Assembly (NCBI GenBank): GCA_047631875.1
Contig: JBLIAZ010000001.1
Coordinates: 1-41,276 of the forward strand
From: Saprospiraceae bacterium
Lineage (GTDB): Bacteria > Bacteroidota > Bacteroidia > Flavobacteriales_C > GCA-002722245
Direction: 5' to 3'
DNA: 41,276 bases
The notes below the pieces were generated by a model. The model did not search any database, had not been told where the DNA came from, and was given only the letters and a program-made list of their open reading frames with translations. Below, in pieces: positions 1-41,276 of this stretch. The position numbers were made by a program, and so were the translations under genes. How positions within the stretch are numbered: the first letter of the stretch is position 1; each line of letters begins with the position of its first letter.

Positions 1-35
1 GAATTATTTTCTATAGCCATAATTTTGCTGATTAA

Positions 36-62
36 TTGGAGGTACCATATTGGCACCTCCAA
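36..62. terminator. Stem-loop with 12-nt arms (one mismatch) and a 3-nt loop, about 100 nt beyond the oligopeptidase B stop; possible terminator
   Basis: ttggaggtacca-tat-tggcacctccaa read directly. There is no clean T-tract on either side, so the function is uncertain. Confidence 0.3.
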
Positions 63-162
63 TAGCAAGTTCAAATGTAAGAAAATATTTTACTCATTAT
101 TACAAATAACTATTTTATCGCAAAAAGATAATATTGTTGAGTTTTATTATGTTGAGCGCAAA

Positions 163-2193
163 TTATCCTCTCAATAAAAAAGCAAAATCAAAAGCAACCT
201 CCCTATAATACTCATACCTCCCAGAAGCACCGCCATGTCCAACCTCCATGTTAGTTTTTAGTAACAACAAATTATCATCTGTTTTTAAATCACGCAACTT
301 AGCAACCCATTTTGCGGGTTCAAAATATTGTACTTGAGAATCATGCAGTCCTGTAGTTACTAATAACGAAGGATAGTCTTTAGCCTCCACATTATCATAA
401 GGGCTGTAACTCAACATGTACTCATAGTACTTCTTTTCGTTTGGATTCCCCCATTCATCATACTCACCAGTAGTAAGTGGAATAGTATCATCCAACATGG
501 TCGTCACTACATCCACAAAAGGAACGGCTGCAATCAATGACTTCCATAATTCAGGACGTAAATTCATGACCGCTCCAATCAATAATCCTCCCGCGCTACC
601 ACCTGAACCGTGCAGCTTATCTTTGGCGCAGTATTTTTGCTTCACTAAGTGTTCTCCACAAGAGATAAAATCGGTAAAAGTGTTCATTTTATTGAGCATT
701 TTTCCTTCCTCGTACCAATATCTTCCCATATCTTCCCCTCCTCTGATGTGCGCTATGGCAAACACAAAGCCCCTGTCCAATAAACTTAAACGTGCGGGGC
801 TAAAACTCGGATCAATAACATGACCGTAGGAACCATATCCGTACAGTAATAAGGGTGATTGTCCTTCTACAAATGACTCTTTTTTGTAAACTAATGAAAT
901 TGGAATTTTGGTGCCCTCAGCAGCCGTGGCGTTTATCCTTTCTGTAGCATATTTTGATTCATCGTATCCTCCAATGATTTTTTGCTGCTTTTTAACTTCC
1001 TGAGTTTTTCCCTCGAAATGGTAGTCAAAAATGGTTGACGGAGTCACTAAGCTTGTGTAACCATAGCGAAACAATGGCGTGTCAAATTCCATGTTCACCG
1101 AACCATAAGCCATGTAGGAAGCTGCATCCATTTTAATGTAATGCTCCTCACCATTTTTACTAATGACTTTGAACTGCGATAGTCCTGCGCGCCTTTCCTC
1201 CAAGACCATGAATGCTTTAAAAATTTCAATACCTTCCAACAAAGTATCCTCTCGATGACCAACACTTTCACCCCAATTCTCTTTGCTTGTTTTGTCCAAA
1301 TCACAAGTCAACAAACGGAAATTTTTTGCTTCCCAATTGGACACAATGTAAAATTTATCCTCAAAGTGATCCACACTGTATTCATGGTCATCTTCCCGTT
1401 TTTGAAACATGGAAAAATCCGACAGTGAATCATTCGCATCAATGAAATTATATTCTGTTGAGGTAGAACTGTATGAACCTATGAATATAAATTGCTTGGA
1501 TTTACATTTATAAACCGAGGAAATAAACGCCTCCTGCTTTTCGTGAAATACCATGATGTCTTCTTTACTTGATGTGCCCAATTCGTGTCTGAACACTTTA
1601 TTAGACCGCAAAGTGGTTTCATCTTTTTGCACATAAAACAAGTACTTCCCATCGTTTGACCAAGTAAAACCTCCTGAAGAATTTGAGATTTCGTCGTTCA
1701 ACAACTCCCCGGTGTTCATGTTTTTAAAGCAAATCGTGTACAATCGCCTAGAAACAAAATCTACCGAGTATGCTATAATTTCACTCACCGGATTTACAGA
1801 AAGTTTAGCCACGTTACAATAATCCTTTCCTGTTGCAAGGACATTGTTGTTCAACAAAAGCTCCTCGTCATTATCCAATGATCCTTTTTTTCTGCAGAAT
1901 AATGGATACTCTTTGCCTTCTTCAAAACGATTGTAGTAATAGTATCCGTCCAATAAATAAGGAACAGACTCTTCTGTTTTGTCAAGCCGTCCAACAATTT
2001 CATTGTAAAGCTCTTCTTGCAGCCCCTCCGTGCCTTTCATACAATGTTCACTGTATGAATTTTCACGATTCAAGTAATCAATCACTTCAGGATTTTCCCT
2101 TTCATTCAACCAGTAATATGGGTCAATTCGAGTGTGTTCGTGAACATTTAACTCTTTATATCTTTTATTGCATCCGGGTACTTTCATCGTCAA
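163..2193 (-). CDS. ptrB: Oligopeptidase B / protease II (S9A prolyl oligopeptidase family)
   Basis: 676-aa ORF. The N-terminus HEHTRIDPYYWLNERENPEVIDYLNRENSY is typical of protease II. It has a beta-propeller-length middle region, the catalytic Ser motif GGSAGGLL and a C-terminal GHGG. Confidence 0.85.
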   Translation of the reverse strand: MTMKVPGCNKRYKELNVHEHTRIDPYYWLNERENPEVIDYLNRENSYSEHCMKGTEGLQEELYNEIVGRLDKTEESVPYLLDGYYYYNRFEEGKEYPLFCRKKGSLDNDEELLLNNNVLATGKDYCNVAKLSVNPVSEIIAYSVDFVSRRLYTICFKNMNTGELLNDEISNSSGGFTWSNDGKYLFYVQKDETTLRSNKVFRHELGTSSKEDIMVFHEKQEAFISSVYKCKSKQFIFIGSYSSTSTEYNFIDANDSLSDFSMFQKREDDHEYSVDHFEDKFYIVSNWEAKNFRLLTCDLDKTSKENWGESVGHREDTLLEGIEIFKAFMVLEERRAGLSQFKVISKNGEEHYIKMDAASYMAYGSVNMEFDTPLFRYGYTSLVTPSTIFDYHFEGKTQEVKKQQKIIGGYDESKYATERINATAAEGTKIPISLVYKKESFVEGQSPLLLYGYGSYGHVIDPSFSPARLSLLDRGFVFAIAHIRGGEDMGRYWYEEGKMLNKMNTFTDFISCGEHLVKQKYCAKDKLHGSGGSAGGLLIGAVMNLRPELWKSLIAAVPFVDVVTTMLDDTIPLTTGEYDEWGNPNEKKYYEYMLSYSPYDNVEAKDYPSLLVTTGLHDSQVQYFEPAKWVAKLRDLKTDDNLLLLKTNMEVGHGGASGRYEYYREVAFDFAFLLRG

Positions 2194-2352
2194 ATTTCTT
2201 TCTCTTAGAAGTGCAATTTATTAACAATTTACAATACCTGAGCCCTTGGCTGTAGGGAGTAACAAACAAAATTAGAAACTTATTAACATTGCTCGATTTT
2301 TTATTTACGGAACACATTGTATCTTGTTCCCGCAAGTAGGACCAATTAAGCA

Positions 2353-2580
2353 TTGATTATTAACTTATTGTTGATTATGAATACGATTTACACCAAAGAA
2401 GAACTTGACTCTGAGCTAAAGTCTTTAAAGGCGAAGCGACTTACTGTACATAATAAAAGGAAGGACTTGTTGCAAAAATACAGCGCAAAACAAACGAAAA
2501 CACTAAACTCCGCAAGTGCCATGCACGACCTTGACAGGAAAATAGAAGACTTGGAGAGGAAGCTTGAAATATTATTTTAG
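2353..2580 (+). CDS. Small hypothetical coiled-coil protein (more likely ATG start at 2377, 67 aa)
   Basis: ORF only. It is charged and heptad-like (KIEDLERKLEILF) with no recognisable family. Confidence 0.3.
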   Translation: MIINLLLIMNTIYTKEELDSELKSLKAKRLTVHNKRKDLLQKYSAKQTKTLNSASAMHDLDRKIEDLERKLEILF

Positions 2581-2641
2581 CTCGCCTTTAACTCAAACAA
2601 AAGCAAAAAAGAAGACCAAGTGAATCCTGCAAAATTCACCT

Positions 2642-3289
2642 TTAATCGTACTTCTTTATTAATCCAAAATCAAAAGGCGTCCAGTAGCAAGCTTTCAGTT
2701 CGCTTTCTTTGAACGCTATATTAACCCAAGAATTACAAGTTTTAAAGCAAGAATAACTTCCATTTGCTTTGTAAAAATTATCATTGTAGGAGTACCCAGC
2801 CTCAGGTATGTACATCTTTTGATTATCCTCAGACAGCTTAAAGGAATTAAGAATATAATTGTTCAATTTATTCAGTTGAAACTCATTAAGCTCCACCTTA
2901 GTCCAGTCGTCTTTCACTTCCTTGTACCTGGTCAAATGCATCAGTGTTGAGCTATTCAAAAACATGGCTTTAAAAGCATTCTGAAAAGTTAATTCGCCCC
3001 ACGTTGGGGTATTTAAGTAAAAGTTTTCATCACCCCAACCAAAGGAAATATAGTCTTCACCTTCCTTGTACCTTATCCCCGATAGCAAGCTGGAATTAAT
3101 GTCTTCTCGGGGGATTACCACATCCAAATGAACTCCATTTGTATTTAGATAAACGACCTTGTTAGCAATAGAATAACCCTCCTTGTCATTTACAGTAACA
3201 TACATCATCAAGTATGCACAACTAAAATACGCGATTGGAAAAGCTAATACGACAGCAACTCCTATAAATACTTTCTTAAGAATTTTCAT
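2642..3289 (-). CDS. DUF2459/TIGR02117-like membrane-anchored conserved hypothetical protein
   Basis: 215 aa with an N-terminal TM helix. Motifs NGVHLDVVIP, FGWGDENFY and CFKTCNSWVN match what I recall of the DUF2459 family. Confidence 0.55.
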   Translation of the reverse strand: MKILKKVFIGVAVVLAFPIAYFSCAYLMMYVTVNDKEGYSIANKVVYLNTNGVHLDVVIPREDINSSLLSGIRYKEGEDYISFGWGDENFYLNTPTWGELTFQNAFKAMFLNSSTLMHLTRYKEVKDDWTKVELNEFQLNKLNNYILNSFKLSEDNQKMYIPEAGYSYNDNFYKANGSYSCFKTCNSWVNIAFKESELKACYWTPFDFGLIKKYD

Positions 3290-3353
3290 TTAATGTAATG
3301 ATCTCAGCATAAAAGGTCTATTTTTAAACATAAGGTAGTTATTTTTAAGGCGT

Positions 3354-6146
3354 ATGACCAAACACTTTCTTTTTATTGTTTCCGTTTTTGTGCTGTCTTT
3401 GAAGTCCACAGCCTCAGCTCCTGACATCATCAACTTCACAACCAAAGAGTATAAAAGCCATTCTATAAATTACTGCTTCACCCAGGACAGTAGCGGTGTC
3501 ATGTACATCGGTAATGCTTACGGTTTGCTGGAATACGATGGTCAAACTTGGCGGAAAATTGGCCTTTCGGATGGGAAAAGTGCCTTGTCATTGGACATTG
3601 ATAAAAATGGGAGAATATACATTGGCTCCTCCTCGGAATTTGGTTATTTAAAAAAAAATGCATCGGGATTAAATGAATATGTTTCCTTAAAATCAAAGCT
3701 TCCAAAACAAGACATCAACGAAATCCTTGATTTAATTTGCGTTGATGACCAAGTGTATTTCAGAAGTTTATATACTGTTTATTGTTATAAAAACAACGAA
3801 GTCATTGAGCTCACCGAACATAGTAAAGATCAGTTAATTTATTACTTAGGGATTTATCAAGAAAAAATAAGAGCCTCAAAACAGGGGGTCGGAATTTTAA
3901 CCTTTCCCTTGTCAAAACACAGCATAAGCAATAAAGGCATTAAGGACGTTGAGATCCGAGATGTCCTTTCATTCGGAAGAAGTCAAACCTTGTTACTTAC
4001 AAGCAATCAAATTATCAGCGAAAACAATTCTTCTCGATTTGAAGAAGCGAACAAGAAATTAAAAAATGTAGAAATTTCCTGTGCTTTAACACTTAACGAA
4101 CATGAATTTTTAATTGGCACTGTCAACAAAGGCCTTTTTCATTTAAACACCGAAGGCGAAATAATTAGCAATTTTAACATGAACACAGGTTTACAGGACA
4201 ATTTTATCCACGACTTGTTTTTAGACAACTCGGGAAATATTTGGTTAGCGTACAATAATGGCGTGGGACTGTTAAAATGGAAATCACCAGTCAGGTACAT
4301 TCCTCCATCAATGGGCATTGAAGGAATGGGGTATTGTGCGCTGGTAAAAGGAGACACGTTATTTGCAGGCACTTCCAATGGTTTATATTACTTACCCAAC
4401 TGGGAAATCAGTCTTAAAAAACAGCAAAAATTTACACCTATAACTGGCATCAATGGCATCATCAATGACCTTAAATTACACAAAGGAAAACTGATTGCAT
4501 GTCAAGCAGCTGAGGTTTATCAAATTGAAGCTGGGTCCGCGGTTAGGATTTCAAACGGGTCTTGGTTTGGGTCTTGGACTTGGAAAAAACACCATCAAAA
4601 TGAAAACAAAGCTTACGTTGGAACATACGTTGGTATTTCTAATTACGAATGGAAAAACAAAACTTGGAAATTTACAAACCACGTAAAAGGTTTTAGTGAG
4701 TCTTCAAGAATGTTCGAGGTAGACAAACGAGGAGTTTTTTGGATTGTTCAGGGAAACAAAGGATTGTACAGGTTAATGCTAAACCAAAGTAGGGACAGCG
4801 CCGTATCAGTAGTGAATTATACTGACATCATGAATGTCAGTTCTCAAGATCATTTTAATGATATTTTTAGTTACCATGATTCGATTTTTGTATCAAGTTA
4901 CGGACATACTTATTACATTAAAGAAGACTCTTTGGTTCCATTAGCAAGTTTTGAAAATCTGGGAGCAAAATCTCACAGGATAAGAAAACACAAACAAGAC
5001 GGACTCTATGCAATATATGACGACCAAGCTCACATCTTGAACAATTCTACAGGTGTTTGGGAAGTTCAAAACTCACCTGTTTCATTTTTGAAATCGTACT
5101 TGGTAGGAAGCGCAGAATTCTTTTATGAAGTTTCTGAAAACACTTATTTCATTGGCACACAAGATGGATTTGCCACGTATACCCCTAAAAATATTGGGAC
5201 AACTTCTGAAACACCTTGCTTAATCAGAGGGATTGAATTACTTAATCCACATGGAGATTCTTTGATTTTTAACAGCAAACCTGTTGGAATCCAAGAGTTT
5301 TTATACGAAAATAACAACATCAGGATTTCGTACACTATTCCCTTATATGGCAACAATAAACAAATTTCTTACGAAACAAGGTTGTTTAAAAATGGAAAAG
5401 CCATGCACCAGTGGCAGCAAGTCCAGGAAGTAAACTTCAAGGAATATACTAACTTAAAAGAAGCGACTTACACTTTCAAAGTACGGGCAAAAAAAGGTGA
5501 TGAAGTGGCTGGAAGCACTGCGTTCAAGTTTATAATTTCACCTCCTTGGTACAGGACAACTTTCATGAATTTAATTTATTTCTTGTTATTTGTTGCAGGA
5601 ATATATTTGGTCATCAACTTGTTTCAAAAACAAAAAAAGAAACTTGAACTGGAAAATAAAAAAGAAATAGAAATCAAGGAAAAATTGCACAAAGCTGAAA
5701 CAATTGCCTTGGAGTTAAAAAGCAAAGAAAATGAGTTGGCATACCTCGCCTTAACCTTTACACAAAAAAAGGATTTGTTGTCAAGCCTTACTTCACAACT
5801 TGATAAAATTTCAAAGGAACTTTCCCACTCCGATCAAATTAAATTCAGGTCAGTAAAAACTGCCATTTCTAACAACCTTGACAACGAGAGTAACTGGGAA
5901 AATTTTCAAGTGCATTTTGATGAAAAAAACGACAACTTTTTTCAGAAAATTAAGCAAAAGGAAAAACGGATGAACGAATCCTATTTGCTTTTTTGCTCGT
6001 ACGTTCGAATGGGAAAATCCAACAAAGAAATTGCAGAACTCCTAAACATTTCTGTTGCTGCCGTTGAAAAACGTAAGTACCGTTTAAAGAAAAAATGGGA
6101 CTTACCAGACGACACTAGTTTCACAGAATACTTGAGGAATTTGTAA
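3354..6146 (+). CDS. Transmembrane one-component regulator: signal peptide, two-component-regulator beta-propeller repeats, Y_Y_Y domain, TM helix, coiled coil and C-terminal LuxR-type HTH
   Basis: 930 aa. It has an N-terminal signal sequence, propeller-like repeats (NGRIYIGS, GNIWLAYNNG) and a Y_Y_Y-like block (YTFKVRAKKGDEVAG). A TM helix (LIYFLLFVAGIYLVINLF) follows, then a LuxR HTH (KSNKEIAELLNISVAAVEKRKYRLKKKW). No kinase or receiver domain. Confidence 0.8.
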   Translation: MTKHFLFIVSVFVLSLKSTASAPDIINFTTKEYKSHSINYCFTQDSSGVMYIGNAYGLLEYDGQTWRKIGLSDGKSALSLDIDKNGRIYIGSSSEFGYLKKNASGLNEYVSLKSKLPKQDINEILDLICVDDQVYFRSLYTVYCYKNNEVIELTEHSKDQLIYYLGIYQEKIRASKQGVGILTFPLSKHSISNKGIKDVEIRDVLSFGRSQTLLLTSNQIISENNSSRFEEANKKLKNVEISCALTLNEHEFLIGTVNKGLFHLNTEGEIISNFNMNTGLQDNFIHDLFLDNSGNIWLAYNNGVGLLKWKSPVRYIPPSMGIEGMGYCALVKGDTLFAGTSNGLYYLPNWEISLKKQQKFTPITGINGIINDLKLHKGKLIACQAAEVYQIEAGSAVRISNGSWFGSWTWKKHHQNENKAYVGTYVGISNYEWKNKTWKFTNHVKGFSESSRMFEVDKRGVFWIVQGNKGLYRLMLNQSRDSAVSVVNYTDIMNVSSQDHFNDIFSYHDSIFVSSYGHTYYIKEDSLVPLASFENLGAKSHRIRKHKQDGLYAIYDDQAHILNNSTGVWEVQNSPVSFLKSYLVGSAEFFYEVSENTYFIGTQDGFATYTPKNIGTTSETPCLIRGIELLNPHGDSLIFNSKPVGIQEFLYENNNIRISYTIPLYGNNKQISYETRLFKNGKAMHQWQQVQEVNFKEYTNLKEATYTFKVRAKKGDEVAGSTAFKFIISPPWYRTTFMNLIYFLLFVAGIYLVINLFQKQKKKLELENKKEIEIKEKLHKAETIALELKSKENELAYLALTFTQKKDLLSSLTSQLDKISKELSHSDQIKFRSVKTAISNNLDNESNWENFQVHFDEKNDNFFQKIKQKEKRMNESYLLFCSYVRMGKSNKEIAELLNISVAAVEKRKYRLKKKWDLPDDTSFTEYLRNL

Positions 6147-6152
6147 TTCTTG

Positions 6153-6169
6153 ACAGGTTAATAACCTGT
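6153..6169 (+). terminator. Short perfect hairpin just after the regulator stop codon (weak terminator candidate)
   Basis: acaggtt-aat-aacctgt. No T-tract follows. Confidence 0.25.
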
Positions 6170-6195
6170 TAACATCTACTTCTCTAAATTTTCCC

Positions 6196-6222
6196 TTGAT
6201 AGTCTTTTATGACTTATCTTTG
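6196..6222 (+). promoter_or_regulatory. Candidate Bacteroidota-type promoter for the thi operon (TTG ... TATCTTTG)
   Basis: TATCTTTG at 6215..6222 matches the TAnnTTTG -7 consensus. TTG at 6196..6198 lies 16 nt upstream. The site sits immediately 5' of the riboswitch. Confidence 0.35.
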
Positions 6223-6230
6223 TTGGGTAA

Positions 6231-6322
6231 TCTTTAGGAGTGGTTAGTAGCTTTTCACAAAGTCAAAACCTGAGAAATATCCTTTGAACCTGAATTGGTT
6301 AGTACCAACGTAGGAAAAAGAA
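6231..6322 (+). promoter_or_regulatory. TPP (THI-box) riboswitch
   Basis: ggagtgg...cctgagaaatatcctttgaacctgaattggttagtaccaacgtaggaaa matches the conserved TPP aptamer core (CUGAGA; ACCUGAUcUGGuUAaUACCAgCGUAGGgAA). It lies directly upstream of thiS-thiC. Confidence 0.85.
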
Positions 6323-6393
6323 GAGTCCAATTTCGGGCTGATATTTTCAACCCCTTTAGCATTACTTGTACTTAAAACTATTGAACAAGGCGT

Positions 6394-6597
6394 ATGCTTT
6401 CAATTAAACTAAATGGTAATGATCAGGAAATGCAGGATGACATCTCCTTGCTCAAAGCTGTTGAATCTTTAAACATTCCACAAAATGGAATTGCGATTGC
6501 TGTAAATCAACAAATTATTACCAAAAGCAATTGGGAGAATACCTCCTTGAATAACAACGATGAAATTCTAATTATAAAAGCCACACAAGGCGGATAA
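6394..6597 (+). CDS. thiS: Sulfur carrier protein ThiS
   Basis: 67 aa with a ubiquitin-like length and a C-terminal ...ATQGG diglycine. It is the first gene after the TPP riboswitch. Confidence 0.8.
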   Translation: MLSIKLNGNDQEMQDDISLLKAVESLNIPQNGIAIAVNQQIITKSNWENTSLNNNDEILIIKATQGG

Positions 6598-6606
6598 TAA
6601 CTTTAA

Positions 6607-8475
<1,869 letters not shown>

Positions 8476-8483
8476 TTCAAGTA

Positions 8484-9098
8484 ATGAAATTAGTAGTACT
8501 TACTTCTGAAAAGGAAATTAAACACGAAGCAACAGTTCTAAACGAACTGTTTGCTCACGGCTTGATGACCCTTCATTTAAGAAAACCTTTATTTCAAATT
8601 GAAGAATATAGGGGGCTACTAGATGGCATTGAACCAAATTATTACGACCGAATAGTCATCCATTATTATCACGAGTTATGCGGCGAATATGGTTTGAAAG
8701 GGGTGCACTTACAAGAAAAACCTCGACAAAGTTTGGGAGCAAAACTTGTCAGTTACGTTAATGGATACCAAAGTAGCAGCTACATCATAAGTAGCTCCTT
8801 TCATAGCTCTGAAGAAATTGTGGAATGCTCAGCTGAATTTGATTACGTGTTATTAAGCCCTGTCTTTGATTCCATTTCCAAAAAAGGATACCCCGGACAA
8901 GGATTTAACGTACGCCATGTGAAAACACTTGTTGTTGGCATGGGAGGAGTAAACGAAAAAACAGCTCAAAAAACTTTCAATTTAGGTTATCGTGGCGCAG
9001 GAGTACTTGGAGGAATTTGGAATTCAGATAATCATTTGGAAAGCTTTTTAGCCATTCAAAAAGCATGTAAAAACATAGTCAAATTGACTGTTCAATGA
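8484..9098 (+). CDS. ThiE-fold paralogue (thiamine-phosphate synthase-like, possibly TenI-type)
   Basis: 204 aa with TIM-barrel ThiE/TenI-like blocks (LHLRKP, GVHLQEK, SSSFHS, LLSPVFDSISKKGY). It is shorter and more divergent than the second ThiE at 9880. Confidence 0.65.
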   Translation: MKLVVLTSEKEIKHEATVLNELFAHGLMTLHLRKPLFQIEEYRGLLDGIEPNYYDRIVIHYYHELCGEYGLKGVHLQEKPRQSLGAKLVSYVNGYQSSSYIISSSFHSSEEIVECSAEFDYVLLSPVFDSISKKGYPGQGFNVRHVKTLVVGMGGVNEKTAQKTFNLGYRGAGVLGGIWNSDNHLESFLAIQKACKNIVKLTVQ

Positions 9099-9871
9099 AA
9101 AGCACACAACGACATACACCCATTAATCGACCTTTTGTATTAAGCATTGCAGGTTTGGACCCATGTTCGGGTGCTGGACTCACAGCTGACATCAAAACCA
9201 TGGAACGGTTAAAATGTTACGGCTTGACAGTATGTAGTGGCAACACGGTACAAAATGACAAGGAATTATCAGAGGTGCATTGGACCCCTTTAAAGGTCAT
9301 GAAGTCTCAAATTGATTTGCTTTTTGAACGTTTTGAAATTGATTTTGTAAAAGTGGGAATCATTGAAAATTGGTCGGTTTTGAATAAAGTAATCGATTAC
9401 TTATTACTCAAAAGCGCATCAATAAAAATCATTGTGGATCCGGTAATGAGTGCCTCGTCCTCTTTCAAATTTCATGCTACTGACCACAGTGAGTTCACAG
9501 CAATGTTAAAAAAGATTCACCTGCTCACTCCAAACTATTTAGAATTCAAAAAATTAACCAACGGCAATAACGAACAAGAACGGATTTCAACCATCACCAC
9601 ACATTGTAATTTACTACTCAAGGGAGGACACAGGGAAAGCGACAACAAAAAAGGTCGAGATGAACTGTATTTGACCAATGGGAAAACCTTTGTTTTCAAC
9701 TCTAAACGCTCGCTTGTTTTTGAAAAACACGGGAGCGGATGTATTCTTTCTTCAGCAATAACCTCCTATTTAGCATTAGGAACACCACTTAACAAAGCTT
9801 GTTACAAAGCAAAAAAATATACAGAAAATACCTTGAGTTCTAACAAAACTTTATTGGCATATCACTTTTAA
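9095..9871 (+). CDS. thiD: Hydroxymethylpyrimidine/phosphomethylpyrimidine kinase ThiD
   Basis: 258 aa with VLSIAGLDPCSGAGLTADIKT and a GSGC anion-hole-like motif near the C-terminus. The start overlaps the preceding stop (ATGA). Confidence 0.85.
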   Translation: MKSTQRHTPINRPFVLSIAGLDPCSGAGLTADIKTMERLKCYGLTVCSGNTVQNDKELSEVHWTPLKVMKSQIDLLFERFEIDFVKVGIIENWSVLNKVIDYLLLKSASIKIIVDPVMSASSSFKFHATDHSEFTAMLKKIHLLTPNYLEFKKLTNGNNEQERISTITTHCNLLLKGGHRESDNKKGRDELYLTNGKTFVFNSKRSLVFEKHGSGCILSSAITSYLALGTPLNKACYKAKKYTENTLSSNKTLLAYHF

Positions 9872-9879
9872 TTTGTTCT

Positions 9880-10572
9880 ATGTATAAGAAAATCATTCTT
9901 CCAAAAACGTATTACATTTCCCAGGGGAATGAAAGTGAGGATCACCTTACCAACATTAAAAACGTGTGTGAAGCAGGTTGTAAACTGGTTCAATTGCGCT
10001 TAAAAAATGTGGAAGAAGGTGAATACATTCAAATTGCTCGTGCTGCACTAGAAATTTGTGAAACATACGATGCATTGTTGATCATAAATGACAAAGTAAG
10101 GGTTGTTTTGCAAAGCGGCGCACATGGAGTACACCTAGGAAAAGAAGACATCGACCCAATAGAAGCTAGAGAAGTTTTACCTGAGGGCACCATCATTGGA
10201 GGAACTGCAAACACTTTAGAAGATTGCAAGAAATTAATTGCTCAAAATGTGGATTACATAGGTTTAGGCCCTTTCCGGTTTACTGATACGAAATCCAACT
10301 TAAGTCCTGTCATTTCTTTGAATGACTATGCTCAAATTTGCGCCTATGTTCAAACAGACAGCCCAAACACCCCCGTGTTTGCTATCGGTGGAATTGTCAA
10401 GGAAGACGTTGCTTACATATTCGAAGAAGGAGCACATGGAATTGCCATGTCGGGCGCTTTGTCTACTGGGAATTTGGTAGAGCTAAGCCAAACGATAGCC
10501 TACTGCGAAAACTTAGATGCGACAGAAAACGCCATCCAAACAAACGAGGACAAAGGACGAACCGCCGAGTGA
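9880..10572 (+). CDS. thiE: Thiamine-phosphate synthase ThiE
   Basis: 230 aa with VQLRLKN, LIINDKVRV, GVHLGKED, IGGTANT and GLGPFRFT. It carries a short acidic C-terminal tail. Confidence 0.85.
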   Translation: MYKKIILPKTYYISQGNESEDHLTNIKNVCEAGCKLVQLRLKNVEEGEYIQIARAALEICETYDALLIINDKVRVVLQSGAHGVHLGKEDIDPIEAREVLPEGTIIGGTANTLEDCKKLIAQNVDYIGLGPFRFTDTKSNLSPVISLNDYAQICAYVQTDSPNTPVFAIGGIVKEDVAYIFEEGAHGIAMSGALSTGNLVELSQTIAYCENLDATENAIQTNEDKGRTAE

Positions 10573-10660
10573 AACGAACAACTGAACACAACTGAAAATA
10601 TACACTAGTAAAGAAGTGAACTCCTTTAAAAGGAAAAAAAGCGTAAACAAACAATTAATT

Positions 10661-11446
10661 ATGTCTGTAACAATAGAAAACGATCAATTAATCATAGCCG
10701 ATAAGTCATTCAGCTCCAGGCTGTTCACTGGCACTGGAAAATTCAGCGATTCATCCGTGATGCGAGAAGCCCTACTTGCAAGTGACAGCGAATTAATTAC
10801 AGTTGCTTTAAAAAGGGTTGACGTGCATGACGAACAAGATGATTTGTTAGCCCATTTATCACATCAACACATTAATTTATTGCCGAACACTTCTGGTGTT
10901 CGTACTGCTAAAGAAGCCGTTTTTGCCGCTGAACTTTCACGCGAAGCACTGGAAACAAACTGGATAAAATTAGAAATCCATCCTGACCCAAAATACTTAT
11001 TGCCTGACCCTATTGAAACTTTAGCGGCAACTGAACAATTGGTAAAAAAAGGATTTGTGGTGATGCCCTACATTCATGCCGACCCTGTATTGTGCAAACG
11101 ACTTGAGGATGTAGGAGTGCAGTGCGTTATGCCATTAGGCGCTCCAATTGGAAGTAACAAAGGATTAAAAACACAAGAGTTTTTAGAAATTATCATTGCA
11201 CACAGCAACGTACCTGTCATTGTAGACGCGGGCATAGGGTCACCATCCCACGCGGCTTTCGCTATGGAATTGGGTGCTGATGCTGTACTGGTTAACACTG
11301 CTATTGCAGTATCAAAAAACCCGATAGAAATGGCCATAGCATTTAAACTTGCTGTACAAGCAGGAAGAATGGCCTACACCGCAAAACTTGCCCCAGTAAA
11401 ACAACATGCCGAGGCAAGCAGCCCTTTGACTAGTTTTTTAAGTTAA
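10661..11446 (+). CDS. thiG: Thiazole synthase ThiG
   Basis: The ORF track starts at GTG 10616, but ATG 10661 ([28 protein letters not shown]) gives the canonical ThiG N-terminus. Conserved blocks: [32 protein letters not shown]. Confidence 0.9.
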
Positions 11447-11459
11447 GTATAACAAGCAC

Positions 11460-12572
11460 ATGAGCACTTTTCAAGACTTATTCGACACATACAATTGGGA
11501 TGAAACCCTGAACAGCATTTTCAGCAAAACGGAAAGTGACGTACTGCGGGCATTGGGTTCTGATAAACGAGATTTAGAAGATTTTAAAGCATTGATATCT
11601 CCTGCGGCAATTCCTTACTTGGAGAACATGGCGCAAATTAGCAGGAAACTCACTAAAAAACGTTTTGGAAACACGATCCAAATGTACGCTCCAATGTATT
11701 TGAGTAACGAATGTCAAAACATTTGCACTTATTGTGGATTCAGCATGACCAACGTAATTCCACGAAAGACATTAACTGACCAGGAAATATTAAAGGAAGT
11801 TGCTTTTTTAAAAGCCAAAGGTTACGACCACATTCTTTTGGTTACAGGTGAGGCAAACCAAACTGTCGGTGTACCATACATCAAAAATGCCATCAATTTG
11901 GTAAGGGAACATTTTTCGAATCTCACCATTGAAGTACAGCCAATGAACCAAGAGGAGTACGAGTTATTGATCGAAAATGGATTGTACGCGGTCCTCGTTT
12001 ACCAAGAAACTTACCACCGTGCTGAGTATAAAAAACATCACCCAAAGGGACGAAAATCTAACTTTGATTACCGTTTGGATACTCCCGACAGACTCGGAAA
12101 AGCAGGTGTGCACAAAATTGGATTAGGGGCTTTGTTTGGATTAGAAGACTGGCGAGCAGACAGCTTTTTTGCAGCACTTCACTTGAGATATTTGCAAAAA
12201 ACATATTGGAAAACTAAGTATTCCATGTCTTTTCCTAGGCTTAGACCTCACAGCGGAGGCTTGGAGCCTAAAGTGGAAATGACGGACAAAGACTTGGCAC
12301 AATTAATTTGCGCATTCCGTTTGCTTGATGAAGACTTGGAACTTTCAATTTCAACACGTGAAAGTGAGGTGTTCAGAAACAACATCGTAAATTTTGGAGT
12401 CACATCCATCAGTGCTGAATCAAAAACCAACCCTGGAGGATACGTAGTAGCACCAGAATCCGAGGAGCAATTTCAAATTTCGGACGAGCGGAGCACTGAG
12501 GAAGTAGCCACGATGTTAAAAAACCAAGGATTAGAAGTAGTTTGGAAAGACTGGGCAAACAATTGGGAATGA
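11460..12572 (+). CDS. thiH: 2-iminoacetate synthase ThiH (radical SAM tyrosine lyase)
   Basis: 370 aa with the radical SAM cluster motif CQNICTYCGF. Its length and its position after thiG are typical of ThiH. Confidence 0.9.
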   Translation: MSTFQDLFDTYNWDETLNSIFSKTESDVLRALGSDKRDLEDFKALISPAAIPYLENMAQISRKLTKKRFGNTIQMYAPMYLSNECQNICTYCGFSMTNVIPRKTLTDQEILKEVAFLKAKGYDHILLVTGEANQTVGVPYIKNAINLVREHFSNLTIEVQPMNQEEYELLIENGLYAVLVYQETYHRAEYKKHHPKGRKSNFDYRLDTPDRLGKAGVHKIGLGALFGLEDWRADSFFAALHLRYLQKTYWKTKYSMSFPRLRPHSGGLEPKVEMTDKDLAQLICAFRLLDEDLELSISTRESEVFRNNIVNFGVTSISAESKTNPGGYVVAPESEEQFQISDERSTEEVATMLKNQGLEVVWKDWANNWE

Positions 12573-12627
12573 CCTAGCCCACCTTGAAACAGTATTAATT
12601 AAGTACCTTTCCTAAAAATAAACCATC

Positions 12628-12960
12628 ATGAAAAAAATATTTTTACCGCTTGCCTTTGTAGCCCTGTTAACAAGCTGCGGCAACCCAAACGAAGTAACCG
12701 AAAATTTTCAAGTTTACGGCAATTGCATGATGTGTGAAGAAACCATTGAAGGCTCCCTAAAAGAGGTTGACGGAATTATTCTTGGCGATTGGGATAAAAA
12801 AACAAAGCAAATAGCTGTCACTTTTGATTCCACTAGAATTTCCCTGAACAACATCAAGAGTAAGATTGCTGAAGTAGGTTACGACACCGAAAATTTTCGA
12901 GCAGAAGATGATGTATACGATGGTTTACACAAGTGCTGTAAGTACCAAAGACCTGAATAG
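12628..12960 (+). CDS. Heavy-metal-associated (HMA) domain lipoprotein
   Basis: 110 aa. It has a lipoprotein signal (LLTSCGN), a ferredoxin-like HMA pattern with GNCMMCE (CxxC), and a C-terminal HKCCKY Cys pair. Confidence 0.7.
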
Positions 12961-12962
12961 TC

Positions 12963-15080
12963 TTGTCACGTTACTTCATCATTATAATCATTTTATCTGC
13001 ATTTTTATCGAGATGCAAGAGTCGACACAACATGGAAAAAGAACATCAATTTAGCAATGACTTAATTCTTGAAAGTAGCCCCTATTTGCTGCAGCATGCG
13101 CACAACCCGGTGCAGTGGCACGCATGGAATGAGGCAACTTTAGCTTTGGCCAAAAAAGAAAATAAGCTGTTGCTTATATCAATTGGCTACACTGCGTGTC
13201 ATTGGTGTCATGTAATGGAACACGAATGTTTTGAAGACACTGCAGTGGCTTCTGTCATGAACAAATATTTCATCAATGTTAAAGTGGACAGAGAAGAACG
13301 ACCAGACATTGACCAAGTGTACATGAATGCAGTCCAACTACTCACTGGAAGTGGGGGTTGGCCATTGAATTGTGTCGCTTTACCAGACGGAAGACCAATT
13401 TGGGGAGGTACTTATTTTCCGAAAAAAAACTGGGTTAATGCACTGTCTCAGTTAGCTAAATTGTATACTGAACAACCTGAAAAAGCCGAGCAATATGCTG
13501 CTGACCTAACCAAAGGAATCAGACAATCCGACATCATCCCTTTGAACACCGAACCAGCTAATTTTACGAAATCCGAAATAGGTGAGGCAATTAAAAACTG
13601 GTTGCCTAACATGGATTTTACACATGGAGGAAGAGATGGGTCACCTAAATTTCCACTTCCGAACAACATCAGTTTTTTATTACGGTATGCAGTACAAGCA
13701 AATGATTCTAACTTGCTAAACTACGTAAACACCACCCTGACACAGATGGCCTACGGAGGAATTTACGATCAAATAGGTGGTGGTTTTGCAAGGTATTCCG
13801 TAGACGACCACTGGCACATTCCACATTTTGAAAAAATGCTTTATGACAATGCGCAATTAGTTTCCTTGTATGCTACAGCATATTTGGTCACCAAAAATCC
13901 CTTGTATAAAAAAGTAGTGGAAGAAACAACTACCTTCATCGAGAGAGAGCTTTATCACAAAGACGGGGTCTTTTATTCTTCCCTGGATGCCGACAGTAAA
14001 AATGAAAAAGGCGAGTCGGAAGAAGGTGCTTTTTACGTCTGGAATAAAAAGGAACTGCAACACATTTTAGGAGACGATTTCAAACTTTTTTCACAATATT
14101 ATAACATCAACAGTTATGGTGAATGGGAACATGGAAATTACAACCTGATCAGGACCACATCACAACAAGAGTTTTGTACTACAAACGGCTTGTCCATCGA
14201 GGACTTACAGCAAAAAGTTAGCTCATGGAAAAACACCTTACTTAAAATACGTGAAAAAAGATCGCGGCCTGAATTGGATGACAAATCACTTTGTTCATGG
14301 AATGCGTTGATGTTAAAAGCATACGTGAACGCTTATGCTGTTTTTGATGACCCTCATTATTTAGATGTGGCACTTAAAAACGCTCATTTTATTGTCAACG
14401 AAATGACAAAGCAAGATGGGAGTTTATACCGAAATTTCAAAAATGGAAAAAGCAACATCGAGGCCTATTTAGAAGATTATGCAGGTGTGGCCGATGCTTT
14501 CATTTGCTTGTATGAAGTGACCCTTGATGAGGCATGGTTGAGCAAATCTAAACAACTCACAGACCATTGCTTCGATCATTTTTACGATACCAAAAGTCAC
14601 CTGTTCTTTTTCACCTCGGACAAGGACGCTAAACTGATTACAAGGAAAATTGAAATTGACGACAACGTCATTTCCTCCTCTAACTCCATCATGGCGAATA
14701 ACTTGTTCAAGCTTGGTCATTACTACGAAAACAAAAAATACAACGAACATGCCTGCTCAATGTTAAACAACATGAAAGCAAGTTCAATTCGTTACGGTGC
14801 AGGCGCTTCAAACTGGTTAAATCTATACTTAAACTACCTTGATGAATATTACGAAATAGCAATTTCTGGAAGCGATGCTTTATATAAAGTGAAAGAATTA
14901 AACGCACATTACCTCCCCAACAAACTTGTTGCAGGAAGCACTAAAAAAAGTGATTTACCATTGCTGCAAAATCGTTTCAACAAGGACGAAACCAACTTGT
15001 ATTTATGCGTTGAGGGCAGTTGTAAGCTGCCCGTAAAAAAGGTAGAGGACCTTTTAAAGCAGGTGAAAACAAAGCATTAA
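12963..15080 (+). CDS. Thioredoxin-domain protein of the DUF255/YyaL family (thioredoxin-like N-domain plus alpha/alpha-toroid C-domain)
   Basis: [54 protein letters not shown] is the classic DUF255 N-terminus. TTG 12963 adds a hydrophobic leader; ATG 13032 (MEKEHQF...) is an alternative cytoplasmic start. Confidence 0.85.
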
Positions 15081-15141
15081 CCATTTTATTGTTTCGTAAA
15101 GAATCGTTCGTAATTAGTCATGCAGCAGTGATTTCAACATT

Positions 15142-15173
15142 AAAAAGGCCATTCAATTAAGAATAGCCTTTTT
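15142..15173. terminator. Bidirectional intrinsic terminator between convergent genes
   Basis: aaaaaggccattc-aattaa-gaatagccttttt. The stem is flanked by an A-run on one side and a T-run on the other, between the DUF255 gene (+) and nrdA (-). Confidence 0.55.
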
Positions 15174-15226
15174 AATAACATCATTTCGTCAATAGATGAG
15201 TATTAACTGCAAAGTGTCAATTTGTA

Positions 15227-17590
15227 TCAACCACTGCACATTTCACAATCATCAGGGTTGTCAATCGAACAAGCCAGTTCTGCTTGTCTTTGCTCCTCTG
15301 CTGTAGTCGCTTCTTTTGGTGCAGCTAATTTAGATTTGTCTACTGTAAACTTAATAGCGTCTCTTGCTGCTTTAGTTCTTAAGTAATACATTCCTGTCTT
15401 TAGACCTTTCTTCCATGCGTAAAAATGCATTGAAGTTAATTTGGCAAAGTTTGGAGATTCAATGAATATGTTCAACGACTGACTTTGATCAATGTAAATC
15501 CCTCTGTCAGCAGCCATATCCAACACGTCTTTTTGCTTGATTTCCCAAACCGTTTTGTACAATTCTTTGATATTCTCTGGAATTTCAGGGAAATCAGCAA
15601 TTGATCCATTGGCAGCCATTAACCTGTTTTTCATGTCATCATTCCATAAGCCTAATTTCACTAGGTCCATTAACAAGTGTTTGTTTACGATGATGAATTC
15701 TCCCGACAAAGTTCTTCTTGAATAAATATTAGAAGTATATGGCTCGAAACATTCGTTGTTACCCAAAATTTGAGAAGTAGATGCTGTTGGCATTGGAGCC
15801 AATAACAAGCTGTTTCTTATTCCGTGCTTCTTAATTTCTCCTTTTAACACATCCCATTCCCATCTGTCGGATGGTTTCTCATTCCACATGTCAAACTGTA
15901 AAATACCTTTTGACGCTGGTGAACCTTTGAACGTTTCATAAGGACCATCTATTATTGCCAAATCCTTTGACGCTGTCAAAGAAGCGTAATATATAGTTTC
16001 AAAGATGTCCTTGTTTAACTGTTTTGCTTCCGGAGAAGTAAAAGGATATCTCATCAAAATGAACGCATCAGCTAAACCCTGTACACCTAATCCAATTGGA
16101 CGGTGTCTCATGTTGGAGTTTTTAGCTTCAGGAACTGGGTAATAATTGTAATCAATGATCTTATTCAAATTCTTTGTAAGTGTGTACGACACCTCAAACA
16201 ATTTGTTGAAATCAAACTCGCCGTCTTTCACAAACATTGGTAGGGCAACAGATGCTAAGTTACATACAGCTACTTCATCAGGAGCTGTATATTCCACGAT
16301 TTCTGTACATAAGTTAGACGATCTAATTGTACCTAAATTCTTTTGGTTTGATTTTTCATTACAAGCATCCTTGTACAGCATGTAAGGTGTACCGGTTTCT
16401 ACTTGAGATTCTAGTATTGCAAACCACAACTCTTGAGCTTTTATGGTTTTTCTACCTTTCCCTGCTTTTTCGTATTTCGTGTACAGTTTCCTGAATTCTT
16501 CACCATAACAATCAGCCAATCCTGGAGATTCGTTTGGACAAAACAAAGTCCACTCACCATCAGCCTCTACTCTTTCCATGAACAGGTCATTTATCCACAT
16601 TGCGTAAAATAAATCTCTTGCTCTTAATTCCTCTTTACCATGGTTTTTCCTTAAGTCAAGGAAGTCAAAAATATCTGCATGCCAAGGTTCTAGATAAATA
16701 GCGAAAGAACCTTTTCTTTTTCCTCCTCCTTGATCCACATATCTTGCAGTATCGTTAAAAACCCTCAACATTGGTATAATTCCATTTGAAGCACCGTTGG
16801 TCCCCTTAATGTAAGAACCTGTAGCTCTGATGTTGTGTATTGCTAAACCAATCCCACCTGCTGATTGTGATATTTTTGCACATTGTTTTAACGTATCATA
16901 AATACCGTCGATGCTGTCGTCCTTTGCTGTTAAAAGGAAACAAGATGACATTTGTGGTTTTGGAGTACCCGCGTTGAATAAAGTTGGAGTAGCATGAGTA
17001 GCCCACCTTTCACTCATTAAATTATAAGTTTCAATGGCAGAATCGATGTCTTCTTTGTGAATTCCAATAGAAACTCTCATCAACATGTGTTGCGGACGTT
17101 CTACGATTTCACCATGAACCCTTAACAAATAGGATCGTTCTAATGTTTTAAATCCAAAATAATCATATCCAAAGTCTCTGTCATAAATGATGGCAGAATC
17201 CAATTGCATAGCGTTATCTTGGATGATTTTATACACATCGTCAGCAAGTAACGCTGCGGATTTACCAGTTTTTTTGTCGATGTATTCGTATAAAGTAGTA
17301 GCTGTACCAGAAAAAGATTTACTTGTGCTTTTGTGTAAGTTAGATACGGCCAACCTAGCTGCTAATTTAGCGTAATCAGGGTGTTTAGTCGTAGAGCTTG
17401 CAGCAATTTCAGCAGCCAAATTATCCAAGGCATGAGTAGTAACCCCCTCATAAATTCCTTCAATTACCTTCATGGCAACTCCTGTTGGGTCAACCATTGG
17501 ACTTAACTTGTAACAAAGTTTTTTGATCCTTGCGGTCACTTTGTCAAACTTGACTTCCTCTTTACGTCCGTCTCTTTTTACTACATACAT
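15227..17590 (-). CDS. nrdA: Ribonucleoside-diphosphate reductase alpha subunit (class Ia)
   Basis: 787 aa with an N-terminal ATP-cone ([20 protein letters not shown]), active-site blocks ([17 protein letters not shown]) and a C-terminal CxxC tail (DDCEMCSG). Confidence 0.95.
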
Positions 17591-17680
17591 ACAGCTTACT
17601 TTTTAAAATTTTATATAATCTTCTCTCTTCAACCTTTCTTAATCAAAGAAGATAAATGAAGTTAATTTCAGGAGGTAACC

Positions 17681-18733
17681 TTAAAAATCTTCGTCTAAAC
17701 TAAACCCTTGGTTCTCTCCACTAGTAGTAACACCTGCCTTTTGGTATTCCCCTACTCTTTTTTCGAAAAAGTTAGTTTTCCCTTGTAAAGAAATCAACTC
17801 CATGAAGTCAAATGGGTTTTCAGTATTGAATACTTTTTCGTTTCCTAATTCCATTAACAACCTGTCAGCAACAAACTCAATGTATTGGCTCATCAATTCA
17901 GCATTCATTCCAATTAACCTAACTGGCAATGCATCACAAACAAACTCTTTTTCCATTTCAACTGCATCCAAGATGATTTCTTTTACCACTTCTTTGTCTA
18001 GTGGATTGTTAATGTGTTGTGTGTACAACAAACACGCAAAATCACAGTGCATTCCTTCGTCTCTTGAGATAAGTTCGTTAGAGAATGTCAATCCTGGCAT
18101 CAAACCTCTTTTCTTTAACCAAAACAGAGAGCAGAAACTTCCTGAAAAGAAAATACCTTCTACTGCTGCAAAAGCAACCAACCTCTCAGCAAATGAACCA
18201 TTGTCAATCCATTTTAATGCCCAGTCTGCTTTTTTCTTTACGCATGGAATAGTTTCAATGGCGTTAAACAAATAATCTTTTTCCTTCTTGTCTTTTACCA
18301 AAGTGTCAATCAACAAAGAATAAGTTTCTGAGTGTACGTTTTCCATCATTACTTGGAAACCGTAAAAGAATTTAGCCTCAGTATACTGCACCTCACTTAA
18401 AAAATGTTCAGCAAGGTTTTCGTTCACAATTCCATCACTAGCAGCAAAAAAGGCCAACACGTGTTTTATGAAATGTCTTTCGTTGTCATTCAATTTATTA
18501 TCCCAATCGATGATATCCGTAGACAAATCAATTTCCTCAGCAGTCCAAATACTAGCTTGCTGGTCTTTGTACATTGCCCAAATGTCATCGTGTTGAATAG
18601 GAAATAAAACAAACCTGTCGTTAGCCTCTTCCAGAATAGGTTCTACTGCAGACTCCTTAATCACGGTGTCTTTTGGTAAGATTTCATCCAAGTTTGGCGC
18701 TTGATCAACTGCTTGTTTTGTTTTTCCTTCCAT
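17681..18733 (-). CDS. nrdB: Ribonucleoside-diphosphate reductase beta subunit
   Basis: 350 aa with the di-iron/tyrosyl radical protein pattern ([36 protein letters not shown]) and an acidic C-terminal tail ending DEDF. Confidence 0.95.
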
Positions 18734-19317
18734 TGTTGCTAATTTTTGTTTGTTTATATTCTTGCTTATTGGCCTAAGTGTTTCTGCTTACTTTCCGTTT
18801 CCCTCCTCCATTTTGAAAACTTAAAACTTTCAGTGCGGAAAAAGCGGGTTACAAAAATTCCAAAAAAAGTTCAATAAACTTCCATTACTCCACCCATAGT
18901 TCTTCACATTCGTTAATAGTTTTTAACAAGCTTATTAAGTGCCTGTTTAACTGATTATTACGGTCGTTCTGTAAAGCTTTAATGCATCAATTACACTCTA
19001 ACTAATTGCCCTTGTATTTTCAAGCTCGTTATACAACATCTGTTGAAAACATTTCTTGATTTTTTCCTAGGTAATTTCACAAATTACGAAACCCATAAAA
19101 ACCAAGGAAAATTACCAAAATAAATTTTTCGTTTCTTTCTCAGTGGGAACATTAAATTTAGTTTTTAATTCCATTCAACTTAACCAAACCACTGTTTAGA
19201 TATTAAAAACTTGCGGTTGATATATTTTGCTTGACTCGTATTAAACCAATACAGGAAAGAGTTCCCGACATAAAAGGGGTCTTAAAAATTGACAAAATAA
19301 TTATTTGGCACGCCTTT

Positions 19318-19330
19318 AATTTAGCTCAAA
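19318..19330. repeat. Copy 1 of the 13-nt direct repeat AATTTAGCT[C/G]AAA
   Basis: aatttagctcaaa. The second copy lies exactly 60 bp downstream. Confidence 0.4.
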
Positions 19331-19377
19331 TAACATTCTAAACTCATTTTTTGAAACGAACAAATAAAACTGCATTG

Positions 19378-19390
19378 AATTTAGCTGAAA
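19378..19390. repeat. Copy 2 of the 13-nt direct repeat AATTTAGCT[C/G]AAA
   Basis: aatttagctgaaa; 12 of 13 positions identical to copy 1. Confidence 0.4.
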
Positions 19391-19443
19391 ATTATTTTTT
19401 TAACGACAACCGCTAAAAAAAAGACGATGTATTTTTTATTCCG

Positions 19444-20013
19444 TCAAGGTTTCAAAAATTTTCTGACCAATAATTCAGCTCTTTTTTTAGCTTCCGATAA
19501 ATCATCGTTCAAAATTATTTTATCAAAATTCACTGACCTTTCTAACTCTTTGGGTGCTTTAGCAAGTCTCCTCGCAATAGATTCAGGTGTTTCAGTGTCA
19601 CGCGATTCTAAACGCTCGCGTAACCTGTCAAGGGATGGAGGCATTACAAATACTGCCAAAGCCTTGTCGCCAAATGCATGTTTCAAATTCAAACCACCCT
19701 CGACGTCCACATCAAATATCACATGGTTCCCTTTTTCCCAAATTCTTTCCACCTCACTCCTGAGCGTGCCGTAAAAATTATCCTTATACACTTCCTCCCA
19801 TTCCACAAATTCCTTTTTGCTGATGCGAGATTTAAAATCATCAACAGACAAAAAATAGTAATCTTTTTCATGCGTCTCACCTTCACGTTGCGACCTCGTA
19901 GCGGCCGATACCGAAAACTCCAAACCAAACTTTTTGCTCAACAAGTGATGTACTAAGGTGGTTTTACCAGCACCAGAAGGCGCTGAAAATATGACTAACT
20001 TCCCTTTATCCAT
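19444..20013 (-). CDS. gmk: Guanylate kinase
   Basis: 189 aa with the P-loop SAPSGAGKTTL, plus SATTR-like SAATR and GxxYxF-like KDYYFLS. The start overlaps the yicC stop (TAATG). Confidence 0.9.
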   Translation of the reverse strand: MDKGKLVIFSAPSGAGKTTLVHHLLSKKFGLEFSVSAATRSQREGETHEKDYYFLSVDDFKSRISKKEFVEWEEVYKDNFYGTLRSEVERIWEKGNHVIFDVDVEGGLNLKHAFGDKALAVFVMPPSLDRLRERLESRDTETPESIARRLAKAPKELERSVNFDKIILNDDLSEAKKRAELLVRKFLKP

Positions 20014-20876
20014 TACAATATGTTTAACAACTGTTCTTTGATTTTTTCCAACTCATCCTTCATCTCTACTACCATTTTTTGCATTTCAGAGTCGTTCGCT
20101 TTAGAGCCGATGGTGTTTATTTCCCTTCCTATTTCCTGACTAATGAAAGCCAATTTTTTTCCTTTTTCACCATCCAATTCAATTGTCTCATGGAAATATG
20201 TAGTGTGACTTTTCAACCTCACCTTCTCTTCAGTGATGTCCATTTTTTCCAGATAATATATTAACTCCTGCTCAAAACGATTTTTATCCAAAAGTTTTTC
20301 ATGAATATCATGCACGGCCGAATTCAATTTTTCTTTAATTTTTAATGTCCTTAATTTGTCTCTGTCAATTACCTCTTCCAATTTTTGCTCAATGTTATTG
20401 ATCCTCAAATCAAGGTCCGCACGTAAGTTTTTACCTTCCGCTGCCCTAAAAGACAATACCTGAATAAGTGCCGATTCCAGACCTTTAAGTACAGCCAACC
20501 ATTCATTTTCATCGAATTCTTCCTTTTCAGCCGACATCACTTCGGGCATTTTTAACACCGCAGCTATCAGCGCTCCATCAGGGTCCTTTCCTGTCAATTC
20601 ACTTAGCTGATTCACATAGTTTTTAAATACTGTTTGGTTGATCTTTTGACCTTTGTTTCCCTCAGCAGCTGAATAGTACATAGAAAATTCAATTTTTCCA
20701 CGGGTTAATTTACCGATGATGAGTTTTCGTAATTCAAGTTCCTTGGATTTAAACTTACTTGGCATCCTAACCGTCACGTCTTGTTGTTTAGAATTCAAAC
20801 ACTTGATTTCTATGTTGTAGGATTTGTCTTCGAAGGTAAATTGAGCTTTACCGAAACCTGTCATTGAATAGGTCAT
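20013..20876 (-). CDS. yicC: YicC-family stress-induced protein
   Basis: 287 aa with N-terminal SMTGFG and C-terminal FISQEIGREINTIGSKAND, both typical of YicC. The conserved yicC-gmk adjacency is present. Confidence 0.85.
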   Translation of the reverse strand: MTYSMTGFGKAQFTFEDKSYNIEIKCLNSKQQDVTVRMPSKFKSKELELRKLIIGKLTRGKIEFSMYYSAAEGNKGQKINQTVFKNYVNQLSELTGKDPDGALIAAVLKMPEVMSAEKEEFDENEWLAVLKGLESALIQVLSFRAAEGKNLRADLDLRINNIEQKLEEVIDRDKLRTLKIKEKLNSAVHDIHEKLLDKNRFEQELIYYLEKMDITEEKVRLKSHTTYFHETIELDGEKGKKLAFISQEIGREINTIGSKANDSEMQKMVVEMKDELEKIKEQLLNIL

Positions 20877-20966
20877 GTCTTGGATTAAATTGAATTGAAA
20901 TTGAACCCCAAATTTAATAAAGCTTTAGGAAATAACAACCTGAGTTTGTTCTAATGTTTCCGCTTA

Positions 20967-21443
20967 TTAGGAAGCTTTTATTCCTTGAGGTGGTTTCCTT
21001 TTTTTTATAACTCTTCTTTTTCCGCTTTCATTGTACGAATCTGAACTCTTATTTTTTTTGTCCCTTTTCCAAAATTTAAACGAAAAAGAACGTTTTTTTG
21101 AAGTAGTAGAACCATATGAATCTTTTCCTTCCTTTACCATTTTTCTTGAAGACGAGCTTGAATAGCTATCCTTAAAGTTCAAACCACTTCGCTTTCTGGA
21201 AGAGGAAGAATAACTATCATAGTAATTCAACGATCTTCTTCTGCGAGGTGCGGAAGCATAACTGTCCCCATAGTTATTCCGCTTTGCTTTTTTCGATTTT
21301 GAAGAAGTCGATTTTGCATACGCATCATGATGACTTTTTTGTTTTGGTGAATTAGAAAACCCAAAAGCATCATTGAATTTTGTGCTTTGACAGCCAACAA
21401 TGGCAATAAGACTTACAATTAAGATGAATATTTTTTTTACCAA
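20967..21443 (-). CDS. Highly basic, Ser/Tyr-rich repeat lipoprotein (TTG start)
   Basis: 158 aa with a lipoprotein signal (IAIVGCQS). About six degenerate D-[SA]-Y-x-S...[KR][KR] repeats follow. No in-frame ATG could give the signal peptide. Confidence 0.6.
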   Translation of the reverse strand: MVKKIFILIVSLIAIVGCQSTKFNDAFGFSNSPKQKSHHDAYAKSTSSKSKKAKRNNYGDSYASAPRRRRSLNYYDSYSSSSRKRSGLNFKDSYSSSSSRKMVKEGKDSYGSTTSKKRSFSFKFWKRDKKNKSSDSYNESGKRRVIKKRKPPQGIKAS

Positions 21444-21546
21444 GTGTTAAATTTGAAAACCTTATTTGAGTGAATATACGTTATCCAAGGCTATTTTGTT
21501 ACTTTAGTGTCAAGCGGCAATTTTCAAACCGCAAAAGAACAACAAC

Positions 21547-22101
21547 TTGGATCAAGAAATAAAAACTGGAAAAATACTAATTGCCGACCCATTTTTACAA
21601 GACGGGGAATTTACGCGCACGGTAATTTTACTAACCAGTTTCGAAAAAGACAACACCATGGGATTTGTATTAAACAAACCTACCGATGTGAAAGTTCATG
21701 AAGTATTTGCAGACTTTCCTGCTTTCAACGCCAGGGTATACATAGGAGGACCGGTGGACCAAAACTTACTTTTTTTTGTTCATACCTGTGGCGACTTAAT
21801 TCCCAACAGCATCCCTATTACTAACAACGTTTACTTTGGAGGAGATTTCGAAACGATGAAATCACTTGTAGAAACAAAAAAAATCACCAACAAAGACATC
21901 AGGTTTTTCCTTGGATACTCCGGCTGGGGAAAAGAACAACTTCAAGAAGAGATCCACAACAAATCCTGGTTAATTGGAGGATTTAAACTTTCATACTTGA
22001 GGACACTAAAACCAAAACAGCTGTGGCATAAAGCAATTACAATTGCAAAACCAGAGTATGGGGTTTTTAGCGAGTTTCCTTTTACGCCGTCGTTGAATTA
22101 G
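21547..22101 (+). CDS. YqgE/AlgH-family protein (UPF0301)
   Basis: 184 aa with KILIADPFLQDGEFTRTVILL, GFVLNKP, GGPV and GYSGWGKEQLQEE, all characteristic of YqgE/AlgH. A TTG start is required. Confidence 0.8.
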   Translation: MDQEIKTGKILIADPFLQDGEFTRTVILLTSFEKDNTMGFVLNKPTDVKVHEVFADFPAFNARVYIGGPVDQNLLFFVHTCGDLIPNSIPITNNVYFGGDFETMKSLVETKKITNKDIRFFLGYSGWGKEQLQEEIHNKSWLIGGFKLSYLRTLKPKQLWHKAITIAKPEYGVFSEFPFTPSLN

Positions 22102-22119
22102 CGTCCTTTTTTTGATTAA

Positions 22120-22149
22120 TTTGAGCCAGTAAATATTTTACTAGCTTTG
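22120..22149 (+). promoter_or_regulatory. Candidate Bacteroidota-type promoter for the MBOAT operon (TTTG-N18-TAGCTTTG)
   Basis: TAGCTTTG at 22142..22149 matches TAnnTTTG, with TTTG at 22120..22123. The site lies 17 nt upstream of ATG 22167. Confidence 0.4.
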
Positions 22150-22166
22150 CATTTCAACCGTCCAGC

Positions 22167-23369
22167 ATGTTTTTCGAATCGTACAACTCTTTCATTACCA
22201 TCCTCCTACTGGTTGGCTTATACCAACTAGCCAAATTATTATGGAATAACGTTGTTCTTAAAAACCTGCTGCTTCTTTTAAGTTCATCTGTAGTATTGTT
22301 GACAATCATCAAAGAACACACATTTTATTGCTTATTAGGATTATCAGTTTTAATTTACTTTTTAGGGTTGTTTTTTTCGAAGAAGAAAGCGAGGACAGGT
22401 TTCGCAACTACTGTTGCAGTTTTAGTATGCGCATACGCTATTCGAAGTTTCCCCTTACTACAAAACATCATATCTAACTCTGTACTTGACTTCCTAAACA
22501 AACCAATACTCTCGGTTCAAAAAATAGGTTTATCCTATATTTTATTCAGGATGATACATTGGCTTGTTGATAGCTACAAGAAAAAAATTGTTGACTACCA
22601 GTTTTTGACCTTCATCAATTACATACTGTTTTTTCCAAGCTTCCTAGCTGGTCCCATTGACACCTATAATAATTTTCAATATTATGTTGCTAAAAAAAGT
22701 AGAAAATTAGATTCACGGTTATTTTTTTCGGGAATATTTAGAATATTTCTAGGTGCATTTAAAACCCTTTTCCTTGTACCAATGTTAATTGAGATAAGTA
22801 CTGACTACACTTTATTACTTGACGATTACCCTGTAATAGTTGCCCTTACAATAAGTACAATTTGTTATTCTATTTATATTTATCTTGATTTTTCCGGTTA
22901 TTCCGACTTAGCCATTGGATTAGCTTACTTATTTGGAATAAAAACACCTGAAAACTTTAACTCCCCTTACTTGGCAAGAAATATTTCGGAATTTTGGAAA
23001 CGATGGCACATCACCTTTTCCAATTTTTTACGGTTGTACGTTTTTGGATTTTTCAAGCAATTATCTATTCGAGTATTTGGTAAAAAAAAATACTTCTTAG
23101 CAACTGTAGCGCTGTACCTATTAACTTTTTTAGTTTGTGGAGTTTGGCACGGAAGCACCCTCAACTTTATTATGTGGGGTGCATGGCACGGCCTAGGAAT
23201 AAGTATTTACAAATTTTACGACCTGTATTTATACAAAAAACTTCCATATACAAAAACCTCGATATATAAAGTAGTGTCTGTATTGTGTACATTTCTATTT
23301 GTTAGTTATGGCTGGATCTTCTTCCATTACTCCTCAGAACAATTAATTGAAATTTTACAACTGTTGTGA
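22167..23369 (+). CDS. MBOAT-family membrane O-acyltransferase (DltB/AlgI-like, DltB-sized)
   Basis: 400 aa and polytopic. Motifs: GLSYILFRMIHWLVDSY, FFPSFLAGPI, WKRWHITFSNFLRLYVF and the conserved His block CGVWHG. Confidence 0.85.
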   Translation: MFFESYNSFITILLLVGLYQLAKLLWNNVVLKNLLLLLSSSVVLLTIIKEHTFYCLLGLSVLIYFLGLFFSKKKARTGFATTVAVLVCAYAIRSFPLLQNIISNSVLDFLNKPILSVQKIGLSYILFRMIHWLVDSYKKKIVDYQFLTFINYILFFPSFLAGPIDTYNNFQYYVAKKSRKLDSRLFFSGIFRIFLGAFKTLFLVPMLIEISTDYTLLLDDYPVIVALTISTICYSIYIYLDFSGYSDLAIGLAYLFGIKTPENFNSPYLARNISEFWKRWHITFSNFLRLYVFGFFKQLSIRVFGKKKYFLATVALYLLTFLVCGVWHGSTLNFIMWGAWHGLGISIYKFYDLYLYKKLPYTKTSIYKVVSVLCTFLFVSYGWIFFHYSSEQLIEILQLL

Positions 23370-24457
23370 TTAGGTTAAAAGACATATACCGTTTAAAAAA
23401 CATGTCCTGGTTTGGGAAAATGATACTCTTAGTAACAATTGGTTTGTTAGCAGCCTCAAGCATCATTCCCGATCATCAATACAATGCACCTACCAGGCAA
23501 ATTCATGTAATAAACGGACTACACTTTAAGTATGGTGACAAAGCCAAAATCAGTCATTATATACAAAGCATAGTTTCAAACAATGGGTATTTATGCATGG
23601 GAACTTCCGAATCGGGAGACTTAGGCGGGAAAAATTACTTCCACTTTCTAAACAACGCTTCAGTGCTTACTTCAGGGTTTTCATCACTTGCTGGAGCGGG
23701 ACGAACGTGTGGTATTCATGAACCTTGGCTACTTCAGAACAAGGACATCATCAAGGGCTTGAACATAATTTATTACATCAATCCAGTTTATTGGAACACC
23801 GAAATGAATGATGCTTCCCTAGAATATAGCAGTAGGTACTTAAACTATCAATTTGCTAGTTCATACAAAAACAAAAGTTTCAACAGTGAACAATACGTCA
23901 AGGAATATTCAACATTCAATAAATTTAAGCATATCGTAAGCTATACCATTAGAAATGCTAGACGTTCCTATTTTGAAGATTTAAAAGAAACCCTAAACCC
24001 AACAAATTGGGCACGAAAAACGGCAAAAGTTGATATTAATAAAACTCCGCTAAAAATTGATTCAACAAGTGCTATTACTAATTTGGACAGCACTTACAAC
24101 ACTAAAAAAAGTTTTGTAAATAAAGAATGGTTTCGACCTATAGACACGGTAAGTACTTATCGAGACAAAGAACTCACCAGCTTTATCCGCAACTGCAAAT
24201 CTCTTGGAGTTAACCTCACCTTGGTTATGGGTCCTTACAACGAAAAATTCATTTCCAACTATCAGCCATCAAGTTTACAGGCGTATAAACAAACAGTAAA
24301 AAAAATCAGTAACATCGCATTAAATGAAGGAGTACAAATTATTGACTGCACGGATTTATCAAATCAATTTGGTATGTTCGATGACCATCAACATCACTCC
24401 CAATTTGCAGCAAAAAAAATAGCTAACAAAATCAAACTACATGTTTTACAAAAATAA
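23366..24457 (+). CDS. DltD-like (SGNH-like fold) membrane-anchored extracytoplasmic acyl-transfer partner protein
   Basis: 363 aa. GTG 23366 overlaps the MBOAT TGA (GTGA); ATG 23402 is an alternative start. It has an N-terminal anchor helix and, in DltD order, the blocks GTSESGD, LAGAGRT, INPVYW and C-terminal DDHQHH (D-x-x-H). Confidence 0.65.
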   Translation: MIRLKDIYRLKNMSWFGKMILLVTIGLLAASSIIPDHQYNAPTRQIHVINGLHFKYGDKAKISHYIQSIVSNNGYLCMGTSESGDLGGKNYFHFLNNASVLTSGFSSLAGAGRTCGIHEPWLLQNKDIIKGLNIIYYINPVYWNTEMNDASLEYSSRYLNYQFASSYKNKSFNSEQYVKEYSTFNKFKHIVSYTIRNARRSYFEDLKETLNPTNWARKTAKVDINKTPLKIDSTSAITNLDSTYNTKKSFVNKEWFRPIDTVSTYRDKELTSFIRNCKSLGVNLTLVMGPYNEKFISNYQPSSLQAYKQTVKKISNIALNEGVQIIDCTDLSNQFGMFDDHQHHSQFAAKKIANKIKLHVLQK

Positions 24458-24560
24458 ACTCGTCGTTGGATTTCTGATTTTAGCCATTTGTACAATGGCT
24501 ATTTTTCTTTTGATGATTTCTGAGACAACAGAAATAAAATATATTTACGCTGATTTTTAG
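24441..24560 (+). CDS. Unannotated 39-aa single-pass microprotein, DltX-like (C-terminal YIYADF)
   Basis: ATG 24441 to TAG 24558..24560 gives MFYKNKLVVGFLILAICTMAIFLLMISETTEIKYIYADF. It overlaps the upstream CDS by 17 nt. It has a Lys-rich N-terminus, one TM helix, and a C-terminal aromatic-x-Tyr-x-acidic-Phe hexapeptide as in DltX. Confidence 0.5.
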   Translation: MFYKNKLVVGFLILAICTMAIFLLMISETTEIKYIYADF

Positions 24561-24718
24561 ACTTTACAGTCAAAAGAAATAAACCCACTTATCACGACAC
24601 TAAAGATTTAGTCCAATAACAACCTCCCAGGTGTTAATCCTCAATAAACTGTTGAAGGTATTGACTATCATCAGTTAGCCAAAATCAAAACACTCATTTC
24701 GGGTTCAAAAAATAGAAA

Positions 24719-25297
24719 TTACGCTACAAGCTTAAAATTACCCAACAAGTCACTCCAATTCCAAATGAAATTATCAGTGATATCAGAAATAGCTTTAATG
24801 ATAGTTGGATTTGGTTGATTCATTTTTTGAAAATGATCCACTTGGCATTCGTTCAATCCGTACTTCTGAAAAATTGCTAAGGCCATGATTTTACCCAAAC
24901 CGTCGTTTTGTGAACGATCCAATCCTGCTAAGTAATCTTCGTACATGTTAATTTGACTCAACACCTCATCCTCAGAACGGTCTTCCATGCTTTCAATGAA
25001 TTCGTCGATGATTAAAATCCTCATCCTGTTGTGCTGATCCGTATCGAAATGATCCTTCAAATGATATAAATTGGCGCTAAAAACAATGTATAAAAACCAT
25101 TCTAATTGGTTTTCTTCAATTTCCGGAGAGCATTGTAGCTCGGGCACGTCGTTTAAATAATCCTTTAATATTGGGAAACTTTCCATTGCCAAACCATTGA
25201 TGGTGCTCACAAACACCTGGGCAACGTACTCTTCTTTTAGCCTCTTTTTTCCAAACAATGAAAATACACTCATGGTAACAAGTTTGCGTTTTATCAA
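24719..25297 (-). CDS. Hypothetical cytoplasmic protein (alternative start M9 at 25273)
   Basis: 192-aa acidic ORF with no recognisable motifs. Same strand as the M23 peptidase gene upstream of it. Confidence 0.55.
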   Translation of the reverse strand: MIKRKLVTMSVFSLFGKKRLKEEYVAQVFVSTINGLAMESFPILKDYLNDVPELQCSPEIEENQLEWFLYIVFSANLYHLKDHFDTDQHNRMRILIIDEFIESMEDRSEDEVLSQINMYEDYLAGLDRSQNDGLGKIMALAIFQKYGLNECQVDHFQKMNQPNPTIIKAISDITDNFIWNWSDLLGNFKLVA

Positions 25298-25383
25298 AGA
25301 TATCAGCGAAACGGTAACAATGAAGATGTTAAGAAAATACTTATTAACCGAAGGACGTGGATTACAGCTTGTCTTTCGGTAAA

Positions 25384-26370
25384 TTAATTAGATACTTTAA
25401 GTTCTTCCCCGACCACTAAAAAGTGATTTCTTTGAATGCCATTCAGCTCACAAATATCCTTGACCCTTACGCCATATTCGTTGGCAATTTTGTACATGTA
25501 ATCACCACGTCTCACTTTATGATAGGCTCCTCCTGGCTGGTAACCAATGAACCCAAACCGTGTTTTTTTAAGCATCAAAGTATCCCCTTTTAGCTTGTGA
25601 TTTTGAAAATCAATGAATGCTTCAGGATTAATCGCCTTTCCCTTGAAACGAGTCTCTAAGTGTAAATGACTTCCTCGTGAGGCTCCACTTTGCCCACCTT
25701 TTCCAATGGCAGTACCGGGATCAACCATTTCTCCCTCCTTTACCATGAACCTACTCAAGTGAGCGTAAATAGTTTCCAAGCCATTGAAATGCCTGATGAT
25801 TACTACCCTGCCATATCCTCCTTGCCATCTTGCCAACCTTACTTTTCCTCTAAAAGCTGCACGCACAGTATCACCCACTAGTAATCCAATGTCAATCCCG
25901 TTGTGCATTTTTCCATTTCTCCAACCAAATTTTGAAGTAACTCGTCCTACAAAAGGAGATGAATACCCACAGTTACTTACTTTGTCAGTTAAGTATAAGA
26001 ACAAGCAACTGTCCTCCTTGCTCAGTTTGTCTTTATATGGATGTGAAAGTTTAGTATTCCAGGAATGATAAAATTCATCAGCTGGATAAGGGCTTTCTGG
26101 TTCGAGTGTATGCCTTAAGTAAAAGCTATTTACCCTGTCATTTACTAACCTTAAATATACAGGATTACTTGGGTGGTCTAGTAAACTGTCTATCATTAGC
26201 ACCAAACCGTCTTCGTCTAATGCTTCAATTTTTATTTTGAAATCCAAGTAATTTACTGTGTCAAAATCTTGACTTTCAAAACTGGTGCTTTCCAAGAATT
26301 TACCACTGAACAATGTACCCACAAAGGTTAATAGCAAACCGGCAAATAGCATGTTTTTATGTGACATCAA
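25384..26370 (-). CDS. M23-family metallopeptidase with C-terminal LysM domain
   Basis: 328 aa with a signal/anchor helix and the M23 motifs HNGIDI and SHLHLE. A LysM-like tail is present (YHKVRRGDYMYKIANEYGVRVKDICELNGI). Confidence 0.85.
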   Translation of the reverse strand: MMSHKNMLFAGLLLTFVGTLFSGKFLESTSFESQDFDTVNYLDFKIKIEALDEDGLVLMIDSLLDHPSNPVYLRLVNDRVNSFYLRHTLEPESPYPADEFYHSWNTKLSHPYKDKLSKEDSCLFLYLTDKVSNCGYSSPFVGRVTSKFGWRNGKMHNGIDIGLLVGDTVRAAFRGKVRLARWQGGYGRVVIIRHFNGLETIYAHLSRFMVKEGEMVDPGTAIGKGGQSGASRGSHLHLETRFKGKAINPEAFIDFQNHKLKGDTLMLKKTRFGFIGYQPGGAYHKVRRGDYMYKIANEYGVRVKDICELNGIQRNHFLVVGEELKVSN

Positions 26371-26482
26371 ATCGTAGTTTCTCTTTTATTGTAGCTGGCA
26401 ACTTAACTAAAAGTCAGCATGTTACAATGGGTTTGGTAAAAAGGGTCTACGAAGATAACTCATTAATGCTTACAAGTCAAAT

Positions 26483-27418
26483 TCAAAACTTCAGGAGCAA
26501 AACAACAAGCATCAAAATAAGGATGGCCAGCTCCTTTGCAATCTTTTTAGAAAATGCTCTGATCGCCAGTTGGTACAACACTAACAAGGGCAAATTGATG
26601 CAAAGCAGAATTTGAGGGACAGTCATCGAGTTTTCAATAAGTAAAAACCCACTCAACAAAAACAAACTAAGCCACAGCCAAACCTTATAATACACCCTGA
26701 TTTTTATGTTAAGCTGCCCTGAAACCTTGACGAAATGATTCGCTGATAACACAAAAACCAAGAGCAACAACCCTGAAGACACCTGGGCCAATATTCCTTT
26801 TACCAGTAAGCCTTTTGGGACGAAATTAAACTTAATGAGCTCCATAAAAGAGTCTGCCTGATCAGTAAAAATAAAATAACACCACTTTGCAAACAACATG
26901 AAAAAGAAACCAAGCAAGACCGCAATACAACCCCGCCAAGTGTTGACTTTGACATTCACAAGTGCCACATAGGTGAAAGGCAATGCCACAATAAATAAAG
27001 GGTTTATCATGGTTAACAATCCTGATATTACACCCATTTCAAATTCTGAAATGATGTTTTCTGTTTGGTTAAAACCTTGCTGAATTTTATTTATCAACAT
27101 CAACAAAAGAAAAAATGCCAATACAAACTGAAAAGAAACTGAGCTGTACTCAAGCCCACTCATGGCCATCACCGAGAGAAACAAGGCCGAAAAATCGTTG
27201 TTCCCCACCAGTTTGGTGGAACGTAAAACTTGATTGAAATAAAAAGACACCAATCCCATCAACAAATAAAAGGCAATCAGCTCCAGGCTAACAGACATAA
27301 AAATTCCCGAAGAAAGCAAATTAGTATGCAGGGCCCAAAACATGGAACACAGTAACCACACCCCACTTAATGCAATGGTAAAAATAGCTTCTCGCTTAAA
27401 TATGAGGTTGAATAGCAA
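26483..27418 (-). CDS. Polytopic integral membrane protein of unknown function
   Basis: 311 aa, about 8-9 hydrophobic helices, no catalytic motifs recognised. Confidence 0.65.
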   Translation of the reverse strand: MLFNLIFKREAIFTIALSGVWLLCSMFWALHTNLLSSGIFMSVSLELIAFYLLMGLVSFYFNQVLRSTKLVGNNDFSALFLSVMAMSGLEYSSVSFQFVLAFFLLLMLINKIQQGFNQTENIISEFEMGVISGLLTMINPLFIVALPFTYVALVNVKVNTWRGCIAVLLGFFFMLFAKWCYFIFTDQADSFMELIKFNFVPKGLLVKGILAQVSSGLLLLVFVLSANHFVKVSGQLNIKIRVYYKVWLWLSLFLLSGFLLIENSMTVPQILLCINLPLLVLYQLAIRAFSKKIAKELAILILMLVVLLLKF

Positions 27419-27445
27419 AGGTTAACTGTTAATGGTTAGCACAAA

Positions 27446-28225
27446 TTATTTTTTGATGATGCAATACATTGCCGTCGTATAAAAATCGCATAAATGAGGA
27501 ATTTGAAAAATACTTGGCAACACACGCCTCTTAAGGCCAAATTTGGTTTCGTAGTTAGGGTTTATCAAAAAATAAGTTTGTTTTAATACTTTATAATTTT
27601 CCTTTTTGATGAGCCTTTTAAACCTGCTGATGCTGATCCCCGTGTCCTTAATTTCCACCAAACTTTCTATGATTTTCTCATCCTCTCCAAACAACCTAAG
27701 TACTGCTTTGTAAATTCCGTAAGGCAATATGTGGTAATAAGGCAACAACGACAGCAGCTTGCTTTTACATACTTGTTGGTGCCCTCCAAATGGCATTCTC
27801 CATGGAGGAAAACCAAAAAAAATGACACCTTCGTCTTTCAAAAATACTTTGATAATTTTAAAAAACTCCTCTTGATTCGGGATATGTTCGATGACGTCTC
27901 GTAAAAAAATTAAATCAAATTTTCCAACCTCCTCCACAGACATTCTATAAATGTCTCTCGCTATCACTTGCCATTTTTCGTACTTACCTTCCTGCAAATA
28001 CTCCTTTGCTTTTTCAATTTGACTGGTACTGATGTCCACACCAACCACCTCACAACCCATGTCCAAAAAAGGACTCAAATTACCTCCTTCACCGCAACCA
28101 ACTTCCAAAACACGTGAATTTTTGTCAATATTTTTAACCGAATTAACGTAAGGGACGACGTATTTTAAGGTGGTTACACCTTGTTCTTTAAAATACAACG
28201 CCCTGTCTTTGTGTCTTTCTTGCAT
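27446..28225 (-). CDS. Class I SAM-dependent methyltransferase
   Basis: Motif I is VLEVGCGEGGN, followed by the acidic loop VVGVDIS and FDLIFLRDVIEH. The ORF-track start 28297 would overlap yebC; ATG 28225 (MQERHK...) is preferred. Confidence 0.8.
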   Translation of the reverse strand: MQERHKDRALYFKEQGVTTLKYVVPYVNSVKNIDKNSRVLEVGCGEGGNLSPFLDMGCEVVGVDISTSQIEKAKEYLQEGKYEKWQVIARDIYRMSVEEVGKFDLIFLRDVIEHIPNQEEFFKIIKVFLKDEGVIFFGFPPWRMPFGGHQQVCKSKLLSLLPYYHILPYGIYKAVLRLFGEDEKIIESLVEIKDTGISISRFKRLIKKENYKVLKQTYFLINPNYETKFGLKRRVLPSIFQIPHLCDFYTTAMYCIIKK

Positions 28226-28284
28226 TTGTGCTATTAGTAAAGAAGTAAATTTATTACTTTTAAGACTCGAAAATAAGAATAATA

Positions 28285-28992
28285 ATGGGAAGAGCATTTG
28301 AATTTAGGAAAGCAAGAAAAATGAAAAGATGGTCAGCTATGGCCAAAACTTTTACACGCATAGGGAAAGAGATTGTGATGGCTGTGAAAGCTGGAGGTCC
28401 TGACCCCGACGCCAATGCTAGATTACGAGCTGTAATGCAAAATGCCAAGGCTGCTAACATGCCAAAAGATAACGTTTTACGCGCCATCAAAAACGCATCT
28501 GACAAAGACACTTCTGATTACAAAGAAATTCTTTATGAAGGGTACGGACCTCATGGAATTGCAGTATTAGTAGAGGCGGCAACCAACAACAACATCAGGA
28601 CGGTGGCTAATCTCAGAAGCGATTTTAAAAAATGCGGAGGGGAATTAGGTCAATCCAATTCGGTTATTTTTCTATTTGACCACACTTGCAATTTTAAAAT
28701 TGACAAAGCAGACCACGATCCCGAAGAACTTGAATTGGAATTCATTGATTATGGAGCAGACGAAATTTTTATGGAAGACGAATTCATCATGATGTACAGC
28801 TCCTTTGAAAACTTTGGCTCCATTCAAGGAGCACTAGAGGAAAAAGAAATTGAAATCGTCACCTCCGGATTTGAACGTCTGCCAACAACAACCAAAACAC
28901 TAAGCGAAGAGCAAGAAGAAGACATGAATAAATTATTGGAAAGACTCGAAGAAGATGACGACGTGTTGAACGTATACCACACGATGATATAA
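28285..28992 (+). CDS. yebC: YebC/PmpR-family DNA-binding regulator
   Basis: 235 aa. The N-terminus MGRAFEFRKARKMKRWSAMAKTFTRIGKEI and the block YEGYGPHGIAVLVE are typical of the family. Confidence 0.9.
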   Translation: MGRAFEFRKARKMKRWSAMAKTFTRIGKEIVMAVKAGGPDPDANARLRAVMQNAKAANMPKDNVLRAIKNASDKDTSDYKEILYEGYGPHGIAVLVEAATNNNIRTVANLRSDFKKCGGELGQSNSVIFLFDHTCNFKIDKADHDPEELELEFIDYGADEIFMEDEFIMMYSSFENFGSIQGALEEKEIEIVTSGFERLPTTTKTLSEEQEEDMNKLLERLEEDDDVLNVYHTMI

Positions 28993-29095
28993 TTGTTGAA
29001 TTATTCCTTCCAGCAACACTCACCCTTAACCGAATATCCTTAGTTTTTGCTTATTATTGCAACACATTTTTGAGGAAAAAGACAGACAGAACAGC

Positions 29096-30082
29096 ATGAA
29101 AAAATACATTCAAGACTTTACCAAACAATTAAACGAGGCGGTAGAAATTGGCAACAATACTCAATTAAAAGCTGCGATTAACCCAATCCACAACATTATA
29201 ATTTGCGGAATTGGTGGTTCAGGAATTGGCGGAAGGATCATTTCTAACCTAACACGTTTGGAAACAAAAATTCCCGTAGCAACTTGTAATGAATATGACA
29301 TCCCTTCCTATGTAAATGAAAATACTTTGGTCATTGCTTCATCGTACTCGGGAAACACAGAGGAAGTACTATCCATGATAAAACAAGCTGTAAACGCAAA
29401 TGCTCAAATAGCTTGTATTACTTCGGGAGGTGAGCTTTTAGACCTAGCTGTTGACAAAGGATATAACTACATTAAAATACCAGGAGGGAGTCCTCCAAGA
29501 GCGTGTTTAGGATACTCTTTTACACAACTGTTAACTTACTTTTGTCATTATAAAATCATTGACAACAAGGCATTGAAGGAACTTCAAAGTGGCATTGATT
29601 TGTTAATCGAAGACGCTACTGAAATTGAAACTACAGCTGGTGAATTAGCGAAGGGTTTAAGCGGTAAAATTCCTGTAATTTATTCTTCGGGAGTATACGA
29701 ACCGATTGCTTCAAGGTTCTGTCAGCAATTAAACGAAAACAGTAAAATGCTTTGCTGGTACAATAAATTTCCTGCATTAAACCACAACGAAATTGTTGGT
29801 TGGACGGAAAAAAATGACAAATTAGCGGTAGTATTTTTTAACTGCCAAGAAGACTATTACCGAACTAAGGCACGTTACGAATTCACAAAAAAAGTAGTTT
29901 CTGAATACGCTGGAACGGTTTCCGAAATTTTTATTAAAGGTAGCAACGCTATTGAACGCAGCTTATACTTAGTCCACTTAACCGATTGGATATCAGTTAA
30001 AATTGCCGAAATAGACAACACGGATCCTATTGAAATTCGTGTAATTGATGCTTTAAAAGACGAGTTAGCCACACTTAATTAA
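29096..30082 (+). CDS. SIS-domain bifunctional phosphoglucose/phosphomannose isomerase-like protein
   Basis: GIGGSGIGG and SYSGNTEE SIS motifs, about 330 aa from ATG 29096. The ORF-track TTG 29057 is less likely. Confidence 0.7.
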   Translation: MKKYIQDFTKQLNEAVEIGNNTQLKAAINPIHNIIICGIGGSGIGGRIISNLTRLETKIPVATCNEYDIPSYVNENTLVIASSYSGNTEEVLSMIKQAVNANAQIACITSGGELLDLAVDKGYNYIKIPGGSPPRACLGYSFTQLLTYFCHYKIIDNKALKELQSGIDLLIEDATEIETTAGELAKGLSGKIPVIYSSGVYEPIASRFCQQLNENSKMLCWYNKFPALNHNEIVGWTEKNDKLAVVFFNCQEDYYRTKARYEFTKKVVSEYAGTVSEIFIKGSNAIERSLYLVHLTDWISVKIAEIDNTDPIEIRVIDALKDELATLN

Positions 30083-30099
30083 TCCTACCTTACCTTATT

Positions 30100-30804
30100 A
30101 TGTCAAAGCAAGTTTATTACAAAGACTTGGGACTCATTGATTACCAAGAATGTTGGGATCATCAGGAAAATATTTTCAAAAAAACAGTCGCCACAAAATT
30201 GGCAAACCGAAAGGAGGACAAAGACGATCCTACTTTCAATCATTTAATTTTTTGCGAGCACCCCCATGTATACACGTTAGGGAAAAGTGGTGATCAAAAT
30301 CATTTGTTGATTGACGAAAAAACATTAGCCGATCGCGGAGCAAAATTTTATAAAATAAACAGAGGAGGGGACATTACTTACCACGGTCCTGGGCAGCTGG
30401 TTGTTTACCCAATTCTAGACTTGGATTACTTTTTTACCGACATTCATAAATATTTACGATTTTTAGAAGAGGCTGTCATATTAACCTTAGCGGAATTCAA
30501 CATCAAAGCAGGGAGAGTCGAGGGTTTAACCGGTGTTTGGGTAAACCACGACAACAATTTACCTGCAAAAAAAATATGCGCCATGGGCGTAAAATGCTCT
30601 CGTTGGGTGACCATGCATGGACTTGCCTTGAACATTTTTCCAAATTTATCGTACTTTAATAACATAGTCCCTTGTGGAATTTCTGGAAAAGCCGTCACTT
30701 CTATGAAGCAAGAGTTGCAAACAGAAATAAACATGACGGAAGCGAAAGAAGTTTTACTTCAAAAATTAACGGACTTGTTTGAATTTGAAATTGTACGAAC
30801 ATGA
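30100..30804 (+). CDS. lipB: Lipoyl(octanoyl) transferase LipB
   Basis: 234 aa with RGGDITYHGPGQLVVYPIL and the KICAMGVK catalytic Lys/Cys region. Confidence 0.9.
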   Translation: MSKQVYYKDLGLIDYQECWDHQENIFKKTVATKLANRKEDKDDPTFNHLIFCEHPHVYTLGKSGDQNHLLIDEKTLADRGAKFYKINRGGDITYHGPGQLVVYPILDLDYFFTDIHKYLRFLEEAVILTLAEFNIKAGRVEGLTGVWVNHDNNLPAKKICAMGVKCSRWVTMHGLALNIFPNLSYFNNIVPCGISGKAVTSMKQELQTEINMTEAKEVLLQKLTDLFEFEIVRT

Positions 30805-31952
30805 AAGCATTGAAAAGGATAATCCTAGTAATTTCCAGCATGATTATACTGCTTGCAATTACAGGGAACAACCACATTTACCTTGGGTTATACGACACCT
30901 ACTTGCAAGGAAGAACGAAACCCGCTGTCGACGATCCTGATTTGTTCCCTTCAAGAACCATAAAATGTGGCACACCTCAGCCTTGGGAAAAACACACAAA
31001 CTACCACAGTGGAGCATTTTCGGAAAAGGCGAACAAAGCAAACAGCGATTTGTCAACTTTAGGTTTCATAGTCATTAAAGATGATTCGTTGGTGTTTGAA
31101 AAATACTTGAATGGGCATTGCGAAACAGCCTTGTCTAATTCCTTTTCCATGGCAAAATCACTATTGAGTGTACTCGTTGGATGTGCCATCAAAGAAGGGA
31201 AAATCAAACTAACCGACCAAGTAAACACCTACTTGCCAGAATACATTCAAGAAAAAGACAGTGCCTTACAAGTAGTTCATTTGCTGAACATGACCTCGGG
31301 AATGAACTTTGACGAAAGCTATGGAAACCCATTTGGATTCATGGCACAAGCGTATTATGGCAGTGACCTCAAGTCCCTGCTACTAGGATATGAATTAACG
31401 ACGGAGCCTGGTACCAGGTGGGAATATTTAGGCGGAAACAACTTGTTACTTTCTTTACTTTTGGAAAAAGCTTTAGGTAAAAACATGTCAACTTACGCGC
31501 AAGAAAAAGTGTGGCAACCACTTGGAATGGAGCAGGACGCAAAATGGATTTTAGATCACGAGCAGGGCAACGAAAAAACTTTTAGCGGCTTGTACGCTAC
31601 CTCTCGTGATTTTGCAAAAATTGGGCAGTTGTACATGAAATATGGAAATTGGAAAGGGAAACAGGTGGTGGACATTTCATATGTTCAGAAATCCACTTCA
31701 GGGGTAAACGTAATAGACAAACACGGAAACAACACCGACAACTACGGATATGCGTGGTGGCTCGTTGAACACAAGGATATGGACGTGTTTTTTATGCAAG
31801 GTATTCTCGGGCAGTACGTTCTTTGCATTCCAGAAAAAGACATCATCATCGTTCGCACGGGAAAACGTCGCATGGAAAAAAGCAATGGGGTTAATCCAGA
31901 CGACCTGTTCATTTGGCTTGAAGAAGGATTAAGAATAGCTACTCAAAATTAA
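30801..31952 (+). CDS. Serine hydrolase of the beta-lactamase (class C/PBP-like) family
   Basis: 383 aa with an N-terminal anchor and the S-x-x-K motif (SMAK in NSFSMAKSLL). The start overlaps the lipB stop (ATGA). Confidence 0.75.
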   Translation: MKALKRIILVISSMIILLAITGNNHIYLGLYDTYLQGRTKPAVDDPDLFPSRTIKCGTPQPWEKHTNYHSGAFSEKANKANSDLSTLGFIVIKDDSLVFEKYLNGHCETALSNSFSMAKSLLSVLVGCAIKEGKIKLTDQVNTYLPEYIQEKDSALQVVHLLNMTSGMNFDESYGNPFGFMAQAYYGSDLKSLLLGYELTTEPGTRWEYLGGNNLLLSLLLEKALGKNMSTYAQEKVWQPLGMEQDAKWILDHEQGNEKTFSGLYATSRDFAKIGQLYMKYGNWKGKQVVDISYVQKSTSGVNVIDKHGNNTDNYGYAWWLVEHKDMDVFFMQGILGQYVLCIPEKDIIIVRTGKRRMEKSNGVNPDDLFIWLEEGLRIATQN

Positions 31953-31961
31953 ATACACATA

Positions 31962-32366
31962 ATGAAAAAAGACATTATTTTGCCAAAAGTGAATAACGTT
32001 CACGTGGCTGTGGTCAAAGAAAAAAATGACGAAGGAGAATTCATTTGGAACGTGTACCTGATTAACAAACAAGATTTTACACTAGAAAATGTATTAGTAT
32101 CATCCTCAGGATACAGAACAGACAGTAAGGGCAACAAACAAAATAGTTCCACGCTACGTCATTTTTTAGAAAATGTTCCAGCCCACTCAGCTAAAAAAAT
32201 TGAACCCATAATGGAAGACGTATTTCGTTTAAACAACGAATATTTTGTCACTTATTTTTCCTCGGAAGGCATGGCTGAAAAACAATTTGTATTTGTACCG
32301 GATAGTATTTTGGAAAAAAATTTCATTGAAATACCGTTCACGGGAGAGCAGGGCGTAATGATATAA
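31962..32366 (+). CDS. Hypothetical protein
   Basis: 134-aa ORF tightly following the hydrolase gene; no recognisable motifs. Confidence 0.55.
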   Translation: MKKDIILPKVNNVHVAVVKEKNDEGEFIWNVYLINKQDFTLENVLVSSSGYRTDSKGNKQNSSTLRHFLENVPAHSAKKIEPIMEDVFRLNNEYFVTYFSSEGMAEKQFVFVPDSILEKNFIEIPFTGEQGVMI

Positions 32367-32480
32367 AGTTTAACCCTACAAACAATACGGTTTAATGAGA
32401 CATTTTGAAAATTCATCAACTAAGGCTGACCTGTATGTCTTTTAAAATTTCGAAAAGTATCCCATTTATATAAGTAAAAC

Positions 32481-33428
32481 ATGACAACAACACTACTTTG
32501 CTCACCGCTTCAAGGCTTCACTGATTTCAGATTCAGGAACACCTTTCAGCAATATTTTGGGGGAATTGACTGGTTTTACGCTCCCTACATTCGTTTAAAC
32601 GGGAAGTTTGATGTGAAAAATGCGTACAAACGCGATATTTTACCAGAAAACAACTCAAAACTTACCGTTATCCCTCAAATAATCACAAATAGCGCCGAAG
32701 AATTTATATTTGTCAGTGATTTCGTTCAAAAATTGGGCTACACAGAATTAAATTGGAATTTGGGTTGCCCCTACCCTATGGTCACAAAAAGATGCATGGG
32801 GTCAGGATTAATTAGCGATGCTGCCCGTATTGATGAGCTGCTTCATAAAGTCCACAACGAGTCAGACATTACTGTCTCCATGAAAATGAGAATGGGCTAC
32901 GAGAACGCCCAGGAAATATTGGATGTCTTCCCCGTGTTGGACAAGTACCCCATTAAGAATGTTGGTATCCATGCCAGAATTGGTAAACAATTGTACAAAG
33001 GAGGTGTGGATTTGGAAGCATTTGAAACTTGCCTCCAAAACACTAAGCATAAAATTTACTACAATGGTGACATAACCTCGGTTGCTGCGTTTCAAAAACT
33101 ACAAGATCGATTCCCAACAATTGACCACTGGATGATTGGTCGAGGACTTATTACCGACCCTTTTTTACCGTCAATGATAAAGGCTAATTCTACCGTCTAT
33201 CCAGAAAACAGAAAAGAAATCTTTAGCAAATTTCATGATACATTGTTTGATCAGTATGCTAATGCCCTCTCAGGTAAGAGTCACGTTTTAATTAAAATGT
33301 TACACTATTGGGAGTACTTCTCCCAAGTATTTCCAGAGCCTAGAAAAACATTAAAGCGCATAAAAAAAGCCAGTAACATCTTTAAATATGAAGCTGCGGT
33401 GAGGGACAACATGCAAGAATTGGAATAA
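32481..33428 (+). CDS. tRNA-dihydrouridine synthase family protein
   Basis: 315 aa with the Dus-like N-terminus SPLQGFTDFRFRN, NLGCP and a TIM-barrel-length core. Confidence 0.75.
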   Translation: MTTTLLCSPLQGFTDFRFRNTFQQYFGGIDWFYAPYIRLNGKFDVKNAYKRDILPENNSKLTVIPQIITNSAEEFIFVSDFVQKLGYTELNWNLGCPYPMVTKRCMGSGLISDAARIDELLHKVHNESDITVSMKMRMGYENAQEILDVFPVLDKYPIKNVGIHARIGKQLYKGGVDLEAFETCLQNTKHKIYYNGDITSVAAFQKLQDRFPTIDHWMIGRGLITDPFLPSMIKANSTVYPENRKEIFSKFHDTLFDQYANALSGKSHVLIKMLHYWEYFSQVFPEPRKTLKRIKKASNIFKYEAAVRDNMQELE

Positions 33429-33487
33429 CTCATATTGCTAAAAACATCCATCGATACCTCAGCAGAAAACTCACTATTACACATTTC

Positions 33488-33508
33488 TTTCATTTATTTC
33501 TGAAAGTT
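33488..33508 (+). repeat. Copy 1 of a 21-nt direct repeat upstream of the small membrane protein pair
   Basis: tttcatttatttctgaaagtt; 18 of 21 positions identical to the copy at 33648, exactly 160 bp away. Confidence 0.5.
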
Positions 33509-33522
33509 TAGAATATTTGTAT

Positions 33523-33530
33523 TACATTTG
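33523..33530 (+). promoter_or_regulatory. Candidate -7 box (TACATTTG) for the small membrane protein genes
   Basis: Matches TAnnTTTG, but there is no convincing -33 TTG at the expected spacing. Confidence 0.25.
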
Positions 33531-33647
33531 AAGTGAGCAATAAATTCATGATTTCTTGATTTATCTCATAAAAATTTACACAAATGACAACATAAACAGA
33601 AATAACTTACAGTAATCAAAACACAAAATATTTTTTTGTTCATTCTA

Positions 33648-33668
33648 TTTCATTTTTATCTGAAACTT
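33648..33668 (+). repeat. Copy 2 of the 21-nt direct repeat, 37 nt upstream of ATG 33705
   Basis: tttcatttttatctgaaactt. Confidence 0.5.
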
Positions 33669-33704
33669 CAAGAACAAAACTAACGCTAATTGAAACCTCT
33701 ACTA

Positions 33705-34058
33705 ATGAACTACAACATCCTTTCATACTTCATGTATTTAACGGTCACTGTTTTCATCACAGCATATGTAGGATGGGTACTTTATAAAAATGGATGGCTG
33801 CATTTAAAAAGCATTTTCGGGAAAGAGGAAGAACTTGCACTAAAAGTCAACCAACTGTTGTTAACCGGATACTACCTGTTAAACTTTGGATATGCGGTAT
33901 TCAGTGTCAGTATTTGGCCAAAAATTGACAACCTCACACAGGCATGTACTACGGTAGGACAACGGTCAGGAAGCATAATTTTATTATTAGGATTCATGCA
34001 CTACTTTAACCTCTGGATCACCAGTAAATACGGAAAGAAATTACTAACCAATAATTAA
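33705..34058 (+). CDS. Small 3-TM membrane protein, paralogue A
   Basis: 117 aa from ATG 33705 (the ORF track uses TTG 33690). It shares LYKNG...IF...E...N.L...GYYLLNFGYA...LG.M...N with the next ORF. Confidence 0.6.
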   Translation: MNYNILSYFMYLTVTVFITAYVGWVLYKNGWLHLKSIFGKEEELALKVNQLLLTGYYLLNFGYAVFSVSIWPKIDNLTQACTTVGQRSGSIILLLGFMHYFNLWITSKYGKKLLTNN

Positions 34059-34076
34059 TCATTTAAACTAAACACC

Positions 34077-34502
34077 ATGGAAAATCAACTAATTTTAAAA
34101 GCGTACGCTGTTTACTTGCCCATTGTTTTATTACTCACTTTTTTTGTAGCGAGAAGCCTGTTTAAAAGTGGTAAAGTATTCATGCTGGACATTTTCAATC
34201 AGCGAGAGGACATTGCCGAAGCTACTAACAGGCTGTTCAAGGTGGGGTTCTATTTACTTAACGTGGGGTTTGCCTTACTAATTCTTAAAATTTATGCAAG
34301 CACCGTGGACTACCAAGACATCATTGAAATACTGAGTTACAAAATTGGTGGATTCAGCATTTACTTAGGAATCATGCTATTCCTTAACATGTTCTTGTTT
34401 TTCAGAGGGAAAAGAAAAAGTAAAAAACCTGAAGGCGAAGTTGAACTTCACCTTGAAGCTAAAGTCAAAGATGAAGAATTTATTCCGGTAGCTGAAGCTT
34501 AA
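34077..34502 (+). CDS. Small 3-TM membrane protein, paralogue B, with charged C-terminal tail
   Basis: 141 aa with LFKSG...IF...E...N.L...GFYLLNVGFA...LGIM...N, aligning colinearly with paralogue A. It has an extra Lys/Glu-rich tail. Confidence 0.6.
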   Translation: MENQLILKAYAVYLPIVLLLTFFVARSLFKSGKVFMLDIFNQREDIAEATNRLFKVGFYLLNVGFALLILKIYASTVDYQDIIEILSYKIGGFSIYLGIMLFLNMFLFFRGKRKSKKPEGEVELHLEAKVKDEEFIPVAEA

Positions 34503-34518
34503 ACAGCAAGGCCTCATG

Positions 34519-34548
34519 AAAGGTGACGAACTACTCGTCACCTTTTTT
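34519..34548 (+). terminator. Rho-independent terminator
   Basis: aaaggtgacga-actac-tcgtcaccttt followed by ttt. The stem is 11 bp and perfect, 17 nt after the stop of paralogue B. Confidence 0.75.
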
Positions 34549-34708
34549 ACGGGAGTTCTAAAAAATTAGATTTATTGAGGCGAACGAGAAATTAAAAACG
34601 CAGCATACATTAGTATGTGAGGCTTTTAACTTTAAAGTTCAAAGAAGAAAAGGCAATTTTAAAACTTCCCTTTATACTCAAACCACATTATTCTCATACC
34701 TTAGCAAG

Positions 34709-36565
34709 GTGATTGATTTACTCCTCATTACCCCTGCGTTTACTCAGCTTAATACCCCCTACCCTGCTACGGCATACCTAAAAGGGTTTTTAAACACCAA
34801 AGGAATTTCATCTCATCAAATGGACTTGGGTATTGAGGTAATTTTACAAATTTTTTGTAAAAATGGACTACATAAATTGTTTGATAAGGCTTCAGAAAAC
34901 GACAAGGACTTCTCGGAAAACACCCAATCTATTTTTGACAATCGAATTGAATATCAAAACACCATTGACGATTGCATTGGGTTTTTACAAGGAAAAAGGA
35001 ATGAACTAAGCGATGTAATCTTGGCCTTATCCTACTTGCCAATGGCCTCCAGGTTTGAATATTTTGACAAGCAAGACTGGTCGTTCACCAACATGAAAAA
35101 GAACAGCCAAGCGAAACACATTGCTACATTATATTTGGAGGATTTGTCTGATTTTATTGTAGCAACAATTGATGAAAATTTTGGATTCAGCAGGTATGCC
35201 GAGCGTCTTGGCCGAAGCGCTAATAGCTTTGACGATTTGCACAACCAGTTACAACTAGAGGCTACCTATGTTGACGAACTATCACTTGACATTTTAACAA
35301 AAAAAATCACGGAACAACAACCTAAGCTTGTATGTTTTTCAGTTCCTTTCCCGGGAAATTTATACAGCGCTTTCAAATGTGCCCAGCATCTGAAACAACA
35401 CTTTCCACAGCTTAAAATATGCATGGGAGGAGGTTTTCCTAACACTGAGCTACGTTCCTTAAAGGATCCACGTGTATTTGATTACTTTGATTACATTACG
35501 CTTGACGATGGAGAGCTTCCTATTGAATTACTTTACCAACAACTTACTTCTGAAACAAAGGAATTCAAACGTACTTTTTTACGAGATAACAACGAAGTCA
35601 AATACCACAACAACAGCTTAATAAAAGACTATAAACAAAATGAAGTTGGCACACCTGACTATACAGATTTACTGCTTAACAAGTACATTTCAGTCGTAGA
35701 AATTGCCAACCCCATGCACAGCTTGTGGAGCGATGGCAGGTGGAACAAATTAACCATGGCCCACGGTTGCTATTGGGGGAAATGTACCTTTTGTGACACC
35801 TCTTTGGATTACATTCGATTGTACGAACCAATTGCTGTTGCAATTTTAGTGGACAGGATGGAGGAGCTAATTGCTCAAACTGGTGAAAACGGATTCCATT
35901 TTGTGGACGAAGCCGCACCTCCGAAACTCATGAAAGCTTTAGCTTCTGAAATCATCAAACGAAAATTAAAAGTGAGGTGGTGGACCAACGTCAGGTTCGA
36001 AAAAAGCTTTAACAAGGAGTTGTGCTTTTTACTGTCAGCATCAGGTTGCATAGCCATTTCAGGCGGTTTGGAAGTTGCCTCAGATAGGTTATTGAAACTG
36101 ATTGACAAAGGGATTACTGTTCCTCAAGTAGCTCAAGTTTGTGATAATTTTACGGAAAGTGGAATAATGGTTCATTCGTATTTAATGTACGGATATCCCA
36201 CTCAAACAGTACAGGAAACCATTGACAGTTTAGAGATGGTTCGGCAAATGTTCGAACTGGGAATCATTCAATCAGGATTCTGGCACCAGTTCGCTTTAAC
36301 AGCTCACAGTCCCATCGGATTGAATCCCGAAAAATATGGAATCACTCCTCACCTTACTGAAATCACCTTTGCCAACAACGACATTCAGTTCACAGACAGT
36401 ACGGGAATCAACCACCAGCAATTCAGTGCCGGCTTAAAAGCATCTTTGTATAACTACATGCACGACAACGGATTTGACATTCCTTTGCAAGATTGGTTTG
36501 AGTTTGAAATTCCGAAGATGACGATTAAGCAAGGCTATATAGAGGAACAGTTAAATGCTAAATAA
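34709..36565 (+). CDS. B12-binding-domain-like radical SAM protein (GTG start)
   Basis: 618 aa. The N-terminal Rossmann-like LLLITPAFTQLNTPYPATAYLKGFL is typical of B12-domain radical SAM enzymes. The cluster motif is HGCYWGKCTFCD (CxxxCxxC). No in-frame ATG preserves the first beta strand. Confidence 0.8.
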   Translation: MIDLLLITPAFTQLNTPYPATAYLKGFLNTKGISSHQMDLGIEVILQIFCKNGLHKLFDKASENDKDFSENTQSIFDNRIEYQNTIDDCIGFLQGKRNELSDVILALSYLPMASRFEYFDKQDWSFTNMKKNSQAKHIATLYLEDLSDFIVATIDENFGFSRYAERLGRSANSFDDLHNQLQLEATYVDELSLDILTKKITEQQPKLVCFSVPFPGNLYSAFKCAQHLKQHFPQLKICMGGGFPNTELRSLKDPRVFDYFDYITLDDGELPIELLYQQLTSETKEFKRTFLRDNNEVKYHNNSLIKDYKQNEVGTPDYTDLLLNKYISVVEIANPMHSLWSDGRWNKLTMAHGCYWGKCTFCDTSLDYIRLYEPIAVAILVDRMEELIAQTGENGFHFVDEAAPPKLMKALASEIIKRKLKVRWWTNVRFEKSFNKELCFLLSASGCIAISGGLEVASDRLLKLIDKGITVPQVAQVCDNFTESGIMVHSYLMYGYPTQTVQETIDSLEMVRQMFELGIIQSGFWHQFALTAHSPIGLNPEKYGITPHLTEITFANNDIQFTDSTGINHQQFSAGLKASLYNYMHDNGFDIPLQDWFEFEIPKMTIKQGYIEEQLNAK

Positions 36566-36665
36566 TTGTATGTTGCAATTATTTCATTACATGGAGACTC
36601 CCCGGGTACAGGAGTTGATCTTTGTTTCTTTTGGTTAAAAGAAAGGCAAACCATCGGAGACAACA

Positions 36666-37589
36666 CTACTCCTCAAGAACCCTCACAATGTCCCCAAAAC
36701 ACCACACCTGATTATCGGCGTCGATTTGACGGATGTTTCTTCGTAAGGCGAGTCGGGTAAAAACATGCAACTTTGAATCCATCATGTGAATATCGATTTG
36801 CTCCGCAGGCGTCATCCCTTGCTGAATCAACACTGCGCTAACAGGATCAGCAGCATCGTCTGAGATACTTTTATATACCACCACTTTTGTTCCTGTTGGA
36901 ATTTCAATCCCTTTTTGAAGGGATTTTCGGATTGTGGATATTAAACTTTCCAATTCTTGAAGTGTTTCTTGAGGACGATAATGGTACCAATGTAAATCAT
37001 CAATGCTGTCTTGTTCAGTATCAACAAAACCTAAAACGGGACCAACCACTTTAACTAAGGATAAAGTTTTATCACTTGGGATTACAATCGGATCAACCAA
37101 AAACACCGAGTTTAATTCGTCAGCAGCAAAAGTGTTATTGGACATTAATTCCAATATCAACGGACAACCTGTGGACGAACCGACAAAGCTGATGTTAGTA
37201 TAACCCTTGGCAACAAGGGCTTCGTATTCGTTCACAATTGAAGATTGCCAGACCTCCCAAGTGGAGTTTTTGAACTCTTCATAATTCCTTCCATGACCTC
37301 CTAATAATACCTGGGAAAACAAGACGTTTTTGTTTTCAGCCACTATCCAGTCCGCCATTTCTTGCCATTCAAAAGTACTTGCACTGTATCCATGACAAGC
37401 AATGATTACTGGTGTAGCTAGTTGATCAACTGTTGGACTTGTTATTTTTTGAGAAAGTAAAAAATTTTCTGGGTTAGCGATAGAGGCGTCAAAAATGACA
37501 TCCCCGTCAATCATGGTGCCATCCACTTCCGGTTCTTTTCCACAAGAAAACAAAAGAACTGCTAACAATACTAAAATGCTGCTTTTCAT
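36666..37589 (-). CDS. Alpha/beta-hydrolase lipoprotein (esterase/lipase-like)
   Basis: 307 aa with a lipoprotein signal (LLFSCGKE), HG oxyanion region (ACHGYSAS) and nucleophile elbow GSSTG. It starts 4 nt after the upstream stop. Confidence 0.75.
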   Translation of the reverse strand: MKSSILVLLAVLLFSCGKEPEVDGTMIDGDVIFDASIANPENFLLSQKITSPTVDQLATPVIIACHGYSASTFEWQEMADWIVAENKNVLFSQVLLGGHGRNYEEFKNSTWEVWQSSIVNEYEALVAKGYTNISFVGSSTGCPLILELMSNNTFAADELNSVFLVDPIVIPSDKTLSLVKVVGPVLGFVDTEQDSIDDLHWYHYRPQETLQELESLISTIRKSLQKGIEIPTGTKVVVYKSISDDAADPVSAVLIQQGMTPAEQIDIHMMDSKLHVFTRLALRRNIRQIDADNQVWCFGDIVRVLEE

Positions 37590-37593
37590 GATT

Positions 37594-38214
37594 TTACAGG
37601 TTTAATTTATATTGAGCAGATAAATGAAAAATCAAAGGGTATATCGTTGCCAAACCACTTTGCCCATCACCTCCAATGAAATTATACCCTAAACTTCCTT
37701 TAAGGATTAGCTTCTCTTTTATTGTTCCTGTAACTCCAAAATTAATGGACGTCAACAAACTTTGATCGTCTAAGAATTGAAAATAAGTCTCCTCATAATC
37801 AGCTTTCAAATAACCCACGTTCACCTGCACATATGGCTTAATTATTTTTGATTGCAAAAAATTGTATTGCAAAAAAATCGAAATTTGATCTTGTTTAATA
37901 GCATTCGTCCCTAACGCTGAACCCAGTCTTGAAGTCAACAAATTTACACCAATACCTAAACGATTATCTGCTAAATAAGATGCTCTATAAGTAGCGGTTA
38001 TTCCGTTTTCCCAATAAAAATGATAAGATTTTTGAAACAATAATCCAAGTTCCAATTGATTGGTGAAAACTTGTTCCCCACTTGTAGAACTTGAGGTGTC
38101 CTGTATTGCGCTTTCTATCACTTGAGCACTGTATTGAGTGACTTGTTTACTATAACTCACAGTACCTGAGGTTAATAAAATAAGTAATAGTAAGTTTACT
38201 TTTGTCCAATCCAT
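37594..38214 (-). CDS. Putative outer-membrane beta-barrel protein
   Basis: 206 aa with a signal peptide and alternating amphipathic strands rich in Y/G/L/N (VNVGYLKADY, GSLGYNFIGG). It starts 4 nt after the leuS stop. Confidence 0.5.
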   Translation of the reverse strand: MDWTKVNLLLLILLTSGTVSYSKQVTQYSAQVIESAIQDTSSSTSGEQVFTNQLELGLLFQKSYHFYWENGITATYRASYLADNRLGIGVNLLTSRLGSALGTNAIKQDQISIFLQYNFLQSKIIKPYVQVNVGYLKADYEETYFQFLDDQSLLTSINFGVTGTIKEKLILKGSLGYNFIGGDGQSGLATIYPLIFHLSAQYKLNL

Positions 38215-38218
38215 GCCA

Positions 38219-41194
38219 TTAAATTACAACATTTACTATCTTTTTAGGCACAACAATCATCTTTTTTGGAGCTTTCCCTTCCAACCACTTAATTGCATCT
38301 TCATGGGCTAACACTGCTGCTTCAATTTGATCTTTAGACAAATCCAATGGCAAGTCAATTTTGAACCTCATTTTTCCGTTAAAAGACACAGGATAAGAAT
38401 GTGAGCTCTCTACCAAATAAGAAGCTTCAAATTTTGGAAATTGAGCTTTAGTAACGCTTCCTTCGCCTCCCAACAAACTCCATAATTCCTCGGTTACAAA
38501 TGGTGCATAAGGCGACAACACAATGGCAAACTCCTTAAGAATTGCCAGCTTATTACATTTCAACTTTCCTAGCTCATTCACACAAACCATGAACGCACTT
38601 ACCGAAGTATTGAAGGAGAAATTTTCCACATCATATTCTACTTTTTTAATTAAAGTATGCAGTACTTTCAACTCTTCCTTTGTAGCAGCATCCGTTGACA
38701 CATCCCAATCTCCATTGCTATCGTGATACAAATTCCATGCTTTCCTTATGAATTTACTCACCCCGTCAATCCCTTTGGTACTCCAAGGTTTTGCTTGCTC
38801 AAGAGGCCCTAAAAACATTTCATACATCCTTAAAACATCAGCTCCATGTTGGGCTACAATGTCATCTGGATTTACCACATTATACCACCGCTTAGACATT
38901 TTTTCTACCTCCTGTCCACATAGGTACTTTCCATCTTCTAATTCAAAGTGTGCTGTTTTGAATATCGGTCTCCATTGTCTAAAAGCTTCTATATCTAGTT
39001 CGTCATTCTTCACAATATTAACATCGACATGCAAAGGAGTTAGTCGAATACTACTCTCATCAAACACAACTCCGTACTGATCCTTATATTCAGAAAAGAA
39101 AGGATATTTTTCGTAAAGCTCTCTCACTATTTCGCTTGCACTAACTTCCCCATGCGCAAATTGATTTCTATACTTTCTTGAATAGAATATAGTCGGTGCT
39201 TTTTCAACAAAATAATATAAAACATCTGATTCAACCTCATCAATTAAACCTTGAGTAACATCCTCACTCGCTTTAATTGGCTCTTCAAGTTTTCCGTTAA
39301 AATCTAACCTATATGCTAATGCTGATGTACCCAATATCATTCCTTGGTTAATCAACTTTTTGAATGGTTCTTCAAAACCAACATGACCTAAGTCAAACAA
39401 CACTTTACACCAAAATCTTGAATAGAGTAAGTGACCTGTAGCGTGCTCTGTCCCTCCTATGTACAGATCAACTTGATTCCAATAATCAGTTGCTTCACGC
39501 GAGGCAAACGTATCATCGTTTTGAGGGTCCATGTAACGCAAATAATACCATGAACTTCCCGCCCAACCTGGCATCGTACTTAATTCGTAATTGTCTCCTT
39601 TTTCTGGCTTCCAGTTTTTTGCTCGCCCTAATGGTGGATCACCTGCTTCAGTTGGTAAATACTCATCCACTTCTGGAAGTTCAAGAGGATATTTACTTTC
39701 ATCCAATAACTTAGGTATTCCATTTTCAAAATACATCGGAATTGGTTCTCCCCAATAACGTTGACGACCAAAAACAGCATCACGTAATCGATAGTTCGTT
39801 TGACCCTTTCCAAGTCCTTCAGTCTCTATTTTCCATATCGCAGTTTTCACTGCTTGCTTTACCTTAAGTCCATCTAAAAAATCGGAATTAATGACCTTTC
39901 CGGTTTTTGCTTCGTATGCTTCCTCTTCGAGGTTTCCTCCTTCAATAACTGGTAATATTGGTAATTTAAACTTTTTAGCAAAAGCATAATCTCTTGAATC
40001 GTGAGCTGCAACAGCCATGACTGCACCAGTCCCATATCCTGCCAACACGTAGTCACCCAACCAAATAGGTATTTGTTTTCCTGAAAATGGATGTACCACG
40101 TACGAACCCGTAAAGACACCTGTCACGTTCTTTACATCAGCCAGCCTCTCTCTTTCCGTTTTGTTTTTTGAGGCCAAAACATATGCTTCAACATCTTGCT
40201 TTTGCTCCTCTGTTGTTAACCCTTCCACGTAATCATGCTCCGGTGCAATCACCATGAACGACACGCCAAAAACGGTGTCTGGCCTTGTGGTAAAAACTTC
40301 TAGGTTGTCCTGAGAATTTTCAATTTTGAACTTCAAACTGCAACCTGTGGACTTCCCAATCCAATTCTTTTGCATTTCTTTTAAGGAATCCGTCCAATCA
40401 ACTTGATCCAATCCTTGCAACAACCTTTCGGCATACGCGGAAATTCGTAAACTCCACTGACGCATCATTTTGCGCTCCACTGGATGCCCACCTCTTTCAC
40501 TTAAGCCATTAATCACCTCATCGTTGGCTAATACTGTTCCCAAACCAGGGCACCAGTTCACCATGGAATCGTTCAAATAAGCCAAACGGTAATTCAACAA
40601 TGTAGTCGACTGTTCTTTTTCCGATTTCCCTTTCCACTGCTCAGCTGTGAATATCTCTGTTTCGTCAGAGGCAGCTTGGACATTGCCGTTACCTTCCTTT
40701 TCAAAAGTGCTGATTAACTCATCAATTGGTGTGGCCTTTTGAGTATCGTTGTTGTACCAAGATTTAAATAACTGTGCGAAAATCCATTGTGTCCATTTAT
40801 AATAATTTGGCTCGCAAGTTCTAATTTCCCTGTCCCAATCAAAGGAGAATCCAAGTTTGTCTAGTTGGTCACGGTACCTTTCCAAGTTGGCATCAGTAGT
40901 TACTTTTGGATGCTGACCAGTTTGAATAGCATATTGTTCAGCAGGTAATCCAAAAGCATCATATCCCATAGGGTGTAATACATTGAATCCATTCAGCCTT
41001 TTATACCTAGCATAAATATCAGACGCAATATAACCTAGAGGGTGGCCAACGTGTAACCCTGCTCCAGAGGGATAAGGAAACATGTCTAACACGTAACACT
41101 TTTCTCCTTTAAAATCATTGGTTGTCTTGTAGGTTTTATCAGCTGCCCACTGTTTTCTCCACTTTTCTTCTACCGCTATAAAATTGTAATCCAT
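38219..41194 (-). CDS. leuS: Leucine--tRNA ligase (long form)
   Basis: 991 aa. It has a HIGH-type motif (LHVGHPLGY), a CP1 editing domain ([18 protein letters not shown]) and KMSKR in place of KMSKS. About 140 aa separate NQGMILG from KMSKR. Confidence 0.95.
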
Positions 41195-41219
41195 TGTGCT
41201 GGTTTGAAATATATGGTCA

Positions 41220-41250
41220 CAAAAATAGTCAGTATTTAATCAAATACTGA
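41220..41250 (-). promoter_or_regulatory. Perfect 9-bp hairpin followed (on the minus strand) by a TATTTTTG -7-like box, 25 nt upstream of the leuS ATG
   Basis: tcagtattt-aatc-aaatactga at 41229..41250. The reverse complement of 41220..41227 is TATTTTTG (TAnnTTTG). The hairpin could be the terminator of the upstream minus-strand gene or an operator. Confidence 0.3.
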
Positions 41251-41276
41251 GAAAAAGAATTGTTTTATATTTGACA

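Follow-up and report, generated by a model that had tools for sequence, protein, structure and literature searches.

What would a Dlt-type acyl transfer pair be doing in a Gram-negative bacterium? The window analysed here, a 41-kb stretch of a Saprospiraceae MAG contig and hence of Bacteroidota origin as first proposed, carries an MBOAT gene directly followed by a gene for a DltD-like protein, and to our knowledge Bacteroidota do not have teichoic acids. Envelope acyl esters such as D-alanyl teichoic acids, O-acetyl peptidoglycan and O-acetyl alginate control how well cells resist cationic peptides, lysozyme and phage, and also shape recognition by the host. In the published picture, the Dlt system pairs a separate microprotein with a carrier-borne donor, and all other MBOAT-SGNH pathways pair a shuttle motif fused to the MBOAT with an acyl-CoA donor; a 2025 paper has the pathways other than Dlt lacking a DltX-like microprotein. 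The cassette described below has a split shuttle of the Dlt type but no ligase or carrier linked to it, and so offers a natural test of what decides which donor an MBOAT relay uses. For a major Gram-negative phylum, it points moreover to an envelope modification not characterised so far; our literature search turned up no relevant account of a Dlt-like system in Bacteroidota.

Three genes make up the cassette, which spans 22167-24560 of the window on the + strand. The MBOAT gene (22167..23369, +, 400 aa, ATG start) and the DltD-like gene (23366..24457, +, 363 aa, GTG start) share the GTGA at 23366-23369, a 4-nt overlap in which the MBOAT stop meets the DltD-like start; both ORFs, the overlap and the motifs quoted for them in the initial annotation were all confirmed. 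That annotation spoke of a three-gene relay, and the third gene does exist, but the interval it assigned to the module ended at 24457 and missed it. The gene in question is an unannotated 39-aa ORF, MFYKNKLVVGFLILAICTMAIFLLMISETTEIKYIYADF (24441..24560, +), whose start lies within the end of the DltD-like gene, with a 17-nt overlap. Thus, the MBOAT/DltD-like pair was correctly described, but the DltX-like microprotein with its predicted shuttle tyrosine was not. The GTG start of the DltD-like gene is backed by N-terminal homology to relatives (consensus MxxIxxxYKTK); the automatic gene call chose an ATG at 23402. Database labels for the two larger genes vary among AlgI, DltB, DltD and hypothetical. 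We regard it as likely that the three overlapping genes constitute a single operon for an acyl relay across the membrane, of the Dlt/PatAB type.

The proposed promoter, 17 nt upstream of the MBOAT ATG, was also located: TAGCTTTG at 22142..22149 (+) fits TAnnTTTG, which we take to be the Bacteroidetes promoter consensus, and is a candidate Bacteroidota-type -7 element by consensus match alone, with a TTTG (22120-22123) 18 nt upstream of it. Of 46 non-redundant loci, 15 have a TAnnTTTG in the 100 nt before the MBOAT start; the background frequency is 0.057 per 100 nt. A scan for sigma-70 promoters and terminators gave counts at or below the shuffled expectation; the Bacteroidota consensus differs from that of sigma-70. 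The sole terminator-like hairpin seen (24481-24501) lies inside the micro-ORF and was set aside as probably due to chance.

The MBOAT carries FFPSFLAGPI (aa 155-164), WKRWHITFSNF (277-287) and CGVWHG (324-329), and belongs to the MBOAT superfamily by its score against Pfam PF03062 (95 bits, cutoff 27). Its Dlt-like character, claimed from these motifs, holds up at the level of structure prediction. The AF2 model (pLDDT 90) has DltB (8jem/6bug) as its best Foldseek match, with a TM of 0.76-0.78 over 410-427 columns, and DltB entries were the sole matches in a PDB sequence search. Against the NCBIfam DltB equivalog model TIGR04091, the protein scores 191 bits, which is below the 375 cutoff and places it outside the equivalog, and it aligns end to end (residues 8-386 of 400 with model positions 7-376 of 380); for other cassette MBOATs the score is 193-203, and for an AlgI-like control, aligned over the core alone, it is 142. 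His281 (codon 23007-23009) and His328 (codon 23148-23150) align to DltB His289 and His336, respectively, and are invariant in 57/57 MBOAT homologues. The C-terminus (…IEILQLL) has neither a fused FxYxxF nor an extra C-terminal TM pair, and all 57 aligned homologues are of about 400 aa, unlike the PatA/AlgI fused type (about 470-520 aa, with two extra TM helices). As modelled, then, the MBOAT has a fold and an architecture like those of DltB, and its bit scores are only marginally nearer the Dlt type (126-129 for Dlt-type MBOATs versus 114 for an AlgI-like one). The DltC-docking helix was considered as a donor discriminator and dropped. L. plantarum DltB residues M298/V301/F302/M305/R313 face G294/K297/Q298/I301 of the window's MBOAT in the alignment, and the family consensus of the region is K-P-x-I-x-L-x-N; these residues do not discriminate, because a carrier-linked MBOAT (locus L095, below) has the same F-K-P.

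The DltD-like protein bears GTSESGD (aa 79-85), LAGAGRT (108-114), INPVYW (138-143) and FDDHQHH (338-344). The initial annotation had aligned such motifs with the GSSE, SPxWF and DxxH of DltD, and these agree with the canonical-type DltD sequences that we recovered. Sequence similarity to DltD is low: Pfam DltD (PF04914) matches residues 217-343 only, at 31 bits (gathering score 22.7), the score of 23 bits against NCBIfam TIGR04092 (cutoff 150) leaves the protein outside that equivalog, and a PDB sequence search with it returned no match. The AF2 model (pLDDT 93) includes an N-terminal helix, the predicted membrane anchor, and its 12 best Foldseek matches in the PDB are all DltD (E 6e-7 to 2e-5, TM 0.49-0.59), with generic SGNH esterases ranking below them. 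The SGNH blocks are invariant in 48/48 sequences: block I, G-T-S81-E, with the Ser codon at 23606-23608 (+); block II, G110-A-G (G110-G112); block III, N139-P; and block V, D340-x-x-H343, at 24383-24394 (+). From sequence and model together, the protein is best described as a membrane-anchored SGNH acyltransferase with a DltD fold and a predicted Ser81/Asp340/His343 triad. The two findings that would have spoken against the original reading, namely a protein with no DltD/SGNH fold or Ser/Asp/His arrangement, or a cassette belonging to a characterised O-acetylation locus in close relatives, were not encountered.

The 39-aa microprotein has a basic N-terminus, one 20-residue hydrophobic TM helix and a short external tail ending in YIYADF, a topology (N-in/C-out) that agrees with the positive-inside rule. 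YIYADF fits FxYxxF, the acyl-shuttle motif of DltX and PatA, and its Tyr36 (codon 24546-24548) is the predicted acyl-shuttle residue. For DltX (FIYNEF, FLYFGF) and PatA (FIYANF), motif and mechanism are established (PMC12148441, PMC11035591, PMC13653941). The window's microprotein has no match to Pfam DltX (PF12459) at E <= 10. Among 32 microproteins scanned (27 of the cassette family, 2 of the sister subfamily, 1 from L095 and 2 from divergent cassette subgroups), PF12459 is nonetheless the family matched by most, in 8/32 with a best E of 0.0018, a count in which the matching members are not identified. Judged by sequence, the architectural features of a DltX are all there: the size, the single pass, the C-terminal motif and the encoding together with an MBOAT and an SGNH partner.

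A survey of the distribution found the trio in about 60 non-redundant loci, all from uncultured organisms, and almost all of the named ones Bacteroidota MAGs. The MBOAT lies directly 5′ of the DltD-like gene in all 54 non-redundant loci that have upstream sequence, and the three genes are strictly co-inherited. Only the cassette itself is conserved across loci, all flanking genes being variable, in keeping with the claim of a self-contained Dlt-like relay. The flanks in the window were as announced, a YqgE/AlgH-like gene upstream (DUF179/AlgH-like in Pfam, 141 bits) and a convergent ORF downstream with no Pfam family match. The AlgH-like gene was considered as a functional partner and rejected, because it is near the cassette in no other locus. 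Flavobacteriales-type loci are flanked by transporters, T9SS proteins and a nitrilase, which give no functional hint. In one clade, genes for a Wzx flippase, a GT4, a sugar aminotransferase, a hexapeptide acetyltransferase and a cysteate synthase adjoin the cassette, and Wzx-type genes are near it in several other loci; since the glycan and cysteate contexts are mainly confined to one clade, they amount to few independent observations. These neighbourhoods, together with an adjoining A-T didomain in some relatives and a complete C-D-X-B-A operon, lie beyond what the initial annotation covered.

By analogy with the published DltBXD and PatAB biochemistry, we infer the chemistry of the relay and the nature of its donor and acceptor. 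The MBOAT would take an acyl group from a cytoplasmic thioester and, through His328 and His281 of its outward-facing funnel, esterify Tyr36 in the YIYADF tail of the microprotein. The acyl-Tyr tail would then swing to the periplasmic DltD-like domain and acylate Ser81 of the Ser81/Asp340/His343 triad, and from the DltD-like enzyme the group would pass to a hydroxyl on some molecule of the envelope. In this way, the cassette probably decorates the Gram-negative envelope with an acyl group.

The relay gives the microprotein a catalytic part, and it could be argued instead that the microprotein is structural only or is not made at all, the MBOAT passing the acyl group directly to the DltD-like protein or the acceptor, or that the DltD-like protein is a trimming esterase. 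Dlt models before 2023 did without DltX, a structural paper continues to consider that DltX and DltD may be regulatory (PMC11035591), and SGNH folds are mostly hydrolases, with esterases following DltD in the Foldseek ranking. Moreover, the micro-ORF is absent from gene caller output: it was missed on both contigs that carry the window's cassette. Against these readings, an equivalent micro-ORF was found by automated search in 74/76 loci, and of the two loci missed, one has it with a start codon other than ATG and in the other the sequence ends before it could be seen. A sister subfamily with another gene order (X-B-D, the microprotein upstream of the MBOAT) keeps it as well. Tyr(-4) and Phe(-1) before the stop are invariant in 57 distinct microprotein peptides, with both synonymous codons in use, and position -6 is Tyr, Phe, Thr or Cys, for a consensus hexapeptide of YIYANF; from these alignments the microprotein is under protein-level purifying selection. 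The cassette MBOATs, in turn, lack the fused motif seen in other bacterial MBOATs. The contrast is clearest at locus L013, where a 472-aa AlgI-like MBOAT with the motif fused (…FIYFQF*) adjoins the cassette, whose own MBOAT, like the others of 400 aa, has no fused motif and always comes with the microprotein. Acyl-Tyr intermediates have been demonstrated biochemically for both DltX and PatA (PMC12148441). A purely structural or unmade microprotein, or a trimming esterase, is therefore very improbable, and what gene callers left unannotated on the two contigs checked is a putatively functionally essential gene of 36-39 aa.

A more serious rival concerns the donor. The cassette might be a carrier-dependent Dlt analogue: genes elsewhere in the genome would provide a ligase and a phosphopantetheinyl carrier, an aminoacyl or unusual acyl group would be loaded by these, and the MBOAT would take it over much as DltB does with D-Ala-DltC. 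Candidates for the carrier are a DltA/DltC-like protein, a member of the A-T didomain family and a housekeeping ACP. Dlt, the one MBOAT system with a separate microprotein whose mechanism is known, uses a carrier (PMC12148441), and the cassette MBOAT is colinear with DltB. A full C-D-X-B-A set on a Bacteroidota-like contig further suggests that such systems function in the genomic background of the phylum. The statement of the initial annotation that no adenylation enzyme or carrier ORF lies in the window nevertheless stands: Pfam on 35 ORFs, an A-T HMM in six frames and motif scans found no AMP-binding or PP-binding gene in the 41 kb. No ANL enzyme or carrier lies within 10 kb in about 55/60 loci, whereas true Dlt-type loci keep both adjacent. 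A search for stand-alone carrier ORFs by two regular expressions and a T-domain HMM, the latter narrow enough that it may miss a divergent ACP, returned spurious ORFs only.

The exceptions are 5 of the roughly 60 loci, all in one Bacteroidales clade, in which an NRPS-type A-T didomain is encoded 68-371 nt downstream on the same strand, once (L067) without its usual LpxL-like partner. Considered as proof of a carrier-borne donor, this adjacency was downgraded. The A-T gene belongs to another module, since in 3/3 other contexts examined, away from any cassette, it stands with a gene for an LpxL-family acyltransferase and a 90-aa ORF, forming an independent 90-aa/A-T/LpxL-like trio, and an A-T-LpxL fusion also occurs. 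The close relatives L021 and L032 have the same synteny without the A-T gene. Indirectly, too, among the best 120 of 447 A-T homologues, none is recorded on a contig reaching the 3.6 Mb and 1.2 Mb of those that carry a cassette MBOAT. The A-domain pocket, with positions that we presume from GrsA motif anchors, is hydrophobic and carries Ser where the amino-binding Asp235 would be, features that speak against an alpha-amino acid. Taken as a whole, a carrier-dependent analogue of Dlt seems unlikely. Because the cassette travels alone between unrelated contexts, and no ligase or carrier is linked to it in about 55/60 loci, we put at roughly even the chance that the donor is a ubiquitous acyl-CoA, most simply acetyl-CoA. 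A carrier-bound acyl group, on a dedicated A-T or DltC-like protein or on a housekeeping ACP encoded elsewhere, is a possibility of somewhat lower standing, kept alive by the A-T didomain directly downstream in five loci and by its occurrence in L067 without the LpxL-like partner.

Set beside the Firmicutes DltX-DltB-DltD machinery, the cassette has the same parts: an MBOAT of about 400 aa without fused shuttle helices, an N-terminally anchored transferase of DltD fold with a predicted Ser/Asp/His triad, a separate single-pass microprotein of the order of 40-50 aa with a terminal hexapeptide of the FxYxxF form (YIYADF; FIYNEF/FLYFGF in DltX), and membrane components sharing one operon. It departs from that machinery in the absence of dltA and dltC from the operon, from the 41-kb window and from most of the 60 or so loci, in its gene order (B-D-X versus X-A-B-C-D), in falling far under the NCBIfam equivalog cutoffs (191/375 for DltB, 23/150 for DltD), in its Gram-negative Bacteroidota host, and in the first motif residue, which is Tyr (Phe, Thr or Cys in relatives) where Dlt has Phe. 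With PatA/PatB and AlgI/AlgJ/AlgX, it shares the Gram-negative setting, the combination of an MBOAT with a periplasmic SGNH transferase and the lack of a dedicated ligase or carrier, consistent with an acyl-CoA donor, and with PatA also the shuttle hexapeptide (FIYANF in NgPatA versus the cassette consensus YIYANF). However, in the PatA/AlgI type the MBOAT itself bears the motif, on two additional TM helices, with no microprotein (PMC12148441), and in the cassette a separate gene encodes it; moreover, the cassette pairs its MBOAT with an SGNH protein of DltD type instead of one of PatB or AlgJ/X type.

The most instructive comparison is with L095, a metagenomic contig that appears Bacteroidota-like and whose T9SS-tail gene suggests the same phylum. 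Its order is carrier, DltD, microprotein, MBOAT and AMP-ligase. As in the window, the microprotein gene overlaps the DltD end (the peptide ends in FIYQQF) and the MBOAT is short (386 aa); unlike the window, L095 has a DltC-like carrier and a DltA-like ligase, and its DltD (E 2e-5 by profile search) and MBOAT (126 bits) are only distantly related to those of the cassette. In the carrier-dependent relatives L095 and L096, the A and C genes are adjacent. Since a distantly related and apparently Bacteroidota contig carries the complete C-D-X-B-A set, the triad without A and C is a distinct variant. Together, the family, the X-B-D sister subfamily and the C-D-X-B-A operon could reveal how the donor module of Dlt was acquired or lost.

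As to the acceptor, a Wzx-exported surface glycan or LPS has perhaps one chance in two of being the target; an outer-membrane lipid such as a sulfonolipid is rather unlikely, and peptidoglycan more unlikely still. We would suggest, tentatively, that the cassette represents a third architectural class of bacterial MBOAT-SGNH system, a split-shuttle (DltX-type) relay without a dedicated carrier that would place an undescribed ester on the Bacteroidota envelope. If true, this would break the published pairing, in which a separate microprotein goes with a carrier donor and a fused motif with acyl-CoA; the candidate targets would then be a glycan or LPS flipped by Wzx, or a sulfonolipid of the outer membrane, as hinted by the cysteate-synthase and glycan neighbours in one clade.

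One further parallel, Vibrio cholerae AlmEFG, which adds glycine to lipid A, is relevant only to the A-T/LpxL-like module beside five cassettes, a module that is outside the window and not generally linked to the cassette. Both bring together an adenylating enzyme, a phosphopantetheinyl carrier and an LpxL-family acyltransferase (PMC4278540), but in the module A and T are fused and the pocket is hydrophobic and without Asp235. The cassette itself occurs in environmental and in gut or rumen Bacteroidota.

The MBOAT gene (400 aa, window 22167-23369, +), the gene of the DltD-like SGNH protein (363 aa, 23366-24457, +) and a microprotein gene (39 aa, 24441-24560, +) make up a cassette whose three products are predicted to form an acyl relay working by the Dlt/PatAB type of mechanism. 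The TGA of the MBOAT gene consists of the last two bases of the GTG start of the DltD-like gene and the next A, and the microprotein ORF overlaps the DltD-like gene by 17 nt. Every motif quoted in the initial annotation was found in its place, and its coordinates hold for the two large genes; the third gene had been missed, the range ending short of the microprotein. The window, 41,276 bp, is a complete contig from a MAG with the label Saprospiraceae bacterium, and on identical contigs automatic annotation leaves the 39-aa ORF uncalled and puts the DltD-like start at ATG 23402, so that 12 conserved residues (23366-23401) are lost. The GTG start is supported by relatives, whose N-termini (consensus MxxIxxxYKTK) align with these residues. 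The window MBOAT is identical to NCBI MFT6715393.1, deposited as "AlgI"; elsewhere the large cassette genes carry labels as varied as AlgI, DltB, DltD and hypothetical, and on the contigs checked no call was made for the microprotein.

The microprotein (MFYKNKLVVGFLILAICTMAIFLLMISETTEIKYIYADF) has a basic N-terminus, followed by a single hydrophobic helix and by 13 tail residues, the last of them YIYADF. In DltX, a single-pass microprotein, the Tyr of a C-terminal FxYxxF takes D-alanine from DltB and delivers it to the DltD Ser, and in PatA the same motif (FIYANF) is fused at the C-terminus, where its Tyr is auto-acetylated from acetyl-CoA; "other" MBOAT/SGNH pathways are said in this 2025 follow-up to be without a DltX-like microprotein (PMC12148441). 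The 49-aa DltX of L. plantarum terminates in FIYNEF (PMC13653941) and that of S. thermophilus in FLYFGF (PMC11035591). Of 76 cassette loci, 74 showed in an automated search a micro-ORF of 35-39 aa that overlaps or abuts the stop of the DltD-like gene; of the two missed, one has a non-ATG micro-ORF and the other has DNA for just 7 nt beyond that stop. Across 57 distinct microproteins, Tyr(-4) and Phe(-1) never vary and Ala(-3) hardly does, with strong conservation of Asp-Ile at -9/-8 as well. Both synonymous codons serve for the invariant residues (TAT 34, TAC 27; TTT 46, TTC 15), a mark of selection at the protein level. When 32 microproteins, drawn mainly from the cassette family, were scanned against Pfam, DltX was the family with the largest number of matching members (8 of the 32, best E 0.0018), the window's own microprotein not being one of them. 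A terminator-like hairpin (8-bp stem) with a T-run lies inside the microprotein CDS, in TM-helix codons (24481-24510); chance probably accounts for it, as the terminator scan overall sits at shuffled expectation.

Two related arrangements strengthen the reading of the microprotein as a shuttle. In locus L013 (8748-13589), and likewise in L054 and L059, two MBOAT-SGNH systems stand in tandem, the cassette and, directly 3' of it, an AlgI-like pair whose 472-aa MBOAT ends in FIYFQF, the fused form, and whose SGNH-like partner has 326 aa (GGDSRV … DGSHLH). A sister DltD-like subfamily (E 1e-24 to 1e-14) keeps the microprotein, ending in ITYAGF or VAYIGF, with its gene immediately upstream of the MBOAT (L040:3609-6329; L041:400-3063; L042; L039); there the MBOAT (474-488 aa) bears an extra C-terminal soluble domain of ~90 aa and no fused shuttle motif.

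The window MBOAT scores 95 bits against Pfam MBOAT, and its sole NCBIfam match is the DltB model, with 191 bits from end to end, well short of the equivalog cutoff of 375. DltB is also its only PDB relative by sequence, and His281 and His328 align with DltB His289 and His336, named as key active-site residues (PMC11035591). For an AlphaFold2 model (57 homologues, pLDDT 90), the best superposition, over its full length, is with DltB (TM 0.76-0.78), and eukaryotic MBOATs rank behind. Pairwise scores, at 126-129 bits against Dlt-type MBOATs and 114 bits against a fused AlgI-like MBOAT, place it about equally far from both, and its "DltB-likeness" is mainly architectural. The 363-aa protein passes the gathering score of Pfam DltD (31 bits against 22.7) over its C-terminal third only, and a PDB sequence search with it gave no match; the 12 best structural matches of its model (pLDDT 93), at TM 0.49-0.59, are all DltD, followed by generic SGNH esterases. 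G-T-S-E (Ser81), G-A-G, N-P (Asn139) and D…H (Asp340, His343) are invariant in a 48-member alignment, and these blocks match GSSE, SPxWF and DxxH of the canonical-type DltD sequences recovered by the same search. Searched with a profile, 1.84 billion representative proteins yielded just 142 matches at E <= 1e-3 (77 at E <= 1e-30), canonical DltD appearing only around E 1e-5, and the DltD-like proteins are therefore a small, distinct family.

The cassette thus shares the architecture of DltX-DltB-DltD but is without a linked ligase and carrier, and since its proteins fail the DltB and DltD equivalog tests, it is not filed as Dlt; nor does its MBOAT have the fused motif that defines the PatA/AlgI type. 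These results support the cautious reading first offered, of a Dlt-like envelope acylation relay without linked DltA/DltC. Two distant, carrier-dependent DltD relatives keep ligase and carrier genes together with the relay genes. One, L096, has the canonical order A-B-C-D; the other, L095 (3477-7823), is a complete Dlt-like operon encoding, in order, a PP-binding carrier (83 aa), DltD (397 aa), a microprotein (50 aa), an MBOAT (386 aa) and an AMP-binding ligase (503 aa). Its microprotein gene (4978-5130) is uncalled, overlaps the DltD stop and specifies a terminal FIYQQF. The metagenomic contig also encodes a T9SS C-terminal-tail protein and is therefore probably from Bacteroidota, so that L095 is apparently a carrier-dependent Dlt-type system in a Gram-negative phylum.

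As to the donor, Pfam scans of 35 ORFs found no AMP-binding or PP-binding domain in the window but did find housekeeping genes (a thiamine operon, ribonucleotide reductase, guanylate kinase and an M23 peptidase among them), and a local HMM for the NRPS-type adenylation-carrier (A-T) didomain, run on all six frames of the window and all cassette loci (~1.1 Mb), found one gene family only, in five non-redundant loci; the claim that the window holds no adenylation enzyme or carrier ORF is thereby confirmed. Regular-expression scans of the loci for stand-alone carriers gave spurious ORFs only. The five A-T loci (L019, L022, L026/L068, L065 and L067) belong to one Bacteroidales clade, with the didomain (600 aa) 68-371 nt downstream of the cassette on the same strand, and in four of them a LpxL-family acyltransferase (~311 aa) comes after it (L022:8203-10955; L019:1998-4732; L026:5959-8699; L065:4890-7615). 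The pair, a conserved module of Bacteroidota, also occurs in three other genomic contexts (L090:8714-11725; L091:8714-11745; L093:8720-11753), as a trio led by a 90-aa ORF that has no family match and with no MBOAT or DltD nearby; it is a single A-T-LpxL fusion in the homologue P0247 (964 aa), and it is missing from the syntenic relatives L021 and L032. The A-T protein is therefore best regarded as a neighbour module and not the cassette's donor system, although L067, with A-T but no LpxL-like gene, leaves room for that role. Read at the GrsA motif anchors, the A-T pocket (S-A-L-M-L-G-I-L-M-K) is hydrophobic, with Ser replacing the amino-binding Asp235, which makes an alpha-amino acid unlikely and points to a substrate other than an amino acid, such as a fatty acid. 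This sets the module apart from Vibrio AlmEFG, despite its resemblance to an AlmE-AlmF fusion plus AlmG (PMC4278540). Some loci place the pair near a cysteate synthase, and its candidate roles are therefore N-acylation in sulfonolipid synthesis or else lipid A modification. For the cassette itself, a ubiquitous acyl-CoA has an even chance of being the donor and is favoured on balance over an acyl group bound to a carrier encoded elsewhere, which is a plausible but weaker prospect. The DltC-docking helix residues described for DltB (PMC9338922) are not kept in cassette MBOATs, but the carrier-linked L095 MBOAT is without them too, and they were dropped as a donor test.

For the acceptor, the window neighbourhood gives no hint; only the three cassette genes are conserved across loci, the flanks varying by lineage and being mostly of unrelated function. 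In the Bacteroidales clade, the cassette closes a block of Wzx-type flippase, WbbJ-like hexapeptide acetyltransferase, DegT-type sugar aminotransferase and GT4 glycosyltransferase genes. Cysteate synthase (TIGR03844, 481 bits, cutoff 325), the first enzyme of Bacteroidota sulfonolipid synthesis (PMC11211663), lies ahead of the cassette in six loci, on the same strand and directly 5' of the MBOAT in four (L016:5373-6713; L021:1933-3228; L065:901-2196; L023) and further upstream in L022 and L032; in some members the glycan block separates the two. A few other lineages (L003, L047, L069, L071) also have Wzx or related glycan genes within 10 kb of the cassette. Such neighbours are weak, partly non-independent hints at a flipped glycan or outer-membrane lipid acceptor.

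The cassette loci (36 from GTDB genomes and 46 from metagenomes, about 60 non-redundant) have the MBOAT directly upstream of the DltD-like gene wherever there is sequence, and so far are confined to uncultured Bacteroidota: named records are MAGs of Flavobacteriales (including Cryomorphaceae, Crocinitomicaceae and Parvicella), Bacteroidales and Saprospiraceae. For one locus (L030, JBLIKY010000065.1) the source MAG bears the label Lentimonas (Verrucomicrobiota), and for two others "Chitinophaga pinensis"; these may reflect misbinning or mislabelling rather than spread beyond the main Bacteroidota lineages. The triad is unstudied, though the bioinformatic survey of the 2023 DltX paper may already note such orphan triads.

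Sigma-70 and terminator scans of the window stayed at background level. Elsewhere in the window, a 158-aa ORF (20967-21443, -) without a Pfam match has a lipoprotein-like signal (IAIVGCQ) followed by Ser/Lys/Arg-rich low-complexity repeats (DSYSSSS, KKR), and a TPP riboswitch (Rfam RF00059, 66.5 bits, 6226-6333) stands ahead of the thiamine operon (6616-12572: thiC, thiE-like, thiD, thiE, thiG, thiH-like). Upstream of the MBOAT, TAGCTTTG at 22142-22149 fits TAnnTTTG, the Bacteroidetes -7 consensus, and a further TTTG stands 18 nt before it. Of 46 non-redundant loci, 15 have TAnnTTTG in the 100 nt ahead of the MBOAT, against an overall background in these loci of 0.057 per 100 nt.

Follow-up and report, generated by a model that had tools for sequence, protein, structure and literature searches.

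Positions 24441 to 24560 of the window (the whole 41,276-nt stretch of DNA analysed here) very probably hold a real gene that is the third of an operon and is translationally coupled; its product would be an acyl-Tyr shuttle like DltX. The first two genes of this operon code for an MBOAT acyltransferase and a DltD-like SGNH transferase (Table 1). The micro-ORF almost certainly is a gene, the evidence being its C-terminal motif and the conservation of that motif. This gene is real, evolves under purifying selection and is strictly co-inherited with the MBOAT/DltD-like pair. By analogy with DltX, the microprotein most likely bears acyl groups on a Tyr near its end.

Table 1. Features of the operon end and of the micro-ORF (window coordinates).
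Feature	Coordinates	Strand	Details or basis
MBOAT acyltransferase, 400 aa, DltB-length, 'split' type	22167..23369	+	Pfam MBOAT, E 7e-27
DltD-like SGNH transferase, 363 aa from GTG 23366	23366..24457	+	Pfam DltD, fold
Micro-ORF, putative DltX-like acyl-shuttle microprotein	24441..24560	+	39 aa + stop
Single transmembrane helix, codons 8-26, VVGFLILAICTMAIFLLMI	24462..24518	+	Hydropathy, flank charges, AF2
Hairpin then T-run, codons 14-24 of the micro-ORF; incidental	24481..24511	+	8 bp, 3 G-C pairs
C-terminal hexapeptide Y34-I-Y36-A-D-F39	24540..24557	+	Y36/F39 invariance, codon usage
Tyr36 codon TAC, predicted acyl-accepting residue	24546-24548	+	
Stop TAG directly after C-terminal Phe39	24558-24560	+	

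Topology and conservation of the micro-ORF

The ATG of the micro-ORF lies 17 nt inside the 3' end of the DltD-like coding sequence but in another frame (an offset of 1075 nt, i.e., 1 mod 3), and the 39 codons up to the TAG encode MFYKNKLVVGFLILAICTMAIFLLMISETTEIKYIYADF. The coordinates, frame and length given in the first-pass annotation were re-derived and all match. Residues 8-26 form the best 19-residue hydrophobic stretch (mean Kyte-Doolittle hydropathy 2.95), preceded by an N-terminal flank of net charge +2 and followed by a 13-residue tail, SETTEIKYIYADF, of net charge -2, which bears out the earlier description of a Lys-rich N-terminus, one helix and a polar tail of 13 residues. The AF2 model of the microprotein is a single helix with a core pLDDT of ~92. 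The same flank polarity (N-flank +1 or more, C-flank -1 or less) was found in 56/56 members of the microprotein family, and within the helix L23 is invariant in the 56 aligned sequences while the L23-L24 pair is conserved family-wide. The micro-ORF had been described as unannotated, and indeed public copies of the same sequence leave it uncalled, as does the genome of the nearest relative. Called homologues in protein databases number 55, plus 39 cluster representatives, all of them unnamed or 'hypothetical'.

Forty loci were compared: that of the window, those of 38 GTDB Bacteroidota genomes and one metagenome contig, with GC contents of 0.33-0.64. Every one of them has an ORF of 36-39 aa that starts with an ATG overlapping the DltD-like stop (typically by 4-32 nt) and encodes a product in which a basic N-terminus is followed by one transmembrane helix and an acidic tail ending in x-[ILV]-Y-[AG]-x-F-stop. 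The micro-ORF had been noted as placed after the MBOAT gene rather than before it; it sits behind the DltD-like gene in all 40. Throughout the 40 loci and the 56 aligned family sequences, Tyr36 and the terminal Phe39 are invariant and A37 is nearly so; Tyr36 and Phe39 are the sole invariant residues outside the helix. At the first position of the hexapeptide the loci have Y, F or T (Thr in 6), and 3 database representatives have Cys.

The codons behind these residues vary synonymously, with TAT (23 loci) or TAC (16) for Tyr36, TTT (29) or TTC (10) for Phe39 and all four codons in use for Ala37 (GCC 15, GCG 8, GCA 8, GCT 7). The stop keeps a fixed place across the loci and its codon varies between TAA, TAG and TGA. 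The comparison with the nearest relative gives a pN of 0.19 and a pS of 0.71 (dN/dS ~0.10), the differences are distributed 14/3/17 over the three codon positions, and the DNA 3' of the micro-ORF is unalignable. The comparison of synteny and codon-level conservation, which had been set beforehand, thus came out in favour of the gene, with Tyr and Phe kept throughout. Within the window, [FYW]xYxxF-stop occurs at 1 of 4,523 six-frame stops. The same pattern ends 36 of the 38,073 stops in 38 related loci, where it marks 32 orthologous micro-ORFs, 1 fused MBOAT and 3 chance matches. Two other motif-stops in one locus (L010) were judged to be chance; they close short frames, and the one inspected (end 998) is without a transmembrane helix.

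Could 24441..24560 nevertheless be a chance reading frame in a 3' untranslated region that closes the operon, with the hairpin and T-run acting as an intrinsic terminator? Frames this long are no rarity in the window, which has 126 ATG-ORFs of 39 codons or more against ~84 in shuffled sequence. The earlier claim that such a frame is uncommon thus does not hold, and public annotations of the sequence pass the micro-ORF over. The hairpin named in the first-pass annotation is also present within the ORF (24481-24501, then TTTTTCTTTT; MFE -10.1 kcal/mol, z -2.2). However, it has no counterpart in the nearest relative, any terminator-like motif within the ORF was found in just 4/39 loci and at differing positions, and terminator-like sites in the region occur at chance rate (2 observed vs 2.4 expected). 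The T-run just codes for I-F-L-L of the transmembrane helix. Because the hairpin is not conserved and an Rfam search of the region gave no family match, we rejected the terminator or RNA-element reading. A chance frame is likewise at odds with a protein kept in 40/40 loci under synonymous codon turnover and with a fixed stop position. Stops and frameshifts in the frame, or loss of the hexapeptide, had been named as signs against the gene; the frame is free of the former, the hexapeptide is retained and the hairpin is instead the part that is not conserved. Judged by sequence comparison, the chance frame is already refuted, and we give it next to no credence.

The partner proteins and the acyl donor

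The MBOAT aligns along its full length with the DltB model TIGR04091 (191 bits, the 375-bit cutoff not being reached) and its best solved structures are those of DltB (8jem, 6bug; E ~1e-26). Both His281 (in FWKRWH) and the catalytic residue His328 (in WHG) are retained, and they are conserved in 11/11 aligned cassette MBOATs. Its C-terminus, ...EILQLL, is without FxYxxF, and the motif is equally missing from 38/38 orthologous cassette MBOATs with sequence, of which the untruncated ones have ~394-408 aa. The four fused MBOATs examined (three of ~458-495 aa, the fourth annotated as 382 aa within a longer frame) all end in F[IL]YF[QDR]F. There is one FXYXXF-type motif per system, and in all cassette loci it is on the microprotein, not on the MBOAT.

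In the DltD-like protein a membrane anchor at the N-terminus precedes an extracytoplasmic domain; the protein matches Pfam DltD with 31 bits (cutoff 22.7). The sites G-T-S81-E and D340-x-x-H343 are invariant in 20 sequences and are predicted to provide a Ser/Asp/His triad. Using its AF2 model (pLDDT 83.5) in a fold search, the top 12 PDB matches were all DltD (3bma, 6pfx, 6o93, 7dxm), other SGNH esterases ranking after them; a PDB sequence search with the DltD-like profile retrieved no DltD, the fold search alone doing so. The GTG of this gene overlaps the MBOAT stop (GTGA). Since Y8, which lies upstream of the publicly called ATG, is invariant, the sequence favours a start at GTG 23366.

The MBOAT and DltD-like genes are the only conserved neighbours of the micro-ORF in the 39 loci compared. 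Neither AMP-binding nor PP-binding (carrier) protein genes were found in the 41-kb window, and in none of the 39 loci are DltA/DltC conserved within ~6 kb. We therefore rank an acyl-CoA donor, probably acetyl-CoA, above a D-alanyl carrier protein. The first-pass annotation had proposed that the micro-ORF supplies the third component of a Dlt-type acyl shuttle. This holds for the B/D/X core, to which 'Dlt-type' must be limited because DltA and DltC are absent; the micro-ORF itself does not match the DltX models of Pfam or NCBIfam.

Proposed shuttle mechanism and its alternatives

The conservation of the microprotein, the motif-less MBOAT and the DltD fold of the second gene product together support the reading of the microprotein as a free-standing acyl-Tyr shuttle. 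The FXYXXF motif has been defined as an acyl shuttle, and acyl-Tyr was demonstrated for DltX and PatA (PMC12148441); the DltX C-terminus occupies the DltD pocket (PMC13653941). By analogy with DltX, and with the C-terminal segment of fused bacterial MBOATs such as PatA, we infer that a complex forms, that the Tyr is acylated as an intermediate and that transfer runs in the following direction. The MBOAT, the DltD-like SGNH transferase and the microprotein would be produced from a translationally coupled operon, the microprotein crossing the membrane once from a cytoplasmic N-terminus to a periplasmic C-terminus, where a flexible acidic tail would end in Y-I-Y36-A-D-F-COOH. The microprotein would pack onto the MBOAT. 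Tyr36 would then enter the extracytoplasmic funnel of the MBOAT and take an acyl group from a cytoplasmic donor, with His328 as the catalyst. The tail may next swing to the DltD-like active site and hand the acyl group to Ser81, from where the DltD-like enzyme would move it onto an envelope polymer.

Two alternatives, the first of them on the donor step, have to be weighed. The cassette might perform bona fide D-alanylation, with DltA and DltC encoded elsewhere in the genome and D-Ala delivered to a Bacteroidota envelope polymer. The full-length match of the MBOAT to the DltB model, its best PDB matches and the DltD-like fold of the SGNH partner are in keeping with this, and Gram-negative dlt-like clusters are known, e.g., on an Enterobacter cloacae plasmid where the micro-ORF ends in FEYQKF; those of Dickeya and Pectobacterium have been cited as well (PMC5541007). 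The absence of AMP-binding and carrier-protein genes described above speaks against it. In a canonical dlt cluster (L041) and in that of E. cloacae, the A and C genes directly adjoin those for B and D. In BLAST comparisons the window MBOAT scored 171 and 148 bits with fused MBOATs, at least as high as with DltBs (115-137 bits), and an NJ tree without support values placed it among the fused clade. The columns that separate fused from DltB-type MBOATs are mosaic in the cassette clade. We consider D-alanylation unlikely on balance.

The microprotein might instead be real and bind the pair in a purely structural, assembly or regulatory role, carrying no acyl-Tyr, while the acyl group takes another route. 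DltX itself was considered a possible regulator before 2023 (PMC5541007, PMC11035591), and the conserved helix residues L23 and L24 fit a packing function. Yet outside the helix, invariance is confined to the Tyr of the shuttle motif and the terminal Phe, the partner MBOAT lacks the motif in exactly those systems in which a separate peptide provides it, and Tyr is the acyl carrier according to the biochemistry of DltX and PatA (PMC12148441). A solely structural role thus appears improbable, more so than D-alanylation, and the acyl-Tyr shuttle is the reading that we prefer.

A more specific version of the shuttle reading can be put forward tentatively: it is possible that the cassette works on its own as an acyl-CoA-dependent machine for envelope acylation, and that its shuttle arose by independent fission of the C-terminal helix of a fused MBOAT, in parallel to DltX and not orthologous with it. 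Free-standing acyl-Tyr shuttle microproteins would in that case be a recurrent solution beyond D-alanylation and Gram-positive bacteria, and a DltD-fold enzyme would acylate a Gram-negative envelope polymer.

Acyl-Tyr shuttling as a mechanism is a recent finding, established only between 2023 and 2025. The cassette places a putative free-standing shuttle peptide in Gram-negative Bacteroidota, within a minimal three-gene module devoid of DltA and DltC that occurs in no fewer than 38 species-level genomes and, in environmental data, in over 100 MBOAT sequence clusters. It offers a compact system in which to address donor choice, the polymer modified by a DltD-fold enzyme and the interconversion of split and fused shuttles. 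Annotations would also need correction, as the gene is missed here and in the nearest relative, its called homologues remain unnamed or 'hypothetical' and the window MBOAT is publicly labelled 'AlgI' (MFT6715393.1).

Relation to DltX and to known acyl shuttles

Against Pfam and NCBIfam, the window micro-ORF gave no DltX match even at E<=10, the only matches being OppC_N and LegC2C7 at chance level; membership of the curated DltX family is therefore not supported. Among 56 microprotein relatives, 12 match Pfam DltX (PF12459) in the C-terminal register but below threshold, with a best E-value of 9e-4, and two members scanned individually scored 14-16 bits (gathering cutoff 25). Five of the 56 have a below-threshold match to DUF6358 (PF19885; 24 bits vs 28.4), which aligns nearly the whole 37-aa protein with model positions 1-36 of 61. 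A PDB search with the microprotein profile retrieved no DltX chain, just chance transmembrane matches to NDH subunit 2. Using hhalign, the family profile aligned end-to-end with DltX of Limosilactobacillus oris (probability 78%, score 24.3), the score being mostly contributed by the transmembrane helix; full shuffles scored 8.1 +/- 1.9 and tail-only shuffles 20.2 +/- 1.2 (maximum 25.1). The last 31 residues of a fused MBOAT from Bacteroides finegoldii also aligned end-to-end (21.3), while the C-termini of three other fused MBOATs and the E. cloacae microprotein (10.9) were not above negative controls. Consequently, the hhalign matches to L. oris DltX and B. finegoldii do not separate DltX orthology from independent fission.

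The microprotein resembles DltX, the product of the first gene of the Firmicute dltXABCD operon, as a single-pass microprotein whose N-terminus is basic and whose extracytoplasmic C-terminus is a hexapeptide that contains an invariant Tyr and a terminal Phe. The FIYNEF ending given for DltX in the first-pass annotation was verified in the proteins of L. oris and L. plantarum. Both kinds of gene occur together with those for a DltD or DltD-like protein and for a DltB-length MBOAT without a motif of its own, and the conserved helix Leu and the Tyr are 13 residues apart in L. oris DltX and in the Bacteroidota family alike. They differ in gene order, which is B-D-X in Bacteroidota, the micro-ORF following the dltD-like gene, whereas the DltX gene precedes dltA. 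The Bacteroidota protein is also shorter (36-39 aa vs ~45-50), has a motif, x-[ILV]-Y-[AG]-x-F, with a looser first position (Y/F/T, few C), scores under the Pfam gathering threshold and is encoded in loci with no linked DltA or DltC. Finally, the cassette has Gram-negative hosts, the Bacteroidota, in which teichoic acids are absent. The DltX mechanism has been presented as a Gram-positive feature (PMC13653941), and MBOAT/SGNH pathways other than Dlt are said to be without a DltX-like microprotein (PMC12148441).

Fused MBOATs (PatA, AlgI-type and others) have the same motif at an extracytoplasmic C-terminus beside the partner SGNH enzyme. They carry FXYXXF on two extra transmembrane helices, whereas in the cassette it is on a separate one-helix protein encoded downstream of the SGNH gene, and the MBOAT, whose similarity to fused MBOATs is about equal to that to DltB, is ~70 residues shorter than the fused type (~458-495 aa). 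The E. cloacae plasmid pGX1Z-1L (NZ_CP071862.1), which also has a Gram-negative host, encodes DltD, a 40-aa 'hypothetical protein', an MBOAT, an AMP-binding protein and an ACP in the order D-X-B-A-C. There the micro-ORF shares 4 nt with the DltD gene at its stop and codes for a peptide ending in F-E-Y-Q-K-F, and the MBOAT is short (372 aa) and motif-less like that of the cassette, with Asn in place of the WHG His. Unlike the cassette, pGX1Z-1L has DltA-like and DltC-like genes, and its microprotein falls off the family profile. The AT3-SGNH peptidoglycan O-acetyltransferase OatA likewise passes an acyl group from a Tyr on an extracytoplasmic loop to an SGNH domain (PMC12148441), but it does so with an unrelated membrane domain (AT3) and as a single fused polypeptide.

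Conservation of the small ORF behind the DltD-like gene

The micro-ORF opens at ATG 24441, 17 nt inside the DltD-like CDS (23366..24457) and in another frame, and runs for 39 codons to TAG 24558..24560, exactly as described in the first-pass annotation. A hydrophobic 19-mer of its product (residues 8-26; mean Kyte-Doolittle 2.95) is flanked by an N-terminal segment of net charge +2 and a 13-residue tail of net charge -2. The frame had also been considered unusually long for such DNA, a view that does not hold: the window contains 126 ATG-initiated ORFs of at least 39 codons versus approximately 84 in shuffled sequences, and ORF length alone is consequently no evidence. The feature of the micro-ORF that exceeds chance is its ending: of the 4,523 six-frame stops in the window, a single one, its own, shows the pattern [FYW]xYxxF-stop.

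A word-indexed search with the DltD-like protein returned 20 database relatives, from which a profile was built and used to search the GTDB species-representative genomes. This yielded 38 loci (DltD-like identity to the window protein 31-42%; GC 0.33-0.64), nearly all from MAGs labelled Bacteroidota (Flavobacteriales, Cryomorphaceae, Crocinitomicaceae, Bacteroidales) and two carrying other labels (Lentimonas, Comamonadaceae). A small ORF ending [YF][ILV]Y[AG]xF-stop lies directly 3' of the DltD-like gene in 32 of them, and the six apparent exceptions, with a GC of 0.53-0.64, carry one ending T-L-Y-A-[TGN]-F-stop. Including the window and its nearest relative, in which the DltD-like protein is 63% identical, the micro-ORF is present in 40 of the 40 loci examined. 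The products (36-39 aa) share a basic N-terminus, a single hydrophobic helix and an acidic tail; Y36 and F39 are invariant, while L23, L24, I32 and A37 are nearly so. The ATG typically overlaps the DltD-like stop by 4-32 nt, offsets of -20 and -4 being the commonest. In locus L004, the DltD-like frame overruns the micro-ORF start by 86 nt, which suggests that the frame has shifted or that the C-terminus of DltD is altered.

Codon usage at the conserved positions varies freely, be it at the Tyr (TAT 23, TAC 16), the Ala (GCC 15, GCG 8, GCA 8, GCT 7) or the Phe (TTT 29, TTC 10), and the stop is fixed in position yet is TAA, TAG or TGA. Compared with the nearest relative, the micro-ORF exhibits 14, 3 and 17 differences at codon positions 1, 2 and 3, with a pN of 0.19 and a pS of 0.71, hence a dN/dS of about 0.10; the DNA 3' of its stop is unalignable. 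The synteny and codon-level comparison proposed in the first-pass annotation thus came out in favour of a coding frame, the opposite of stops, frameshifts or conservation of a hairpin alone. The hairpin itself (24481-24501, followed by a T-run) is real but confined to the window. Terminator-like motifs of any kind occur inside the micro-ORF in 4 of 39 loci, at differing positions, and such sites in the micro-ORF region number 2 versus 2.4 expected by chance; an Rfam scan of this region matched no family.

A profile search of a 5.8-billion-protein collection revealed 55 called homologues of 36-40 aa, all unnamed or "hypothetical protein". Among 1.84 billion cluster representatives scanned exhaustively with HMMER, 39 matched, of 33-44 aa except for one 83-aa form, P0093. 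The first 37 residues of the latter are those of the micro-ORF of locus L011, followed by read-through (...DDIVYLYANFWVTKFSPY...), so that the motif is no longer C-terminal; the sequence may be in error here, or the stop codon may have been lost naturally. No record of the window's own product was found in protein databases, the interval is empty in the public gene calls of identical copies of the locus, and the micro-ORF of the nearest relative is likewise uncalled. In the window MAG, the MBOAT (MFT6715393.1) is named "AlgI" and the DltD-like protein (MFT6715394.1) "hypothetical".

Features of the window and of the comparison loci
Feature	Location	Strand	Remarks
MBOAT	window 22167..23369	+	Pfam MBOAT, E 7e-27
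DltD-like gene	window 23366..24457	+	Pfam DltD, 31 bits (threshold 22.7)
Micro-ORF	window 24441..24560	+	Translation: MFYKNKLVVGFLILAICTMAIFLLMISETTEIKYIYADF
M23 peptidase with LysM domain	window 25384-26370	-	Not a conserved cassette neighbour in other genomes
Three ORFs near the cassette	window 20967-21443, 24719-25297, 26483-27418	-	No Pfam match; not conserved beside the cassette elsewhere
TPP riboswitch (RF00059)	window 6226-6333	+	66.5 bits; upstream of thiamine biosynthesis cluster
Thiamine cluster	window 6616 to ~12572		ThiC (6616-8475), two TMP-TENI genes, ThiD-like, ThiG, ThiH-like
Micro-ORF region of L004	7109-7222		
Fused MBOAT of L011	7288-8706	+	472 aa, ending ...GSQFIYFQF-stop; directly 3' of cassette micro-ORF (end 7228)
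DltX ORF, Limosilactobacillus oris CP014788.1 (L041)	~1780-1926	+	Overlaps annotated dltA start (1886)
IS-flanked cluster, E. cloacae plasmid NZ_CP071862.1 (L045)	993-5045		DltD, 40-aa ORF, MBOAT, AMP-binding protein, ACP
Solitary dltB, E. faecalis plasmid NZ_CP124902.1 (L039)	3728-4927		
Solitary dltB, B. mycoides plasmid NZ_CP128142.1 (L040)	3752-4918		

The MBOAT and DltD-like partners

Pfam confirmed the MBOAT/DltD-like pair recognized upstream in the first-pass annotation. These two genes are the only conserved neighbours of the micro-ORF, a DltD-like gene being present in 39 of 39 loci and an MBOAT of about 400 aa in 38, the remaining locus lying at a contig end; all other genes vary. 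The three cassette genes overlap or abut, which suggests that they are translationally coupled. The public start of the DltD-like gene is ATG 23402 (351 aa), whereas GTG 23366 overlaps the MBOAT stop (GTGA); given this overlap and Y8 of the longer form, which lies upstream of the public ATG and is invariant in 20 homologues, the GTG-23366 form is probably correct.

The DltD-like proteins retain G-T-S81-E and D340-x-x-H343 invariantly. In the AF2 model (pLDDT 83.5), an alpha/beta domain follows an N-terminal helix. DltD crystal structures take the first 12 places among the PDB fold matches of this model (E 3e-7 to 1e-5, TM ~0.5), ahead of other SGNH esterases such as PatB. Likewise, the best solved relatives of the window MBOAT are DltB structures, and it aligns over its full length with the DltB model TIGR04091 (191 bits, cutoff 375). 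Cassette MBOATs keep His281 and the catalytic His328 and all end without an FxYxxF motif, whereas all four fused MBOATs examined (the second MBOAT of L011 and plasmid-borne genes of Bacteroides finegoldii, Flammeovirgaceae bacterium and Bacillus thuringiensis) end F[IL]YF[QDR]F. Each system consequently holds one motif, which is carried by the micro-ORF or, in the fused type, by the MBOAT itself. In L011, where a fused MBOAT adjoins the cassette, the split and fused forms are found within one locus.

Relationship to DltX

The FIYNEF ending given for DltX in the first-pass annotation is indeed that of the L. oris protein (...LKTVFYFIIILLLVYLYGYYGAGQEPFIYNEF-stop), itself unannotated. Its frame spans 49 codons from stop to stop, with no ATG, GTG or TTG giving at least 25 aa. 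The microprotein family profile aligned end-to-end with this DltX (hhalign probability 78%, score 24.3), with the same 13-residue spacing between the helix Leu and the Tyr. Full shuffles scored 8.1 +/- 1.9 and tail-only shuffles 20.2 +/- 1.2 (maximum 25.1); most of the score is due to the helix. Pfam DltX matched 12 of the 56 aligned family members in the right register, all below threshold (14-16 bits versus a cutoff of 25 for two scanned individually), and did not match the window micro-ORF. Judged by these scores, the microprotein lies outside the curated DltX family; it probably works like DltX, and homology is possible. The profile matched the C-terminal end of the fused MBOAT from B. finegoldii nearly as well (21.3), while the 40-aa DltX-like ORF of the E. 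cloacae plasmid scored at negative-control level (10.9). The microprotein may therefore have descended from DltX or have arisen by independent fission of a fused MBOAT. Pfam DUF6358 (PF19885) also drew matches from five of the 56 relatives, slightly short of its threshold (24.3 bits versus 28.4); the best of them aligns almost the entire length of a 37-aa protein with model positions 1-36 of 61.

A putative acyl relay and its donor

DltB, the MBOAT of the Dlt pathway, moves D-Ala from DltC onto the invariant Tyr of the C-terminal FXYXXF of DltX, the last residues of which are bound by the catalytic pocket of DltD; PatA and other bacterial MBOATs carry FXYXXF fused on two extra helices and are auto-acetylated from acetyl-CoA (PMC12148441, PMC13653941). 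All the sequence-level requirements of such a relay are present in the cassette: an MBOAT with the catalytic His and without its own motif, a DltD-fold partner with Ser/Asp/His, and a co-inherited N-in/C-out peptide of which the Tyr and the terminal Phe are the sole invariant extracytoplasmic residues. This supports the earlier reading of the micro-ORF as a Dlt-type shuttle component, and leads us to conclude that Tyr36 is probably an acyl carrier linking the MBOAT (His328) with the DltD-like enzyme (Ser81). By inference from the sequences, the partners would form a complex, and the acyl group would pass from His328 to Tyr36 and then to Ser81.

The donor could be supplied by a DltA/DltC pair encoded elsewhere in the genome. 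Neither an AMP-binding (DltA-like) nor a carrier-protein (DltC-like) gene was found within the 41-kb window or as a conserved cassette neighbour among the loci compared, and we consider such an unlinked pair rather unlikely. An acyl-CoA donor, for which we would give about even chances, is favoured because the cassette stands by itself in all loci and because of the BLAST similarity of its MBOAT to fused MBOATs. The window MBOAT scored 171 and 148 bits against fused Bacteroidota MBOATs, no lower than the 115-137 bits obtained with DltBs; the residue-level comparison bearing on the donor gave a mosaic.

The E. cloacae cluster shows that in Proteobacteria, too, dltD can be followed by a micro-ORF, in this case accompanied by A and C. 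Its 40-aa "hypothetical protein" (MMKTAIRLFLLYLLLAITIVAWTSVDDSMSLQLHFEYQKF) ends FEYQKF and overlaps the DltD stop by 4 nt, while in its 372-aa MBOAT an Asn replaces the catalytic His of WHG (WNG). Near the solitary plasmid-borne dltB genes of E. faecalis and B. mycoides, neither dltA, dltC, dltD nor a motif-ending small ORF was found in the stretch fetched.

Non-Dlt MBOAT/SGNH pathways have been described as devoid of a DltX-like microprotein, and the DltX mechanism is treated as Gram-positive (PMC12148441, PMC13653941). In the literature covered, we found no description of a Bacteroidota cassette in the order MBOAT, DltD-like, microprotein; an earlier bioinformatic mention is possible. The cassette shares with DltX systems the logic of the shuttle but differs from them by its gene order, its lack of linked A and C genes, its distinct sequence family and its Gram-negative hosts.
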